From: a virus
Lineage: Duplodnaviria; Caudoviricetes
Reading direction: 5' to 3' (one strand)
DNA length: 64,000 nt
IMG/VR virus record: IMGVR_UViG_3300024507_000173
Coordinates: 32,001 to 96,000 of that record
Below the pieces are notes generated by a model. The model did not search any database, was not told the origin of the DNA, and saw nothing but the letters and a program-made list of their open reading frames with translations. This document shows positions 1-64,000 of this stretch, in pieces. Position 1 is the stretch's first letter. Each line of letters begins with the position of its first letter. The translations under genes and the position numbers were made by a program.

Positions 1-50
1 AAAAGAAAGAAGGCACTAAAGTTGAAGGAACTAAGCCAGATAAAAAATAA
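1..50 (+). CDS. 3' end of an upstream gene, truncated by the window start
   Basis: Open frame KKEGTKVEGTKPDKK* ends in TAA at 48-50, just before a terminator. Confidence 0.5.
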   Translation, partial: KKEGTKVEGTKPDKK

Positions 51-77
51 TTTGAGCTCAGTAAATCTTACTTAAAT

Positions 78-107
78 AAAAGGACTACTTGACGTGGTCC
101 TTTTTTT
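78..107 (+). terminator. Rho-independent terminator
   Basis: Stem AAAAGGACTAC/GTGGTCCTTTT (one G-U pair), loop TTGAC, followed by a T7 tract. Confidence 0.8.
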
Positions 108-117
108 ATTGTATAAT
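89..117 (+). promoter_or_regulatory. Sigma70-type early promoter overlapping the terminator
   Basis: TTGACG(89-94)-17 bp-TATAAT(112-117). The predicted +1 coincides with the ATG at 124. Confidence 0.8.
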
Positions 118-123
118 GTTACT

Positions 124-975
124 ATGGATTATTACTCAACACTAGGTTTACAGAGAGGTGCCTCTGACGACGAAATTAAAAAGGCTTATCGTAAACTTGC
201 GATGAAGCATCATCCCGATCGCGGTGGTGACCAAAATAAATTTAAAGAAATATCTACTGCCTACGAAACATTAAGCGATCCTGATAAAAAACGGATTATC
301 GATATGGGCGGAGATCCTAATGCACAACCAGGAATGGGAGGTTTCCATCATCACGGCCCAGGAAATCCTTTTGAGTTCCATTTTGGTGCAGGTGATATAA
401 ATGATTTGTTTGGTAATTTTGGGTTTGGAGGTTTTGGTCGCCAACCGATGAGGAAAAACAAATCCCTAAACATAAACGTAACCGTGACATTAGAAGATGT
501 CCTAAACGGTAAAGATTTTACCGCCGAATTATCAATGCCGGGCGGAAAACCTAAAATGATCAACATTCAGATTCCTCAGGGAATAGAACACGGTCAACAA
601 ATTAGATACGAAGGTATGGGAGACAGTTCAATTCCTTCTCTTCGACCCGGAGATCTTATAGTAAATGTATTTGTTGCAGACCATCCTATTTTTAGACGAG
701 AAGGTGCAACTCTATTTTTAGAAAAAGAAATATCTGTTTGGGATGCAATTTTAGGAACGTCAGTTGAGATAACGACGTTAGATTTAAAAAAATTATCAAT
801 TAACATTCCGCAAGGAACACAACCAGACACAACATTACGGATAACAGGAGAAGGTCTTCCTAATATGAGGACTAGACAAAAAGGTCATTTGATGTTAAAA
901 ATTAAAGTATTAATACCTAAGAATTTAAACAATAATCAAATCGAACAGATTAAACAACTTAAAGAAGGAATCTAA
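124..975 (+). CDS. dnaJ: DnaJ-class co-chaperone, type II (no Zn finger; CbpA-like)
   Basis: MDYYSTLG...AYRKLAMKHHPDRGGD J-domain with HPD, G/F-rich linker, C-terminal DnaJ_C (GDLIV, GEGLP). Start moved to ATG 124. Confidence 0.92.
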   Translation: MDYYSTLGLQRGASDDEIKKAYRKLAMKHHPDRGGDQNKFKEISTAYETLSDPDKKRIIDMGGDPNAQPGMGGFHHHGPGNPFEFHFGAGDINDLFGNFGFGGFGRQPMRKNKSLNINVTVTLEDVLNGKDFTAELSMPGGKPKMINIQIPQGIEHGQQIRYEGMGDSSIPSLRPGDLIVNVFVADHPIFRREGATLFLEKEISVWDAILGTSVEITTLDLKKLSINIPQGTQPDTTLRITGEGLPNMRTRQKGHLMLKIKVLIPKNLNNNQIEQIKQLKEGI

Positions 976-978
976 ATA

Positions 979-3336
979 ATGATCGAACCAAGTAAGCAAC
1001 TTCAAGAAATTTTTGAAGACTCTATTAGAGTTGCAAAAGACTTAGGTCACGAATATATTACCATCGAACATATTGTTTTTGGTATTATGAACGACGATGA
1101 ATCATTCAAACTTATAGAAAGTTTTGGTGCAGATTCAACTTTTATTAAAACTAATCTTGAACATTATCTAAAAAATAATCTTAACGATATCAAGATTTCA
1201 AATCCAAATATTAAGCCAAAGAAAACTAATAGTGTGGAACGTGTGCTTAATCGTTGTTTTACACAGGTGTTGTTTAGCGGCCGTCAACGAATGGAAGTGG
1301 CCGATGTAATCATCAGTGTGTTATCAGAAAAGAATAGTTTTGCCTTTTACTTCTTAACAAAAGGTGGTGTAACTAAAGAAAAATTTGTAAAATATTTCCA
1401 AGAAAATTTTGTACAGGAAGAAGAGGTCGAATTGAGCGAAAATAAAGTTGTTAATACAAATCAAGCAGATAGAATTTTAAATCAATTCTGTACAAATTTA
1501 AGCTTCAAAGCAAAGCAGCGTAAGATTGACCCTGTTATTGGTCGTGATGATGAAATTGAAAAAATTCAACTAGTTCTAGCTCGACGTAATAAGAGTAACG
1601 TTCTTATGGTAGGTGATCCAGGTGTAGGTAAGACTGCTATTGCAGAAGGACTTGCACGTAAGATCTTTGAAAAGAAAGTCCCTAAATTCATTCAGGATCA
1701 TCAAGTTTATACACTTGATATTAGTTCATTGCTTGCTGGCAGTAAATATCGTGGTGATTTTGAAGAGCGATTAAAAGCAGTTTTATCAGCACTTGAAAAG
1801 AAAGGTAAAATTATTCTTTTTATCGACGAAGCGCATATGATGAACGGTGCAGGTGCTGCAAGTCAAAGTTCTAACGATATGGCCAATATGCTTAAGCCTA
1901 TTCTTACCAAAGGTATTATCAAACTTATTGCATCTACTACCTGGGAAGAATATCGAAAATACTTCGAAAGCGATCGTGCTCTAATGCGTCGATTCCAGCG
2001 TGTAAGTATTGAAGAACCTACTCCAGAAATCACTATTAAGATTCTTAAAGGTCTTAAAAAGTATTATGAACAACATCACAATGTTAAAATTAGTGATGCG
2101 GCTATTGACCAAGCAGTTAAATTATCTGTCAAGTATATGGCGGATAAGAAACTTCCAGATAAGGCCATTGATATCATTGACTGTGCTGCGGCTCGTTACA
2201 AACTTAAAGACGACGAAGCAATGGACGGCATTGATCAAATTGTTGACATCGAACAAGTTACATACGAACTTAGCAAGATGATCAATATGCCTTTAGAGAC
2301 TGTAGCACAAAAAGAAAGCAAAAATCTTTCAGGATTAGATGCACAAATGAAATCCGTTGTTTACGGTCAGGATAAAGCTGTTGACACATTGCTTGACAAA
2401 GTTATGGTTGCACAAGCAGGTATGAAAGCACCTAACAAACCAATTGGTTCATTCTTATTCTTAGGCCCAACAGGTTGCGGTAAAACAGAAACTGCTAAAC
2501 AACTTGCAGACAAGATGGGTATGCAACTTATTCGTTTCGATATGGGCGAATATCAAGAGAAGCATAGTGTTGCACGGTTAATTGGTGCTCCTCCAGGGTA
2601 TGTTGGTTACGAAGATAACGCAGGTCAGTTAATTACTAAACTGCAAGAACAACCTAATTCTATTTTATTGTTAGACGAAATCGAAAAAGCACATCCAGAT
2701 GTTTCTAACATTCTTCTTGCTTTTATGGATAACGGGTTTGTTACAGGATCAAATGGTAAACAAGCAGATGGTCGAAATACAATTCTTATTATGACATCTA
2801 ACCTAGGTGCTGCCGATAACGAACGTAATACCATTGGATTCGGCGAACTAGAACGCGACGGCGAAGATGATAAAGCAATTAAAAAATTCTTTGCTCCTGA
2901 ATTCCGCAATCGTCTTGACGCTGTAATTAAATTCAATAAACTTAGCGAAAAAGTTGTTGAACAAATTGTCAAGAAATTTATTGGCGATCTCAACGGTCAA
3001 CTTAAAGATAAAGGAATTGAAATTGTTCTTACAGCTAAAGCTACTCGTTGGTTAGCAGATAAAGGTTATGATAAGAAAATGGGTGCTCGCCCGTTGGCTC
3101 GTATTATCGATAACGAAGTTAAAAGTCCTTTAAGTCGTCGTGTGCTGTTTGGCGATCTAGTTAATGGTGGTCGAGTAACTGTAGATATTGTTGATGATAA
3201 ACTAGACTTTACAGTTGCAGAAATTCCTAAACCATTAACTAAAGAAGAAAAGAAAGCACTCAGAGCACAACGGGCCGCTGAAGAAGCTAAGGTAGAATCG
3301 GATGCTATCACAGAAGACCAAACAGACAACTCGTAA
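979..3336 (+). CDS. clpA: ATP-dependent Clp unfoldase, ClpA-like
   Basis: Clp-N domain, two AAA+ modules (GDPGVGKT/FIDEAH and GPTGCGKT/LLDEIEKAHPD), IGF ClpP-docking loop (NTIGFG), no ClpB coiled-coil middle domain. Confidence 0.9.
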   Translation: MIEPSKQLQEIFEDSIRVAKDLGHEYITIEHIVFGIMNDDESFKLIESFGADSTFIKTNLEHYLKNNLNDIKISNPNIKPKKTNSVERVLNRCFTQVLFSGRQRMEVADVIISVLSEKNSFAFYFLTKGGVTKEKFVKYFQENFVQEEEVELSENKVVNTNQADRILNQFCTNLSFKAKQRKIDPVIGRDDEIEKIQLVLARRNKSNVLMVGDPGVGKTAIAEGLARKIFEKKVPKFIQDHQVYTLDISSLLAGSKYRGDFEERLKAVLSALEKKGKIILFIDEAHMMNGAGAASQSSNDMANMLKPILTKGIIKLIASTTWEEYRKYFESDRALMRRFQRVSIEEPTPEITIKILKGLKKYYEQHHNVKISDAAIDQAVKLSVKYMADKKLPDKAIDIIDCAAARYKLKDDEAMDGIDQIVDIEQVTYELSKMINMPLETVAQKESKNLSGLDAQMKSVVYGQDKAVDTLLDKVMVAQAGMKAPNKPIGSFLFLGPTGCGKTETAKQLADKMGMQLIRFDMGEYQEKHSVARLIGAPPGYVGYEDNAGQLITKLQEQPNSILLLDEIEKAHPDVSNILLAFMDNGFVTGSNGKQADGRNTILIMTSNLGAADNERNTIGFGELERDGEDDKAIKKFFAPEFRNRLDAVIKFNKLSEKVVEQIVKKFIGDLNGQLKDKGIEIVLTAKATRWLADKGYDKKMGARPLARIIDNEVKSPLSRRVLFGDLVNGGRVTVDIVDDKLDFTVAEIPKPLTKEEKKALRAQRAAEEAKVESDAITEDQTDNS

Positions 3337-3982
3337 ATTTTACGGTAAATGGTTATACAAGGCCAGCTTTACAATAGAAGGCTGTGCCTTGTTAAGAACT
3401 AAAAATTTAGATGAAGTAGAACAATTTTGTCTAGGTCCAGATCCAGACACAAATCATTTTTCTTTTAAACAAAGAGCTTGGCATAATAAAGATGTTATTC
3501 TTCCGTTTGTTCAATTTTTAAAAAAATATACCGCAGATCTATATAGCCTAAGAATAGAAAGTGGTCTGATTGACGTATACACTAACGACAATTCTTTTTA
3601 TGATTTAATTTCTACATCGTTTGAATATATCTTACGGCATCGGTTTGAACCTAGTACTTCTAGCATTGATCTATTAAATTCTAATCAAAATTATATCACT
3701 GTAGATAAATTGCCCAAAGGTAGGTATAATTATAGAGTATATCTATTACCTCACAAAATGAAAGGCGATAAAGAAGGAAAACAACGTTATCTGGATTGGC
3801 TTAAGAAACAAGATGGTAAAGTTACTTGCACACCTGCTGTAGAAAATTGGTTTTTAAACACTGACTGGAATTGGGATAGAAGGTATGTATTAGTTGAAGA
3901 CGAAGCTACTCTGCTGATGCTAAAACTCCGTAATTCGGAAGTCGTAGGTCGAATCTACAACTTTGTTATTTCCGATAAATAA
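3302..3982 (+). CDS. Hypothetical phage protein
   Basis: 226-aa ORF overlapping the clpA end; no motif recognised. Confidence 0.7.
   Translation: MLSQKTKQTTRKFYGKWLYKASFTIEGCALLRTKNLDEVEQFCLGPDPDTNHFSFKQRAWHNKDVILPFVQFLKKYTADLYSLRIESGLIDVYTNDNSFYDLISTSFEYILRHRFEPSTSSIDLLNSNQNYITVDKLPKGRYNYRVYLLPHKMKGDKEGKQRYLDWLKKQDGKVTCTPAVENWFLNTDWNWDRRYVLVEDEATLLMLKLRNSEVVGRIYNFVISDK
3974..3981 (+). promoter_or_regulatory. T4-like late promoter (GATAAATA)
   Basis: One mismatch to TATAAATA, directly before GTG/ATG 3983/3986; no Shine-Dalgarno. Confidence 0.55.
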
Positions 3983-3985
3983 GTG

Positions 3986-4360
3986 ATGAGCTTTGAAACC
4001 TTTAATTTATTAGAAAATATCAGTGTGCATTCTGCATATAACAGAGATTATGATGCAGGCACAGATGCAGATGCGGTATTTTATTCCGATAAAAGCAGAG
4101 GCGCAGGATATTATAAAAACGGCAGCGGAATACATACTGTCTTGTTTCATACTGAGGGATTTGTAGGTACTATTGCTTTACAAGCAACTTTAGAACTTCA
4201 CCCCGGTGATAATGATTGGTTTGACGTTCATACAGAAACGTTTGATTTAGATAGCTCAAATTCTAATAGAAGCACAAATATTACCGGAAAATTTGTGTTT
4301 ATTCGCGCAAAATACCACATCGAAGACGGCCAAATTATTGCGGTCCGTTATAATTGCTAA
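3986..4360 (+). CDS. Hypothetical beta-rich protein, possibly virion-associated
   Basis: ORF after a late-promoter motif; GTIALQATLE...DWFDV...FVFIRAKY pattern suggests a beta-sandwich. Confidence 0.65.
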   Translation: MSFETFNLLENISVHSAYNRDYDAGTDADAVFYSDKSRGAGYYKNGSGIHTVLFHTEGFVGTIALQATLELHPGDNDWFDVHTETFDLDSSNSNRSTNITGKFVFIRAKYHIEDGQIIAVRYNC

Positions 4361-4372
4361 CAGTAAACTTTC

Positions 4373-4409
4373 GATAAATATAGTATCATCTTACGGAAGA
4401 TACTATGTT
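4373..4409 (+). promoter_or_regulatory. Late promoter GATAAATA plus a hairpin covering the start codon
   Basis: GATAAATA 4373-4380. Stem AATATAGTATC(4377-4387)/GATACTATGTT(4399-4409) includes ATG 4405. Confidence 0.6.
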
Positions 4410-4740
4410 ATTGAAAGAAATGTTTAGCCCTATTGGTGCACCAAAAGACGACCAGCAAGATATTGACTGGTTAGACGATTTAAAGTTCTTTATTGACAAC
4501 GATACAGGAATTTTAGATCAGCACTTCTTCCCTGCCATTAAAAAACATAGAGAACACAAGGGTAATCCTCACGTATTTAAAATATACATTAGACCTATTG
4601 AAACAGCAGTAGGACATTATTGCGATAAATTTGATATTAAAGATAAAGAAGAAAAATTCCCCAAAGAAAAATTAATCGATCTTGCCAAACGCATTGCAGA
4701 TGAACAAGAAAAACATATAGAAAAAGGCGATTACAAGTAA
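4405..4740 (+). CDS. Hypothetical protein, candidate internal head protein
   Basis: 111-aa ORF; N-terminus MLLKEMF resembles those of its neighbours. Confidence 0.65.
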   Translation: MLLKEMFSPIGAPKDDQQDIDWLDDLKFFIDNDTGILDQHFFPAIKKHREHKGNPHVFKIYIRPIETAVGHYCDKFDIKDKEEKFPKEKLIDLAKRIADEQEKHIEKGDYK

Positions 4741-5714
4741 TGTTATTGTTTGAATTATTTGAAGGCGGAACAAAACACGTTACATTTTGCTTTGGCAGAA
4801 TGAATCCACCTACCATTGGCCATAAGCAGGTATTAGATACTATGAAAGCCCAGGGCGGAGATATGCAGATATTTGTTAGTCAAAGTCAAGATGCTAAAAA
4901 GAATCCTTTAGATTATGGAACTAAAATAAAGTTTATTAAAGAAATGTTTCCAGAATATGCTAAAGATGTTGTAGATAATGCCGGTCTTAATACAGTTGTA
5001 AAAGTTGCTTCTTATCTTTATGATAACGGCTATAATGCAGCTACGTTTGTTGCAGGTAGTGATCGTTTAGAAGATATGAAAAAATTGTTAGAAGGATACA
5101 ACGGTGTTGAAGGTAAAGCACACGGTTTCTATAAATTTGATGTTCTAGATTTTGTATCAAGCGGAGATAGAGAAGATGGTGCAGAAGGCGTTGCTGGTGT
5201 AAGTGCCAGTGGAGCAAGAGCTGCCGCTGCCAATAACGATTTTGAAGGATTTAAAGAAGCAACAGGTGCAGGGGAACTTGCTAAACCTTTATTTGTTGCT
5301 GTTCGTAAAGGTATGAAAATTACCGAAAGTATTTCAGAAGCACCTATCGAATTAGATCCTGCTGATCCAATGGATCCTATGATTCATAGTCACAACAAAG
5401 CTAATCCTGCTAAACTTAAATATAGAATGTTAAGAGCAGCGGGTCAAATCAAAGATTTAGCCAGTAGAGTTGATGGTGCTAGCCCAGGCGAATGGCAGAC
5501 TATGGTAAGACAATTTGATGAATTAAAAATGAATGTTGAACAAATTCGTCATGCTTTAGAAGAGCTTGCAAAAATTCGTAAGAAAGGCGGAATACGTAGT
5601 AGAGGTATCGATCCTATGATTGACAGCATTGAGGAAGGATACGGACGCTATTGGTGTTCGACAGATAAAAAATGGAAGGAACGTAAGGGTCCAAAACAAA
5701 AGAGGTCGTCATGA
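4740..5714 (+). CDS. Cytidylyltransferase-like (HIGH-superfamily) nucleotidyltransferase with extra C-terminal segments
   Basis: FGRMNPPTIGH (HxGH-type), KNPL, VAGSDR and SAS motifs typical of the T4-like phage cytidyltransferase family. Confidence 0.75.
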   Translation: MLLFELFEGGTKHVTFCFGRMNPPTIGHKQVLDTMKAQGGDMQIFVSQSQDAKKNPLDYGTKIKFIKEMFPEYAKDVVDNAGLNTVVKVASYLYDNGYNAATFVAGSDRLEDMKKLLEGYNGVEGKAHGFYKFDVLDFVSSGDREDGAEGVAGVSASGARAAAANNDFEGFKEATGAGELAKPLFVAVRKGMKITESISEAPIELDPADPMDPMIHSHNKANPAKLKYRMLRAAGQIKDLASRVDGASPGEWQTMVRQFDELKMNVEQIRHALEELAKIRKKGGIRSRGIDPMIDSIEEGYGRYWCSTDKKWKERKGPKQKRSS

Positions 5715-6304
5715 GAGCAAAAGATATTATACCAACAAGTAAACCAAGAAACTTTGTAGCTAAGAATCAAAAAACTAGCGGTGCCGGCGCACACAAAGAT
5801 AAAAAGAAAGCACAAAAGCAAGGTGATGTTAAGCACAAGAATAAAGTCGATGAAACTGAACTTCGCAATAAAGATGACCTTCAAGCAAAACGCAAAGCCC
5901 TACAAGACCTACAAATGGATCCAATTGCCGGAAAAGATCCTGAAATTAAACAGGCCATTATTCAACGCAAGGCAGACCTAGAAAAAGAAGCAAAGCAAAA
6001 AGGTATGGCAGAAGCAGGTTTTGGACGTGATGCTTATCAAAGAGACTATGATAGTAGCGTAAGCGGATTTGGACGTAGAAATAGAGAAGACGACTGGGAC
6101 GAAGGTAATACAGAACCTCCAAACAACTTTGCTATCTACATTAACGGCAAGAAATGGAAAGTATTTCAAGGTCAAGGAACATATGCCGACGATTACAGAG
6201 AAATGGCTCAGCTTCGTAGATTACAAGATATGTGCCGTAAGAAAACTGCACAGACTGGCAAGAAATGGGAAGTATCTAGAACAGGTGAAAAGGCTACTGC
6301 ATAA
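5711..6304 (+). CDS. Charged hypothetical protein, candidate internal head protein
   Basis: K/E/D-rich, ATGA overlap, N-terminus MRAKDII, internal VDE/MAE sites. Confidence 0.65.
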
Positions 6305-6627
6305 TGATTGAGATAACTGAATCAGCTAAAAGTAAAATCGTAGATTTATTGATTGATGAAAACAATCCTAAACTAGCTCTTCGAACCTTTGTACAAGGCG
6401 GAGGCTGTGCTGGTTTCAGTTATGGATTTACATTTGACGAGGAACAAAACGAAGATGATTTCGAAATTCCTTTAGAAAATTTTAAAGTTCTTGTTGATTC
6501 TATGAGTATGCAATACCTACAAGGTGCTGTCATAGATTATAAAGAAGAGTTAATGGGCAGTCAATTTGTAATTAAAAATCCAAATGCTCAAACAACCTGT
6601 GGATGTGGGAGTAGTTTTGCTGTATGA
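6304..6627 (+). CDS. erpA: A-type Fe-S cluster carrier (ErpA/IscA, HesB family)
   Basis: [10 protein letters not shown] and C-terminal [14 protein letters not shown] motifs. Confidence 0.9.
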
Positions 6628-6818
6628 AACAATATCGTGTAACATATAATGTACAAACCAGTGAAGAAGACTGCGTCTTAGATCCCAACGATCCTATTCA
6701 TAAAATGAAAGAAGGAATGTTTATGGGAGGTATTGCTGGTGTAGACACGTATCTAGTATATCCAGAAAAACAAAGCATTGACTCCGACGAAAAAATTAAT
6801 CCCTTTAGTCAAGTATGA
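6624..6818 (+). CDS. Small hypothetical protein
   Basis: 64 aa, ATGA-coupled on both sides. Confidence 0.6.
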
Positions 6819-7540
6819 GAGCAGCAGAGTTTATTACTCCTCAAGAATTAGAGGAAGGTTGGAAAGACTGGGTAGCCGGTGCTGCTTTAGGTGCTGCCGC
6901 ATTAGGGCACAGTCCTAGTGCAGAGGCAGGCAAAGTAAAAAACCAAAACGATAAACCTGCAATTGTACAACAGGCAAAACAACAACATACCAAAAAAGTA
7001 GATCCGTTAAAAACAATTAGCAAAAAAGATGTTGCTAAATCTGTTACAGGAAATCCGCACGAAGTGTACCTTAAAAAGGCTGCTGAGAAAGCAGGTATAA
7101 AAGGGCCAGAGCTTGCTGCGTTTCTAGCTCAATGTGCTCACGAAACATTAGACTTTAAACATATGAAAGAAATTGGTGGATCTTTAGATTTTAAAAAATA
7201 CGATCCTAGATACGCTCCTCGCAAGGCAAAAATTTTAGGAAACAAACAAGCAGGGGACGGTGCCAAATATAAGGGACGTGGTTATATTCAGTTAACTGGA
7301 CGAGAAAATTATAAAAAAGCCGGAGAAGCTCTAGGTCTTCCTTTAGAAAAACATCCAGAGCTTGTAGAAAAACCTGAAGTTGCTGCCAAAGTTGCAGTAT
7401 GGTATTGGAAAACCCGTGTTGCTAATAAAGTTGATAGTTTTAAAGATACAAAATCTGTAACTAAACCAATTAATCCAGGAATGAAACATCTAGATCAACG
7501 TAAAGAAAAACATCAAGCATTCCAGCTAGCTATGCGATAA
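6815..7540 (+). CDS. Glycoside hydrolase family 19 (chitinase-like) muramidase
   Basis: AAFLAQCAHET, YKGRGYIQLTGRENY, AVWYW and IN motifs of GH19 phage lysins; Ala/Gly-rich N-terminal extension. Confidence 0.88.
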   Translation: MRAAEFITPQELEEGWKDWVAGAALGAAALGHSPSAEAGKVKNQNDKPAIVQQAKQQHTKKVDPLKTISKKDVAKSVTGNPHEVYLKKAAEKAGIKGPELAAFLAQCAHETLDFKHMKEIGGSLDFKKYDPRYAPRKAKILGNKQAGDGAKYKGRGYIQLTGRENYKKAGEALGLPLEKHPELVEKPEVAAKVAVWYWKTRVANKVDSFKDTKSVTKPINPGMKHLDQRKEKHQAFQLAMR

Positions 7541-7543
7541 ATA
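7536..7543 (+). promoter_or_regulatory. T4-like late promoter (GATAAATA)
   Basis: Overlaps the upstream TAA; ATG 7549 follows after 5 nt with no SD. Confidence 0.55.
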
Positions 7544-7548
7544 TTAAT

Positions 7549-7794
7549 ATGAAAATAAGTGAACTTTTAGAAACAGCCACAGCAGGTGCTACTTCAGCAG
7601 GTAATATTGCTACCGTTGCAAATCCGCATATTAGCCCAGGAAAAGCTCGTGGAAAAACAAGCTATACTGGTAGCCCGGGAAAATCTGGCACAAAGGCTCC
7701 TCCGCAGCCTAAACCCAAGAAACAAAAGCCAACAGATAACGCATTAAATATGAAAACTAATATCTTTGGCGAAGGCAACTTCATTAAAAGATAA
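7549..7794 (+). CDS. Small basic hypothetical protein, candidate internal head protein
   Basis: MKISELLE-TATAGATSAGNIA start and K/P/G-rich tail. Confidence 0.65.
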   Translation: MKISELLETATAGATSAGNIATVANPHISPGKARGKTSYTGSPGKSGTKAPPQPKPKKQKPTDNALNMKTNIFGEGNFIKR

Positions 7795-7797
7795 ATA
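7790..7797 (+). promoter_or_regulatory. T4-like late promoter (GATAAATA)
   Basis: Overlaps the upstream TAA; AGGA SD and ATG 7825 lie downstream. Confidence 0.55.
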
Positions 7798-7824
7798 AAG
7801 TATACACCTTTTAGGACTTTTATT

Positions 7825-8703
7825 ATGGACTTTAAATCACTAATTACTAAAATTGAGAGCATCGACGGCAAGATCGAAACTCCTGCTGCTCCTCAATTAC
7901 CAAAATCTGTACAGTTAAACGAAGACGCAGAATTGCGTGTTTTAGCTGGACAATCTTCTTACATTGCTGAAGCAAAGAAAGCAAAAGAAGAAAAGAAAGA
8001 AGAAGTTGAAGAAGGCTTTGACGCTGATGCTAAAACTGGCGATACAAAGAAAACTTCAACAGGTACTTTAACAAAAACTGCAACAGGTGTAAAACACACT
8101 CGTGACAAGTTTGAATACGATCCAGGTTCAGATGACAAGGACGACAAGAAGCGTAAAGAAAAAGCTCGTAAGTCTGCTAAAGAATCTGTAGATCCAGAAC
8201 AATTTAAGTCTAAATTCCTAAAAATGGTTGAGGCTAAAAAGTCTGATAAAGAAGATAAAAAAGCCAAGAAAGAAAAGAAAATGGACGAAGGTGCAAAGCC
8301 AGATTTCTTAGACATTGACAAAGACGGTGACAAGAAAGAGCCAATGAAAAAAGCTGCTGCCGAAAAAGGCGGTAACAAGAAAGATGGCAAGAAAGGTATG
8401 AGCGACAAGCAGGCAAAATACTTTGGTGGCAAGAAAAACGAATCTGTTAAAACTTCTAAGAAAGTTGTTGCTGAAAGTGTAGAACAAAAACTAACATTTA
8501 AGCAAATGGTTCAGTTGGTTCAAGAAAGCGGCGGTCAACAACAAATTGATGCAATTGATACAGAATTGTTCAACTGGGCTCAACGTGTTGCTGTTGCTAA
8601 ACTAGGCGAAGGTATGAAAGCAGATCTATACGCAGGTTTAATTTACGAACGTAACGGCGGCGTATTTGAAATGTATGACGTACTAAGCGAAGATCAAAAG
8701 TAA
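7825..8703 (+). CDS. Highly charged K/E/D-rich protein, candidate prohead core/internal protein
   Basis: Repeated LNE/VEE/MVE/MDE/VAE/VQE sites and an EF-hand-like PDFLDIDKDGDKKEPM segment. Confidence 0.65.
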   Translation: MDFKSLITKIESIDGKIETPAAPQLPKSVQLNEDAELRVLAGQSSYIAEAKKAKEEKKEEVEEGFDADAKTGDTKKTSTGTLTKTATGVKHTRDKFEYDPGSDDKDDKKRKEKARKSAKESVDPEQFKSKFLKMVEAKKSDKEDKKAKKEKKMDEGAKPDFLDIDKDGDKKEPMKKAAAEKGGNKKDGKKGMSDKQAKYFGGKKNESVKTSKKVVAESVEQKLTFKQMVQLVQESGGQQQIDAIDTELFNWAQRVAVAKLGEGMKADLYAGLIYERNGGVFEMYDVLSEDQK

Positions 8704-8721
8704 TTTAACCAAAAGGTGTAG

Positions 8722-8753
8722 AAAAGCCAGTCATAGGTTGACTGGCTTTTTTT
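8722..8753 (+). terminator. Rho-independent terminator, potentially bidirectional
   Basis: Perfect 12-bp stem AAAAGCCAGTCA/TGACTGGCTTTT, loop TAGGT, T7 tract. Confidence 0.9.
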
Positions 8754-8766
8754 GTGGCTATATAAT
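8738..8766 (+). promoter_or_regulatory. Sigma70-type early promoter overlapping the terminator
   Basis: TTGACT(8738-8743)-17 bp-TATAAT(8761-8766), then AGGAG SD and ATG 8792. Confidence 0.82.
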
Positions 8767-8791
8767 ATACTTTTATATACAGGAGAATACT

Positions 8792-9052
8792 ATGGCAAAA
8801 ATGTACGGTCCAGAAGAAAAGGCTAAACTTGAGCGTCTCATTAACGAAGGTGGAAATGTATTGCGCGAAATTGAAGATCTCCAAGAAGGCCTAAAAGAAA
8901 CCGTTAAGGCCGTAGCAGAAGAGCTACAAGTTAAACCTAGCATTATTAATAAAGCAATTAAGATTGCACATAAAGACAATTGGAAGTCTCACGAAGAAGA
9001 GTGGGATGAAATTGAAATGATTTTGGGCGTTACCAAACGTTTACCCGAATGA
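8792..9052 (+). CDS. Small dsDNA-binding protein (T4 DsbA/GapR-like)
   Basis: Helical ~86 aa EKAKLERLINEG...LKETVKAVAEELQVKPSIINKAIKIAHK; start reset to the ATG after AGGAG. Confidence 0.6.
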   Translation: MAKMYGPEEKAKLERLINEGGNVLREIEDLQEGLKETVKAVAEELQVKPSIINKAIKIAHKDNWKSHEEEWDEIEMILGVTKRLPE

Positions 9053-9339
9053 TAGAATATTTTCAACCAACTATACAATGGATCAAAGATGATTGGGCAT
9101 CTAACCGTTTACGTTTTATTATTGAGCTCCTTGCTTGGGCTATCTCAATTGGATGTAGCATCACAATGGCTGTCACAGTACCCAATCCTCCACTCCTTGC
9201 TTTATATCCTATTTGGATCACTGGTTGTGCTATGTATGCTTGGGCTGCTTGGACTAGGAAATCTTTTGGGATGCTGGCTAACTACATCCTGCTCACCACC
9301 ATTGATAGTGTTGGGCTGGTAAGAATGCTAATTAGTTAA
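9049..9339 (+). CDS. Small membrane protein, about 3 TM helices
   Basis: Three hydrophobic segments; ATGA overlap. Confidence 0.7.
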   Translation: MIEYFQPTIQWIKDDWASNRLRFIIELLAWAISIGCSITMAVTVPNPPLLALYPIWITGCAMYAWAAWTRKSFGMLANYILLTTIDSVGLVRMLIS

Positions 9340-9357
9340 ATATAAGATAGATGGTAG

Positions 9358-9410
9358 GCTGGGCCATAAACCGCATTTTTGGTATTTGCAAGCCGTAAAT
9401 TGCATAGGAG
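9358..9410 (+). promoter_or_regulatory. Tandem stem-loops before the polymerase RBS (candidate translational operator)
   Basis: GC(T)GG-GCCATAAA-CCGC and TGCAA-GCCGTAAA-TTGCA, then AGGAG SD at 9406-9410. Confidence 0.6.
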
Positions 9411-9414
9411 AAAA

Positions 9415-12084
9415 ATGAGTTACGTTGACGCTTTCTATGATCGCGAGGACGATACTATTCGTGTCGTCGAGCGAAATGATAAAGGTGAAAGGCATTTTAA
9501 GGATTATCCTGCCAAACATCTTTTCTATTACTATGACCCTAAAGGTAAATTTCAATCTATCAAGGGTGAACCACTAAGCCGTGTAAGTTGTAAGAATGTA
9601 AAAGAACTTCGCAAAGAACTTGCAATTCATTCTAACAAAAAACTATACGAATCAGATATTAATCCAATCTTTCGTTGTTTAGAAGATCATTATCTAAACA
9701 TTGATGCGCCGAAACTAAATGCAGCCTACTTCGATATTGAAGTAGATTTTGATCCAGAACGTGGCTACGCTTCGCCTGATGATGCATTTATGCCAATTAC
9801 CGCAATTGCTGTTCACCTGCAATGGTTGGACACACTTGTATGTCTTGCTATTCCTCCAAAGACAATGTCAATGGAAGAAGCTCAAAAGGCTGTCGAAGAA
9901 TTTCCTAACACGATGTTATTTGACAACGAAGCAGATATGTTGGATACATTTTTAGATCTTATTCAAGATGCTGATGTGTTGTCTGGTTGGAACAGTGAAG
10001 GTTTTGATATTCCGTATACTGTAAATCGTGTTATTAAAGTTCTAAGCAAAGAGGATACTAAACGTTTCTGTTTGTGGGATTGTTATCCTAAGAAACGTGA
10101 ATACGAAAAGTACGGAAAGACTGCTGTTACATATGATCTTATCGGTCGTGTGCATATGGACTATTTAGAATTATATCGAAAATACACATATGAAGAAAGA
10201 CACACCTATCGATTAGATGCCATCGGTGAAATGGAAGTTGGTGAAAAGAAGGTTGCCTACGAGGGAACGCTTGATCAATTATATAACAATGACTTTAAAA
10301 AGTTTATTGAATATAACAGACAAGATACTGCACTACTTGACAAACTAGATAAGAAACTAAAATTCCTAGACCTGTCCAACAAGATTGCACACGAAAACAC
10401 AGTTCTGCTACAGACAACAATGGGTGCTGTTGCCGTAACTGAACAAGCCATTATTAATGAAGCTCACCGTCGTGGTATGATTGTTCCTAATCGTAAAAAG
10501 ATGGAGGAGCAAGGAGACACACAGGCCGCTGGCGCTTATGTTGCATATCCAAAGAAAGGCATCCACGAGTGGATTGGCTCATTAGATATTAACTCACTGT
10601 ATCCGTCTGCGATTCGTGCGCTGAATATGGGCCCGGAAACTATTGTAGGACAACTACGTGCAGATGGTACCAAAGCACATCTTGAAACAGAAATGGGCAA
10701 GGGTAAATCATTTGCTGCTGCTTGGGAAGGAATATTTGGATCATTAGAATATACTTCTGTTATGAACAAAGAAGTTGGTCGAGAAATTACCATCGACTGG
10801 GAAGGCGGCGGTAGTGATACCCTGTCGGCCGCACAAATCTATGATTTAATCTTTGAAAGCAACCAACCTTGGATGATCTCAGCAAATGGAACTATCTTTA
10901 CCTATGAAGTAGAAGGTATCATTCCAGGTCTGTTAGCACGTTGGTACAAAGAACGTAAAGAGATGCAGGCCAAACTTAAAGAATGCATCAAGGCAGGTAA
11001 TACTGTTGAAGAAGAATACTGGGATAAACGACAACTAGTTAAGAAGATTAACCTAAACAGTTTGTACGGTGCTATTCTTAACCCAGGTTGCCGTTTCTTT
11101 GATAATAGAATTGGTCAAAGTACTACGCTTACAGGACGTCAGATTGCCAAACATATGGCAAGTAAAGTTAATGAAATTATTACCGGAGAATATGATCACG
11201 TTGGCAAATCAGTGATCTACGGTGACACAGACTCTTGTTATTTTTCAGCTTATTCAACGCTGAAGAAAGACATTGAGAAGGGCCTTGTTCCTTGGAATAA
11301 GGAAAACGTTGTTGAACTTTATGACACTATAGGAGAAACTGTAAATGGTACTTTCGTCAAATTCATGCAAGATGCCTTCCACGTTCCAAAATCTCGAGGA
11401 GAGGTCATCAAAGCAGGTCGCGAGATTGTTGCTTCCAAAGGACTATTCATCACAAAGAAACGATATGCCGTGCTCTACTACGACAAAGAAGGAAAGCGGG
11501 CAGACGTCGATGGCAAGCCAGGCAAGATCAAAGCAATGGGGCTTGACCTCAAAAGGTCAGATACCCCGGTTGTTATCCAAGACTTTTTAAGTGACGTACT
11601 TACAAAAGTTCTTAATGGAGCTCCGCAAGAAGAAGTACTAGAGTTTATTACAGACTTTAGAACAGATTTTAAAACACGCCCAGGATGGGAGAAAGGATCA
11701 CCAAAACGTGCAAACAACATTACAGAATACGCCAGTAAAGAGAAGAAAGCTGGCAAGGCAAATATGCCTGGTCATGTTAGAGCAAGCCTTAATTGGAATA
11801 CGCTCAAACGCCTCTACGACGACAAATACTCAATGCAAATCGTCGACGGAGCAAAAGTCATTGTCTGCAAATTAAAAGACAATCCTATGGGATATACGTC
11901 AGTAGCATATCCTGTAGACGAACTACGTTTACCTCAATGGTTTAAAGATTTACCATTCGATGACGGTTTGATGGAAACTACTGTTATCGATGAAAAATTA
12001 GAAAACTTAATTGGAGTACTAGAATGGGATATCAGTTCTACTAGAAATGATAATACCTTTAGCAAATTATTTGATTTTGAGTGA
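9415..12084 (+). CDS. Family B DNA polymerase (T4 gp43-like)
   Basis: Exonuclease motifs FDIEV, GWNSEGFDIPY, YNRQD; polymerase motifs SLDINSLYPS, KKINLNSLYG, YGDTDS, KKRY. Start at ATG 9415 after AGGAG. Confidence 0.95.
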   Translation: MSYVDAFYDREDDTIRVVERNDKGERHFKDYPAKHLFYYYDPKGKFQSIKGEPLSRVSCKNVKELRKELAIHSNKKLYESDINPIFRCLEDHYLNIDAPKLNAAYFDIEVDFDPERGYASPDDAFMPITAIAVHLQWLDTLVCLAIPPKTMSMEEAQKAVEEFPNTMLFDNEADMLDTFLDLIQDADVLSGWNSEGFDIPYTVNRVIKVLSKEDTKRFCLWDCYPKKREYEKYGKTAVTYDLIGRVHMDYLELYRKYTYEERHTYRLDAIGEMEVGEKKVAYEGTLDQLYNNDFKKFIEYNRQDTALLDKLDKKLKFLDLSNKIAHENTVLLQTTMGAVAVTEQAIINEAHRRGMIVPNRKKMEEQGDTQAAGAYVAYPKKGIHEWIGSLDINSLYPSAIRALNMGPETIVGQLRADGTKAHLETEMGKGKSFAAAWEGIFGSLEYTSVMNKEVGREITIDWEGGGSDTLSAAQIYDLIFESNQPWMISANGTIFTYEVEGIIPGLLARWYKERKEMQAKLKECIKAGNTVEEEYWDKRQLVKKINLNSLYGAILNPGCRFFDNRIGQSTTLTGRQIAKHMASKVNEIITGEYDHVGKSVIYGDTDSCYFSAYSTLKKDIEKGLVPWNKENVVELYDTIGETVNGTFVKFMQDAFHVPKSRGEVIKAGREIVASKGLFITKKRYAVLYYDKEGKRADVDGKPGKIKAMGLDLKRSDTPVVIQDFLSDVLTKVLNGAPQEEVLEFITDFRTDFKTRPGWEKGSPKRANNITEYASKEKKAGKANMPGHVRASLNWNTLKRLYDDKYSMQIVDGAKVIVCKLKDNPMGYTSVAYPVDELRLPQWFKDLPFDDGLMETTVIDEKLENLIGVLEWDISSTRNDNTFSKLFDFE

Positions 12085-12092
12085 TTTCAAGG

Positions 12093-12121
12093 TTGATTTT
12101 TATTCACGATCTAAATATAAT
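12093..12121 (+). promoter_or_regulatory. Sigma70-type promoter with an embedded TAAATA late-like element
   Basis: TTGATT-17 bp-TATAAT; the spacer ends CTAAA, giving CTAAATA overlapping the -10. Confidence 0.6.
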
Positions 12122-12145
12122 CTTAATATACATGGAGATATCTAA

Positions 12146-12883
12146 ATGAAAGACATTTTACAAGACATTGTGTCACATACACAAAACCTAGGCTTTTTAA
12201 CCACAGTCAAAGTTACAGGCACAGAAGAAAAGACTACAATTAACTCAATGGCAGATGACCGTTCAGTTATTATGGATGCAGAAACTGCTAATCCTTATCC
12301 AGATATGATTGGTGTATTTGGTATGCCGCAACTTAACAAGTTGAAATATTTGTTAGATGGCAGCGAATACAAGGATGATGCAAAAATTACTATCACATCA
12401 GCAGAACGTAATGGTGAAACTATCCCCGTCGGTATCCACTTTGAAAACAAAGACGGCGATTTCCGCAACGACTATCGCTTTATGAATCAGGAAATCATCA
12501 ACGAAAAGATGAAGACTGTTAAGTTCCGCGGTGTTAAGTGGGATGTTGAACTAGAGCCAACCGTTGCTGCTGTACAGCGTTTTAATTTCCAAGCTGGTGC
12601 TAACAGCGAACATCCAACATTCCTTGCAAAAACTGACGGTGGCAATTTGAAATTTATCTTTGGTGATGCAAGCACACACGGCGGTGAGTTTATTTTTGCA
12701 CAGAACGTTGCAGGTAAACTGGATCGTGGTTGGACTTGGCCGGTGCTTCCAATCTTGAGCATTCTTAAGATTGCCGATGTCAACAACACAAAGATGAGTT
12801 TGTCAAATGAAGGTGCTATCCAAATCACTCTAGACAGCGGATTGGCAACATACAAATACATTATTCCAGCACAGGCGGCCTAA
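12146..12883 (+). CDS. Probable DNA polymerase sliding clamp (gp45/PCNA-like)
   Basis: 245 aa, alternating beta/alpha pattern, clamp-like C-terminus (GAIQITLDSGLATYKYIIPA), directly after the polymerase; GGAG SD. Inferred from size and context. Confidence 0.55.
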   Translation: MKDILQDIVSHTQNLGFLTTVKVTGTEEKTTINSMADDRSVIMDAETANPYPDMIGVFGMPQLNKLKYLLDGSEYKDDAKITITSAERNGETIPVGIHFENKDGDFRNDYRFMNQEIINEKMKTVKFRGVKWDVELEPTVAAVQRFNFQAGANSEHPTFLAKTDGGNLKFIFGDASTHGGEFIFAQNVAGKLDRGWTWPVLPILSILKIADVNNTKMSLSNEGAIQITLDSGLATYKYIIPAQAA

Positions 12884-13251
12884 TGATTAATAACGTTAGT
12901 AGTTCCAGCAAACATATGTATGCCGCAGGGGGAAGTTCGCTTCCCTATGTGTCATCTAATATGTCAAATCCTTCTCAAGGTATGTTGAGATTAAACGGCA
13001 GCGATATGGAAGTATTTGATGGCCATACGTGGATGAAGATTTATGCAGGGTCTGCAAACGTAGGCCTAAATAATGACGCAGAAAAAGCCATTGACTGGGC
13101 TATTAAACGTATGAAGCAAGAAGAAGAATGGTACAAGTTAGCAACAACTAACGAAGCAGTTCGCATTGCATTAGACCAATTAGAACAGGCAAAGACAAGA
13201 GTAGAACTTACAGCACATTTAGCGAGAGATTATGAAACAACAACCAGTTGA
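12883..13251 (+). CDS. Hypothetical protein
   Basis: 122 aa; GMLRLNGSDMEVFDGHTW segment and a C-terminal coiled coil. Confidence 0.65.
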   Translation: MINNVSSSSKHMYAAGGSSLPYVSSNMSNPSQGMLRLNGSDMEVFDGHTWMKIYAGSANVGLNNDAEKAIDWAIKRMKQEEEWYKLATTNEAVRIALDQLEQAKTRVELTAHLARDYETTTS

Positions 13252-14788
13252 TTTAACACCATTACAGAAAGACTATGCGGTTTACTTACCTGCTATTAGT
13301 TCTTTCTATTCTACATACGTTGCAAAACAACGTTTAGAAAAATTTATTCCAGACGATCGCGTTCCTCAAGGATTTGATCGCGGCATTGAAGGTATGAACT
13401 TCTTGAATCCAGAGCAAGGCTATTTTTATTACAAATATGCGTTGTATTCAGCAGGTCACGCACAGTTAGACATTAATAAAAGTATCACACAAGAATCTAT
13501 GATTCAACAACGTGATCGTAACGCTACTATGATATTAGGTGATTCAGGCGGTTATCAGATCGGTAAAGGTGTTATTAAGTTCGACTGGCAAAATTTTGAA
13601 GGCTCAGAAGCAAATAAAACTCGCGAAAAGATCTTAACTTGGCTAGATGTTACTGCTGATTGGTCAATGATGTTAGACGTTCCGACCTGGGCTTGTGACC
13701 ATATTCATAGTCCAAAGACAGGTTTAAAATCATTTCAAGATTGTTTAGATAAAACAAGATTTAACAATGAATATTTTATTCAAAATCGTTTAGGTGCAAA
13801 AGATGGCGGTACTAAACTGTTAAATGTTTTACAGGGTAGTAACTGGGAAAACGCAGAAGCGTGGTACCAGGGTGTAAAAGAATACTCCGATACTAGCAAG
13901 TACGGAGACAGAGCCGCAGAAGGATGGGCTATGGGTGGTGCTAATATGTGTAAGATGCCTATTACACTACGTAGACTGATTACTATGCGGTTTGACGGTA
14001 TGCTAGAAGGCAAGGATTGGATGCACTTCTTGGGTACTGCACAGTTGGACTGGGCTTGTTATCTAACAAGCATTCAGCGTCAAATTAGAAAGCACGTAAA
14101 TGAAAACTTCACAATTTCCTTTGACTGCGCATCACCTTTCATCGCAACAGCTCACGGATTGGTATATACTAACGCCCAACATACCAATAAGCGATTCTCT
14201 GTTATCATGGATAAAGCCCCGGACAATAAGAGTCTTGCCAGACGGCACGATATACCTTTTCCTTTCGAATCCGATTTTGGTCGCAGACTTACAGTCGCTG
14301 ATATTTGCCACTATGCACCGGGAATGTTAAACAAGATTGGTAAAGAAGGTAAAACTTCTTGGGATAGTTTTGCCTATGCTCTAATGATGGGTCATAATGT
14401 TGAATGTCACATTCGTGCTGTTCAAAGATCTAATAATCTAGCAGATATTGAATATGCAAGTCACAGACCAGATTGGAGACACTGGCGCAAGGTTAAAGAT
14501 GCAGATAAAAGTGATGAATACTCAGAATGGGTACCGCGCAACATTCTGTATTTTAATAGATTTGTTGAAGAATTGTTTGAACTCAAGACTAAAGAAGAAG
14601 CATTTGAAATGATTGCTGAAGCAGAACGTCTTGGATTTTTACAAAACTTAGAAGGTGCTCGTCTACGTGGTGGTGTTACTAACATTGTAGATAGTCTTTT
14701 TGATGAAGTCAAAGAAGATGGAACTGTTGAAGTTCCTTGGACTGACGACAGAGAAGACGAAGAGTTGGATAATTTAAAAGTTGAATAA
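13232..14788 (+). CDS. dpdA: TGT-fold DNA base-exchange transglycosylase (divergent DpdA-like)
   Basis: ILGDSGGYQ (TGT DSGG motif), MMLDVP, LNVLQG, GWAMGG, MHFLG, ISFDCAS; clustered with folE and queE. Confidence 0.75.
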   Translation: MKQQPVDLTPLQKDYAVYLPAISSFYSTYVAKQRLEKFIPDDRVPQGFDRGIEGMNFLNPEQGYFYYKYALYSAGHAQLDINKSITQESMIQQRDRNATMILGDSGGYQIGKGVIKFDWQNFEGSEANKTREKILTWLDVTADWSMMLDVPTWACDHIHSPKTGLKSFQDCLDKTRFNNEYFIQNRLGAKDGGTKLLNVLQGSNWENAEAWYQGVKEYSDTSKYGDRAAEGWAMGGANMCKMPITLRRLITMRFDGMLEGKDWMHFLGTAQLDWACYLTSIQRQIRKHVNENFTISFDCASPFIATAHGLVYTNAQHTNKRFSVIMDKAPDNKSLARRHDIPFPFESDFGRRLTVADICHYAPGMLNKIGKEGKTSWDSFAYALMMGHNVECHIRAVQRSNNLADIEYASHRPDWRHWRKVKDADKSDEYSEWVPRNILYFNRFVEELFELKTKEEAFEMIAEAERLGFLQNLEGARLRGGVTNIVDSLFDEVKEDGTVEVPWTDDREDEELDNLKVE

Positions 14789-14796
14789 GGCTTAAA

Positions 14797-15198
14797 ATGC
14801 GATCTCTATCTAGGAATCACGCTCCTAAATGTAGTTTACCCGGTTGCAATACTCAAGTAGGGTACCATAAAGGTTATGTTAAAAAAGATGGTACACCTAC
14901 CTGGAAATGGAAAACTTTTTGCAATCTTCATAGAACTGTGTTAAGGTTTGAAGTGGACGAATGGATGCAATCAAAAGGATGCGAAAACCAATCAGGATAC
15001 CTTGGATGGTTTTGTAGAGATCCGTATAGAAGTCTTACCATAGATCATCACGACGGTGATAAAGGCAATACATCTTCAGACAATTTAAAAATCTTGTGCG
15101 CAAATTGCCATAACGAAAAAAGTAAAATGTTTGGAGATCACAAAAAGAAATATTCTTATACAAATAAGATGTTCACAACTTTATTTGAAGAGGTTTAA
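14797..15198 (+). CDS. HNH endonuclease, free-standing homing-type
   Basis: LTIDHHDGDKGNTSSDNLKILCANCHNEKS HNH motif; N-terminal CSLPGC...FCNLH Zn-binding segment. Confidence 0.8.
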   Translation: MRSLSRNHAPKCSLPGCNTQVGYHKGYVKKDGTPTWKWKTFCNLHRTVLRFEVDEWMQSKGCENQSGYLGWFCRDPYRSLTIDHHDGDKGNTSSDNLKILCANCHNEKSKMFGDHKKKYSYTNKMFTTLFEEV

Positions 15199-15199
15199 T

Positions 15200-15382
15200 A
15201 TGTACGAAAATAGAATTAAGCACTTGGAAGAAGCACATCGTATGCTTGATAAAAAAGTAGACGATATGGAAAGAACAGGAATATTTGGGGAAGAGAATAT
15301 TCACGAACTTAAAAAGAAACGACTCTTTTTAAAAGATGAGATCGAAATGCTAAGGGCAAAACAGGCGGGGTTGGAAGAATGA
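15200..15382 (+). CDS. DUF465/YdcH-like small coiled-coil protein
   Basis: LEEAHRMLDKKV...ELKKKRLFLKDEI pattern; GAGG SD before ATG 15200. Confidence 0.7.
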   Translation: MYENRIKHLEEAHRMLDKKVDDMERTGIFGEENIHELKKKRLFLKDEIEMLRAKQAGLEE

Positions 15383-15549
15383 AATGCCAAACCTGTAATT
15401 TACAAATTCAACCAAATTGTGATTGGAATCAAGGAAGATGTCCGCATAGAGAACCTCTTTTGAGCTCAGCATTTCTTGACAATTATCATTTTAGATACTA
15501 TAATTTAATTCAGTCCATTAAAAGATTATTTGCTAAAAAGGAAAAATAA
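15379..15549 (+). CDS. Small Cys-rich hypothetical protein (56 aa, not in the ORF track)
   Basis: MKCQTCNLQIQPNCDWNQGRCPHREP...KKEK*; ATGA overlap with the upstream gene and fills the gap to 15552. Confidence 0.6.
   Translation: MKCQTCNLQIQPNCDWNQGRCPHREPLLSSAFLDNYHFRYYNLIQSIKRLFAKKEK
15476..15504 (+). promoter_or_regulatory. Perfect-consensus sigma70 promoter inside a CDS
   Basis: TTGACA(15476-15481)-17 bp-TATAAT(15499-15504). Confidence 0.8.
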
Positions 15550-15551
15550 TT

Positions 15552-16118
15552 ATGGCAACTTGGCCTTTTTCATCAGACGATACCTCACCATCATATAGTA
15601 GCGACGAAACTACAGAAAAGAAAGAACTTACCGCTTGGACTGTAAGTACATACTACAAAAAGTCTATTGAAGAACACGAACACTTTACTAAAGACGGACA
15701 AGAAATTATTCACAAAACTGGTTGGCGTGGAGGATCTTGGATTGTTTATACTAACGATGGAAACCCGCCAAAGTTTGAGTTTGATTATGTACCAGGCGGT
15801 GATGGATCTAAAGACAGCATAGATATTAACAACTGCTACTATAATAATATTGAAGAAGTTGAGCTCGAATCAACCTTTGACGGTTGTTGGGCAGACGTAG
15901 AATGGCCAGATGACATTGACGAAGATGAGCAAGCAGAAATTGAAGAAGCAATGGAAGAAGATGGCTATTACGATGCACTAGAAAGCAGAGATTGGTCTTC
16001 TAGTGATAGCGAAATGTGGATTTGGGGTCCTATTGTGATTGAAGGCGAAAACGGTTATCGTCGTATTATCCAAGCCGACGAAGATGGCAATGTTATTGAC
16101 TTTAAGGAAAATGAATGA
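15552..16118 (+). CDS. Acidic hypothetical protein
   Basis: 188 aa, D/E/W-rich; AAGGA SD. Confidence 0.7.
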   Translation: MATWPFSSDDTSPSYSSDETTEKKELTAWTVSTYYKKSIEEHEHFTKDGQEIIHKTGWRGGSWIVYTNDGNPPKFEFDYVPGGDGSKDSIDINNCYYNNIEEVELESTFDGCWADVEWPDDIDEDEQAEIEEAMEEDGYYDALESRDWSSSDSEMWIWGPIVIEGENGYRRIIQADEDGNVIDFKENE

Positions 16119-16648
16119 AGCGTGATTACACAGACGGAGTCAGCGAAGGTATTACATTCTTCACTGGTGTGGAGATTGAACGCACTCCTGCATTTGGAAT
16201 GAAGACCTTATTTGTTGTAGGTGTTCACGACCCATATGTTATTATGGAACTTGCACGTAATCATAACTGCAAGCATATCTATTTTGGTGCTAATCAAAGT
16301 TTCCAAACTAATGGCGTTAATGATGTAGAAACTTGGCGTCCGTGGGAAGATATGATCTACGTTTGTCTAGATGCAGAAGACGGTTTCTGGTGTACGCTTG
16401 ACTTTGATGTTAAGGAAACGGAAGGATTGCTCGAGAGCGGTTTAACCGAAAAGCGTAGATTTATTCCGCAGATTAGTGTAAAATTACCTTATATCAATCA
16501 ACTTGGTTATAATGCTACACTAAAGATCGACGACAAAGATTTTTGTGCAACTAACCCTGGGGTATGGTGCCATAACCTACAGGACCTTCTGGGAAGAGAT
16601 CGCTTCACAGATTGGGATCAATATGGCAAGGATGAAATTATTAAATGA
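16115..16648 (+). CDS. Enzyme-like hypothetical protein in the deazaguanine region
   Basis: GVEIERTPAFGMKTLFVVG, HIYFGANQSF and KIDDKDFCATNPGVWCH segments; alpha/beta pattern. Confidence 0.7.
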   Translation: MKRDYTDGVSEGITFFTGVEIERTPAFGMKTLFVVGVHDPYVIMELARNHNCKHIYFGANQSFQTNGVNDVETWRPWEDMIYVCLDAEDGFWCTLDFDVKETEGLLESGLTEKRRFIPQISVKLPYINQLGYNATLKIDDKDFCATNPGVWCHNLQDLLGRDRFTDWDQYGKDEIIK

Positions 16649-16998
16649 GTACTGGACAGGCAATAAACTATGCGACTGCTAAACAATCAGCTATTCGCCC
16701 TGCTCGCAGAGTAAAAAGGAAAGAAATGAAACTTACATTTAAACAGCGTATCCGTAATTGGCTCAATAGCGACAATGACGATATGGATGCAGTACCAACC
16801 TTGGCTGTAGAAGCTGATCGTCTTCAATCTGACGGTATTCGTTTACAGATTTACAAAGCCAGTGGTGGGTACGTTGTAGAGACTCGAGGTTACGATCGAA
16901 AGACTGATCGCAATCATAACACTATGCACGTAGTTACTGAAAATGAAGACCTAGGCGATCGCTTAAGTAAAATTGTTATGATGGAGGCAATGAGATGA
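16645..16998 (+). CDS. Hypothetical protein
   Basis: 117 aa, ATGA-coupled. Confidence 0.65.
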   Translation: MSTGQAINYATAKQSAIRPARRVKRKEMKLTFKQRIRNWLNSDNDDMDAVPTLAVEADRLQSDGIRLQIYKASGGYVVETRGYDRKTDRNHNTMHVVTENEDLGDRLSKIVMMEAMR

Positions 16999-17222
16999 GA
17001 CACCCTGATTTAAAAATTAAAGAATTTACAATTAAAGAAAATTCTGGATTCCGTATGCGTGTAGAATCTTGGGAGTGCGTTGCACCCAAAGGTCTATATG
17101 CTGTAAATTTTATTCAAGAAAGCCTAAATAAAGACGGTGATGTTGACGATACAAGTATCTACAATTTTCATCTAACTAAAGAGGAAGTCGGTGAATTGTG
17201 TAAAGGACTGTTATCAGTATGA
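16995..17222 (+). CDS. Hypothetical protein
   Basis: 75 aa, ATGA-coupled, GGAGG upstream. Confidence 0.6.
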   Translation: MRHPDLKIKEFTIKENSGFRMRVESWECVAPKGLYAVNFIQESLNKDGDVDDTSIYNFHLTKEEVGELCKGLLSV

Positions 17223-17608
17223 TTATTAGGCAAGACCAAAGACCCAATAAAATGATTTGGGTTACATTTCAAAAAGAGGGTATGCACAAATATCCAGCGG
17301 CTCTTACAGATTCTAGCCTTGCTACAGGTGACGAGTATGATGTTAGCTTCCTTGGCTATCCACATCGTCATATCTTTCACTTTAAAGTTTGGATTAGCGT
17401 AACACATAATGACCGCGATATTGAGTTTATTCAGTTTAAACGATGGTTGCAGAATCTTTATAAAGATGCTACACTTAGTTTAGACTTTAAGAGTTGCGAG
17501 ATGATGTCAGACGATTTGTATGACGCTATCTCCAATAAGTATCCAGGCCGCGAGGTTTGGATTGAGGTCTCCGAAGACGGAGAAAATGGTTCATTCATCA
17601 AATATTAA
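17219..17608 (+). CDS. T-fold QueD-paralogue, DpdL-like (putative 7-carboxy-7-deazaguanine decarboxylase)
   Basis: FLGYPHRHIFHF fits LxxxHRHxF rather than the QueD CxxxHGH motif; DRDIEF and KSCEMM...EVSEDGENG T-fold end. Confidence 0.65.
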   Translation: MIIRQDQRPNKMIWVTFQKEGMHKYPAALTDSSLATGDEYDVSFLGYPHRHIFHFKVWISVTHNDRDIEFIQFKRWLQNLYKDATLSLDFKSCEMMSDDLYDAISNKYPGREVWIEVSEDGENGSFIKY

Positions 17609-17619
17609 AGGAAAGTAAG

Positions 17620-17889
17620 ATGAAAAACTACAAGGACATCGATTACTTTGAAAGTCGTCCTGATGTTGTTAAGGTCTTTGATGACCTAGATGCGTATCTC
17701 GATTTCTGCAGATTTGAGTTGCGTGATTTTAATCCTGCAGATCTTTATCGCAAAGATTCTGCAAATTACCAAGCCTACTTGGCAAGTAAGCGTCCTCGTA
17801 GACCTTACCAAGGTAATAAGCCACGTTTTGAAGGTCGTAGTAATAACTACGAAGGTCGAAACAATAACTACGATCGCAGAGGTCGTTGA
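17620..17889 (+). CDS. Hypothetical protein with an R/N/G-rich tail
   Basis: AGGA SD; VFDDLDAYLDFCRF core; FEGRSNNYEGRNNNYDRRGR tail. Confidence 0.7.
   Translation: MKNYKDIDYFESRPDVVKVFDDLDAYLDFCRFELRDFNPADLYRKDSANYQAYLASKRPRRPYQGNKPRFEGRSNNYEGRNNNYDRRGR
17830..17871 (+). repeat. 21-bp imperfect tandem repeat, 2 copies, in frame
   Basis: GAAGGTCGTAGTAATAACTAC followed by GAAGGTCGAAACAATAACTAC. Confidence 0.75.
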
Positions 17890-17890
17890 T

Positions 17891-18964
17891 ATGGCACGGG
17901 TTTTCCTAGTCGACCTTGAGGCAGTAGAAACTCGTTACACAGGCGAGTGGAAAACCCACCTTCCTGCACTTCTTAAAAAGAGAGGACACGATGTTCAAAT
18001 TATATCTGGCCCTACGGATATTCCTAGTGCAACCACTCCTGGCGCTTTTCTTAATTTTGGTGGCACCAATATATATAAGTCTAGTCAAGTTGAGCAAATG
18101 GGTCGGTTGTTTTGCAATGGATCAGTGGCTCCTAATGATCACTTTATCTTTACTGATGCTTGGCACCCTGGCATCATAAACTTAAAATATATGAGTGAGC
18201 TTTTACAGATTCCTGTAAAAATTCACGCATTGTGGCACGCCGGATCATATGATCCTCAAGATTTCTTAGGTCGACTTATTGGTGACACTCCTTGGGTTAG
18301 ACACTCAGAAAAAGCATTCTATCACGCAATCGATTATAATTGGTTCGCTACAGAATTTCATATCGAAATGTTCTGTAAAAATCTGTTAGGTTATGAAAAC
18401 TCCAACATTGTTAGAGAGTTTGCCAAACATAAAATTATGCGTACAGGTTGGCCAATGGAATATATGGTAGATACCTTAAGTATGTACAGCGAAATGGAAA
18501 AGAAAAACATTATTCTTTTCCCGCATCGTATTGCTCCAGAGAAACAAGTCGATATATTTTATGACTTAAAAGAACAACTTCCTCAATATGAGTTTATTGT
18601 TTGTCAAGAACGTCAACTTACAAAAAACGAATATCATAATATGCTAGGCGAATCTAAACTAGTGTTTAGTGCTAACCTACAAGAAACACTTGGAATTAGT
18701 TGGTACGAAGGTGCTATTACTAAAACTATTCCTATGGTTCCAGACAGACTCAGTTACAGTGAAATGGCATTAAAAGATTTTTCTTATCCTTCAGAGTGGA
18801 CAGAATCTTTTAATTCTTATAGGGCACATAGAGGAGCAATAGTAGATCGAATTGTCCATTATATGGAAAATTACGAATCCTATCTACCTCGCCTAAATAA
18901 ACAGGTAGATCGTTTAACTAAGAATTATTTTAGTTGCGATAATCTCTTAGAGATGCTAAAATAA
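17891..18964 (+). CDS. GT-B fold glycosyltransferase (GT4-like)
   Basis: FTDAWHPG, HAGSYD, FPHRIAPEKQ and LQETLGISWYEG (E-x7-E) motifs, PDRLSY; start at ATG 17891 after GAGG. Confidence 0.75.
   Translation: MARVFLVDLEAVETRYTGEWKTHLPALLKKRGHDVQIISGPTDIPSATTPGAFLNFGGTNIYKSSQVEQMGRLFCNGSVAPNDHFIFTDAWHPGIINLKYMSELLQIPVKIHALWHAGSYDPQDFLGRLIGDTPWVRHSEKAFYHAIDYNWFATEFHIEMFCKNLLGYENSNIVREFAKHKIMRTGWPMEYMVDTLSMYSEMEKKNIILFPHRIAPEKQVDIFYDLKEQLPQYEFIVCQERQLTKNEYHNMLGESKLVFSANLQETLGISWYEGAITKTIPMVPDRLSYSEMALKDFSYPSEWTESFNSYRAHRGAIVDRIVHYMENYESYLPRLNKQVDRLTKNYFSCDNLLEMLK
18934..18962 (+). promoter_or_regulatory. Sigma70-type promoter for folE (extended -10)
   Basis: TTGCGA-17 bp-TAAAAT, preceded by TG. 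Confidence 0.55.
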
Positions 18965-19003
18965 CTTATTATGTCATCCACGACATTAACTCGGAGAATT
19001 TAA

Positions 19004-19753
19004 TTGAAATTAAAAAAACAAGAAACAGCACTAGACGCTATGGCAGGCGATGGTGGCTATGAAGAAGCATACTTAGGCGATCATCTTCGCTTTAAAATGA
19101 AACGCGAAGGCAAACGTTTTTGGGCTGGTGACAATATCAGTGATTATGTCAGCGAAGAAGATAAAGAAATCTTAATTGAAGAAGCAACTGAAGCATTTGA
19201 ACTAGTTCTTGATCGTTTGCTAATCGATCGAGAAACAGATCCTAACTCAAAAGGTACAGCACGTCGACTGGCTAAGATGTACTTCAACGAAATTATGGCA
19301 GGTAGATATGACCCATCACCAAGCGCAACAGCATTTCCAAATGACTCAGAAGATCGCTACGAAGGTATGTTGGTGGTACGTAGTGAGTTGCGCTCTATGT
19401 GCAGTCATCATCATCAGCCCGTTAGTGGTGTCGCTTACATTGGCATCATCGCCGCACAAAAACTTATTGGTTTGTCTAAGTACACTCGTATTGCTCAGTG
19501 GTGCGCTCGTCGCGGTACCTTACAAGAAGAACTAGCCAACGATATTGCTAGAGAAATAGAACGTGCCACTGCTGCATCCGACCTCGGTGTTTACATCCAA
19601 GCCACTCACGGTTGTTGTGAAAACCGTGGTATTATGGCACATAGTTCTTTAACGCAGACTACAGTATTGAAAGGTGCGTTTAAAGATGATCCAGGTACAA
19701 AGAAGGAATTCTTTGATAACATTAAACTACAACAGGAGTTTGCACCGCGATGA
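19004..19753 (+). CDS. folE: GTP cyclohydrolase I
   Basis: SMCSHHH, GLSKYTR, LQEEL and HGCCENRG motifs; TTG start after GGAG. Confidence 0.93.
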   Translation: MKLKKQETALDAMAGDGGYEEAYLGDHLRFKMKREGKRFWAGDNISDYVSEEDKEILIEEATEAFELVLDRLLIDRETDPNSKGTARRLAKMYFNEIMAGRYDPSPSATAFPNDSEDRYEGMLVVRSELRSMCSHHHQPVSGVAYIGIIAAQKLIGLSKYTRIAQWCARRGTLQEELANDIAREIERATAASDLGVYIQATHGCCENRGIMAHSSLTQTTVLKGAFKDDPGTKKEFFDNIKLQQEFAPR

Positions 19754-19968
19754 GTAATTCCGTAGATATGGCTAACGATTTAATTAATCGTGCTAAAAAT
19801 TTAAAGAAGTTTGAAGTAAAACGTATGCTAGAAGATGGCATTCTGTTTAATGGTCCTGTACCTTTTGATATTAAGGGCAAAGACGATTGCTATTGGATTT
19901 ATGCGTATGCAGTTACCCAAGAAGAAGCAGAAGCAACAGTTGATGCTTGGTTAAAGGATCGTGTATGA
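19750..19968 (+). CDS. Hypothetical protein
   Basis: 72 aa, ATGA-coupled. Confidence 0.6.
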   Translation: MSNSVDMANDLINRAKNLKKFEVKRMLEDGILFNGPVPFDIKGKDDCYWIYAYAVTQEEAEATVDAWLKDRV

Positions 19969-20402
19969 AATGGTTTCTTAATCTCTTAGAACGTATGGGT
20001 CGTAAACGTATTGTTATGGATCGTGAAGCTGACGAACCATATTTAGAACGCTACTATCTATTTCTAAAAGATAGAGACCGTTTTCCATTTAACATTTTCC
20101 TACACAAGTTTTTAAAAGGTGATCCAGATGATCTTCACGATCATCCCTGGCCTTATGCCACACTTATTCTAAAAGGTGGTTATTGGGAAACTACTCCAGA
20201 AGGTCGCTTTTGGAGAAGACCTGGACACTTTAGAATTTGTAAGGCAAAAAGTTTTCATCGTGTAGAATTAGAACCGGGCGTAGAATGTTGGACAATCTTT
20301 ATGCCAGGCCCTAAACAACGTGAATGGGGATTTGATGTTAACGGTAAATGGGTACAACACGAACAATATTTAAAAACACGATATGAACAAGCACATAATT
20401 AA
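19965..20402 (+). CDS. Cupin-fold protein
   Basis: LHDHPW...LILKGGYWE...SFHRVEL...WTIFMPG...WGF cupin motifs; start at the ATGA overlap 19965. Confidence 0.72.
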   Translation: MKWFLNLLERMGRKRIVMDREADEPYLERYYLFLKDRDRFPFNIFLHKFLKGDPDDLHDHPWPYATLILKGGYWETTPEGRFWRRPGHFRICKAKSFHRVELEPGVECWTIFMPGPKQREWGFDVNGKWVQHEQYLKTRYEQAHN

Positions 20403-20874
20403 TTTTAATGAATTTACAGTAAACGTTAGTAAAATTTGCCGTAGCTTTGGTACTTGGCGACCTGATTACATTGTAGGACTTACACGGGGAGGTTTGCTCC
20501 CTGCTGTTATGATTAGTCATTGGTTAGATGTGCCAATGCACTCACTCAATGTAAGCCTACGTGATCATACAGCAAGTGAAAGCAATCTATGGATGGCTGA
20601 TGATGCATTTGCAGGTAAACAGATTCTTATTGTAGACGATATTAACGATAGCGGTGCTACACTTAATTGGATTATGGACGATTGGCGTAGCAGTTGCTTT
20701 CCTCACGATGAGCGTTGGGATATGATTTGGAACAATAGTGTACGCTTTGCTGTAATTGTAGATAATCTTGCCAGCGGGTGTAATGTTAAAATGGACTATG
20801 TTGGATTTGAGGTCAATAAGGCAGAAAACGATGTTTGGATAGAATTTCCTTACGAAGATTGGTGGGCAAAATGA
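20383..20874 (+). CDS. Purine phosphoribosyltransferase (Gpt/Hpt-like type I PRTase)
   Basis: IVGLTRGG, PRPP-binding ILIVDDINDSGAT, C-terminal WIEFPYE. Confidence 0.85.
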   Translation: MNKHIINFNEFTVNVSKICRSFGTWRPDYIVGLTRGGLLPAVMISHWLDVPMHSLNVSLRDHTASESNLWMADDAFAGKQILIVDDINDSGATLNWIMDDWRSSCFPHDERWDMIWNNSVRFAVIVDNLASGCNVKMDYVGFEVNKAENDVWIEFPYEDWWAK

Positions 20875-21092
20875 TCGACGCACAGGTTAAGGTACATTGC
20901 ACAGATGCAGGTAAAGATTTTGATATGCACGTTTTAGGTTACAAACCTAAAGCATTTTTAGAAGTTGCTTTTCAAACTTTAAAAATTAAAATGGTATATA
21001 AAGAGAATACTAGAGCGTTTGTTGGTAGCCTAGGTGGGAGAGAATTTGTTATTCGCGAAGATTCTCTACCAAAAGAAAATAAGGGATATTGA
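20871..21092 (+). CDS. Hypothetical protein
   Basis: ATGA-coupled ORF MIDAQVKVHC... Confidence 0.6.
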   Translation: MIDAQVKVHCTDAGKDFDMHVLGYKPKAFLEVAFQTLKIKMVYKENTRAFVGSLGGREFVIREDSLPKENKGY

Positions 21093-21919
21093 TGGGTAGA
21101 ACTTTATTCATTGGAGATAGTCACACAATGGGCTACACTTCAGTTTTGAACAGTAAAGGCGTAGGCAGTTTTAGTCAATGGAACGATAACAACTATGCAG
21201 AAATTTACAGTAAATTAAACAATAAGCCAGTCATTGTTTATGCTATGTCTGGTGCATCAAACAGATTATATACCGATTGGCTTATATCGATGTTTAATTT
21301 GTACGATGACATTGATGAGGTCTTTATTTGTCTAGCATCATTTAATAGATTCATTATAGCATACGACGATATTTCTAAAGAAGATTGTATTCCATCTGAT
21401 TATTTCACTTTCAAGTGCGATTCAGACGATGAAAATATTCATAGATATATGGATGCAATTGTTAGAGAAAAATCAATGCAGCTATTAAACAAGTCAACTT
21501 ACGACGATTACGGAAATTATCCGGGTGTTGAATTTAGTGCTACTGATGGATTAATTGTTCCGGATCTTCGAAAACATACATATATGCAGGTTAAATTGTT
21601 TTTCGAACTTAATACCTATGTAGAAAAAAGAGAATTTTTAAATTGTGTTTACACCTGGGATAATATCTGCGCAGACCACGGAGTGCCTTTACATCTGTTT
21701 AATTTTACAGATAGATTAAAATTTCCAACGCAGTTTGACTATTACGGAAAACTTAAAAATACTAGAATTGCTTCTAAAACAGTTCAATCATTTACAAAGC
21801 AATTAGGGTTTAATCACGAAAATTTTCTTATTGAAGATAAAGAACACTACAATACTAGCTATCACGAATTAGTTGCCAAACATTATATTCCATGGTTAAC
21901 CAGTTTAAAAAAATATTAA
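21092..21919 (+). CDS. SGNH/GDSL-like hydrolase or acyltransferase family protein
   Basis: LFIGDSH block I, AMSGASN block II, C-terminal DKEHY (DxxH). Confidence 0.6.
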   Translation: MGRTLFIGDSHTMGYTSVLNSKGVGSFSQWNDNNYAEIYSKLNNKPVIVYAMSGASNRLYTDWLISMFNLYDDIDEVFICLASFNRFIIAYDDISKEDCIPSDYFTFKCDSDDENIHRYMDAIVREKSMQLLNKSTYDDYGNYPGVEFSATDGLIVPDLRKHTYMQVKLFFELNTYVEKREFLNCVYTWDNICADHGVPLHLFNFTDRLKFPTQFDYYGKLKNTRIASKTVQSFTKQLGFNHENFLIEDKEHYNTSYHELVAKHYIPWLTSLKKY

Positions 21920-22482
21920 TTGCTGGAGATAGTTTTTCAGCAGTTTGGCCTGATTCAAACACAGGCTGGGTTAATCTGTTGGCTAAAGATTACGATGTTA
22001 CTAATTTATCAGAACCTGGAATAAGCGAATACAAAATTCTAAAACAAATAGAAAGTGTAAACACGACATCATTTGATGTTGTGATAGTCAGTCATACAAG
22101 TCCTAGCAGGGTTCATACAAAAAATCATCCTATACAAAAATCAGGATTTAGAAAAAATTGTGACTTAATATATCACGATATCGAAAATCATTTTAATCCT
22201 TTTAACTTTAATCTATTGTCAGCTAAACTATTTTTTAGATATCACTACGACGACGAATATCAAATTGATATCTATAATTTAATTCGAGACAAAATAAACA
22301 ATTTAATAAAAACAAAATATATTAGTATTTCGCATTTAGAGATTGCTGCCGAATTAGCCATAGAAAAATATCATACAGATTTTTCAACTCTTTGGAGCAA
22401 AGAAAGAGGTTACACAAATCATTATACTGACAACGGTAATAAAATTGTATATAATATAATAAAGGAACTTATAGAAAAATGA
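21892..22482 (+). CDS. SGNH/GDSL-like protein
   Basis: IAGDSFS, NLSEPGIS, SHTSPSR, C-terminal NHYTDNGN. Confidence 0.6.
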   Translation: MVNQFKKILIAGDSFSAVWPDSNTGWVNLLAKDYDVTNLSEPGISEYKILKQIESVNTTSFDVVIVSHTSPSRVHTKNHPIQKSGFRKNCDLIYHDIENHFNPFNFNLLSAKLFFRYHYDDEYQIDIYNLIRDKINNLIKTKYISISHLEIAAELAIEKYHTDFSTLWSKERGYTNHYTDNGNKIVYNIIKELIEK

Positions 22483-22871
22483 CCGATATAAACAAAATAT
22501 TTCCCGCCGAGCCTAGTTTTATCGAAGATTCTAAAGCGCCGTGGACAGAACTTATAGAAGAAGATTATCACGTAAAAGTATTTCGTGATATCTATCCGGT
22601 AACAGAGGGTCATCTTTTATTTGTACCTAAATATAATACCGTTGCTGTTCTAATGGATTGTTTTGAAGATGCAGTTAGAGACGGTATTAAGAGAGTACAA
22701 CAAGGCGAATGGGACGGATTTAACATAGGTATGAATTACGGCCCAGCTGCTGGACAAACAGTTCCTTGGCCACACGTTCATCTTATTCCAAGACGTAAAG
22801 GTGATATGGAAGACCCCACAGGAGGTGTTCGTCACGTTATTCCAGAAAAAGGAAACTATCGTAAATGGTAA
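22479..22871 (+). CDS. HIT family nucleotide hydrolase
   Basis: DIYPVTEGHLLFVPK, GFNIGMNYGPAAGQTVPWPHVHLIPRRKGD; the first His of the triad is replaced by W. Confidence 0.88.
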   Translation: MTDINKIFPAEPSFIEDSKAPWTELIEEDYHVKVFRDIYPVTEGHLLFVPKYNTVAVLMDCFEDAVRDGIKRVQQGEWDGFNIGMNYGPAAGQTVPWPHVHLIPRRKGDMEDPTGGVRHVIPEKGNYRKW

Positions 22872-23065
22872 CCATTAATGTTCCGTGGAACGAAAAAACA
22901 AATAATATGCCATTTTGGAATAATGTAACTGCAACTATTGTAGAAAAATTTGGATTGCCAGGAGATAGATATAGAACTGAAGTTAGTACAGAATGTATGA
23001 AATTTCATTTTCATAATGAACACGATGGACTTATGTGCAAGATACTAGTAAGTGAATACATATGA
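22865..23065 (+). CDS. Small hypothetical protein
   Basis: 66 aa, FGLPGDRY...FHFHNEHDGLMC. Confidence 0.6.
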   Translation: MVTINVPWNEKTNNMPFWNNVTATIVEKFGLPGDRYRTEVSTECMKFHFHNEHDGLMCKILVSEYI

Positions 23066-23265
23066 AAAACATTCTTGTTGTAGTTTCAATTTTTGCTATA
23101 TTTTTTATTTTAATTTTAGTAGGTTCTAAGCAACCTCAAACAAGAATATACGATTGCGGAATGGCAGAATGGCATCCGGATATTCCCAATAAAGTTAAAG
23201 AAGAGTGTAGAAAATTACACTACGAGCATTGGAAGAAAGAAAATGACGAAAAAAATAGAATCTAA
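23062..23265 (+). CDS. Small membrane-anchored protein
   Basis: N-terminal TM helix, then YDCGMAEWHPDIP...EEC. Confidence 0.65.
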   Translation: MKNILVVVSIFAIFFILILVGSKQPQTRIYDCGMAEWHPDIPNKVKEECRKLHYEHWKKENDEKNRI

Positions 23266-23461
23266 AAGTTGGACCCTTAATGTTGAAGAAGATCCTGAAA
23301 CAGGAGATTGTATATTACCATTTCCTCCAGACCTATTAAAAGAAGCAGGTTGGAAAGAAGGCGATAATTTAATTTGGATCGATAACGAAGATGGCACTTG
23401 GAGTTTGATCAAAGAAGACTTGACAAATTTTGTAAAAAAAGGTATAATAAACAATGAGTAA
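23243..23461 (+). CDS. AbrB/MazE-like swapped-hairpin protein
   Basis: DCILPFPPDLLKEAGWKEGDNLIW pattern. Confidence 0.65.
   Translation: MTKKIESKSWTLNVEEDPETGDCILPFPPDLLKEAGWKEGDNLIWIDNEDGTWSLIKEDLTNFVKKGIINNE
23420..23448 (+). promoter_or_regulatory. Perfect-consensus sigma70 promoter directly before queE
   Basis: TTGACA(23420-23425)-17 bp-TATAAT(23443-23448); ATG 23454 follows after 5 nt. Confidence 0.82.
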
Positions 23462-24314
23462 AATTAAAATCGCAGAGCTGTTTTACAGCATTCAAGGTGA
23501 AGGCCGCTATATGGGTGTGCCTTCTGTTTTCTTACGTATATTTGGTTGCAACTTCAAGTGTGCCGGGTTTGGTATGCCTAGAGGTGAACTAAGCACAGAG
23601 GCAGATGATATTGTTATTCAACACAAGAGATCTCCTTACGAAAAATACGAAGCATTGCCGTTGGTATCTACAGGTTGTGATAGCTATGCTAGTTGGCATC
23701 CAGAGTTTAAAGACCTAAGTCCAATGCTAACTAGCGATGCTATTGCTGAACGCATTATGGAAATTCTTCCACACAACGAATGGCAGGACGAACACCTAGT
23801 TATCACAGGTGGTGAACCTTTGCTAGGTTGGCAACGTGCCTATCCAGACTTGTTGCGTCATCCCAAGATGACAGGTCTAAAAGAAATTACCTTTGAAACA
23901 AACGGCACCCAAGAACTGTCAGAAAGTTTTAAAGATTATTTGTTAGAATGGACAATGCCTCATCCAGATTACAACAAAGAAATTACATTTAGTGTTAGTG
24001 CTAAATTACCTTGCTCTGGAGAAAAGTGGGAAGATGCTATTCGTCCAGAAATAGTTTGTGATTATCAAAACTGGGGTTATGTATACTTAAAATTTGTAGT
24101 AGCCTCTGAGGAGGATTTGAAAGATGCAGAACGAGCTGTTAAGGAATATCGCGAGGCAGGTTTTACGGGCCCTGTTTATATTATGCCTGTTGGTGGAGTT
24201 GACAGCGTGTATACCCTTAACAATCGTAACGTGGCAGAAATGGCAATGCGAAAAGGATGGCGGTACAGTGATCGACTACAAGTGCCTCTCTTCAAGAACG
24301 AGTGGGGAACCTGA
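23454..24314 (+). CDS. queE: 7-carboxy-7-deazaguanine synthase (radical SAM)
   Basis: ELFYSIQGEG, FLRIFGCNFKC...GCDS, VITGGEP, FETNGT, LKFVV, RYSDRLQ. Confidence 0.9.
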   Translation: MSKIKIAELFYSIQGEGRYMGVPSVFLRIFGCNFKCAGFGMPRGELSTEADDIVIQHKRSPYEKYEALPLVSTGCDSYASWHPEFKDLSPMLTSDAIAERIMEILPHNEWQDEHLVITGGEPLLGWQRAYPDLLRHPKMTGLKEITFETNGTQELSESFKDYLLEWTMPHPDYNKEITFSVSAKLPCSGEKWEDAIRPEIVCDYQNWGYVYLKFVVASEEDLKDAERAVKEYREAGFTGPVYIMPVGGVDSVYTLNNRNVAEMAMRKGWRYSDRLQVPLFKNEWGT

Positions 24315-24487
24315 TGGAGACCAAAACAAGAACAGTAGTACGGACAGTAAGTTATAGAATTATTGCGTTATTGATTACTGCAATTTGGACAGGGTTAAGC
24401 GATGCTGTTCTTATTCATATTATTCTAACAGCGGTACATTATATAATGGAAAGAATTTGGCTTAAGGTGCAATGGGGTAAAAATTAA
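24314..24487 (+). CDS. DUF2061-like small membrane protein
   Basis: METKTRTVVRTVSYRIIA...HYIMERIWLKVQWG. Confidence 0.7.
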   Translation: METKTRTVVRTVSYRIIALLITAIWTGLSDAVLIHIILTAVHYIMERIWLKVQWGKN

Positions 24488-24924
24488 TGAACAAATTTAT
24501 TGAAAAATTACTAGGTATTGATAAAATCAAAGCAGAAGCAGAGGCTGCTGTAAAGGCTGCTGAAGCATCTAAAGAAATTGCCGAAAAGGCTGCAGAGGCT
24601 GCAGAAAAGGCCAAGGAAGCTGAAGAATTGGCTAAACTGAGTCCAAAAGAACGTGCTAATCGTAAAAAAGAACCGTGGGTGGGGGTACTAAATACACACG
24701 TTAACCAAGATAACATTCGCAACGGTTTTTTTGAGCTTGACTGGAACGAGCATTTTGTGTTAAAATTAAAGCAAGAAGGATATGGTGCCGATGGCGATAA
24801 TGACGAGGAAATCGTAGATCGTTGGTTCCGTGAACTTTGTGCAAACGTGGTTGTCGATGGCGACTACGGCGGTCCTGTTAATACAGGTGTTATAGACATA
24901 CAGAGCGTAAAGAAGAACAATTAA
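24487..24924 (+). CDS. Hypothetical protein with an Ala/Glu/Lys helical N-terminus
   Basis: 145 aa; GFFELDWN...EEIVDRWF core. Confidence 0.7.
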   Translation: MNKFIEKLLGIDKIKAEAEAAVKAAEASKEIAEKAAEAAEKAKEAEELAKLSPKERANRKKEPWVGVLNTHVNQDNIRNGFFELDWNEHFVLKLKQEGYGADGDNDEEIVDRWFRELCANVVVDGDYGGPVNTGVIDIQSVKKNN

Positions 24925-25934
24925 TGGCTTATATTTTAGTTGATACTGCGAATACTTTTTTTCGCGCACGACACGTAATCAACGGCGATGCTGATATTAA
25001 ACTCGGTATGGCTTTTCATATTACTTTAAATTCAATCCGTAAAGCGTGGCAACAATTCCAAGGTCATCACGTTATCTTCTGTTTAGAAGGTCGCAGCTGG
25101 CGAAAAGACTATTATGCTCCGTATAAGCGTAATCGTCAAGAAACCCGTGCTGCCTTGAACGAACGTGAGCAAGAAGAAGATAAACTGTTTTGGGAAGCAT
25201 TTGATACCTTTAAAGAGTTTATCAAAGATAAGACTAACTGCACAGTTATGCAACATCCGCAACTAGAAGCAGATGATCTTATTGCAGGCTGGATCCAAAG
25301 TCATCCGCAGGATCAACACGTGATCATTTCAACAGACAGTGATTTTGCACAGTTAATTGCGCCCAATGTGAAACAATATAACGGTGTAATGGAAACAACT
25401 ATTACACACGAAGGATTCTTTGATGACAAAGGCAAATCAATTATTGACAAAAAAACTAAAGAACCAAAAGCGGCGCCCAACCCAGAATGGCTCTTGTTTG
25501 AAAAATGTATGCGTGGTGATACCAGTGATAATGTCTTCTCAGCGTATCCAGGTGTGCGTACTAAAGGCACAAAAAACAAAGTGGGTCTTACAGAAGCGTT
25601 CGAAGATCGTAAAAGCAAAGGATTTGCGTGGAACAATCTCATGCTTCAGAGATGGACTGACCACGAAGGTGTAGAGCATCGTGTATTAGAAGATTACGAG
25701 CGTAATCGCAGATTGATCGACTTATCTCATCAACCAGACCATATTAAAGAAATTATTGCCACAACTATTGCAGAGGCCGTCTCTGCAAATAAGGATGTTA
25801 CACAAGTCGGTATTAGATTAATGAAATTCTGTAATACTTGGGATCTAAAAAAGATTTCAGAACAGGCTCAGTCTTACGCAGAACCATTAAATGCCAAATA
25901 CAGTAGTAATCAAAGAGAAACAATGTCCCTATGA
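24924..25934 (+). CDS. rnh: T4-type RNase H / 5'-3' exonuclease (FEN family)
   Basis: ILVD, SWRKDYYAPYKRNR, LEADDLIA, IISTDSDFAQL, MRGDTSDNV. Confidence 0.9.
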   Translation: MAYILVDTANTFFRARHVINGDADIKLGMAFHITLNSIRKAWQQFQGHHVIFCLEGRSWRKDYYAPYKRNRQETRAALNEREQEEDKLFWEAFDTFKEFIKDKTNCTVMQHPQLEADDLIAGWIQSHPQDQHVIISTDSDFAQLIAPNVKQYNGVMETTITHEGFFDDKGKSIIDKKTKEPKAAPNPEWLLFEKCMRGDTSDNVFSAYPGVRTKGTKNKVGLTEAFEDRKSKGFAWNNLMLQRWTDHEGVEHRVLEDYERNRRLIDLSHQPDHIKEIIATTIAEAVSANKDVTQVGIRLMKFCNTWDLKKISEQAQSYAEPLNAKYSSNQRETMSL

Positions 25935-25960
25935 TAACAAATAGTTTGACGGAGGAAATT

Positions 25961-26437
25961 ATGACAGAGTTACACGCTAAAGCCATCATTGCAGATAAAT
26001 TTTGGATCGTAGAACAAGACGGAGAAAAGGTCGCGACGTTGAGAAAAAACGAAGACGATCGATATGTAATGAGTAACGAATCCGGAATAAAGATTTACGA
26101 AACAAAAGAAAGTCTAACAAAAGAATTTGGTAAGACATTCTTTACAGTTAAAATTGTTAAAGAATCTCACAACGCCTTGCCTAATGAGGTTCACGGTTAT
26201 CCTACAAGTACAGAACCGCATAATGCTATGTTTGATATTCGAAAAAAACTTCCGCTATTTACAAAGAGTGGAGATAGTAAAAGTTTGTATTGTGCAGGAT
26301 ATTACACTATTAAATTTGATAAAGGATGGGTTAAGAGTTTTTGTCCTAAAAAAATTACTCTTGAACGTTATCCTTTTAAAGGACCTTTTAAAACTGAGAT
26401 TGAAATGAAACAGGTGTTGTCTAATGTCTCAAAATAA
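25961..26437 (+). CDS. Hypothetical phage protein
   Basis: GGAGG SD before ATG 25961; SLYCAGYY...FCPK...GPFKT. Confidence 0.7.
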   Translation: MTELHAKAIIADKFWIVEQDGEKVATLRKNEDDRYVMSNESGIKIYETKESLTKEFGKTFFTVKIVKESHNALPNEVHGYPTSTEPHNAMFDIRKKLPLFTKSGDSKSLYCAGYYTIKFDKGWVKSFCPKKITLERYPFKGPFKTEIEMKQVLSNVSK

Positions 26438-26672
26438 TCTTCCTACTACACTACCAACTATTGAAAAGTTAATTCAACGAATTTCCATAGCTGAAAAAAG
26501 CCAGCAAAAAGAAATAAGAATTACCATACAAGAAGCTCGCGATCTTACTTCTGAGTTAGCCGTCCTAACATCAAAGTTAGGTAAAACTGTTACTGAAATA
26601 CACCAATTATTATCTGAAATCAAACAAGCATCTACCCAAATTGATGTTAAGTTTGATGGTGGAACATTTTAA
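26424..26672 (+). CDS. Small coiled-coil hypothetical protein
   Basis: 82 aa ending DGGTF. Confidence 0.65.
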   Translation: MSQNNLPTTLPTIEKLIQRISIAEKSQQKEIRITIQEARDLTSELAVLTSKLGKTVTEIHQLLSEIKQASTQIDVKFDGGTF

Positions 26673-26676
26673 AAGG

Positions 26677-26718
26677 CATAAATATATACGTGGTTAATTA
26701 GGAAACACGTATATTATG
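26677..26718 (+). promoter_or_regulatory. Late promoter CATAAATA plus a hairpin enclosing the RBS
   Basis: CATAAATA 26677-26684; perfect 9-bp ATATACGTG(26684-26692)/CACGTATAT(26706-26714) around AGGA; ATG 26716. Confidence 0.65.
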
Positions 26719-27000
26719 AGTAGACCAAAACCGACTGTCTTATTAGAATACGCTAACAAGGAAACGTTCAAAATTGAACAAATACTTGATAGTGAAGCCA
26801 TCTGGGCTGTATTCTATAAAGGCCAGCCTTTTAATTTAAAGAGCGGAAGTTTGGTTGCTAGTTATCCAGGACCTAAATATAAAAAAGTATCATTTTCAAA
26901 TCCTGGTCACGCATATAACCTAGCAAAGAAATTAAACAAACTTTTTAAAACTTCAGACTTCGCAGTTTATAAACTTACCACCGGTGAAGAGGTAAAATAA
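26716..27000 (+). CDS. Small basic hypothetical protein
   Basis: MSRPKP...GPKYKKVSFSNPGHAYNLAKKLN. Confidence 0.7.
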   Translation: MSRPKPTVLLEYANKETFKIEQILDSEAIWAVFYKGQPFNLKSGSLVASYPGPKYKKVSFSNPGHAYNLAKKLNKLFKTSDFAVYKLTTGEEVK

Positions 27001-27001
27001 T

Positions 27002-27403
27002 ATGGATACTAAGGATACCTATACACGGGTATTCTTGGAGGCGGCAGGATTAGCAACTGATCCAGATACTATCAAAAAGTATAAGGCCGTTTGGTGGTGG
27101 AACATTCGTTCAAAAAATTCTGGCGGTTTAAGATTGACTGAGCAGGCTTTGAATTTTATTGAAGAGTATGCTAAAATAAAAACATACAAAATAGACTTTC
27201 CTCAAGAATTTGCTTTCACACCGCAGGTTCTTATTTGGTTAGATAATTTTATAGATTCTCCATTTTTTATCAACAAAAAACACATTATTGTAATGAAAGA
27301 AAAATCTGCTTTTGAGCTATATCTATTTTCCGGAGACATTCGAAAAATGGGTCATAACAAGGCCCTGTCAAAAAGACTTAGCCAAGAATCAGTGTCAGAA
27401 TAA
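27002..27403 (+). CDS. Hypothetical protein
   Basis: GAGG SD; WWWNIR...GGLRLT. Confidence 0.7.
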   Translation: MDTKDTYTRVFLEAAGLATDPDTIKKYKAVWWWNIRSKNSGGLRLTEQALNFIEEYAKIKTYKIDFPQEFAFTPQVLIWLDNFIDSPFFINKKHIIVMKEKSAFELYLFSGDIRKMGHNKALSKRLSQESVSE

Positions 27404-27411
27404 CTCACACT

Positions 27412-27419
27412 TATAAATA
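27412..27419 (+). promoter_or_regulatory. T4 late promoter consensus TATAAATA
   Basis: Exact match in a short intergenic gap; ATG 27428 follows after 8 nt with no SD. Confidence 0.65.
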
Positions 27420-27427
27420 TTTTCACG

Positions 27428-27697
27428 ATGTTTGATCTTAATCCTATTGACGTTTTAAAACAAAGAAAAGTACATATTGTGCCGCCGCATTTTAAAAAAA
27501 TCAGTGTTACAGAAAATGAACTTTTTAGTGGATTGGAAGACTGGGTCAAAACAAAATTGAAGGGTAGATATTTTATCAATAAACAACCAGGAATTGATAA
27601 AAACGGTTCTTTACGATCTACTTTTTATATCGGATTTGAAGATCAAAAAGAATTAACTTATTTTATTCTAGCGTGTCCAATGTTAAGGAGAAACTAA
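27428..27697 (+). CDS. Hypothetical protein
   Basis: 89 aa ending YIGFEDQKELTYFILACP. Confidence 0.65.
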   Translation: MFDLNPIDVLKQRKVHIVPPHFKKISVTENELFSGLEDWVKTKLKGRYFINKQPGIDKNGSLRSTFYIGFEDQKELTYFILACPMLRRN

Positions 27698-27927
27698 TGA
27701 CAGACGAAGTTCAAAAACAAGAAGCACCAGCTGCTCCAGAGGCAGCGCCAGTGCAACAGCCAGCACAAGGTCCCGATTTAAATATCAGCGATCTAGCTGC
27801 GTTAAAAAATATTATCGAAGTTGCAACAACAAGAGGAGCGTTCAAAGCAGCAGAATTAGAAGCAGTTGGTAAGGTGTTTAACAAACTGAATGCTTTCTTA
27901 GAAGCTGTGTCTAAAAAGGAGGCTTAA
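27697..27927 (+). CDS. Small hypothetical protein
   Basis: AAGGAG SD; P/A/Q-rich N-terminus, ATTRGAFKAAELEAVG. Confidence 0.7.
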   Translation: MTDEVQKQEAPAAPEAAPVQQPAQGPDLNISDLAALKNIIEVATTRGAFKAAELEAVGKVFNKLNAFLEAVSKKEA

Positions 27928-27929
27928 TC

Positions 27930-28583
27930 ATGGCAGGTCCATATAAACACGTTGGCAAAATGGCCAATACTGGTGCAAAGGTTCTTGTAGTATTTAGAAC
28001 ATTGCCCGGAGAAGCAAACACAGCATTAGTACTACCTGTGGCAAATTTACCCGACAGCTATCACGACGCTATTATGGAAGTTGTTGAAACTCCACAGGCA
28101 CAGGATGCTTTTGAATTTGGTGAAATTATGTTTATGCGTAGTTTTCCAGACGGTCGCCCAATGCTACAAGCAATGCAGGCAGATAACCGTTTACACAAGG
28201 TTGCTACAGATACAGTTGTTATGACTCCAACTCCAACAACAAGTATTGCGTTGTCTGAATTAAATGTTTTAATTGCTGAACAAAAGAATTGTTCAATCGA
28301 CGATTTGTATACATTCGTTTCGGGTGCTCCTAAGAAAACTGAAAAAACCGCAACTAAAACAGTACAAGAATCTGAGCCTATTGTAGATCCTGATATTCCT
28401 GCACCATTAAGAGCGCAGGCAAGCACCAACGAAGCACTAACTGATAAAGATATTGCTCGTTCTTATCGTAGTCAGGCAGATGCAATGTACAAAGAAGCAG
28501 CAAGATTAAGACGTGAAGCAGATTCACTAGATCCGCCTACTAAGAAAACCGTCAAGAAGGCAGAAGAATCAGCCGATGCCTAA
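27930..28583 (+). CDS. Hypothetical phage protein
   Basis: AGGAGG SD; KHVG...VVFRTLPGE, C-terminal helix YRSQADAMYKEAARLRREA. Confidence 0.7.
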   Translation: MAGPYKHVGKMANTGAKVLVVFRTLPGEANTALVLPVANLPDSYHDAIMEVVETPQAQDAFEFGEIMFMRSFPDGRPMLQAMQADNRLHKVATDTVVMTPTPTTSIALSELNVLIAEQKNCSIDDLYTFVSGAPKKTEKTATKTVQESEPIVDPDIPAPLRAQASTNEALTDKDIARSYRSQADAMYKEAARLRREADSLDPPTKKTVKKAEESADA

Positions 28584-28881
28584 TCCGTTGTTTAAGCCTC
28601 CACGCCACTTAATAAAAGAGTGGCCAGAGGTCTTTGAAGATCTCTATATGAATACTATGCCAGTCGCTTATCTAGAATTAATACATCTAGAATTTAGCGA
28701 TGGCAGAGTATGGGAGATTGACATTAAAACAGAATTAGTAAAACAAACTCCAGAATCAATTGCAGACACATTAATTAATACGCTGCAAGAATATAAAGAA
28801 GAAATTAAAAAAATAGATTTTAAAGTCGATATCGATAAATTAAAAAAAGATATCAAAGATTCAACTAACGGAATCTTTTAA
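28576..28881 (+). CDS. Hypothetical protein, last gene of the + strand arm
   Basis: 101 aa; overlaps the convergent gene by 21 bp. Confidence 0.65.
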   Translation: MPNPLFKPPRHLIKEWPEVFEDLYMNTMPVAYLELIHLEFSDGRVWEIDIKTELVKQTPESIADTLINTLQEYKEEIKKIDFKVDIDKLKKDIKDSTNGIF

Positions 28882-30441
28882 AACTTTTAAAATATTCTCA
28901 ACAAATCTATTGTGTACTATTTGAGTAGGATGTCCGCATCCGTGAATTTCGGTAGATTTATCATTTACAAAATCATAGAGATTTTTATCTGTAATAAAAG
29001 AAGGATGTGATAAACATTCTTGTTGCATTCTAGCAATATCTTTTTTGAAATACTCTTCAAAAGAAGCTTTAAAATGTTTATAACCTCCGTCGTTTATGCA
29101 AGGAACAATTAACAGTTTGTTGTTTAAATTTTTTTCTGATATTTGTATTAATCGAGACCAACATAGATAATAGAAATAAAACATATACATAGCATTTTTA
29201 AATTCTATTATAGGCGCTTGATAATCTTGAAGGTGTAAAGGAAATTGCTCTTTCATTTTTAATAATACCGCTTTTGATTTCTGTTTGCCAAAATATATAG
29301 AACGCTCAATAGAAGTCAATCCTACAAAGACTAAATCAGTATCAGATATTAGACCTTCTGAAATATCATGTTCAATTTGATACAAAATATTAGGAAGAGA
29401 ATTTGCTCCTTCAGATCTATTAGATAATTCTACCTGCAATTTATTTGCTAATATTGCAGGCCAAGCTAATAATTTTTGTTTTTCTATTAGTTTTTTTCTT
29501 AATAAAGGATCATAAGATTCTTTTATTTTAAACCAAGCTTCTATTCCTTTTTCTCTTTTAATTTTTTCTGCATCGGGATTTAATTGATAATCTAAAAATT
29601 CATCTCCGGCTGTATAACTACAACCATATGCAACAATTCTCGTTACTTTAGATTTTTCAAATTTAAAATTTGATCTATTTGTGCTTATATCTTTGTATTG
29701 TCTCCAATTTTTAAACATCATCGACAATTGATTTATTGATTTGTCTACATCATTAATTGTCATAAGAGGTCTTATTTTACATTGATATATATTTGACAAA
29801 CTATTAAATTCAATATTACAAAATTCAAACAATAATTCCCATATTTTTTCCGATCTCTCCCATTCTGAGTTAGAATACAGATTAAAAAAATTATTTAAAA
29901 ATTCATCTCCGCGTTGGCATATAGTATCTATTGCAGGCCTGTTTAAAGCTATAACGTGAGGAGTAATTAAATCTGAATGTCTATGTACCCAAACTTTTGG
30001 TTTATCTTGAGTTACATTTTTTAAAAATGCATTAATATCACCTTCAACTATTAAATCAGTTGTAATTGATATTACAACTTCGGATTTAGTTTTTTTTAAT
30101 CCTTGTATAAAAGAATATATATGCTGAATATAAAAAACTTTGTAATTATCTTCTTCACTGACCTTGTATGCAGACTTATACCATTCTACCAAATGACTCC
30201 TATTGTAGACATCGACAACAGTAGGTTTTAATTTGTTTTTTAAGTGGTCTAATGCAAATTCAAAAGTTTTATCTTCCTCTATCATATGAGTAGATTTTAA
30301 TGAAAGAGATGAATGCGAATCTTGCAGATAATCAAGTACGCTAAAAATATTATTGTGATTTACATCTTTAAAACATTCTGCTTGACGTTTAGCAGCTTCT
30401 GCAAACCTAACTTGACCAGAATATAATATTTCTAAACTCAT
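28861..30441 (-). CDS. Two-domain protein: GT-like N-terminus plus SGNH-like C-terminus
   Basis: LYSGQVR start resembles GT-like phage proteins; AYGCSYTAG, NRSEGANS, VGLTSIER and GHPTQIVH are SGNH-like; ATGA-coupled start at 30441. Confidence 0.6.
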   Translation of the reverse strand: MSLEILYSGQVRFAEAAKRQAECFKDVNHNNIFSVLDYLQDSHSSLSLKSTHMIEEDKTFEFALDHLKNKLKPTVVDVYNRSHLVEWYKSAYKVSEEDNYKVFYIQHIYSFIQGLKKTKSEVVISITTDLIVEGDINAFLKNVTQDKPKVWVHRHSDLITPHVIALNRPAIDTICQRGDEFLNNFFNLYSNSEWERSEKIWELLFEFCNIEFNSLSNIYQCKIRPLMTINDVDKSINQLSMMFKNWRQYKDISTNRSNFKFEKSKVTRIVAYGCSYTAGDEFLDYQLNPDAEKIKREKGIEAWFKIKESYDPLLRKKLIEKQKLLAWPAILANKLQVELSNRSEGANSLPNILYQIEHDISEGLISDTDLVFVGLTSIERSIYFGKQKSKAVLLKMKEQFPLHLQDYQAPIIEFKNAMYMFYFYYLCWSRLIQISEKNLNNKLLIVPCINDGGYKHFKASFEEYFKKDIARMQQECLSHPSFITDKNLYDFVNDKSTEIHGCGHPTQIVHNRFVENILKVLKDSVS

Positions 30442-31691
30442 ACAGTTTTTGCCCATCTTGGATTTTCTTTAATTATTTCGTGAGTAAAAATTCTATCAAT
30501 ACTGCTATGAACGCCACAGGTTTCAGAGCAATAAAGTAATTTTCCATCTTTAATAGTGTCCTTAGACCAACTATCTGCAAATACACGATCTAAATGTCCA
30601 CTTGATAAAATTTCTTCTAACGAATGAATATTTAGATCAAACTTATCCCATCCGTAATCATTCATATGTTTATGTAATTGCAATGTTGCTGCTTCTGAAT
30701 ATAATCCATTTAATCGAGTACCAATATAACAACAAGGCATTACTCGACCAAAATTATCAACAAATATTTCTTTTTTTCCATTTGTCCAAACTTTTGATTT
30801 GCAATTAATTTTGCACCCGTCATATTTTGTATTATCAGTTTTTAAAATTTTATCTTCGTAAACAGTTAACACTTGATTTTGAAAATCTTTACCGGTAGAT
30901 TTTGTTTCTTTTAATGATCGATAGTTATCTATTTTAAAAGGATAATATTTTATTGGAGATACACCTGTTGGATTTTCTAAATTTCTATTTTTTGGATCAA
31001 CAGGAGCTTCTATAGTATAATCAAGTTCTCCTTCTTTATTAAGAGCTACCAAATGTACTAGCTCTGTTCCGTTGTCAACGCCTAGTGCTTTTTTAGGAAC
31101 AAACTCTTTAAAACCCATCTTTTCAGAAAAACGTTTTGCTTCAATTATCTGATGTTCGTTGTGTTTAAAAATAAGGAAATCCCATATAGCAGGACCACCA
31201 GCATTAATAAACGATTCTGCATTTTCCATAAGAATTTTCCAATCAACATTTCGTCTATAAATGTGATTAGTATCTTCAAGACCGTCTATGCTAAATGTAA
31301 CTGACCAATAATTTGAACTGCTCCAAGGATGTTTAGAAAATAATTTTCCTAATTTTTCCCACCAGATAGATCTGCGCATTCCGCCATTTGTGTTGACTCT
31401 AACAGAAATATTAGGATTTACAGAATCTATATATTCACATATTTCGTACATATCTCTAGCAACACAAGGATCCCCGTGTACACCACAAAATAATATTAAA
31501 CTACAACGTTGAATAATTTCAGGAGGAAAATATTTTTTAAATTGTTCTAATGTTATTTGACCTATTTCTAGATCGGGCCGTGTCAAAGGACTATTATTAT
31601 AAAATCTTACGCACATAGGACAAGCAGCATTGCAAGCATTAGTCAATTCTATGTGCATCTGAGTTAGTTCATTAAAATTCCAAAAGTTCAT
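30438..31691 (-). CDS. Radical SAM protein with a C-terminal SPASM/Twitch-like domain
   Basis: CNAACPMC, NTNGG, FSIDG; C-terminal CKSK...FVDNFGRVMPCC...CSETC. Confidence 0.85.
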   Translation of the reverse strand: MNFWNFNELTQMHIELTNACNAACPMCVRFYNNSPLTRPDLEIGQITLEQFKKYFPPEIIQRCSLILFCGVHGDPCVARDMYEICEYIDSVNPNISVRVNTNGGMRRSIWWEKLGKLFSKHPWSSSNYWSVTFSIDGLEDTNHIYRRNVDWKILMENAESFINAGGPAIWDFLIFKHNEHQIIEAKRFSEKMGFKEFVPKKALGVDNGTELVHLVALNKEGELDYTIEAPVDPKNRNLENPTGVSPIKYYPFKIDNYRSLKETKSTGKDFQNQVLTVYEDKILKTDNTKYDGCKINCKSKVWTNGKKEIFVDNFGRVMPCCYIGTRLNGLYSEAATLQLHKHMNDYGWDKFDLNIHSLEEILSSGHLDRVFADSWSKDTIKDGKLLYCSETCGVHSSIDRIFTHEIIKENPRWAKTV

Positions 31692-31692
31692 A

Positions 31693-32925
31693 TTACATAC
31701 CTATTATTTTCGAATACTCAGGAAATACCTTTGAAAATTCTTGATTTCTGTACTGGTCATGTTTTTTTATTGTTGAAATAAATGTTTGCCAAACAGCATC
31801 TTTAAATTTACCGTTTTTAATAAATCCAATGATTCCAGGAATTTGATACCACGCACTTACGTATTCTTTTGGAATTTTTTCTAATCTAGATATTACTTCT
31901 TCTTTAACATTGTCTGGCATTTTACCAATATTAAAATGTTCTGGGCCGTGTACTAAATTTAGATAAACTCCTAGGTCAGGGTAAGATTTATAATATTCAT
32001 TTAAAATGTTAGGAAGGTAAAATATGTTAATAGAACTTAAGGTAATACACCAACTAATGGACATATTTTTGTATGTATCTTTATAAGATCTTGCCTGTTG
32101 CATATTAATACAAACTTCATTCCAATTGGCTGGAAATCTCATATATTCGAATTGTTCTCCAATTCCGTCAATACTAAAACTTAGATTAATATATTTAAAA
32201 TGCTGCCATAATTCTGTTTCTTTTGGCCAGGTGGTTCCATTTGTATTATAATGCAACTCTATATCTTTTGCATAACCCTTGTCGACACAAATACGTAATA
32301 TTTCCCACATCTTCTTGCTCAGGAACGGTTCGCCGCCATAAAAATCAAACTGTTTTATTGTTTCTAAATTATTAGCAAGGTCATCCCAAAATGGACTGTC
32401 TTCATCGTATTGTTGATGATATTTCTTCATCCCTTCGCTATATTCCTTATAAGACATTTTGCTACTATGATCTAAGTCATAGGCTTCTTTCATCCATAAA
32501 GAACTAATAGAAGGATGGCACGTTCTGCATTTAATGTTACAGGTGTTTCCTAGATTTAATTCAAATTTTGCCAGGCCAGTATAGGGAGTTCGATCGCGCC
32601 ATTCTATTTCGTGAAAGTATCGATCATTATCTCGTTGACGTTTGCTTTTTCTGCCGCCATCTTCTTCTTCCCAACAAAATTTACAAGCCGGATCGCGAAC
32701 GCCTTTATCTAGATTATTTCTAATTTTTTCAGCTATTTTATTGTTAAAATTTTCTTGGATAGATGTTTTACCAATCATTAATTTATTAGGAAAAAACATT
32801 AAATTTTGATAAGAATCTACAATCATACAGCACATTTTTGTACTGCCATCATTGTTGGCACTCATTGCGTGAAACGCATTTACACACCAAGAGTTTTTAT
32901 TTTTTTCAGTTATCATAGTTGTCAT
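31693..32925 (-). CDS. Radical SAM protein with an N-terminal Twitch-like Cys domain
   Basis: WCVNAF...DGSTKMCC...CKFCW, then CNIKCRTC, GGEP, NTNGT, FSIDG. Confidence 0.88.
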   Translation of the reverse strand: MTTMITEKNKNSWCVNAFHAMSANNDGSTKMCCMIVDSYQNLMFFPNKLMIGKTSIQENFNNKIAEKIRNNLDKGVRDPACKFCWEEEDGGRKSKRQRDNDRYFHEIEWRDRTPYTGLAKFELNLGNTCNIKCRTCHPSISSLWMKEAYDLDHSSKMSYKEYSEGMKKYHQQYDEDSPFWDDLANNLETIKQFDFYGGEPFLSKKMWEILRICVDKGYAKDIELHYNTNGTTWPKETELWQHFKYINLSFSIDGIGEQFEYMRFPANWNEVCINMQQARSYKDTYKNMSISWCITLSSINIFYLPNILNEYYKSYPDLGVYLNLVHGPEHFNIGKMPDNVKEEVISRLEKIPKEYVSAWYQIPGIIGFIKNGKFKDAVWQTFISTIKKHDQYRNQEFSKVFPEYSKIIGM

Positions 32926-34267
32926 AAATTGTTTTACAGTAATTGTAGAATTCTGTATATTCAGGAAATGTTTTTAATAAACTTGTTCCTAATCTTTTAT
33001 CGTTTTCTGTAAAAAATGAATAAAAATCTCTCTGACCTTGTTTTATTTTTTCAGGACTAACTGGGTTCTCTTTCATATAATCAGTTACCCTTAACATTTT
33101 TTCATACTCAACATCTGTGAACCATTGTTTATTATCTAAAATAAATTGTAATGTTTCTTCTTGATATTTAATAAACTCTGTTGGAAGTATGTTAATCATC
33201 CAGTGAGGAGGTTCTTTTAGGTACGGTGTATCAAAGGATACTGATTCAAATCCAAACTTTTCACGCCATTCAATTACCTTATGTAATAACTTTTGAAAAT
33301 TAGTCACACATAAAACATTATAGGTACACATTAAATTAACAGTTGCACCAGCTTTAATAACTTCAATCATATTGCGTTCCCAGTGGTCGCATTTTAACCC
33401 TGTGCGCATATATTCTGCTTGTTCGCCCCAACTATCAATACTAGTAAAAAAACTAAATTTACGAATTTTCTTTTGTTTAACTAAACTAGTAACTCGAGTA
33501 ATTAATCTATCAACTCTATCAAAGGTAACTCCTAAATTACTGTTTAGAGTAATTTCTAAATGGGGGGCTGGTTCATCTTCTAGCAAATCAAAAAATTTCA
33601 TTGCTCCTGGATTCATTAACGGTTCTCCGCCAGTAATACGAAGTGTATGAAGGTCTTTACGTAAACTAGGCCACCATTTCCAAAATGCTTCAATGTAGGG
33701 ATTTTCATCTTTAGGTCCATAGTATGTTCCGTGTTCTAAAAATTCAATTCCGTATTGATTATATGTTAGGTCGTAATTGCCGTGTTTTTTAATTTCTTCC
33801 ATCCACATTGTACTAGCTTGTGGACAGCAATATCCGCAACGATAGTTACAACCGTTACCAAAGCTGACCTCTAGATACCGCGGATTGATAGGAGCATCCC
33901 ACGGCAATTCTGCTAACGATTCTATCAATGGTTCTGAAAAATCACTAGAGCTATGTATCATTCGATCACTAATATGTTCGCCTGGTAGATCCTCTATGTT
34001 CCAACAATAGTAACATTCTTCCGGTCTTCCACCTTCTAACATTGTTTTTCTTTGTTGCATTTTCCATTTTGTATTATGTAATGCACTAGGATCAATTGCT
34101 ATTTCATCTAATGGTATATGGTGTGGACGTGGATGATAACAACTATGGTTATCGCCTGTGTGCAGATATAAAGTTTGGTGCAACCATTTCATTGCACAAA
34201 ACCCTTCACCTACTTTGTTTAATCTATCTCGAACATTTTTAATAAATGTCACTCTACTTTCTTGCAT
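32906..34267 (-). CDS. Radical SAM protein with an N-terminal Twitch-like Cys domain
   Basis: FCAMKW...HSCYHP...CYYCW, then CNYRCGYC, ITGGEP, TSIDSWG; start placed at MQESR. Confidence 0.88.
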   Translation of the reverse strand: MQESRVTFIKNVRDRLNKVGEGFCAMKWLHQTLYLHTGDNHSCYHPRPHHIPLDEIAIDPSALHNTKWKMQQRKTMLEGGRPEECYYCWNIEDLPGEHISDRMIHSSSDFSEPLIESLAELPWDAPINPRYLEVSFGNGCNYRCGYCCPQASTMWMEEIKKHGNYDLTYNQYGIEFLEHGTYYGPKDENPYIEAFWKWWPSLRKDLHTLRITGGEPLMNPGAMKFFDLLEDEPAPHLEITLNSNLGVTFDRVDRLITRVTSLVKQKKIRKFSFFTSIDSWGEQAEYMRTGLKCDHWERNMIEVIKAGATVNLMCTYNVLCVTNFQKLLHKVIEWREKFGFESVSFDTPYLKEPPHWMINILPTEFIKYQEETLQFILDNKQWFTDVEYEKMLRVTDYMKENPVSPEKIKQGQRDFYSFFTENDKRLGTSLLKTFPEYTEFYNYCKTIYDNYDN

Positions 34268-35682
34268 ATTGCCTCGCATTGTTTCCAAAAATTAGTTAGT
34301 TCTGGAAATGTATTTAAAAAATTTGTACCTCTTCGCTCGTCGTGCTGGCTAAAAAATAAATAAAAATTTTCTTTAGCTGTCTCTGTATTAAATCCTGTAT
34401 TCGATTTAATCCAATCAACTAATCGTTGAACTTTACTGATTTCAAAATCACTAAATCCTTTAAATTCATTCCAACGTGTTTCCGGATTGTATTTCATAAA
34501 GTCAATTGTTCGCTCTAATTCAGAAACTAGTTCAGGCATTAATTTAGGATTTAAAAAATCAGGATCCATTAATTGAGGAACATCAAACCAAATTAATTGA
34601 CGACCTTTATTAAATTGTTTTCTCAATTTAAGAATATTTTCAATGTAGTTATAAAATCCTGTATAACTTAACACATTAAAAGTAATAATAAATGTTAAAC
34701 TATGTTTTTCACTATTTTGCAAATAATCACATACGTTGTTATACAGTAAATTAAAATCCATCCCGTTGCGAATATATTCTGCTTGTTCTCCCCAAGAATC
34801 TAAAGAACAATATAACATAAAATGATCAATGGCGTTTGCATCAGTAATTTCTTTAAGACTTGTCATAAACTTTTTCCACTGATCGCCAGGTGGACAACAA
34901 TTACTAGTTATACTTAAATGTAAATCTTTTTTAGGATGTTCTTTAACGTAATCAAACATACGAAATGTGTTCTTGTCCATTAGCGGCTCGCCGCCAGTCA
35001 TACGGAAAGTATGTAGTGTTGGGTATATTTGAGGCAACCATTCCCAGAATGCTAACAAATAGGGATTATCAGGACCATTATCAATATTAAGACTTTTCAT
35101 CCAATTGATATCATTGTGCCATCTATCCTTTAAAATAAATGCTCCATTTGCTTGAACGTCTTTATGCCAGGCAGTAGATAGATGAGGACTGCAATAACTA
35201 CATTTAAAATTACAGGCTTGGTTAAAATTAACTTCGACATATCTTGGATTAGAATTACCCAAGTAGCCTATTAACTGTGCTTCATCAATTAAACCATCTT
35301 CCCACACATCCTTGCTACGGTAAGCACGATCACTTAACTGTGTTCCACTATCTTCAATTTGCCAACAAAATTCGCATTCGTTAGGACGAGTTCCCTCTAA
35401 CATTAACTTTCGTTGTTCTTTTTTATACTTTGTATTATGCAATGCACTAACATCAATACGTATTTCTTCTAATGGAACTTGATGTGCTCTAGGATGGTAA
35501 CAACTGTGTGTCTTACCTGTAGGAATATGTATACTAACATTATACCATTTAGCCAAACAAAAACTAGGACTTACTTCATTAAGTTTTTTTTGAACGTAGT
35601 CAGCGTCGGCAAAGTATCTAGATTCATACTTGCCATTTATTTCTTTCAACTCGTTGCCTTTTATATTACGGTTGTATTCCAC
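34249..35682 (-). CDS. Radical SAM protein, paralogue of the downstream gene
   Basis: FCLAKW...HSCYHP...CEFCW, then CNFKCSYC, MTGGEP, CSLDSWG. Confidence 0.88.
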   Translation of the reverse strand: MEYNRNIKGNELKEINGKYESRYFADADYVQKKLNEVSPSFCLAKWYNVSIHIPTGKTHSCYHPRAHQVPLEEIRIDVSALHNTKYKKEQRKLMLEGTRPNECEFCWQIEDSGTQLSDRAYRSKDVWEDGLIDEAQLIGYLGNSNPRYVEVNFNQACNFKCSYCSPHLSTAWHKDVQANGAFILKDRWHNDINWMKSLNIDNGPDNPYLLAFWEWLPQIYPTLHTFRMTGGEPLMDKNTFRMFDYVKEHPKKDLHLSITSNCCPPGDQWKKFMTSLKEITDANAIDHFMLYCSLDSWGEQAEYIRNGMDFNLLYNNVCDYLQNSEKHSLTFIITFNVLSYTGFYNYIENILKLRKQFNKGRQLIWFDVPQLMDPDFLNPKLMPELVSELERTIDFMKYNPETRWNEFKGFSDFEISKVQRLVDWIKSNTGFNTETAKENFYLFFSQHDERRGTNFLNTFPELTNFWKQCEAICKKVE

Positions 35683-37948
35683 TAAACTGTTCCTTTAACC
35701 ATTCAAAGTCATTAATTTTTCTTAATGCATCGGGATTGTTTTTATTTTCTTCTCCGTACTTACGTCCTGCAATAGCACCTGCAATTGCATACTTGCCATA
35801 TTGTTTATCAATTCCTAATGAACACCAAGCATCTAATCTTTGTTGTGTTTCATCTTCATATTGACGTTCAATTACACGACTTGATAATTTACAACATTCT
35901 CTAAATGCTGATCTCCAGGTTGCAAACTCATCTGTATTAAACGAATTAATGTTCGATACATCATCCATAGCTTTAAATTTTTTAGATATAGAAGTTGTCA
36001 TATCCGGAGTTGTTACATCCATTGATAATGTTAATAGTCTTGGTAATAATTTTACACCACCGTTACCATATTCTAAATCGTTTATTGGGTTTCTACTACG
36101 CCACACGTGAACACAATCTATGTCATAACTAGACATAGTTAGATCAAAATTAAAATTATCTTCAATGATTGCATCGCCATCAACTATCCATATCATATCA
36201 GTGTTACACATTTCAGCTGCCTTAATATGCGCTTGATGTATTCCTTTAACACCGTGGACTCTTTTTGCTCGAGGACACTTGACCAGCAATCTATTATAAT
36301 TTTCATCTGCATTAGGTTCGTTGTAACTGATAAAAACAACGTCATATAATCGATGCTTAGAAACTAAACGATCGTGTTCTTTTCTTTCTATTAAAAATCG
36401 ATGTTTAAATTCTCGATGACCTATAACCTTTGTCTTTGAAAATAATGCTAACCCGTTAATATAAATTTCTGTACCGTTAAACATATGTTTGAACATATGA
36501 TTTTCTTTTCTATCGTGATCGGACTTGCCGTCGTTAGGATCAAAATATAAATCAAAAACTGTTTCGTCAGTTATATCAATTTCTGGCCATATTCCCCAAA
36601 ACAAAGGTTGAGTTTCTTTTTCTATAATTTGTTGATATTCATCATAGGTAGTTAACGTATATCTATTATATCTATATCGGCTAACAACACGATTGTGTTC
36701 TTTTTTATCAATTAAATATCGTCTATTAAATTCTCTTTGAGAAATAATTTTAGATGTTGAACATAGAACAAGACCATTTAAATAGGATTCTTTATCATTG
36801 CATAAATTTTTAAACATATGATTTTCTTCTCTATCGTGATCATATTTGCCGTCGTTAGGATCAAAATATAAATCAAAAATAGTATTATCTAAAATTTCAA
36901 TGTTAGGCCATATGCACCAAAACATTTTTTGTTTTTCGTTTTTAACAATTTCTAAATATTGATCGTATGTTGATATATTGTATACTGGATATTGAAATTT
37001 GCTTGCTACAATATTATATTCTTTTTTATCAGTGGCATATTGACTTTCAAACTCTGTTGGGGACATCTGTTTATACTTACTGCAAAGAACCATGCCGCTT
37101 ATATAAGACTCAACATCATTACATAAATTTTTAAAAATATGATTTTCTCTACGATCATATGTATTATGATGACTAAAGTATAAATCAAGTACCGATTCAT
37201 TTATAATTTTAGTCTCGGGCCATACGACCCAAAACATATCATCTTTAATTTGTTGATATTCTTCAAATGTATTAGGAGAATATACACTATATTTTTTCGG
37301 TGTACTTGCAACAATATCTATTTCTTTTTTATCTGCAAAAAATCTATGATAAAATTCTCTCTTAGAAACTTTTACATTTTTTGGAAATAAGCAAATGCCG
37401 TCAAAAAATTCTCCATTTTTAAAAATATGGACAATATTAGAATTATGCTTAGGAACTTTATAATTAAATTTAAAATCTTTTTTGACATTTACGTCAGGCC
37501 AAATTGCCCAAAACATATCTGTATTAGAATGTTCAATAGCATTTAAATAATCATCGTAATTATTAATATTAAATTTATCGTATCCTAACGGAACACTGGC
37601 AACTATATCTATTTCTTTTTTGTCTGTAAAAAATCTATTATCAAATTCTCTTTGAGAAATTGTAGTTGATTTAGGAAACAAACATATACCATCATAGTGT
37701 TCACTGTTTTTAAAAACGTGAACATACATATCGTCCCACTTAGTGGCTTTGTACTCTGTTAAATTAAACGTATCTACTAAATCTATATCGTCCCAGATAA
37801 CCCAGAACATTTTTGTAAAAGATTTAGATTTAATCTGATCATATGTTGTTATGTTTGTCAAACGTTGAGATAACGGATACTTAGATTTTATTTTTAGCCA
37901 AGTATCGTCATTTCCTTCAGTTTTAGAAACATAAAAAATATCATACAT
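35666..37948 (-). CDS. GT-A glycosyltransferase-like protein with five degenerate N-terminal repeats
   Basis: Five (M/L)FWxxWxx units, then a C-terminal domain DVVFISYNEPNAD...RVHGVKG...WIVDGDA (DxD)...YGNGGVK...WRSAFRE. Confidence 0.75.
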   Translation of the reverse strand: MYDIFYVSKTEGNDDTWLKIKSKYPLSQRLTNITTYDQIKSKSFTKMFWVIWDDIDLVDTFNLTEYKATKWDDMYVHVFKNSEHYDGICLFPKSTTISQREFDNRFFTDKKEIDIVASVPLGYDKFNINNYDDYLNAIEHSNTDMFWAIWPDVNVKKDFKFNYKVPKHNSNIVHIFKNGEFFDGICLFPKNVKVSKREFYHRFFADKKEIDIVASTPKKYSVYSPNTFEEYQQIKDDMFWVVWPETKIINESVLDLYFSHHNTYDRRENHIFKNLCNDVESYISGMVLCSKYKQMSPTEFESQYATDKKEYNIVASKFQYPVYNISTYDQYLEIVKNEKQKMFWCIWPNIEILDNTIFDLYFDPNDGKYDHDREENHMFKNLCNDKESYLNGLVLCSTSKIISQREFNRRYLIDKKEHNRVVSRYRYNRYTLTTYDEYQQIIEKETQPLFWGIWPEIDITDETVFDLYFDPNDGKSDHDRKENHMFKHMFNGTEIYINGLALFSKTKVIGHREFKHRFLIERKEHDRLVSKHRLYDVVFISYNEPNADENYNRLLVKCPRAKRVHGVKGIHQAHIKAAEMCNTDMIWIVDGDAIIEDNFNFDLTMSSYDIDCVHVWRSRNPINDLEYGNGGVKLLPRLLTLSMDVTTPDMTTSISKKFKAMDDVSNINSFNTDEFATWRSAFRECCKLSSRVIERQYEDETQQRLDAWCSLGIDKQYGKYAIAGAIAGRKYGEENKNNPDALRKINDFEWLKEQFSGIQP
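36492..36879. repeat. Near-identical ~67-bp direct repeats 321 bp apart (internal domain duplication)
   Basis: AACATATGATTTTCTT(T/C)TCTATCGTGATC....TTGCCGTCGTTAGGATCAAAATATAAATCAAAAA at 36492-36558 and 36813-36879. Confidence 0.85.
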
Positions 37949-38840
37949 TTGCAGGTACCGGCATCTTAAAATATGTATCGTTTAGATTCATTGTTTCATT
38001 GTATAAATCTAATGTATATTTGCTTTGACGTGCATCTAACCACGGCCAGTCTAATCCTAATTCGTGTTTAATTTTAGTTCCGTAATCTTGTGCATCTTCT
38101 TCTACAAAGGTATGATTAACTTTTGTTTCATATATTTCTCTTAGGATTTCAAAATCTCTAACGTCAACATAATTCCAATCTGTACAATTAGTCATCCAGG
38201 TTCCCATACGAGCACCTAATACTGCATAAGTACCGTGTTCTTCGTGAGCTCCAACTGTTGACCACATACGTAATCTATGAATATTGTGCCACCATATGTG
38301 TTGTTTAATTTCCATAGGAGGTACTTTGACACCGTCAAGGAGAGTCATTTTTACGCCTTCACGAAATCCTGCTCTCCAGGCCTGGAACGGACTTCCAGTT
38401 ATAATGCTATCACTAAAACTTAAAGGAAAATTTCGATAACCATCTTCCCAACAAAAATCTACTTGTCCTCTATCACTATCCGAGTTCTCGTGTGTCTTCA
38501 TATTAAGAACAAAATCTTTTTTCCAGATTTTTAATCCACCATTACCGTAACGCAGGCCATTGATAACGTTGCGGCCGCACCATCCATAGACCTGTATCTT
38601 TGGATCGCTCATATCTAAATCAATATTAAAGAATCTAGGATCTACAATATTATCTGCATCAACAGTAATAAACCAATCAGTTTCGCTTTGTTCTGCTGCT
38701 GCTTTGTGTGCGTGATCACTGCCTTTAACACCGTGTACACGTTTTGCCCAAGGCACTTTGGTACAAAGATCAGCGTAGTGTAAATCTGCATTGGGTTCGT
38801 CGTAACTTAAAAAGATAACATCAAATTCTATAGTTTTCAT
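37941..38840 (-). CDS. GT-A glycosyltransferase-like protein
   Basis: DVIFLSYDEPNAD...RVHGVKG...ITVDADN (DxD)...YGNGGLK...AWRAGFREG; paralogous to the C-terminal domain of the next gene. Confidence 0.78.
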   Translation of the reverse strand: MKTIEFDVIFLSYDEPNADLHYADLCTKVPWAKRVHGVKGSDHAHKAAAEQSETDWFITVDADNIVDPRFFNIDLDMSDPKIQVYGWCGRNVINGLRYGNGGLKIWKKDFVLNMKTHENSDSDRGQVDFCWEDGYRNFPLSFSDSIITGSPFQAWRAGFREGVKMTLLDGVKVPPMEIKQHIWWHNIHRLRMWSTVGAHEEHGTYAVLGARMGTWMTNCTDWNYVDVRDFEILREIYETKVNHTFVEEDAQDYGTKIKHELGLDWPWLDARQSKYTLDLYNETMNLNDTYFKMPVPANV

Positions 38841-39460
38841 TTGTATTCAATCACATAATTTTTAAACAGACGTCTTGTATAAACGCTAAACGTACTATAA
38901 TCTATATCGTTAATAACCTTGGAATCTCCGATAAGTTCATTAATTTTAACAGAAATTGTATCAAAAATCAAGTTAGGATCGTTATATTCGGTGATGTAAA
39001 ATTTCATCTCAGTATCTCCGTCCCAAACAAAATTTCGTTTTTTAACTTCTTGGTTTACCTTTTTTGTTCCGCCAAATTCTTCAGATAACTCTATAATTAA
39101 AACACCGCTATCAGCTATGTGTGTTATGTACACATCTGGTTTTTCTATTTCGGAATATTTTAAAGAAACAACTCTATGTAAAATATCGTCTAACTTTGTT
39201 AATGTACGAATTTCAGAAATTTCAAATTCATTAGAGTTAATATCAACCAAACACTTTTCAATACCCAATTTTCCATCAATAATAGATTCAGCAATTAAGG
39301 TGTCAATGTTTACTTTATGTTTTTCATCTTTAAATGCTGTGTCAGGCCCTACGGAAATTACTTTTCCGGAAAAAGGATCGAAGACTGCAACGTAATTAAC
39401 TTCAGCAATTTTAAAATTAGCTAACCATACATCAAAATCATCAATTACTATTTCTTCCAT
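38837..39460 (-). CDS. Hypothetical protein in the GT operon
   Basis: 207 aa, overlaps both neighbours. Confidence 0.65.
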   Translation of the reverse strand: MEEIVIDDFDVWLANFKIAEVNYVAVFDPFSGKVISVGPDTAFKDEKHKVNIDTLIAESIIDGKLGIEKCLVDINSNEFEISEIRTLTKLDDILHRVVSLKYSEIEKPDVYITHIADSGVLIIELSEEFGGTKKVNQEVKKRNFVWDGDTEMKFYITEYNDPNLIFDTISVKINELIGDSKVINDIDYSTFSVYTRRLFKNYVIEYK

Positions 39461-40287
39461 ACTATTTCCTCTAAAATGCTAACTATTTCTTCTGTAATTT
39501 TATCTTTTTCAACATAATGAACAATATTATGTTGTTGAAAATTTCCTAATTTTAAATTTCCTTTTTTATTCAAATAAAATCCAATATGATTGCTCCACTT
39601 GTCAGACGGCCAAGGCCAATTTTGTATCATTGGCTTCATATGTACAATTTTAGGAAATTCTAATTTATAGGCTATTTCTGCCTCAATATCTAAAATTTTT
39701 GCAGACAAGGCAAATGCTTCATCAGTTCCTAACACCTTTGGTTTATATTGTGTTAAAAACAAATTAGAATACTCAGTTGGATTTTTAATTATATATCGAC
39801 CTAACTTAAAAAAGTCGTCTGCTAAATTAGAATCTTTTTTAAAGAATGTCCACATAGAATAAAGATTTGGAAGATCATTTTTTGTGAAAGTTTTTCTATA
39901 AAAATCGTTAGTTACTAAATCTCCACGATATGTATACGTGTCATTAGCTACATATAATTCAGAATTTTCAACAAAATAATCAATCCAGTGGCTGTAATCT
40001 CTAAAAAATAACATATCGACGTCAAGACACACCGTATGGTCAAATGGAGTTAGTTTATCCATCCAACTTCTACCATCCCAGAATGTTTCTTGACTCCATT
40101 CGATAACGTGATCAAATACCCAAGAGCTTTTTAATTTGTCTAATTTAGATTTGTCGTCAATGACTATGGCAACTTTATCATAGCCTTCTTTTTGTGTGTT
40201 TTTTATACTAAGTGCCAATGCATATGCCAACTGTAAATAATCTACAGTTTTGTTTTCGGCAACAATTAACAAATATCCAAAATTCAT
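39448..40287 (-). CDS. GT8-like glycosyltransferase
   Basis: YLQLAYALALSIK, LTPFDHTVCLDVDMLF (DxD), TDEAFAL, VHMKP, VHYVEK. Confidence 0.75.
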   Translation of the reverse strand: MNFGYLLIVAENKTVDYLQLAYALALSIKNTQKEGYDKVAIVIDDKSKLDKLKSSWVFDHVIEWSQETFWDGRSWMDKLTPFDHTVCLDVDMLFFRDYSHWIDYFVENSELYVANDTYTYRGDLVTNDFYRKTFTKNDLPNLYSMWTFFKKDSNLADDFFKLGRYIIKNPTEYSNLFLTQYKPKVLGTDEAFALSAKILDIEAEIAYKLEFPKIVHMKPMIQNWPWPSDKWSNHIGFYLNKKGNLKLGNFQQHNIVHYVEKDKITEEIVSILEEIVWKK

Positions 40288-41144
40288 ATTAAATCCAATA
40301 ATTTATCTTTGTGCCTAATAATACTTTGTTTATTCATAATATGAATATCTATATTGCTCACAGACGAAGGAAAATAATTACTGTCAAGATTGTAATTTAT
40401 TAAAAATTTTAATTTGTCATTGTCTACGCTGTACAAAATATCTTTGTCTAATGTTGTTAACACTGGCGGAAGCGAGTTGACTGAGGATTGTTCAAATCCG
40501 TCTAATATGTGTTTTGCTATACTGAAAGCAATATCATTTCTATACTGTGTAGGATTAAATCCAAAAATGTCTGAATAATATTCATAATTTTCTTTTATTA
40601 AACCTACCATATCAAAAAATAGTTTAGAATTTTCATTCTTAGTAAACATTACAGTGGTTGCCCAATACATTTTAATTCCAGTATCAGATATATGTTTATC
40701 TAAATAACCTAATCTATCATTACTATAAATGTCGTTAATAGATTCACCTATCATAACATCGCAATCAACATTCCAGTACTTGTTTAGATGATCTGAAAAA
40801 ATTAAATAATCACTGTCAATTAATAATGTTCTATCGTAAGGTGTTAATTCCCAGGCACTATGTCGATTAGAATTTATAAACGGCACAGTTGTAGACTCCT
40901 CACCGTCGTGTAATTTTCTTTGATTGTTTGTAATCGGTCTATCTATAATAATTAAATTTTCAAATACTGACATTGCTTTTTCAAATATGTTTGATTCTTT
41001 CATCCACTCAACAGTCGAAGGATCAGTTACTAAAGATACAGGAACATTTAAATTTTTTTTAGCAAGGCCTCCAGATATTAAAGACATTAATGCGTAATCG
41101 AGAGTTCGATTATTGTGAGCATAAATTAAAATACCTGTATTCAT
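40284..41144 (-). CDS. GT8-like glycosyltransferase, paralogue
   Basis: LTPYDRTLLIDSDYL (DxD), WATTVMF, YRNDIAFSIA, DIHIMNK. Confidence 0.75.
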   Translation of the reverse strand: MNTGILIYAHNNRTLDYALMSLISGGLAKKNLNVPVSLVTDPSTVEWMKESNIFEKAMSVFENLIIIDRPITNNQRKLHDGEESTTVPFINSNRHSAWELTPYDRTLLIDSDYLIFSDHLNKYWNVDCDVMIGESINDIYSNDRLGYLDKHISDTGIKMYWATTVMFTKNENSKLFFDMVGLIKENYEYYSDIFGFNPTQYRNDIAFSIAKHILDGFEQSSVNSLPPVLTTLDKDILYSVDNDKLKFLINYNLDSNYFPSSVSNIDIHIMNKQSIIRHKDKLLDLI

Positions 41145-41488
41145 TGTTCTAATAATTTTTCAACAGATCGGCTTTTCTTTAAATTTTGATAGGCCGTATA
41201 ATATTCATTTGACGATTCAAAATATCTATTAAAAATTTCATTTTTAAAATCTTCTAAACTTTCGATTAAAATCGGTGTGTTATTTTTATCTAGAATAATG
41301 CTATCTGTCCTTCCTTTATTGCAAAGCATCTCAACAAAAGTTAGAAGTGTTTGATCAATATAAAATATTCCACCATTAACACCGTATGTTAATTTGGCTT
41401 CAATTTTTTCTTTAAGGATTTTACGTTGAATTGAAAAAGTTTGTTGGTAGTTAGAAAAGTCTAACGATTTTTTCAAAAGGTCGTCCAT
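41141..41488 (-). CDS. Hypothetical protein, first gene of the GT/radical SAM operon
   Basis: GGAG SD; NGGIFYI...IILDKNNTPI. Confidence 0.7.
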   Translation of the reverse strand: MDDLLKKSLDFSNYQQTFSIQRKILKEKIEAKLTYGVNGGIFYIDQTLLTFVEMLCNKGRTDSIILDKNNTPILIESLEDFKNEIFNRYFESSNEYYTAYQNLKKSRSVEKLLEQ

Positions 41489-41497
41489 ACAATCTCC

Positions 41498-41521
41498 AAT
41501 AATGTGCGCACATTATTTATG
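41498..41521 (-). promoter_or_regulatory. Late promoter CATAAATA overlapping a perfect 20-bp palindrome
   Basis: Minus strand reads CATAAATAATGTGCGCACATTATT-GGAG-ATTGT-ATG; palindrome AATAATGTGCGCACATTATT at 41498-41517. Confidence 0.7.
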
Positions 41522-41546
41522 TTGTGGGATTGTAGGGAGAAAAAAA

Positions 41547-42467
41547 TTAAGAGAACGTGATTGATCCAATACTAAACGTTGGATTTGTAACAGTAAAATT
41601 GCCTGTTCCTAAAGGGTAAAGGATTCCGGTTGGATAAACTACACTAACATTCATTGTTACTGTTCCGTCAACTAAGTCCCCTGGTGGAGGAAAACCTGGA
41701 TCGGAGTATGCGTCAACTAAATTTATTTCGATTTCGCCAGACGCAGCAAGTCCGTTTACATTCAAAGGTTGATCAACAACTCTAGATTTTAATTGAATAG
41801 AATTGCTTCCGTATGGACTTGAAGCATTGGCACTATAATATGTTTGGAATGAATTATTACACTGGTACCAACTTGCTCCGTTTGCCGGAGTTGTAGATGT
41901 CGATCCGCCAAAATCTCTAGAACCAACTGCTGCTAGTAATTCTCTCCACTTTTGATTTTGTGCAGATGCAGTACCGTCTGTTCCTAAAGAAGCAGATACT
42001 CGAATTTTTCCGCCACTGTTAAAAAAATGTCTTGCTTGAGTAGCATTGGCCCAATAAAATTGCACAGTTGCCTTTGCAGAATTGCTCCAGGATCCGTTTC
42101 TAGAAGTTGACACCGTACTGGTAACTAATGATAAACCAGCTCCTACTGAAAATCTATTAGTTTCTATAGATGTGGCAAGAGTATCATACGTTGTAACTGG
42201 AGCATCTGTTGTACTGTAACGTACAGTACCTCCCTCGTTTACTGTTAAAATAGTAGGAAGTGTTCCGTTTTGATGTACATAAGCATTTATTATATCATAT
42301 TTTAAATTTGCCCATTCATTAATTGTAACTTTGCTGCTTACTGAAACATCGCTGCTTAGTAATGTTTGTCCGTAACCGTAGGTTACTGAGCCGGTCCCAA
42401 ATACCTGAGCCACTTTTGCACGAATAGAATTGTAATCCGCAACTTTAATTAGATCATTAACAGCCAT
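41547..42467 (-). CDS. Virion structural protein (S/T/G-rich, tail/baseplate-associated)
   Basis: DYNSIRAKV...GYGQ...ARHFFNSGGKIR; paralogue of the next gene; TTAAATA 5 nt upstream. Confidence 0.7.
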   Translation of the reverse strand: MAVNDLIKVADYNSIRAKVAQVFGTGSVTYGYGQTLLSSDVSVSSKVTINEWANLKYDIINAYVHQNGTLPTILTVNEGGTVRYSTTDAPVTTYDTLATSIETNRFSVGAGLSLVTSTVSTSRNGSWSNSAKATVQFYWANATQARHFFNSGGKIRVSASLGTDGTASAQNQKWRELLAAVGSRDFGGSTSTTPANGASWYQCNNSFQTYYSANASSPYGSNSIQLKSRVVDQPLNVNGLAASGEIEINLVDAYSDPGFPPPGDLVDGTVTMNVSVVYPTGILYPLGTGNFTVTNPTFSIGSITFS

Positions 42468-42483
42468 GTCGTTATTTAATTAT

Positions 42484-43389
42484 TTAATAAACTGAATAAC
42501 TAGAAATTGAATATGTAGGACTAGTTATTGTCCAATTTCCGGTTGGTAATAGTGTTCCCGAAGCCTTTAATTCTGAAATAGCAACCGAAAGTGTCCCGCT
42601 AACAGAATCGCCCGGAGGAGGTGGATTTCCTGGACTTGGATCGGTATATCCGTCATTTAATGTTATTTTAAAATATAATATTTTTGCAGTACCTTCTGAA
42701 TTATCAGCTACGTCTGTTTTAACTTCTATGCTGTAATTATTTGCAGAATACGGTGTACTTTGAGCTTGACTAAAAACCGTTTGGTAGGAATTAGTCATAG
42801 TGTAATAATTTAATGTTGGATGAGTATTTGCTCCAAACGATACTGTACCTACAGTTAATAACAAATAAGCCCAGGCTCCATTTTGTAATGTTGATGTATT
42901 TCCGGAAAAAGCCGACGATACTCTAATTTTTCCTCCACTGTTGAAGAAATATCTTGCTTCGTCAGATGAGGAGAATGTTACTGTAACTGTTACTGTGGCT
43001 GATGAAGACCAAGTCGATGTTGTTGTTTGGCCTATTTTTGTTGTTACTGTGGAAGTACTTGGAGAAATATTAAACTTATTTTCTACTGCAGAATTAATTA
43101 TTGTGTCATAATTGTTATTAGGATAAGATGCTCCGTATCCAATTAAATCACCGGAGTTAATAGTTACTATGTTAGGAACAGCACCATCCTGATGGTACTT
43201 AATATTAACAATATCATAACGCAATGCGTCCCATTGGGCTTTAGTGATTTGATTACCTGCAAACACATCGGACGATTGAATCGTCTGATTATATCCACGT
43301 TGCCCTGAACCTGTGCCTAACAACGATACTGCTTTGGCTCTGATAGAATTATAATCAGAAGATAAGATATCTGATCCGTTTGTAGTCAT
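42484..43389 (-). CDS. Virion structural protein, paralogue
   Basis: DYNSIRAKA...GYNQ...ARYFFNSGGKIR...PYSANNY...PPPGD. Confidence 0.7.
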   Translation of the reverse strand: MTTNGSDILSSDYNSIRAKAVSLLGTGSGQRGYNQTIQSSDVFAGNQITKAQWDALRYDIVNIKYHQDGAVPNIVTINSGDLIGYGASYPNNNYDTIINSAVENKFNISPSTSTVTTKIGQTTTSTWSSSATVTVTVTFSSSDEARYFFNSGGKIRVSSAFSGNTSTLQNGAWAYLLLTVGTVSFGANTHPTLNYYTMTNSYQTVFSQAQSTPYSANNYSIEVKTDVADNSEGTAKILYFKITLNDGYTDPSPGNPPPPGDSVSGTLSVAISELKASGTLLPTGNWTITSPTYSISSYSVY

Positions 43390-43390
43390 A

Positions 43391-45199
43391 TTATAACACC
43401 AATGCTTCGATTAATTTAACGCCATCGTTACCGTTTGATTCCAATGCCACAGCAAATACATTAGCATAATTGCCGTGTGCAGCAATAGCTGCGCCGCCTG
43501 GTCCTGCAACTAAGCGATCTCCTTTTTTAACTGCGCCGTAAACTTTGCAAGGAACACGACCTTTTAGAGCAATATATGTTCCGCCTTCTAGATCTTTGTT
43601 CATCATATAAGCAGGATTAGTTGAAACTACACCAATTGCACGAGTATTAACATCTGCTGCTGTAACTTCTTTTTCTCCGCCTACTATAACAACTGTACCT
43701 GGTTCATATTCTTTATCTGTTAGATATTTTTCTGCCAAGTCAGCGTATCTAGCTGCTGTTGCTGTACCATTGAATATATTTGCTGTTAAATTTCCGCTAG
43801 AATCTCTAGCAGCAATAGAATAGGCAGTTGCTGTTAATCTTGCTGTTCTATATTGTGTAGATTCTGTTGAATCACTCCAAGCAGGATCTGTAACTGCATT
43901 GGTTTTGTCAAGGAATAATTTATCTGTATTATTAGACGTTCCAATAAATTGATTAGCAGTAATGTTACCACTTGTATCTCTAATTGGGATAGATGCTACG
44001 CCGCCTGCAGGAATATCACTAGTTGCTTCTAGGTCATTTAATTTTCCAGCATTAGTTGCGGTCGATGCTGATCCTGTTACAGAACCAGTTAATGTTCCTA
44101 CTAAGGTTGCACCAGTGTATCCAATCTGTTTTGTAGTTCCGTCTATTAATACTGTAGAGTCGGTGGCTAAAACACTTCCTGTATGCGTTCCTGTTGAATT
44201 TCCAGTAACATTTCCAACAAGACTTCCGGTAAATGTAGTAGAATAAACGTTGACCCATTTACTGCTGTCAGTGCCTAACGAATAAGTGCTGTTATCTCCA
44301 GGCACAATACCTGTTGATGTTATCACAGCAACATCTCTTTCATCAACTGTTGGAACTACTGAAATTCTAAAATATATAGGATTTCCTAACCGGTTTTCAA
44401 TAATAGTTTCGTCGCCGTTTTCAACACGAATTCTTAGATCACCGCCGGTTGCATCGCCTACTGTAAATCCAGGATCGCTGAATGCTACTTCAGATGTAAA
44501 TGCGTTATCACCAACTCTAATATACTGATCAGCATTGACTCCGCCTAACTGATTCGCATTTTGAGCTGTGCCCCACATAACGTAGTCGTCTGTTGAAACA
44601 CCTGTTTGTGATTTAGCTAGAGTAAATCCTTTCTTAATATATGTAAAATCTTCGATAGGATTTTGTGCATTATCAAGTGTAAATTCAGTTCTACTGAAAA
44701 TACCAACAACTTTATCATTTGTAATTACTTTTAATATTGTATGAGGTCCAATATCAGACGAAATAGTTCCTTTTACAACTTCACCAGCTATAATTGAAGT
44801 TCCTAGGTCTGGGCTGGACACTGGACCAACTAACGTATATCCAGTTCCGTTATAGGCATACAACTGTTTTGCTGACGAATCCCACCAAAAATCACCTGTT
44901 GCTAAACCAGACGGTGCTGTAGAACTAACTTCTGCACCGCTAGCAACTTTAAATTTTGACCCGTCATAAAATTTTAATTTTTTATTTTGAGAATCATACC
45001 AAATTTGACCTGTTACAGACTTCGGTGGAGGTGTAGTATTTGAAAAATTTTCTAGCAAATGTAGGAAATTTTCGTTTTGAACTTCGCCGTACCCGGCGTA
45101 ATTTTTACCAATGAAACGTAAATCTGTAGTTGTATCAATTGTACCGTCTGCAACTGATACTAAAAACGTTCCATTAAATTTGTTAACTTCGTATGCCAT
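43391..45199 (-). CDS. Tail fibre-like protein with a C-terminal autocleaving chaperone-like (peptidase G2-type) domain
   Basis: Shared N-terminal GKNYAGYGE...LLENF...GQIW module; C-terminal ARYADLAEKY...GVVSTNPAY...GRVPCKV...KGDRLV. Confidence 0.75.
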   Translation of the reverse strand: MAYEVNKFNGTFLVSVADGTIDTTTDLRFIGKNYAGYGEVQNENFLHLLENFSNTTPPPKSVTGQIWYDSQNKKLKFYDGSKFKVASGAEVSSTAPSGLATGDFWWDSSAKQLYAYNGTGYTLVGPVSSPDLGTSIIAGEVVKGTISSDIGPHTILKVITNDKVVGIFSRTEFTLDNAQNPIEDFTYIKKGFTLAKSQTGVSTDDYVMWGTAQNANQLGGVNADQYIRVGDNAFTSEVAFSDPGFTVGDATGGDLRIRVENGDETIIENRLGNPIYFRISVVPTVDERDVAVITSTGIVPGDNSTYSLGTDSSKWVNVYSTTFTGSLVGNVTGNSTGTHTGSVLATDSTVLIDGTTKQIGYTGATLVGTLTGSVTGSASTATNAGKLNDLEATSDIPAGGVASIPIRDTSGNITANQFIGTSNNTDKLFLDKTNAVTDPAWSDSTESTQYRTARLTATAYSIAARDSSGNLTANIFNGTATAARYADLAEKYLTDKEYEPGTVVIVGGEKEVTAADVNTRAIGVVSTNPAYMMNKDLEGGTYIALKGRVPCKVYGAVKKGDRLVAGPGGAAIAAHGNYANVFAVALESNGNDGVKLIEALVL

Positions 45200-45244
45200 A
45201 GTTTAATAGTCCCAAAATGTTTATATATTTATTAGTTAAACTTC

Positions 45245-47653
45245 TTACAGTTTCATAATGAAGCAAAGTGCATAGTACGGAGGTAAGTTTGCGTTAGTGC
45301 CCGAAGATCCTGTTGAGCTAATGCTTACTGAAATACCTGTACTAGCGTTATCTGTGTTCGATCCGTTATCAGATTTTCCTAACGCCGAGTCAGGAGATGT
45401 ACCGGCTTGCCTTCCTGTTCCAGATCCCATTCGAGTTATTGGGTTGCCATATTGCGTTACATTACTGTGCGAGTGCCCTGGGTCATTAACTGAAGCCGAG
45501 TGCGAGTGGCTTACTACAATCGCATCTTTGCTACCACCTGTTGCTCCGACTGCATAGGTTGAACCTGCGCCTACTATAAAACGGTCTCGTAAATCTGGGG
45601 TGCCGTTGGAGCCGTTACACAACGCCCAACCAGAGGGAATTGATACTACTAATCCGTTCCACATAATAATTCCCCCTGACGGAATACCTGCAAGTGCAAT
45701 ATTAACTGCACCGCCAAGAGAAACTGTATACCCATTAATAGTAATCGATGGATTTTGTAAGGATGAATTTGGAATGCTTGTAACTTTTGAACCTGCTAAC
45801 GTAGTAATCCAACTTGGATTAGAATAAGTTCCTGTAGTATACACACCATTTGTTACTGTTCCAGCATTTCCAGAAACATTACCAATAACATTTCCTAATA
45901 ATCCGCCAACAAATGAATTTGCAGCTATGTTTCCATATACATCTCGAGATGCAACGGTTAAAGGAACATTGTTTGGAGTAGCATCTATCCCAATAGTAAC
46001 CGGAAGTGATGAATCGTATAAACTTAAACTACCGCTAGTAGCAGTATTAATCATCGTGATATGATTACCAGCAGTTATTGGTTCTATTCCAATTGACGGT
46101 TCCCACTGAGGTCCTCCTGGTCTAGCTCTCAGAACAAATCCATCCGGTCCTAAACCCAACGTTGTTGTTGTATCTTGATCTGATTGTATAACTAGAGCGC
46201 CAGCGCCACCGCCAACAATATTAGTTGCTCTTAAGGATAATGTTGCAGTATCTGCATTTCCTTTAAAATTATTAGCATAAACATTGTTAAACTTGTAACT
46301 TGGTATGCCTAAATTTGTTATGTTATCACCTATTAGTGCAGGAGAATTAGGGCCGCCTAATGACAGCGATGTTAACGTGTCAACAAGTTTTATGTCAGGT
46401 CCAGTTGGGCCTAGATCAAAATTTAATGCTCCTGTTTCAGATCTAATTGTAGGAACACTATCGTCAACAAACAAATTAAATTGAGATGAACTTCCTATAG
46501 TTATTCCAAGATCTGCTACACTTAACCCTGTTAAAGTTCCTACAGAAGTCAGACTAGACATTAATACGTTAGATGCCAGTGTATTGCCTGTTAATATACC
46601 TGCAGGTGCAGGTATTGTTATATCACTTGTACCATCAAAGTTAACACCGTTAATTTTTCTTGCATTGGCTAGTTGAGTAGCTGTTGCCGCATTTCCCGAA
46701 AGTGTTGCGCCAACAAAAGAATTAGCTTCAATAATATTAAATCTACTAGTTCCGCTGGTTGCAGTTACATTGCCAGTTAAATTTCCTACAAATGTAGCCG
46801 TAATTGTACCTGCTGAAAACCCGCCTTCGCTGTTACGAGCTACAATTTTTCCAATAGCATTAGTAGATGATGCGTCTACTGACCAAGTAGTTTCTTGAGC
46901 TCCGTCAAAATCATTTCCTACAATATATGATCCGCTAATCAAAGAACGTGTTGTAGAAGATTTAATAGTTACGTTTGAAGTTCCGTTAAAAGGTACTCCG
47001 TTAATATTTCGACTAGTTTTTAATGCGTCAGCTGTTCCAGCATTACCTGTAACATTTCCATTTATTTTTGATGCTGATGATAAATTAATTCCAGCGGTTA
47101 AATTAGTTTCGAATCCATCTATTGCAGCATAAGGATTTATAGTAAACGCCGATGCTGTACATATTGCAAAAGGAACATCATCTGTTTCAAATATAAGAAC
47201 AGGACGTTGATTTCCTACAGTATCATCTAGTGTAGTTGCTCGAACTTTAGTCGATCCAAATCCTCTAACCGCCTCTGGTCCTATTAATTGCCATTCGGAG
47301 CCAGTATACACTTTTAATTGATTAGCATTTGTGTCCAACCAAAAAGATCCGGCTATTGTGGTTGTTGGAGCATCTTGGCTTAAAATTGCTGATCCTACAG
47401 GAACCCATTCTTCTAAATTATATACTTTGACTAAATTGGCCGAAGTATCAAACCATAATTGCCCGGTTAACGGCCTTGCTGGTGGTTTATTATTAGCAAA
47501 ATTTTCTAGCAACCACAGAAAATTTTCATTTTGTGCTTCACCATAGCCAACATAGTTTCTTCCAACTAAGTTGATGCTGGTACTGGTGTCTATAGTACCG
47601 TCGTCAAGTACTATTAGTTGTTCACCGTTAAATTTATTAATAACGTAAGACAT
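45245..47653 (-). CDS. Tail fibre protein with a tail-collar domain
   Basis: Shared N-terminal module; GNA/INGV-FDG repeats; PSGGIIMW...GWALCNGSNGTPDLRDRF collar, HSH motifs, NLPPYYALCFIMK end. Confidence 0.8.
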   Translation of the reverse strand: MSYVINKFNGEQLIVLDDGTIDTSTSINLVGRNYVGYGEAQNENFLWLLENFANNKPPARPLTGQLWFDTSANLVKVYNLEEWVPVGSAILSQDAPTTTIAGSFWLDTNANQLKVYTGSEWQLIGPEAVRGFGSTKVRATTLDDTVGNQRPVLIFETDDVPFAICTASAFTINPYAAIDGFETNLTAGINLSSASKINGNVTGNAGTADALKTSRNINGVPFNGTSNVTIKSSTTRSLISGSYIVGNDFDGAQETTWSVDASSTNAIGKIVARNSEGGFSAGTITATFVGNLTGNVTATSGTSRFNIIEANSFVGATLSGNAATATQLANARKINGVNFDGTSDITIPAPAGILTGNTLASNVLMSSLTSVGTLTGLSVADLGITIGSSSQFNLFVDDSVPTIRSETGALNFDLGPTGPDIKLVDTLTSLSLGGPNSPALIGDNITNLGIPSYKFNNVYANNFKGNADTATLSLRATNIVGGGAGALVIQSDQDTTTTLGLGPDGFVLRARPGGPQWEPSIGIEPITAGNHITMINTATSGSLSLYDSSLPVTIGIDATPNNVPLTVASRDVYGNIAANSFVGGLLGNVIGNVSGNAGTVTNGVYTTGTYSNPSWITTLAGSKVTSIPNSSLQNPSITINGYTVSLGGAVNIALAGIPSGGIIMWNGLVVSIPSGWALCNGSNGTPDLRDRFIVGAGSTYAVGATGGSKDAIVVSHSHSASVNDPGHSHSNVTQYGNPITRMGSGTGRQAGTSPDSALGKSDNGSNTDNASTGISVSISSTGSSGTNANLPPYYALCFIMKL

Positions 47654-47671
47654 TTATATCGCTCCGATTGA

Positions 47672-49486
47672 TTATGGTGGTAATAACGTATCTGATTGCC
47701 AAATCCAAGCACCAATGTTTAAAACAAACTCTTTAATAATTCTAGTTGTTACAATTGGTTGGGCAGTTATCGAAGCAGTTGGAAAAGTTATTCCTGTAAC
47801 AGCTTGGCCTGTGGCGCCTCCTAAATCTGTTAAGAAGGGGTTAGTATTAACTGTAGGAGGAAGTGAATTGATATCCAATGTAACTGCGTTATTAGTATTA
47901 ATTGTACATAATATTCTTGCCACTGTACCAGACCTAAATTCCGCCGGCGGAGCAAGATTATTTAATATATTAATAATAATATAGGTGTTTGATTTAGCAT
48001 CAGATAAATCCATACTGAAAACTAACGGCCTTGTTTCAATTGTATTATCTACATATTCTTTTGTGGCTGCATCTTGCGGATCAATAGGATCAACAAGATT
48101 TGTAATTCTAGCTGAATCATTTAAAACAACGTTACCAGTACCGTCAGGGAATATTTCAACGTCATAATTACTAGAAACCGTAGATATTCTATGGTTTTCT
48201 AATCTCATTTGAGCTACCGGAGGTGCTCCAGGACCAACGTTAATTACTGTTTGTGTACCAAAAGAACTAACACCCGGAATACTAGTAATACTAGAGCCTA
48301 AACTGTTTCCATCAATAACCTTGGTGCCGCCAATATAAAGAGCCTTGCCAGAATCTAAGTTAAGTGTTTCTGACACATCTAACCAGTTATCAGCGTTAGA
48401 ATAGGAAATTGTTTTGTCTGTAGTTCCTTTGATTGTAATTCCAGCACCGTCGGCTGTTGAATTTGTTGGATTAGTGACACTCGCAATGATTATGTTTTTG
48501 TCTTCTACAACTAAATCATTGGTATTAAGTGTTGTGGTTGTTCCCTGAACTTCTAAATTTCCAACAATGGTTAAATCGCCACCTACTCTAACTTGGCTAT
48601 CTTCATATCCATAATATAGATCGATTGTTCGTTGAGATGATCCTATAACAACTGCGTTTTCTTGGTTAATGCCTTTTCGAACGTTAAGAATTAAATTCTT
48701 ATCGGTTGAAGCGTTTGACATAAAAATGTCACCGCTGGTAACATACAAGTTAGATTGACCGGCTGATCCAATAACTATACCCTGGTCTGTGGTAATTCGT
48801 AGTTGTCCATTAATCGCATTTGATGTATCTCTACGAACATAGGTCGTTGCTACTGCTCCGCCAAGTTGTTCTGAATTTGTTACAGTTACATTAAATTTTA
48901 ATCCGTCTAATGTTCCTGCATTAAATCCTGGTTCGATACTACCAGAATATCCAATAATCTCTGCTTTAGGTGTAAAACTGTCTTTAGAAAAAATTCCTAA
49001 TAAAATTCCGTTATTATACAAGTATGTAATAACTCGAGTTTGGTTAAGAGTATCGAGAATACTATCAACTTTTAAACCGCTTAATCCTTGTGAAGCTGAA
49101 TATGCTGGGCCTAATAAAATAGGATTTGTACCGTCATAAAAATATAATTGGCCGCCAATGTTATCAAACCATAAATCTCCGCTAGCTAGTGTATCTGGTT
49201 GTGTATTTGAAATAGTTGCAGAACTTACCGGTACAAATGTCGATCCGTTGTAAACTTTTAATTTATTTTCAGAAGAATCGTACCATACTTGGCCTTTAAT
49301 AGGATGCTCTGGAGCAGTAGTACTTGAAAAATTTTCTAATATTTTAATTAGGTTTTCATTTAATGCTTCGCCAAACCCGCTGTAATTTTTTCCAATAAGA
49401 GTTATGTCAGTTGATAATTCATCAATTTGACCGTCTGCTACTGTTGCTACGATTGTACCGTCTGTTTTATTAATTTGATATGCCAT
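47672..49486 (-). CDS. Tail fibre/baseplate-associated protein
   Basis: Shared N-terminal module (GKNYSGFGE...ILENF...GQVW); GNLEVQGTTTT...VEDKNI; DAATKEYVD. Confidence 0.72.
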   Translation of the reverse strand: MAYQINKTDGTIVATVADGQIDELSTDITLIGKNYSGFGEALNENLIKILENFSSTTAPEHPIKGQVWYDSSENKLKVYNGSTFVPVSSATISNTQPDTLASGDLWFDNIGGQLYFYDGTNPILLGPAYSASQGLSGLKVDSILDTLNQTRVITYLYNNGILLGIFSKDSFTPKAEIIGYSGSIEPGFNAGTLDGLKFNVTVTNSEQLGGAVATTYVRRDTSNAINGQLRITTDQGIVIGSAGQSNLYVTSGDIFMSNASTDKNLILNVRKGINQENAVVIGSSQRTIDLYYGYEDSQVRVGGDLTIVGNLEVQGTTTTLNTNDLVVEDKNIIIASVTNPTNSTADGAGITIKGTTDKTISYSNADNWLDVSETLNLDSGKALYIGGTKVIDGNSLGSSITSIPGVSSFGTQTVINVGPGAPPVAQMRLENHRISTVSSNYDVEIFPDGTGNVVLNDSARITNLVDPIDPQDAATKEYVDNTIETRPLVFSMDLSDAKSNTYIIINILNNLAPPAEFRSGTVARILCTINTNNAVTLDINSLPPTVNTNPFLTDLGGATGQAVTGITFPTASITAQPIVTTRIIKEFVLNIGAWIWQSDTLLPP

Positions 49487-49501
49487 ATTTTTTTAACCTA
49501 A

Positions 49502-51613
49502 TTAGAATAACGGTGGACCTGATCTAATAATATAATTAATAGTCAAGTAGGGATTCATAATACCAACAGCCGTACCTAATGTTGTTCCAGTTGGTTTTTT
49601 AATTCCTCCGGAGTCTTTTAAATATTGTGCCTGACCTGGAGCGGTTGGACCTGGTCCAGTAACTGCATCCGGATCAATGGTAGTTGTGACTGCAATAACA
49701 TTATAATCTTGTCTTGACGAACTTAAAGAGTGAGAGTGTTCTGGTAAATTTGATAATGTCAATGTCACAGAACTTTGACCGGCTGTACCTGCTAGAGTCT
49801 GGGCCTTAGTGTCAGTTACTCTGCCTGCTGTGCCGCCACCTGCATCAACATATCCACCTGTTGATATTGGAACTGTGCCTCCGTTGTCCATATTATCTTT
49901 ACCTAACGGGAATCTTCCTCTTAGGTCCGGAATTCTAAATGTGTTGACTCCAGTTAACGAACCTGTACCATTATATGTTGTTCCAATTACATCGTATAGA
50001 TCTGGAAATTTTGATCTTTCAACTTCTGATCCATCACAAAATAAAAAACCATAAGGTGCTGTTGCGCCTGCATATGGAATGATGCCACCGATTGGAATAC
50101 CCATATCTCCAACAAATGTGTCTCTTGTTTGTTTTAATAAACCAGACGATATAGTTGTAGATTCGCTTGCTCTATATGTTAATACATAATCTGTCTTTTT
50201 AGATACTTTAGGAAATGGTTCGGACTTACTAGAAATAATGTTTGCAGTAAGAGTTGTGTTAAAAATCTTAGTGTAACTTCCTGTTTGCCCGTCGAACTGA
50301 ATTGCAGGACTAACAACGTCTCCGGATAACTGAAATGTTGTAACATTTTTTAATGATGTCGCTGTGTTAGAATTACCACTAATATTTCCATCAAGGACGC
50401 CTTGAATGGTATCTGCAATAATTGTTTTAGCCTGTACTGTATTCCATCTCTTTAATCCGGTTCCTAGATTAAAGGTATCAGTTGTTTTTGGTTGTATTGT
50501 ATTAGATTCTAATACTCCAGCAATACTAGCACCCTCGCCAACTAAAAGATTTTTAGAAATTGCTACACCGCCGGCGGTCCTGATGCTTCCGTTATTTAAA
50601 TTTGTACTTGCTGTAATATCTGTTACAATAACAGAACCAGTAAGTTTAATGTTTCCGTCAACATCTAATGCTTCAGTAGGACTGGCTTGATTAATACCAA
50701 CTGTATTATCAACTACTTTAAGAATAGTAGAAGGAATACCATTTCTGTTTGTCTGTATATCAATCGAACTGCCTGCTGCCGAATTATAAATCTTAGCGGT
50801 GGTAGCAGTAGTTCCGATATTAAATGTTCCGTCAATACCTACGGTTAAGCCGTTATTATTTCTAATATTAAACGCATAGTCAGTAGTATTAACTGTATTA
50901 GATCTTAAAAATTTTCCGGCAGCAACTTCAACGCCGCCAATGTTTAAGGCATTTGCATTTTTAGCTGTTCCATATAAAGTAGGAAGGTACCCTCCAACAA
51001 ACTCATTTATTGCAGAGTCTGTTGTTGGCAATGAAATATTCATACCTGATCGAATAATATCAAATCCGGTAATTAAAACTTTTGGGGTAAAACTGTCTTT
51101 AGAAAAAATAATTACAGGAATATCTGCAATATAAAATGTTAAAATATATCGAGTGATGTTATCCGAATCGGAAATACTTTCAACTACTGGTCCGTATCTT
51201 AAACCGTCTACAGAACTTTCTGCAGGACCAACTAATAGCCAACGTGTGCCTGTAAAAATACGAAGCTGTTGATTAGTTGTATCTACCCATAATTCACCAA
51301 CCTTGCTTTCTGCAACTGCTGGTTCTGTTGTTCCCTTTTGAATTCCCGATGCTGCTTTCCAACTTGTGTTGTCCCACATCATTAGAATTCCGTCATCGCT
51401 CTTATACCAAAGTTGTCCTTCTGTAGGATTCATTGGTTCGTCTGTTGAAGCAAAATTCTCTAATAATGCTAAAAAGTTTTCGGCTACAATCTGACCGTAC
51501 CCAGTAACGTTTCTACCTGGAAATGTTAAACTAGTATCAGTGTTTGATGTATTATCAAATACTGTTATAGGAGTCTTATTTGCACTATCTGTAAAATTAA
51601 CAATATATGGCAT
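49502..51613 (-). CDS. Tail fibre protein with a tail-collar domain
   Basis: Shared N-terminal module; PIGGIIPYAG...GFLFCDGS...FRIPDLRGRF collar; MNPYLTINYII end. Confidence 0.82.
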   Translation of the reverse strand: MPYIVNFTDSANKTPITVFDNTSNTDTSLTFPGRNVTGYGQIVAENFLALLENFASTDEPMNPTEGQLWYKSDDGILMMWDNTSWKAASGIQKGTTEPAVAESKVGELWVDTTNQQLRIFTGTRWLLVGPAESSVDGLRYGPVVESISDSDNITRYILTFYIADIPVIIFSKDSFTPKVLITGFDIIRSGMNISLPTTDSAINEFVGGYLPTLYGTAKNANALNIGGVEVAAGKFLRSNTVNTTDYAFNIRNNNGLTVGIDGTFNIGTTATTAKIYNSAAGSSIDIQTNRNGIPSTILKVVDNTVGINQASPTEALDVDGNIKLTGSVIVTDITASTNLNNGSIRTAGGVAISKNLLVGEGASIAGVLESNTIQPKTTDTFNLGTGLKRWNTVQAKTIIADTIQGVLDGNISGNSNTATSLKNVTTFQLSGDVVSPAIQFDGQTGSYTKIFNTTLTANIISSKSEPFPKVSKKTDYVLTYRASESTTISSGLLKQTRDTFVGDMGIPIGGIIPYAGATAPYGFLFCDGSEVERSKFPDLYDVIGTTYNGTGSLTGVNTFRIPDLRGRFPLGKDNMDNGGTVPISTGGYVDAGGGTAGRVTDTKAQTLAGTAGQSSVTLTLSNLPEHSHSLSSSRQDYNVIAVTTTIDPDAVTGPGPTAPGQAQYLKDSGGIKKPTGTTLGTAVGIMNPYLTINYIIRSGPPLF

Positions 51614-51616
51614 TTA

Positions 51617-52288
51617 TTAAGCTCCTGTAAATCCAGTTAAACTTTGTATACGAATTGTGTAGTCAATTTGTAATAATCTGTTTAACGATTTTTGAACTGG
51701 GTGGAAAACTACGTGGGTTAACAATTTGCCTGTTCCGTTGGGGTTGTAGCTCATTAGTCCCAGTTCATCAAATACAAATTCTCCATTCATATCAACAGAG
51801 TTATCAAATGCTTCTTGATCTAAAGGCTCGCCGTAGTCTAATAAACAACTAATTAAAATGTCGCTATAAGTTGCTCCGCTGATATGTCTAATTTCCATTT
51901 TATTTCTCAACGGGTCAGTATTTGATGACGAATTCTGATCAACAATTTTTGAATAAGTTTGGTTATATAAGCTAGAATTAATACCAGTTGTATTTGGAGT
52001 TAGATATGTTATTAACCCTGTTGGATCTACTGTTGTTCCGCCTGTTCCAAACACCATTTGATATACTGTTCCTTGACCTTGATTTGACAACGATTGTACC
52101 ATTGCAACTGACATATTTTCGTAATGGATAGCGTTGCGTTTATCAATAAACACCTCTTTGGTCTCGGGATCGAAGATTTTAATATGCCCTTCAAAATGGA
52201 ATCCGCCCGTTTCGTTTGGGCGTTTTTCCTGCGGCTGTGTAGTTTTTTCTTGATTTTGCGACATTTTATTCTCGTTTGACTCCATCAT
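51617..52288 (-). CDS. Baseplate/tail-associated structural protein
   Basis: EGHIKIFDP...FGTGGT...FVFDELGL...HPVQKSLNR; AATAAATA immediately upstream. Exact ATG (52291/52288/52285) uncertain. Confidence 0.65.
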   Translation of the reverse strand: MMESNENKMSQNQEKTTQPQEKRPNETGGFHFEGHIKIFDPETKEVFIDKRNAIHYENMSVAMVQSLSNQGQGTVYQMVFGTGGTTVDPTGLITYLTPNTTGINSSLYNQTYSKIVDQNSSSNTDPLRNKMEIRHISGATYSDILISCLLDYGEPLDQEAFDNSVDMNGEFVFDELGLMSYNPNGTGKLLTHVVFHPVQKSLNRLLQIDYTIRIQSLTGFTGA

Positions 52289-52295
52289 CATATAT

Positions 52296-55200
52296 TTATT
52301 CAGGTATAGAAGTGGTCTTCTGCGCTATGAATTTAGCTACAGGAGTGTTGTTATTCAACAAAGTAACACCCGAACTTGCCGATGTTTCGCTTCTATCGTA
52401 CCAGGTTTTTCCTGTTCTTCTAATTAAAGTTATACGTGTTCCAGCTTTTAACGGGTTAGTTAAGCGTAGATAGTTTGATGACCCGTCAACTGAAAAATCA
52501 GCTTCAGTTACAATAAATCCATCTATACCGTTATTTTCACTCCAAACAACCTGCGGGTCTTTTACTAATCTTCGGCCCTCTGCAAACACTTCAATAGTAT
52601 CACAAGGTCCGTAGTTAGTAGGAATTGTAATTAAATCCCAGTAAGTTTCCCAATCGTTAGATTCTAAAGGTTTAATATTAATACAAGGTCTGATATTTGT
52701 ATAAAAACTATCATCAACCTGTATAACATTGCCGGTTACATACTTAATTTTTTCATCATAGATGCCCTTAGTTATGTAAAAATTAGAATTGTACCATCTA
52801 TTTTTATTAGATTTAGTTGGAATAAATTCAAGAGGACCTATTAATAAACTACTTCCATCACTGTAAAAATCATATCTTTCTTGTGTGTCTTCGTAAGGAA
52901 TAATATCATTATAACCAACGTCTGCTACCTTAGTATCAATTAAATATTTTTCTCCAATAGGTGTTCCTCGTGTACCACGTCTTAATTGTCCTAAAACATT
53001 TTCTGTTTTAGTCATATACTCTATTCTTTCACCGGAAATCCAAACAACTCCAGGAATATTTCTATTTCTAACAGGATCAGCCAATGACGATGCATCATTT
53101 AAAGTAATTGTAGTATCAAAATAATTTAGATCAGATGCTAATTTAATGTCATCTAAAGAGAATCTATTAAAGTGATATACGTTGAGCATATCTTTGTGAA
53201 TTTCATATGCACTTGGTAATTTAAAAATAGATTTTGAAAAACTAATTGTTTTTATTTTATCTTCAGAGGTTGTATCTTCTTTTAGATAAATTGCTCCTCT
53301 TGGTAAAGAAACATAATAATCTTTATCTAACATTAGTCTATTTCCGTTTTTGTATACCCATACATAGCTAGACGAAATAGGAATTCTAGATAATTGAATA
53401 TTAACTCTTCCTCCTGTCTTTTCATCCGAAACAATATCAAGAGTAGGATATTCATTGAACCAAGTAATGTCAATTTTAACATTATCTGTTTCGTCTGCCG
53501 ATACCATCGAAACATCGTCTAATATCGTAACAGAATTTCCTGATATTGTATACTCTCGTCTTAGGTCATTTTCAACTTTAATAATATCACCAATGTTTAA
53601 AGAATCAGGATATATTGTTAATTCTTTTGTTGGACCATCAAATACATAATTAGTAATGAACTCTACTAATACATCATTAATAAAAACTTTTAAGTTGCTT
53701 GGCAAAATACTTCCAGGAGTTTCGTAAGGATCCTGGCCTAGAACAATAACGTTATTAGTTCCGTCGTATGTTCTATAAATTGTATCAGATCCTTTTAGGA
53801 TTCGACCGTCAACTTCAACAATTACAGCATTACCCGAACTTCCTCTAGAATATTCAAAAAATCCATCTATATCAAATGTTCGTGTACTTCCTTCAAAATA
53901 AACTGTTTGTGTGTTGATATTAATTACAGATAAGTCACTAGGTGCTATATCTGTTGTTGCTGATAAACATACAATCTTAATTGTATCACCGGCTTCGGGA
54001 TTAAATCCAAACTCAACTAAAGTTTTTCCGTTTGTATCAATTATCCCTGTGCTATTTTTAAATCCTGTATCAAATAATCTACCGTTTAATGTTACATAAA
54101 CATTAGAAGTATTATCGTAATCTGCATTTGTTAAAAATAAATTTGTATTACCGTCAGCAATAAATTCTTGATAGTCGATAATTCCAAGACCGCCCAATCC
54201 AATTGATAATATTTCAACTAAGGAATCGGCTGGTGGACTTGATGCAAAATTAACTTTCTGATTTATCAGATCAAGTGTATAATCTATATTGATTACTTGT
54301 TTAATTTTATCAATATAAACAATCACTGAACTATTTTGCAACACTGGTTGACCAATATTAAAACTAGTATCAACTCCAGTGCTTCGAATTAATTTTGTGT
54401 GCAACGGAGCAGAGCCATTAATTATATTATTGTATACTTTGATAGATACGCTATCTAATACTTGGCCGGGAACATTTTCTTCTGGTGCTGGTACCTGTTC
54501 AGGGCTAATAAACGACCCACCATTAATAATAATTTCTTCAACCGTTGCTCCATTGGCTGTAACATATGCTCCGTCAATTGCAGAAAGTGTTCCTCCGCTA
54601 ACCTTTGTATCTAGTAAGTTGTCATCTGTAATAGTTACAGAGCCGTCACTTTCAATTGGGCGGAAAATTAAAATGTCTCCGGCACTGGTAGAAATATACG
54701 TTCCAATTTCAATATTTGAAGTATTACCGTCGCCGACAAAAGATGGCATTTGTGCGTTAGGATTAATTGCAACCGACGAATCCCAAGCATCTGTATAGTT
54801 AGGATCGTCAATTCTAATAATTTCTCCTGTTACTGAATTTTTTATGTAGATGTTAATAATTTGACCGTTTGCAGGAACATACGGTAAAGTAACATATGTT
54901 GTGCTTCCATCACAGACATGGTAATAATCTGAATTTGCTTCAACACTATCCCAGTTGTCAGTGAACCAAGGCAGAGCGTCCCATCCACCAGTAACATCAA
55001 AGGTAGTACCTTGGATTTGAACACCTCCAAAGTCAATACCTGTCATTAACTGTCCTAGATCCTTTCCTATCATTCCCGCCTTAGGATTATACTTCTGTTC
55101 AATTCTATTAACAGCATCAAACAATTCAATATTTTTATCGTAGTTTACTACTATAATATCTCCTGCAGACGGTGCTATTGCAAAATTTAATTTTCCTTGT

Positions 55201-58200
55201 AGACTCTTAAATCCAGGAACTGTTGAATAATATAATGTAATTGTGTAATCAGAATTTAATAATAATTGATTATTTTTATAAACTGATATTTTATTTTTAT
55301 CTCTGGAAGGTGCGTAAGATAAATTAAACACCGATGTTGTTCCTGTTGCAACAAATCTTTCAGATTGTGAAAAACTAGTATACAATCCAGAAGTTGTTAA
55401 CCTATCAAATTTAACTGATACATGAAGTGATCTAATTAAACTGTTTCCAATGATTGCAACTGCTTTGGCCGATCTAGCTCCGGCTGAATTTCCTCCAACC
55501 AATGAAACAGTAGGAGCAGACAAGTATCCTTGGCCAGCATTAAGAACTACAATGCCGGATACTTTACCATTAGAAATATAAGCCTGTGCTGTTGCGCCAG
55601 TGCCAGATCCTTCAATTAATACTTTAGGTGGAGTTTTGTATAATTCTCCCGAATCGTATACTTGTATATCTGTAATCGAATATCCGTTATTATCAGACCA
55701 CCACTTCCAAGGATAAACATTTAATAAATCATTATCAAGTTTGATCGGAATAACTTTTCCATCTTTAACAGAAAACGTTGGTTCTAAATCAAAGTCTGCT
55801 ACAGATAAATCATATTTTTCAGGAGTTGTGTATTGGCTAACATACTCTCTAACAGTAGTTCTAAAAGGTTTTACTTCGTTAATATATTCTTGATAACTTG
55901 ATAAATTATCATTTTTATAGTTAGTTGGCTGACTAAATGCTCCTACGTTGTGTGTTGCATTTACAAAACTTGTTTTAAACATCCAGTCAACATATTGTTG
56001 CTCAGACAACACATATCTCATAGATGCAAAAAATAAATTGTTCCATTCGATATTAAAATCGCCAACGAAAATATCTTCTTTAACAGCTTTTAAAATATTT
56101 CTTAATTCTAAAGATGTGTTAATATCGTAATTTGTATCATCATACGCCTGCGATCTATCAAATCCAATTCCAAAGATTGAAGCGTCGTATAATGAGTCAC
56201 TTAATTTTATAGTTCCGTTTTCTCTCGAAATTAATTCAAATCTGTCTAAGAAAGTACTGCCTGTATCTGAGACCTTTTCAAATACTGCCCATCCACCTGA
56301 TCCATATTCTTTAACTCTTATCAGGTCGCCGACGGAAATTTTATAAATTACTTCGTCGTGTATGCTTAATAGTTCTTTGGTAATTCTAGATTTGTTATTG
56401 TATCCAGATTTCCACCAATCAATATAACTCCAATATCTTGTAGTATCGTATGCTTGTGATTGAGTTCTAAAGAAAGTTTTTCTTACATCGTCCCAAGAAT
56501 ATATACTCCAGAAATTGTTAATAGTAGAATCAGAGTTTACTAATACAGAGAAATAACGAACAGACGCATTAATTGTACTGTATTTTTTTCCTCTAGTTAA
56601 TACTGTTACTGTTCTAATTCTTCCTTGGTTGTCAAGAGTTACTTCTGCAGATGCACCTTTGCCATCCCCATTAATAACAACATTAGGAACTACTTTATAA
56701 CCGAAACCAGGATCTATAATATCAATAGTGTCTAATTCACCGTTTACAATATTTGCAGACAGCACAGCTTTTTTGGTTCTTATGGTACCTACATTTTGCA
56801 AATCTATTTCAGTGTCAACTTGAACATCGTATAGATTTAAGATTTCAGCAGGGGCTGAATCTTTTAAGTTTAAATTTGTAAAATCAATAATAGTTGCAAA
56901 CGGTTGTTTTAACAATACAGAATTTATTTTGTTAACAACAAGTTTTAATGCTGCATCTTTGTTAACAAACATACTTTGACGAGGTCTAAAATCTATTCCG
57001 TATTTTTGTTTTGCCGGAATGTTGATATCAGGAACTCTATTACCGATAATATCAAAACCAACTAAACTGTCTATCCATTTATTTTCAAGTTTAGGTGTTG
57101 GTAAGCTGCTAGCAATACCTTCAGTCATTAATTGATATTCTTTATGTACTGGGATTGATATACCTAATTCGTTCTTATATTTTATATTAAGCAATGCAGT
57201 ATCTGATTGAATAATAGAATCAAAATTATAGGTTATAAATTTATCAGAATCAACAAATGCTATAAACGGTAGTCCAGTTCCTACTGGGTTTGATATCAAA
57301 CTAGCTACTTCAGAGCAAGATTTTCTTCTAAAATTTAAATTAGAAGGAACTGTAGATTTATTCTTTACCCAGTAATAATAAAGAGTCTTGTTCACTTGAC
57401 CACTGATAGAATTATAAAATTGTTTTGTGCTATAGGTATCATCATTAGGATATAATGGCTGGCCGGAAATTCCAACTGCTAGGCCTTCGTTTGTATCAGC
57501 TAAAGCAGCCCACTCGCTAGGCAACAACGGAGTTTCCACCCATTCGTAAACATCAATACTTGCGCCAGTTACTAGTTGTGTCCAATTACCTTGTCTGTAG
57601 GAAATGTCTCCAATTTCAGAATACATCCATTTTGCATTACCTACATTCCACCATAGCTGTCCAACATTTTTTTCTAGCCAGTTAATAGAACTATCAACTA
57701 CTACGTCTTCAGTTCCTACAGTATAGACCGCAGGGTCGTATGGTGTTTTAAATTTAATTTCTTCTTCTGCTAAATTAAGGATTTTACCTTTAGCAGGATC
57801 TATAAAATCTATATCCTGTATTTTAACATTTTTAATATTGTCGTATAACTCAACACTATTAATTTTTCTTATGTCAACTAAAGGAGATTGTTGAGATATA
57901 ATAGTCCAAGAATCAACAGAAGAATCTTTGCTGAATAATCTTATATTACCAATGTAATCTCCTGTATTATCTTTTCTATAATAAGGAGACCCTACTAATA
58001 CTTTTGATCCAACACAATCAATACTATAACCAAAACTTTCATTTTCAACAAGTACAGATTCTAATTTTTCTGTTAAGAAAAATTCGTTGTCTTTTTTATC
58101 AAATATATAAACGCCGCCGGTGTATCCTTGGTCAACATAGAAACTAGTTCTTCCTTGATCAAAGAGTGTTCCGCTCATTGAATCAAATATTATAGGATAA

Positions 58201-61200
58201 TGCGAATAAGTGTTTTTAGAACCGATGGCTATTTTATATCCGTCCGGGCTAATAGAAACGCCGTATCCAAAGTATTCACTTGGATACATTTCATAACTTT
58301 CTAATTTTTGTTTTACTTTAAATTCAGAAATATTGGAATCAAAATTAAGAACATATACTGATCCTTGATTTTGATAATTTATGTCTGATCGTGGGCTAGA
58401 AATAATCAATGTAGTACCGGATGAGTCAACATCTACAGAATATCCAAATTGATCTCCAACATTTATTTCCATGCTCACATCTGAATAAGATGATATGTTT
58501 GCAGATGTTAGTGTCTGGATTAACTGATATAAATCATAACTAGTTTTCTTGTATACAAAAACTTTTCCTGAAGGATTAGCAGCACTATCGCCTACTTCTT
58601 GCCAATTGGCACTGGACGACGGATCTTCTCCTTGACTTCTGTAAGTAGAATCTGGGTTTCCTGACGCATCTCCTAATCGATAATAGATATCTGAATATTT
58701 GACAACTTCTCCTTCTGCATATTCTACATCGGCTCTCCACAATCCTTTGTAGTTAGAAAAATATTGACCGTCGGCATACGGAGCGCCAACAACTAATATA
58801 CTTCCGTCTCGGCTCATTGTTAAACTATAACCAAATTGTTCATCTTGTTTTATAATTTCTGTAAGTTGATCCACTGAAATTATTCCAGCTGCAACTGTTG
58901 AGCCGTCGTCTTCTATAGACACATTTGTTGGTAAAGAGCAGCTTGTAGAAACATCACTAACTTTTATCCAACCAGATGATTCTAGTGTTAATGTGCTGCC
59001 GTCACCTTGTTGTGTTTCAAGTGCCTGCCATAGGTTGCCCTTGACTTCTTCTACAATTGGATCTTGTGCAGGTTGCCATACAATATCGCCTTCACGATAA
59101 ATTGTTGAAGGATTATAAATTCCTTTATAGTGAGAATTTTCTAAATGTTCCCAGTCGGTTCCTGTGTTTTTAAACAAATAAACTCTTCCGGAACTGTTTA
59201 CTGATCCTACAGCACTAACTGCCATATAATAATTTGTACCGTCATAACTTACAGTTACATTAGATCCAAATTTTTCATTTTCAACAGGTCGAGGACTTAC
59301 AAATGCTTTTGCATTTGTGTATCTTCCATTTGAAAATTCATATATTGCAATCATTCCTTGATTGTAAAAACCAGAAACTCTTCCTGATGTTAGTACTGGA
59401 ATATTAGTTGCAATTTCCCAATCATCAGTGTTAACTGCTGCTACTGTACTTCCGTCAGTACCTAGATAGTTAGGATTCTTGGCTCTCCAGATTTGTCCGG
59501 AATAAAGCACAATATCGTTTGTTTGATATCTTACCTGAGACTCCCAAGGTCCTTGGTAATTTGTTTTTAATCCGCTGGCTTCAGGCGTTCCAATAATTAA
59601 AAATCTTCCGTCCGGTGACAACGCCATTGATTTACCAAACGATCCAACTGCATTACTATATGTGTTAACTGGAGGAGACAATATTTGTTTTATTTGTAGG
59701 CCGGTATCAGTTTCAACATAAACTACAACTATTCCCGATCCTGGAATACTTGAAATTATTTGTTTATTAATATTGTCGTACAGAACTGACGATCCGGCAA
59801 ATAGCGGATTAGTTACACCGTAGTCAGAAATTGTTTTAGGAGAATACTGTTTATTTTTTTCAACAACTTCCCAATTTCCTGTATCATTAGAATCAACAAA
59901 TAATCTAGATTTATTTTTTAATAACGCTGCTTGTTGGTTGTCTATAGATTGATAATCAGCAAATCTGCATTCAGTTATTAACTGAACTCGTGTAATTGTA
60001 CTGTAATCAATTACAGGATCTTGAATCGTTGACGATACATTAACAGTGATTGTTGCAGTAGTTTTATTAGAAACTTTATAAAAGCCTACTAAATTTAATA
60101 TGTTTCTAAAGCCCACATACTCGTCGATTTGAATAGAGTGCGGACGATTAAATGTAATAACAACTGTTGTATCCGATGGACGAGTGACGTCAGTTATTTC
60201 AAGAGTGGCAGATTCGTTAACTCTTAATACTGTCCAAGAATCTTTTTCAAACGTAACCCAAATGTGATCATTTTCTTTTATAGAATTTATATCTAAAGTT
60301 AATAAATCTTCTCTTGTCTTAATAGAATGATCAATAGTAGTCGAAGTAATATATCCTGCGGTATAAGGGCAAGATAAATCAGCAGTGGGTGATATATTAA
60401 CATTAAATGGGGTTGGTACTATTGTAAAATCAGAAGAAGTTATTCTATACTTTTGATCTGTAGTTAAAGCAGACTTAGTAGTTTCTATTAAAAATTGTTG
60501 AGGGTTAACTTCTAATTTATTTTTTTCAATTTGTATTTCAACTTCAGTAAGCTGATCAACGCCTCCGACTTTTCCTACTAAAAATGCCCATTCTTCGTTG
60601 AGAGAAATACTATCAGTTTCTGAACGACTTAATTTTCCAAATATTTTTGTAATCGAATTTGCTGTTCCTTTTTCACGAACAAATCCTTGATATATTTGAA
60701 ATTGTGTAACTGGATCTTCTGAAAGATTCTGTAGATAATTTCTAGTTTGATATCCTATTGTATGACGAGCTAAATCTCTGTGACTCTTGTCTAGGCCGTC
60801 TGACGTTACTTCAAAATAATCAGAGAACCCTTTAATTTTGTAATCGAAGTTAGGAACTAACTGTTTTTCTGGAGTTGTATCTAACTTGCTCCAATAGGCA
60901 TCATTAAATGTTTGAGAGCCCGGCTGATTAATCAAGCTAGTCCAATTGTAAGATTTATAAGAAACAATATCGCCTAACTTGTAATCAGTATATGGTACCC
61001 AAGGTTGTATATTAACATTATCAAATAAGAATCCTGGGCTGGTATAATCTCCGTCCCAATCGGTTGTTCTATATCCGTGTACTTTTATTCTTCCTTGACG
61101 GTAACCGGTTGTCTTGTCATAGATAGTATCGTTAAAAACTGTTTTATCGTCAAAAATAGTTACGTGTTCTTTCAGAACATAAAATAACTTTAGATAGTAA

Positions 61201-64000
61201 ATACCGTCAGTGGTATTTGTGGTAGTAACTGTGATATTTTGAAAATTTCTGCTAACATCAATATATTTTGGTTGCAGAGGTTTACCGTCACCTTTAAGAA
61301 CTTGATAATTGTAAAATCCTTCTAATACGCTATCAGCAACGCCAACAGGAACTGTTATGTTAACTTTTTGTGCTGCAGGGCTTAGTGAGATCAACGATCC
61401 GACTTGCCAGCTGTGCTTGGTCCAGAACATAAATTCTTTTGCAGCAGATAGCCAGTCTTGCGATACTTTATTTTCAGGATCGTAATTATCAAATATAAAT
61501 CCTACTGATTTGAGATAGGCTTCGTACCCCAATAGGAAATCAACAACCTGTTGAATAGTTGTAAATTGTGTTCCGTAACTTAGACGTTTAACTACCAGTG
61601 TGTTAAATGTTCTTCTACCGCTTGCTTCTACTGCTCCAGTTTTTGGAATTCCTGCTACTTTTTTCCATAGATCAATGTCAAATACATCTCCGCTGGTGTG
61701 AGATTTAAGTGCTCTATAAAATTCGTTGGCATATCTCACTAATATTCCATTAGAGTATAATTTATTAGCTTGCCAGTCTAAGAAATTCTCACTTGTGCCG
61801 CCAACAGATATAATAGGATCTCGTTGGTTTGGAAGTGCTTGGAAATAATTAAAATATGGTTGTATATCGTCATAGCCTTTTAACACCCACCCGCTTGAAT
61901 TTTTTTCTATAATTACTCCGCTGTAAGACAAGCTAGCAATAGGAGAACTTACATTAAAAATAATATCGTAGTTCTCTGGAGGAACATATACGCTAGATGA
62001 CGATGCTGCTGGACTCTTAGAGTCTAATAAAAATTTTTGTTGTTGCTGGTCAACAAATCCAGACATTCTATGCGATATTTGTACATCAATATTATTAATC
62101 TTATCCCATAAGGTAGTTTCATCGATACCTTTTGATTTTACATAATCGATAATATATTTTCCAAGACCAACTATATTGTCAGTTGATTGACCATAATTTT
62201 CTTTTGTAATAAATTTGCCAGTAGACGAATAAATTGTTTGTCCTAGGTTGTTTAAAGATACTCCGTCTTTGTTAAAATTATTCGAAATAAATTCAAACGG
62301 TCTCATTAATGCCATTGCTATTACAACAGCAAATGGCCATTCAGAACTTGATCTCCATGCGTATTCGACAGGAGCTATATCGCCTAATACGAACGATCCT
62401 TGATTGTTAATTAATGAAAAATCTCTAGCTAATCCAGAATCTAATGGGCTCAATAAACGACCTTCGTCGTCTACAGGAATATGAGATAGTAATGTATCCC
62501 TTGTATATCGAGCGTATCTGCCCTTTCTTGTACCTTGACGTATAATTCCGTTTGCTAAATCTTCCCAAAGAATTAAATTTCCTCTAGTATAAGGTGCAGG
62601 GCCGTATTCACTTTCCCACCAAGTTGGTTTTTCACTAAAGCCCAACATTTCCCAAGGACAACGATGTGGTCGATCAGTATCGTAGAAATATTGATACACA
62701 CCTCTCCAATACCCTGGTAAATTTTCAGACCTTGTAGGATCTGTCATATTTGTGTAGGTATATGTAAAAGAATTTTGACTGTCAAAATAAGAATTTAATG
62801 TATAATTAATATTTGTATTTTGAATCCATTTTAAAAATTCTTGAGACACTATAATGTCCAATTGAGATTTTTTATATAATCCGACACCGTAGTAACCGCC
62901 AACAATATCGTCTATATTAAAAATGTCTTCATTGTATTCTTGTTTGATATTATTATAAATTCTATATTCTAATTCTAATAATAGATCATCTCTAAAATCG
63001 CCATATGTTGCTGAAATGCTACCGTCGTGACCTTGAATAACTTCTCTTGGTTCTACATAGGTATCATCAACAAATTTCATTGGAGTATATTTTTTATACA
63101 ATCCCATTGACGTTGGAGTTGCTGGAATATAGTTCGAAGATGTAGAAACATATTCTCTAATTTCAATTACATCACCTTCGGTTAAATTAACTGATAACTG
63201 TACAAAACCAAAAGTAGAATTAAATGTGTAATCTTGAGAATTTAATAATTGGTTTCCGTTAAAATAAACGTAAACGGCTCTACTGCTAGGAGTAGATAAA
63301 TCAAATTTCGTGCTAAGAGAAAATGTTTTTATTCCTGGATCATCAACTTCATATACTATTGAAGTGAATGCTCCGCTACCAATCATATCGGACTCTGAAA
63401 ATTGATTTGTTGAATTTTTAGTTTTTGTTAAACTGTTTATAATCTCATCGACAAAATCTGGAATATTATCATTGTAATCTATTTCTAATGCTCTTGATAA
63501 GAAATTATTTTTAAATTCTGTATATGACTGCTTAGAATACTGTATTGATTTAACAATATTATGAGTTTTATCGCATAGCGACATCAACACTACTGGAGTT
63601 AAACCAGAATGTTTTAAAAATCGTTTTCCAAATTTTTGGAAATTAGATATATCACGCAAATTAGAATTTCCTGGAACTATGCCAGTAATATCAATATTAA
63701 ACTCTAATGCAGTTGTTAAATGATCAATTGCTTGGCCAAGAGTAAATGTTATTAAATTATCGTTAAATGGATTCTTTTCAAGACCTACAGGAATTTCGTA
63801 ATATCCTTGGTCTGGTTCAATGTCTGAAATTAATTTCAAAGAAACTGCATCATTTATTTCAAATGTTGTTGAGAATGTAAAAGTTCCTAGAGTTCGTGTC
63901 CAGTCTCCAAGATACTTTGTACCGTTAACATAAAAATTAATTTCGTTATCTTCTTTGAGATTTTCCCATCTTACAGTATTAAAAGTTAAAATGTTTGTAG
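52296..64000 (-). CDS. Giant virion structural protein (baseplate wedge-like), 5' end outside the window
   Basis: Frame stays open from 63839 to the window edge (TNILTFNTVRWENL...), so at least 3,900 aa. FG-GAP-like propeller repeats, W...Y..G..V.Y repeats and G.GY...P.V.I.G.G.GA.A repeats. Confidence 0.8.
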   Translation of the reverse strand, partial: TNILTFNTVRWENLKEDNEINFYVNGTKYLGDWTRTLGTFTFSTTFEINDAVSLKLISDIEPDQGYYEIPVGLEKNPFNDNLITFTLGQAIDHLTTALEFNIDITGIVPGNSNLRDISNFQKFGKRFLKHSGLTPVVLMSLCDKTHNIVKSIQYSKQSYTEFKNNFLSRALEIDYNDNIPDFVDEIINSLTKTKNSTNQFSESDMIGSGAFTSIVYEVDDPGIKTFSLSTKFDLSTPSSRAVYVYFNGNQLLNSQDYTFNSTFGFVQLSVNLTEGDVIEIREYVSTSSNYIPATPTSMGLYKKYTPMKFVDDTYVEPREVIQGHDGSISATYGDFRDDLLLELEYRIYNNIKQEYNEDIFNIDDIVGGYYGVGLYKKSQLDIIVSQEFLKWIQNTNINYTLNSYFDSQNSFTYTYTNMTDPTRSENLPGYWRGVYQYFYDTDRPHRCPWEMLGFSEKPTWWESEYGPAPYTRGNLILWEDLANGIIRQGTRKGRYARYTRDTLLSHIPVDDEGRLLSPLDSGLARDFSLINNQGSFVLGDIAPVEYAWRSSSEWPFAVVIAMALMRPFEFISNNFNKDGVSLNNLGQTIYSSTGKFITKENYGQSTDNIVGLGKYIIDYVKSKGIDETTLWDKINNIDVQISHRMSGFVDQQQQKFLLDSKSPAASSSSVYVPPENYDIIFNVSSPIASLSYSGVIIEKNSSGWVLKGYDDIQPYFNYFQALPNQRDPIISVGGTSENFLDWQANKLYSNGILVRYANEFYRALKSHTSGDVFDIDLWKKVAGIPKTGAVEASGRRTFNTLVVKRLSYGTQFTTIQQVVDFLLGYEAYLKSVGFIFDNYDPENKVSQDWLSAAKEFMFWTKHSWQVGSLISLSPAAQKVNITVPVGVADSVLEGFYNYQVLKGDGKPLQPKYIDVSRNFQNITVTTTNTTDGIYYLKLFYVLKEHVTIFDDKTVFNDTIYDKTTGYRQGRIKVHGYRTTDWDGDYTSPGFLFDNVNIQPWVPYTDYKLGDIVSYKSYNWTSLINQPGSQTFNDAYWSKLDTTPEKQLVPNFDYKIKGFSDYFEVTSDGLDKSHRDLARHTIGYQTRNYLQNLSEDPVTQFQIYQGFVREKGTANSITKIFGKLSRSETDSISLNEEWAFLVGKVGGVDQLTEVEIQIEKNKLEVNPQQFLIETTKSALTTDQKYRITSSDFTIVPTPFNVNISPTADLSCPYTAGYITSTTIDHSIKTREDLLTLDINSIKENDHIWVTFEKDSWTVLRVNESATLEITDVTRPSDTTVVITFNRPHSIQIDEYVGFRNILNLVGFYKVSNKTTATITVNVSSTIQDPVIDYSTITRVQLITECRFADYQSIDNQQAALLKNKSRLFVDSNDTGNWEVVEKNKQYSPKTISDYGVTNPLFAGSSVLYDNINKQIISSIPGSGIVVVYVETDTGLQIKQILSPPVNTYSNAVGSFGKSMALSPDGRFLIIGTPEASGLKTNYQGPWESQVRYQTNDIVLYSGQIWRAKNPNYLGTDGSTVAAVNTDDWEIATNIPVLTSGRVSGFYNQGMIAIYEFSNGRYTNAKAFVSPRPVENEKFGSNVTVSYDGTNYYMAVSAVGSVNSSGRVYLFKNTGTDWEHLENSHYKGIYNPSTIYREGDIVWQPAQDPIVEEVKGNLWQALETQQGDGSTLTLESSGWIKVSDVSTSCSLPTNVSIEDDGSTVAAGIISVDQLTEIIKQDEQFGYSLTMSRDGSILVVGAPYADGQYFSNYKGLWRADVEYAEGEVVKYSDIYYRLGDASGNPDSTYRSQGEDPSSSANWQEVGDSAANPSGKVFVYKKTSYDLYQLIQTLTSANISSYSDVSMEINVGDQFGYSVDVDSSGTTLIISSPRSDINYQNQGSVYVLNFDSNISEFKVKQKLESYEMYPSEYFGYGVSISPDGYKIAIGSKNTYSHYPIIFDSMSGTLFDQGRTSFYVDQGYTGGVYIFDKKDNEFFLTEKLESVLVENESFGYSIDCVGSKVLVGSPYYRKDNTGDYIGNIRLFSKDSSVDSWTIISQQSPLVDIRKINSVELYDNIKNVKIQDIDFIDPAKGKILNLAEEEIKFKTPYDPAVYTVGTEDVVVDSSINWLEKNVGQLWWNVGNAKWMYSEIGDISYRQGNWTQLVTGASIDVYEWVETPLLPSEWAALADTNEGLAVGISGQPLYPNDDTYSTKQFYNSISGQVNKTLYYYWVKNKSTVPSNLNFRRKSCSEVASLISNPVGTGLPFIAFVDSDKFITYNFDSIIQSDTALLNIKYKNELGISIPVHKEYQLMTEGIASSLPTPKLENKWIDSLVGFDIIGNRVPDINIPAKQKYGIDFRPRQSMFVNKDAALKLVVNKINSVLLKQPFATIIDFTNLNLKDSAPAEILNLYDVQVDTEIDLQNVGTIRTKKAVLSANIVNGELDTIDIIDPGFGYKVVPNVVINGDGKGASAEVTLDNQGRIRTVTVLTRGKKYSTINASVRYFSVLVNSDSTINNFWSIYSWDDVRKTFFRTQSQAYDTTRYWSYIDWWKSGYNNKSRITKELLSIHDEVIYKISVGDLIRVKEYGSGGWAVFEKVSDTGSTFLDRFELISRENGTIKLSDSLYDASIFGIGFDRSQAYDDTNYDINTSLELRNILKAVKEDIFVGDFNIEWNNLFFASMRYVLSEQQYVDWMFKTSFVNATHNVGAFSQPTNYKNDNLSSYQEYINEVKPFRTTVREYVSQYTTPEKYDLSVADFDLEPTFSVKDGKVIPIKLDNDLLNVYPWKWWSDNNGYSITDIQVYDSGELYKTPPKVLIEGSGTGATAQAYISNGKVSGIVVLNAGQGYLSAPTVSLVGGNSAGARSAKAVAIIGNSLIRSLHVSVKFDRLTTSGLYTSFSQSERFVATGTTSVFNLSYAPSRDKNKISVYKNNQLLLNSDYTITLYYSTVPGFKSLQGKLNFAIAPSAGDIIVVNYDKNIELFDAVNRIEQKYNPKAGMIGKDLGQLMTGIDFGGVQIQGTTFDVTGGWDALPWFTDNWDSVEANSDYYHVCDGSTTYVTLPYVPANGQIINIYIKNSVTGEIIRIDDPNYTDAWDSSVAINPNAQMPSFVGDGNTSNIEIGTYISTSAGDILIFRPIESDGSVTITDDNLLDTKVSGGTLSAIDGAYVTANGATVEEIIINGGSFISPEQVPAPEENVPGQVLDSVSIKVYNNIINGSAPLHTKLIRSTGVDTSFNIGQPVLQNSSVIVYIDKIKQVINIDYTLDLINQKVNFASSPPADSLVEILSIGLGGLGIIDYQEFIADGNTNLFLTNADYDNTSNVYVTLNGRLFDTGFKNSTGIIDTNGKTLVEFGFNPEAGDTIKIVCLSATTDIAPSDLSVININTQTVYFEGSTRTFDIDGFFEYSRGSSGNAVIVEVDGRILKGSDTIYRTYDGTNNVIVLGQDPYETPGSILPSNLKVFINDVLVEFITNYVFDGPTKELTIYPDSLNIGDIIKVENDLRREYTISGNSVTILDDVSMVSADETDNVKIDITWFNEYPTLDIVSDEKTGGRVNIQLSRIPISSSYVWVYKNGNRLMLDKDYYVSLPRGAIYLKEDTTSEDKIKTISFSKSIFKLPSAYEIHKDMLNVYHFNRFSLDDIKLASDLNYFDTTITLNDASSLADPVRNRNIPGVVWISGERIEYMTKTENVLGQLRRGTRGTPIGEKYLIDTKVADVGYNDIIPYEDTQERYDFYSDGSSLLIGPLEFIPTKSNKNRWYNSNFYITKGIYDEKIKYVTGNVIQVDDSFYTNIRPCINIKPLESNDWETYWDLITIPTNYGPCDTIEVFAEGRRLVKDPQVVWSENNGIDGFIVTEADFSVDGSSNYLRLTNPLKAGTRITLIRRTGKTWYDRSETSASSGVTLLNNNTPVAKFIAQKTTSIPE

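Follow-up and report, generated by a model that had tools for sequence, protein, structure and literature searches.

Tandem mini-pseudoknots predicted in front of the DNA polymerase gene of uncultured giant phages probably set the amount of polymerase made

Two small hairpins stand directly in front of a family B DNA polymerase gene (polB) in the window, i.e. the whole 64,000-nt stretch of phage DNA analysed here, and the question is whether they form a functional RNA structure and, if so, what reads it. In T4, gp43 represses its own translation at a hairpin in the gene 43 leader (as described in PMC3014915), and the original prediction was a duplicated operator of this type with a new loop sequence. 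Both hairpins were recovered in the window as drawn there. The gap upstream of polB is indeed 75 nt long, with the preceding ORF stopping at 9339 and the AUG at 9415-9417, and U9405 is the single nucleotide between the second hairpin and AGGAG, as had been claimed. Hairpin 1 consists of the pairs G9358-C9374, C9359-G9373, G9361-C9372 and G9362-C9371, with U9360 bulged and the loop GCCAUAAA (9363-9370), while in hairpin 2 UGCAA pairs with UUGCA around the loop GCCGUAAA (9392-9399). The true 5' start of the element lies a few bases 5' of the earlier drawing, at a GGU triplet that can be extended to AUGGU (Table 1, where each hairpin is the stem S2 of one unit).

Table 1. Features of the polB leader in the window, with S1 and S2 denoting the two predicted helices of each unit
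Feature	Position	Strand	Basis or remark
Unit 1, S1 5' strand GGU	9353..9355	+	Extension in this lineage: AUGGU 9351-9355 with GCCAU 9363-9367
Unit 1, loop 1 (AG)	9356..9357	+	Sequence variable among leaders
Unit 1, stem S2 5' strand GC(U)GG, U9360 bulged	9358..9362	+	5' arm of hairpin 1
Unit 1, S1 3' strand GCC (first three "loop" bases)	9363..9365	+	GCU variant only with AGU upstream
Unit 1, loop 3 AUAAA, A-rich, crosses S1	9366..9370	+	AA in all 16 loop variants
Unit 1, stem S2 3' strand CCGC	9371..9374	+	Sequence, covariation
Unit 2, S1 5' strand GGU	9381..9383	+	Covariation of pair 45-58; AGU/GCU switch
Unit 2, loop 1 AUU (family R-U-U)	9384..9386	+	Near-invariant
Unit 2, stem S2 5' strand UGCAA (5' arm of hairpin 2)	9387..9391	+	100% of cells paired, 119 leaders
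Unit 2, S1 3' strand GCC	9392..9394	+	Covariation with upstream triplet
Unit 2, loop 3 GUAAA (family NNAAN)	9395..9399	+	AA columns invariant
Unit 2, stem S2 3' strand UUGCA	9400..9404	+	Sequence, covariation
Shine-Dalgarno (SD) AGGAG, 1 nt past unit 2	9406..9410	+	Sequence; spacing kept in relatives
Family B DNA polymerase gene, 889 aa	9415..12084	+	Pfam DNA_pol_B, 1.1e-36

Taken by itself, the window's own sequence leaves the twin hairpins within chance expectation. With four occurrences in the window and 4.52 expected, the octamer GCCRTAAA is not enriched, and six hairpins of at least four contiguous pairs around a GCCNNAAN loop were counted in the 134,843-bp contig compared with 4.41 +/- 1.79 in 100 shuffles. 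The 91-nt leader was predicted to fold at -14.0 kcal/mol (z = +0.77; 159 of 200 shuffles were equally or more stable), and its minimum-energy fold contains hairpin 2 together with an AUGGU/GCCAU helix that replaces hairpin 1, pseudoknots being outside the model of the folding program used. This unremarkable thermodynamic stability was counted against the operator reading. What takes the twin hairpins beyond chance is that they are conserved and covary in relatives.

Both hairpins are present in all 80 loci identified by polB homology (81-93% identity), and the covariation check on related polB leaders that the original prediction had called for revealed plentiful compensatory changes in both stems among 119 distinct leaders. 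For hairpin 2, 100% of the cells are paired in each of the sets analysed (35, 100 and 119 distinct leaders), and two of its pairs occur with three pair types each; among the 119 leaders, pair 53-66 is CG in 73, UA in 43, AU in two and UG in one, and pair 54-65 is AU in 51, CG in 39 and GC in 29. In hairpin 1 entire stems are swapped, giving 30 distinct stem sequences, and the four core pairs show between 10 and 37 double changes apiece. Over the 119 leaders the covariation score is 0.415 compared with 0.152 for shuffles, none of 500 scoring as high, and with 0.04-0.09 for slid registers. Unit 1 was parsed anchored on its loop, a free best-hairpin parse having often chosen the S1 helix itself, and in 103 parsed leaders its loop 1 is predominantly 2 nt long (79 leaders; 1 nt in 14, 3 nt in five and 4 nt in five). 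The AA columns of loop 3 in unit 2 are invariant, which is partly set by the search patterns, and the same columns do not vary in the unbiased set A1 either. The two units have no common loop sequence outside the window's clade; unit 1 is absent from one leader (L119), and its pseudoknot is not clear in three leaders of the clade carrying AGU in place of GGU (L222, L224 and L235). Judged from these alignments, the twin hairpins are a real and widely conserved RNA structure of the sense strand.

The same comparison indicates that each unit is an H-type mini-pseudoknot, in which the GCC at the start of the loop is predicted to pair with a GGY triplet 1-4 nt 5' of the stem. The unit plan is RGY, 1-4 nt, a stem of 4-6 bp, a GCY that pairs back to RGY, a 5-nt A-rich loop and the 3' arm of the stem. 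For both units the strands parse in the crossing order S1a < S2a < S1b < S2b with no base shared, and compensatory changes back S1 as well as S2. Loop 1 has 1-4 nt over an S2 of 4-6 bp and loop 3 about 5 nt over an S1 of 3-4 bp; in general pseudoknot geometry such lengths suffice for spanning the grooves. In unit 1, 103 of the 104 distinct leaders of the main clade have complementary S1 strands (GGU/GCC in 81, GGC/GCC in 17 and AGU/GCU in five) with no mismatched case, and GCU is seen only where AGU stands upstream. In unit 2, GGU/GCC was found in 103 of 119 distinct leaders among the matches listed, and the other states in true leaders were GGC/GCC (two loci) and AGU/GCU (17 loci), with AGU/GCC and GGU/GCU at zero. 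Pair 45-58 of this helix is never unpaired in the 119 leaders (GC in 104, AU in 15). Designed scans gave the same pattern: AGU occurs only with GCU (17/17 and 11/11 true leaders) and never with GCC. S1 probably switched independently at least twice in unit 1 and once in unit 2, and several times in unit 1 of the AGU clade. A scan for the GGU/GCU wobble state returned eight matches with no true leader among them, and one for a middle-pair variant (GAU with GYC) returned 34 matches with no polB leader, which serves as a chance baseline only. S1 of unit 2 contains a UG pair in 118 of the 119 leaders; the other strand would have a C.A mismatch in place of this U.G wobble, which assigns the fold to the strand with the sense of the mRNA. 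The shared loop had been regarded as a free, single-stranded recognition loop, and this part of the original prediction did not survive: its first three bases pair upstream and its AA lies in the loop that crosses the helix so formed, and for these two reasons the conservation of the loop appears to be largely structural.

An SD-like core follows the 3' strand of S2 in unit 2 by 0-5 nt in 114 of 114 distinct contexts, and the conserved helices never sequester the SD. Model R1 has one match in the window's own contig (E 9e-22) and one in each of five large relatives, among them a complete genome of 372,016 bp, its next-best matches being noise-like (E of at least 0.5). The tandem element is single-copy in each genome and always stands ahead of the polB operon. 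Downstream of the element there is always polB or a small ORF overlapping the polB start, and in some relatives a small Cys-rich ORF lies between the element and polB. A loose scan for the pseudoknot architecture in the own contig and the complete relative, run without a shuffle control and adding little to the R1 search, gave many weak matches, none of them in tandem and none abutting an SD and start codon. In most leaders a box that resembles TATAAATA or TATAAT ends 9-14 nt 5' of unit 1, and an A at -2 is 95% conserved. Contigs of four RNA-library runs span the leader and polB, bridging 9240-9410 and 9085-9561, and are continuous from the upstream ORF; such contigs show neither transcript ends nor strand and possibly include DNA.

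Searches for known families were negative. Rfam 15 at gathering score gave no matches across the 64-kb window, and at E <= 10 the only match in 9300-9450 was mir-363 (19.5 bits versus a gathering score of 58), a chance match. No relatives at the DNA level were found in the named phage collection, and by eye the element was not seen in the polB leaders of the nearest named phages, i.e. Phosso, Atu_ph07, Vibrio 2.275.O and GAP32 (identities 50.6%, 47.6%, 42% and 43%, respectively). Run with filters off over these loci and those of T4 and RB69, model R1 gave a best E of 1.7. Neither the own contig nor the complete relative has a match to RegA (PF01818), while the same search detects it in T4; a RegA-type operator was rejected on this ground and because the element is structured and its tandem form single-copy. 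In the literature on gp43 operators and on tandem pseudoknots at polymerase genes, we found nothing on this element.

The element shares with the gene 43 operator of T4, RB69 and RB49 its place in a T4-like phage lineage, in a family B polymerase leader and next to the ribosome-binding site; a further point in common is that no other gene was seen to carry the tandem element. Upstream of its SD, T4 gene 43 has a hairpin with a stem of 5 bp and a loop of 8 nt, AGCCU-AAUAACUC-GGGCU. Drawn as a hairpin, unit 2 likewise has 5 bp and 8 nt, yet there are two units and three of the eight loop bases are paired upstream; two pseudoknot units stand against one hairpin, the loop sequence differs, the last helix is 0-5 nt from the SD compared with 8 nt in T4 gene 43, and homology in sequence or structure is not detectable with model R1. 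For the T4 gene 43 operator, PMC3014915 states that evidence of a pseudoknot is lacking, and its account of the RB49 operator gives a loop that carries UAAA and 3' AC/AA loop bases that matter. Against the UAAC/UAAA loops of gene 43, those of the window end in AUAAA and GUAAA and the family has NNAAN; this is a resemblance only. The same source describes some T4-related polymerases as lacking autoregulation. Among phage replication genes, gene 32 of T4, T2 and RB69 also has an H-type pseudoknot in its leader, which according to PMC3014915 serves autogenous translational control. Gene 32 differs in that it encodes an SSB and has only one pseudoknot, of larger size and far upstream, with an unstructured, cooperatively coated A/U-rich tract after it, whereas here two mini-pseudoknots abut the SD. 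The preQ1-I and guanidine-II riboswitches are of a similar size class, with an A-rich loop in a helix groove and a tandem or twin arrangement. Unlike these, the element has no Rfam match, its SD is outside the fold and no ligand logic is known for polB. The pseudoknot operator of E. coli rpsO (S15) acts by entrapment; it belongs to a bacterial ribosomal-protein mRNA, is a single unit, and its pseudoknot takes in the initiation region. What the two have in common is a pseudoknot at the ribosome-binding site, as PMC3014915 describes it for rpsO.

The twin pseudoknots probably set the amount of polymerase made. The account that we favour, tentatively and at somewhat less than even confidence, draws on the T4 analogy: the leader would be a translational operator with the polymerase itself as the likeliest binder. 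The 5' leader of the polB mRNA would then carry a cis-acting RNA of two tandem H-type mini-pseudoknots that may act as an operator at translation initiation, and a bound factor, most likely polymerase in excess over its DNA substrate as in gene 43 of T4, RB69 and RB49, would sit against the SD such that the 30S subunit is hindered or trapped. From the duplicated operator with a new loop that had been proposed, the conserved RNA found only at polB, its abutment on the SD and the T4-like layout are retained, but the free loop is not. With the window's polymerase only ~27% identical to RB69 gp43 and model R1 finding nothing in T4 or RB69, the analogy is one of function and not of homology. Folding alone explains the conserved bases of S1 and the loop 3 AA, so that on their own these are no sign of a protein reader.

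An operator whose reader is not the polymerase but a different RNA-binding protein, of phage or host, is equally in keeping with the evidence on structure, position and specificity, and where the Cys-rich ORF precedes polB the first regulated product would not be polB. We consider this unlikely: the one complete genome has one tandem element, which would be unusual for a dedicated trans-regulator, and as to RegA, no homologue was found in the two genomes searched and its sites are characterised as unstructured in the coverage given by PMC3014915. Rather improbable, too, is a constitutive element that has no regulator and, at or near the 5' end, either protects the mRNA from 5'-end-dependent decay or, as a standby or enhancer platform, holds the SD region open. 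In its favour, every universally conserved base is explained by folding, no conserved helix sequesters the SD, and the promoter-like box together with the conserved A at -2 would allow unit 1 to be the extreme 5' end of the transcript. Against it, one would expect a stabiliser or enhancer at many highly expressed genes and not only at polB, and the two units, the 0-5 nt spacing to the SD and the near-invariant loop 1 and stem ends of unit 2 go beyond the demands of a generic 5' clamp. The RNA-library contigs, which show no ends and may include DNA, also count against it in that they run on from the upstream ORF.

A small tandem riboswitch, in which one pseudoknot or the pair binds a metabolite (e.g. 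a nucleotide-pool signal) and tunes polB translation, would suit a cis-acting element that adjoins the SD, and its tandem small units, conserved cores and covarying stems resemble guanidine-II and preQ1-I. We nevertheless regard it as quite improbable, given that a unit of ~22-24 nt with a 3-bp S1 has little room for a pocket, that the SD is outside the fold, that unit 1 accepts any loop 1 and any stem, and that Rfam at E <= 10 yields just the one miRNA chance match. A long shot of similar kind is that the twin pseudoknots are a protein-independent sensor, i.e. a tandem riboswitch of very small size or a fold responding to a nucleotide-pool or ionic signal, by which metabolite levels directly set polymerase synthesis in giant aquatic phages, or, in a slightly less radical version, natural aptamers that mimic a primer-template junction for family B polymerase. 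The intergenic site with AT-rich, promoter-like sequence directly upstream could also suggest an element acting at the DNA level (promoter, origin or protein-binding inverted repeat). This is already disfavoured and hardly credible, in view of stem sequences that vary freely with pairing kept, the use of G.U and U.G pairs that are mismatches on the other strand (such as the near-universal UG of S1 in unit 2) and covariation of crossing helices, which is meaningless in duplex DNA.

Well over a hundred contigs of uncultured giant phages carry this strongly covarying RNA motif, which is in no catalogue; it is clearly associated with one gene, and its compact architecture lends itself to testing. 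Should the polymerase bind it, autogenous control of replicative polymerases would reach far past T4, RB69 and RB49, and the leaders would be pseudoknot ligands of a family B polymerase that nature supplies in evolutionary variety; should no protein bind, the fold would be new and minimal, with a regulatory or stabilising role. In both cases the element is of use for marking the polB operon when genomes of this phage group are annotated.

Also counted against the favoured account are an S1 of just 3 bp in most members, an SD that no conserved helix sequesters, the missing or unclear unit 1 of L119, L222, L224 and L235, and the AGU/GCU switch of unit 2, which is confined to one clade and may represent a single event. 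Within this AGU clade the S1 pairings of unit 1 are GAGU/ACUU, GAGU/ACUC, GGGU/ACCC and AGUC/GACU.

The sequence of the window holds both of the twin hairpins that the original prediction placed before the polymerase RBS, in a gap of 75 nt that follows an upstream 96-aa ORF stopping at 9339, and the ORF downstream of the leader encodes a family B DNA polymerase (polB) of 889 aa (see Table). Taken alone, the leader of the window is unremarkable: the octamer GCCRTAAA is not enriched in the window (4 vs 4.52 expected), the same applies to GCCNNAAN-loop hairpins in the 134,843-bp contig (6 vs 4.41 +/- 1.79), and the leader folds at -14.0 kcal/mol (z = +0.77). The record is a virus contig with a completeness rating of 38%. 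The nearest polymerases are those of the giant T4-like Sinorhizobium phage Phosso (50.6% identity) and Agrobacterium phage Atu_ph07 (47.6%), followed by Rak2/GAP32/121Q-like phages (~43%) and RB69 (~27%).

Table. Features of the polymerase leader, its neighbourhood and selected loci of other phages
Feature	Position	Strand	Detail
Lon-like ATP-dependent protease	window 979-3336		phrog_4871, 3.7e-252
Endolysin	window 6815-7540		
T4 DsbA-like regulator	window 8738-9052		directly 5' of the 96-aa membrane ORF
TATAAG box	window 9341-9346		within 9336-9352
Hairpin 1	window 9358-9374		GC(U)GG-GCCAUAAA-CCGC, sequence of window
Hairpin 2	window 9387-9404		UGCAA-GCCGUAAA-UUGCA, sequence of window
U	window 9405		sequence of window
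AGGAG	window 9406-9410		sequence of window
AUG, polB start codon	window 9415-9417		sequence of window
HNH endonuclease ORF	window 14797-15198		3' of polB
Small Cys-rich ORF, G001	L210:1315-1533	-	61-72 aa (MEEFKICTECIRPEICLSRCEC...), between pseudoknots and polB
Terminator hairpin, GAP32	L084:1440-1470		
Terminator hairpin, T4	L215:3945-3975	-	

A polB-homology search of IMG/VR, from which the best 80 of 543 relatives were taken (81-93% identity), gave both hairpins at the same place in 80/80 loci and 34 distinct 78-nt leaders besides that of the window. The linker and hairpin 2 pattern matched at least 120 further stretches and, among the matches listed, the motif is positioned a few bases 5' of an SD-like sequence in 80/80 loci and directly followed by the polB N-terminus (M/L-S-Y/F-V/I-D-A...VVER) in most of them. 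Codons for this N-terminus come directly after the motif in 114 distinct leader and start contexts, with ATG as start codon in 90 and TTG in 24; among RNA-library contigs, one co-occurring strain has a TTG polB start through a TT insertion. Element-bearing records have polB identities as low as 65%. Where this N-terminus is not directly behind the element, either polB has a short N-terminal extension (G006) or a small ORF intervenes, as in the relatives G007 (record of L230), G008 (record of L096) and the complete genome G001, where this ORF has no PHROG match and overlaps, at its stop, the start codon of polB.

Alignment of 100 distinct leaders (A2) bore out covariation of both stems. Hairpin 1 has 10-29 double changes at each of its four core pairs. 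In hairpin 2 every cell (100%) is paired, with one pair present as CG (62), UA (35), AU (2) and UG (1), and a second variable pair as AU (49), GC (26) and CG (25). The covariation score is 0.489 vs 0.169 after shuffling (0/500 reach 0.489) and 0.04-0.11 in slid registers. Since the leader collection was partly pattern-based some alignment columns are fixed, i.e. the search pattern fixed three hairpin 2 pairs in 65/100 rows, and the same pairs are invariant in the 35 unbiased rows.

The shared loop stood as part of two hairpins but not as an unpaired loop: its first three bases, GCC, are complementary to, and co-vary with, a GGY triplet 1-4 nt 5' of the stem, giving a second helix (S1) and thus a predicted pseudoknot in each unit. 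S1 pairing was tested by pattern scans with the partner base left free. For unit 2, AGU with GCC or GCU gave 23 matches, 17 of which are polB leaders with GCU in 17/17, and the other six (3 GCC, 3 GCU) are without stem and polB. For unit 1, AAGU with GCC or GCU gave 22 matches, i.e. 11 true leaders (GCU in 11/11) and 11 chance matches. No true leader was found among eight GGU/GCU matches or among 34 GAU/GYC matches, the latter serving as chance baseline, and GGV with NCC gave two among the 80 loci listed of 88 stretches, both GGC/GCC.

In an alignment of 119 distinct leaders (A3), S1 of unit 2 opens with a GC pair in 104 and an AU pair in 15, and no leader leaves this position unpaired. In a loop-anchored parse of the 104 main-clade leaders, S1 of unit 1 is GGU/GCC (81), GGC/GCC (17) or AGU/GCU (5), with no mismatches; in L119, unit 1 is replaced by a terminator-like GC-rich hairpin and U run. 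The record of L119 (G010, with L387) has a polB frame open for 1083 aa whose match is split at residues 605/598, which points to about 150-190 inserted residues, perhaps an intein. The AGU/GCU state of unit 1 accompanies three stem types (UAAUCA, (U)GAUCA and GCGA) and, as read from the leaders themselves, this suggests more than one independent switch. In the clade with AGU/GCU in unit 2, S1 of unit 1 is GAGU/ACUU (3), GAGU/ACUC (2), GGGU/ACCC (1), AGUC/GACU (3) or GUC/GAC (1), and no clear S1 was found in L222, L224 and L235. Loop 1 is mostly 2 nt in unit 1 and R-U-U in unit 2, and loop 3 is a 5-nt NNAAN; H-type pseudoknot geometry is compatible with such lengths. In the lineage of the window, S1 of unit 1 can be extended to AUGGU/GCCAU, a helix also present in the minimum-energy fold.

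The covariance model R1, built on the tandem element, matches once in the contig of the window (E 9e-22). Five large relatives, one of them the complete genome of 372,016 bp, which has terminal repeats, also have one match each; next-best matches have E >= 0.5 and noise-like alignments. The tandem element was found only at the polB operon. Neither R1 nor inspection by eye revealed it at the T4, RB69, Phosso, Atu_ph07, Vibrio 2.275.O and GAP32 loci, no Rfam family matched it, and full-text literature searches returned nothing on it.

Most economically, the element would be a translational operator, where binding of a factor would block or trap the 30S subunit. The distance of 1 nt noted between hairpin 2 and AGGAG holds in the window; over the 114 contexts the last helix stops 0-5 nt 5' of the SD, which is in no conserved helix. 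On the model of gene 43 in T4, RB69 and RB49, the bound factor could be the polymerase itself, and in function the element would then resemble autogenous operators known from phage replication genes. In structure it differs, since the gene 43 operator is a hairpin and that of gene 32 a single pseudoknot, while here mini-pseudoknots are in tandem. A T4 review (PMC3014915) describes repression by gp43 of its own translation, reports no evidence for a pseudoknot in the gene 43 operator and states that some T4-related polymerases are not autoregulated.

No homologue of RegA, the T4 translational repressor, was found in the contig of the window or in G001 by a search that detects that of T4; this and the single target make an autogenous loop more likely than a general regulator. 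Because the universally conserved bases are all accounted for by folding, we hold only tentatively, at somewhat under an even chance, that the polymerase reads its own leader. Given a fold that explains these bases, a constitutive stabiliser or enhancer is conceivable though unlikely, and we rate recognition by another protein just as low; a small riboswitch appears improbable. The U.G wobble in S1 assigns the fold to the mRNA-sense strand, and the element is, judged by its base pairing, a sense-strand RNA fold; action at the DNA level is very improbable.

A strong terminator hairpin of the upstream gene precedes the polymerase leader in GAP32 and T4, and one of this type is absent ahead of the leader in the window. 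Of 93 distinct upstream regions, 95% carry A at position -2 relative to GGY. Finally, in most leaders an AT-rich box like TATAAATA or TATAAT ends 9-14 nt 5' of unit 1, and may be a promoter with a transcript starting just before unit 1.
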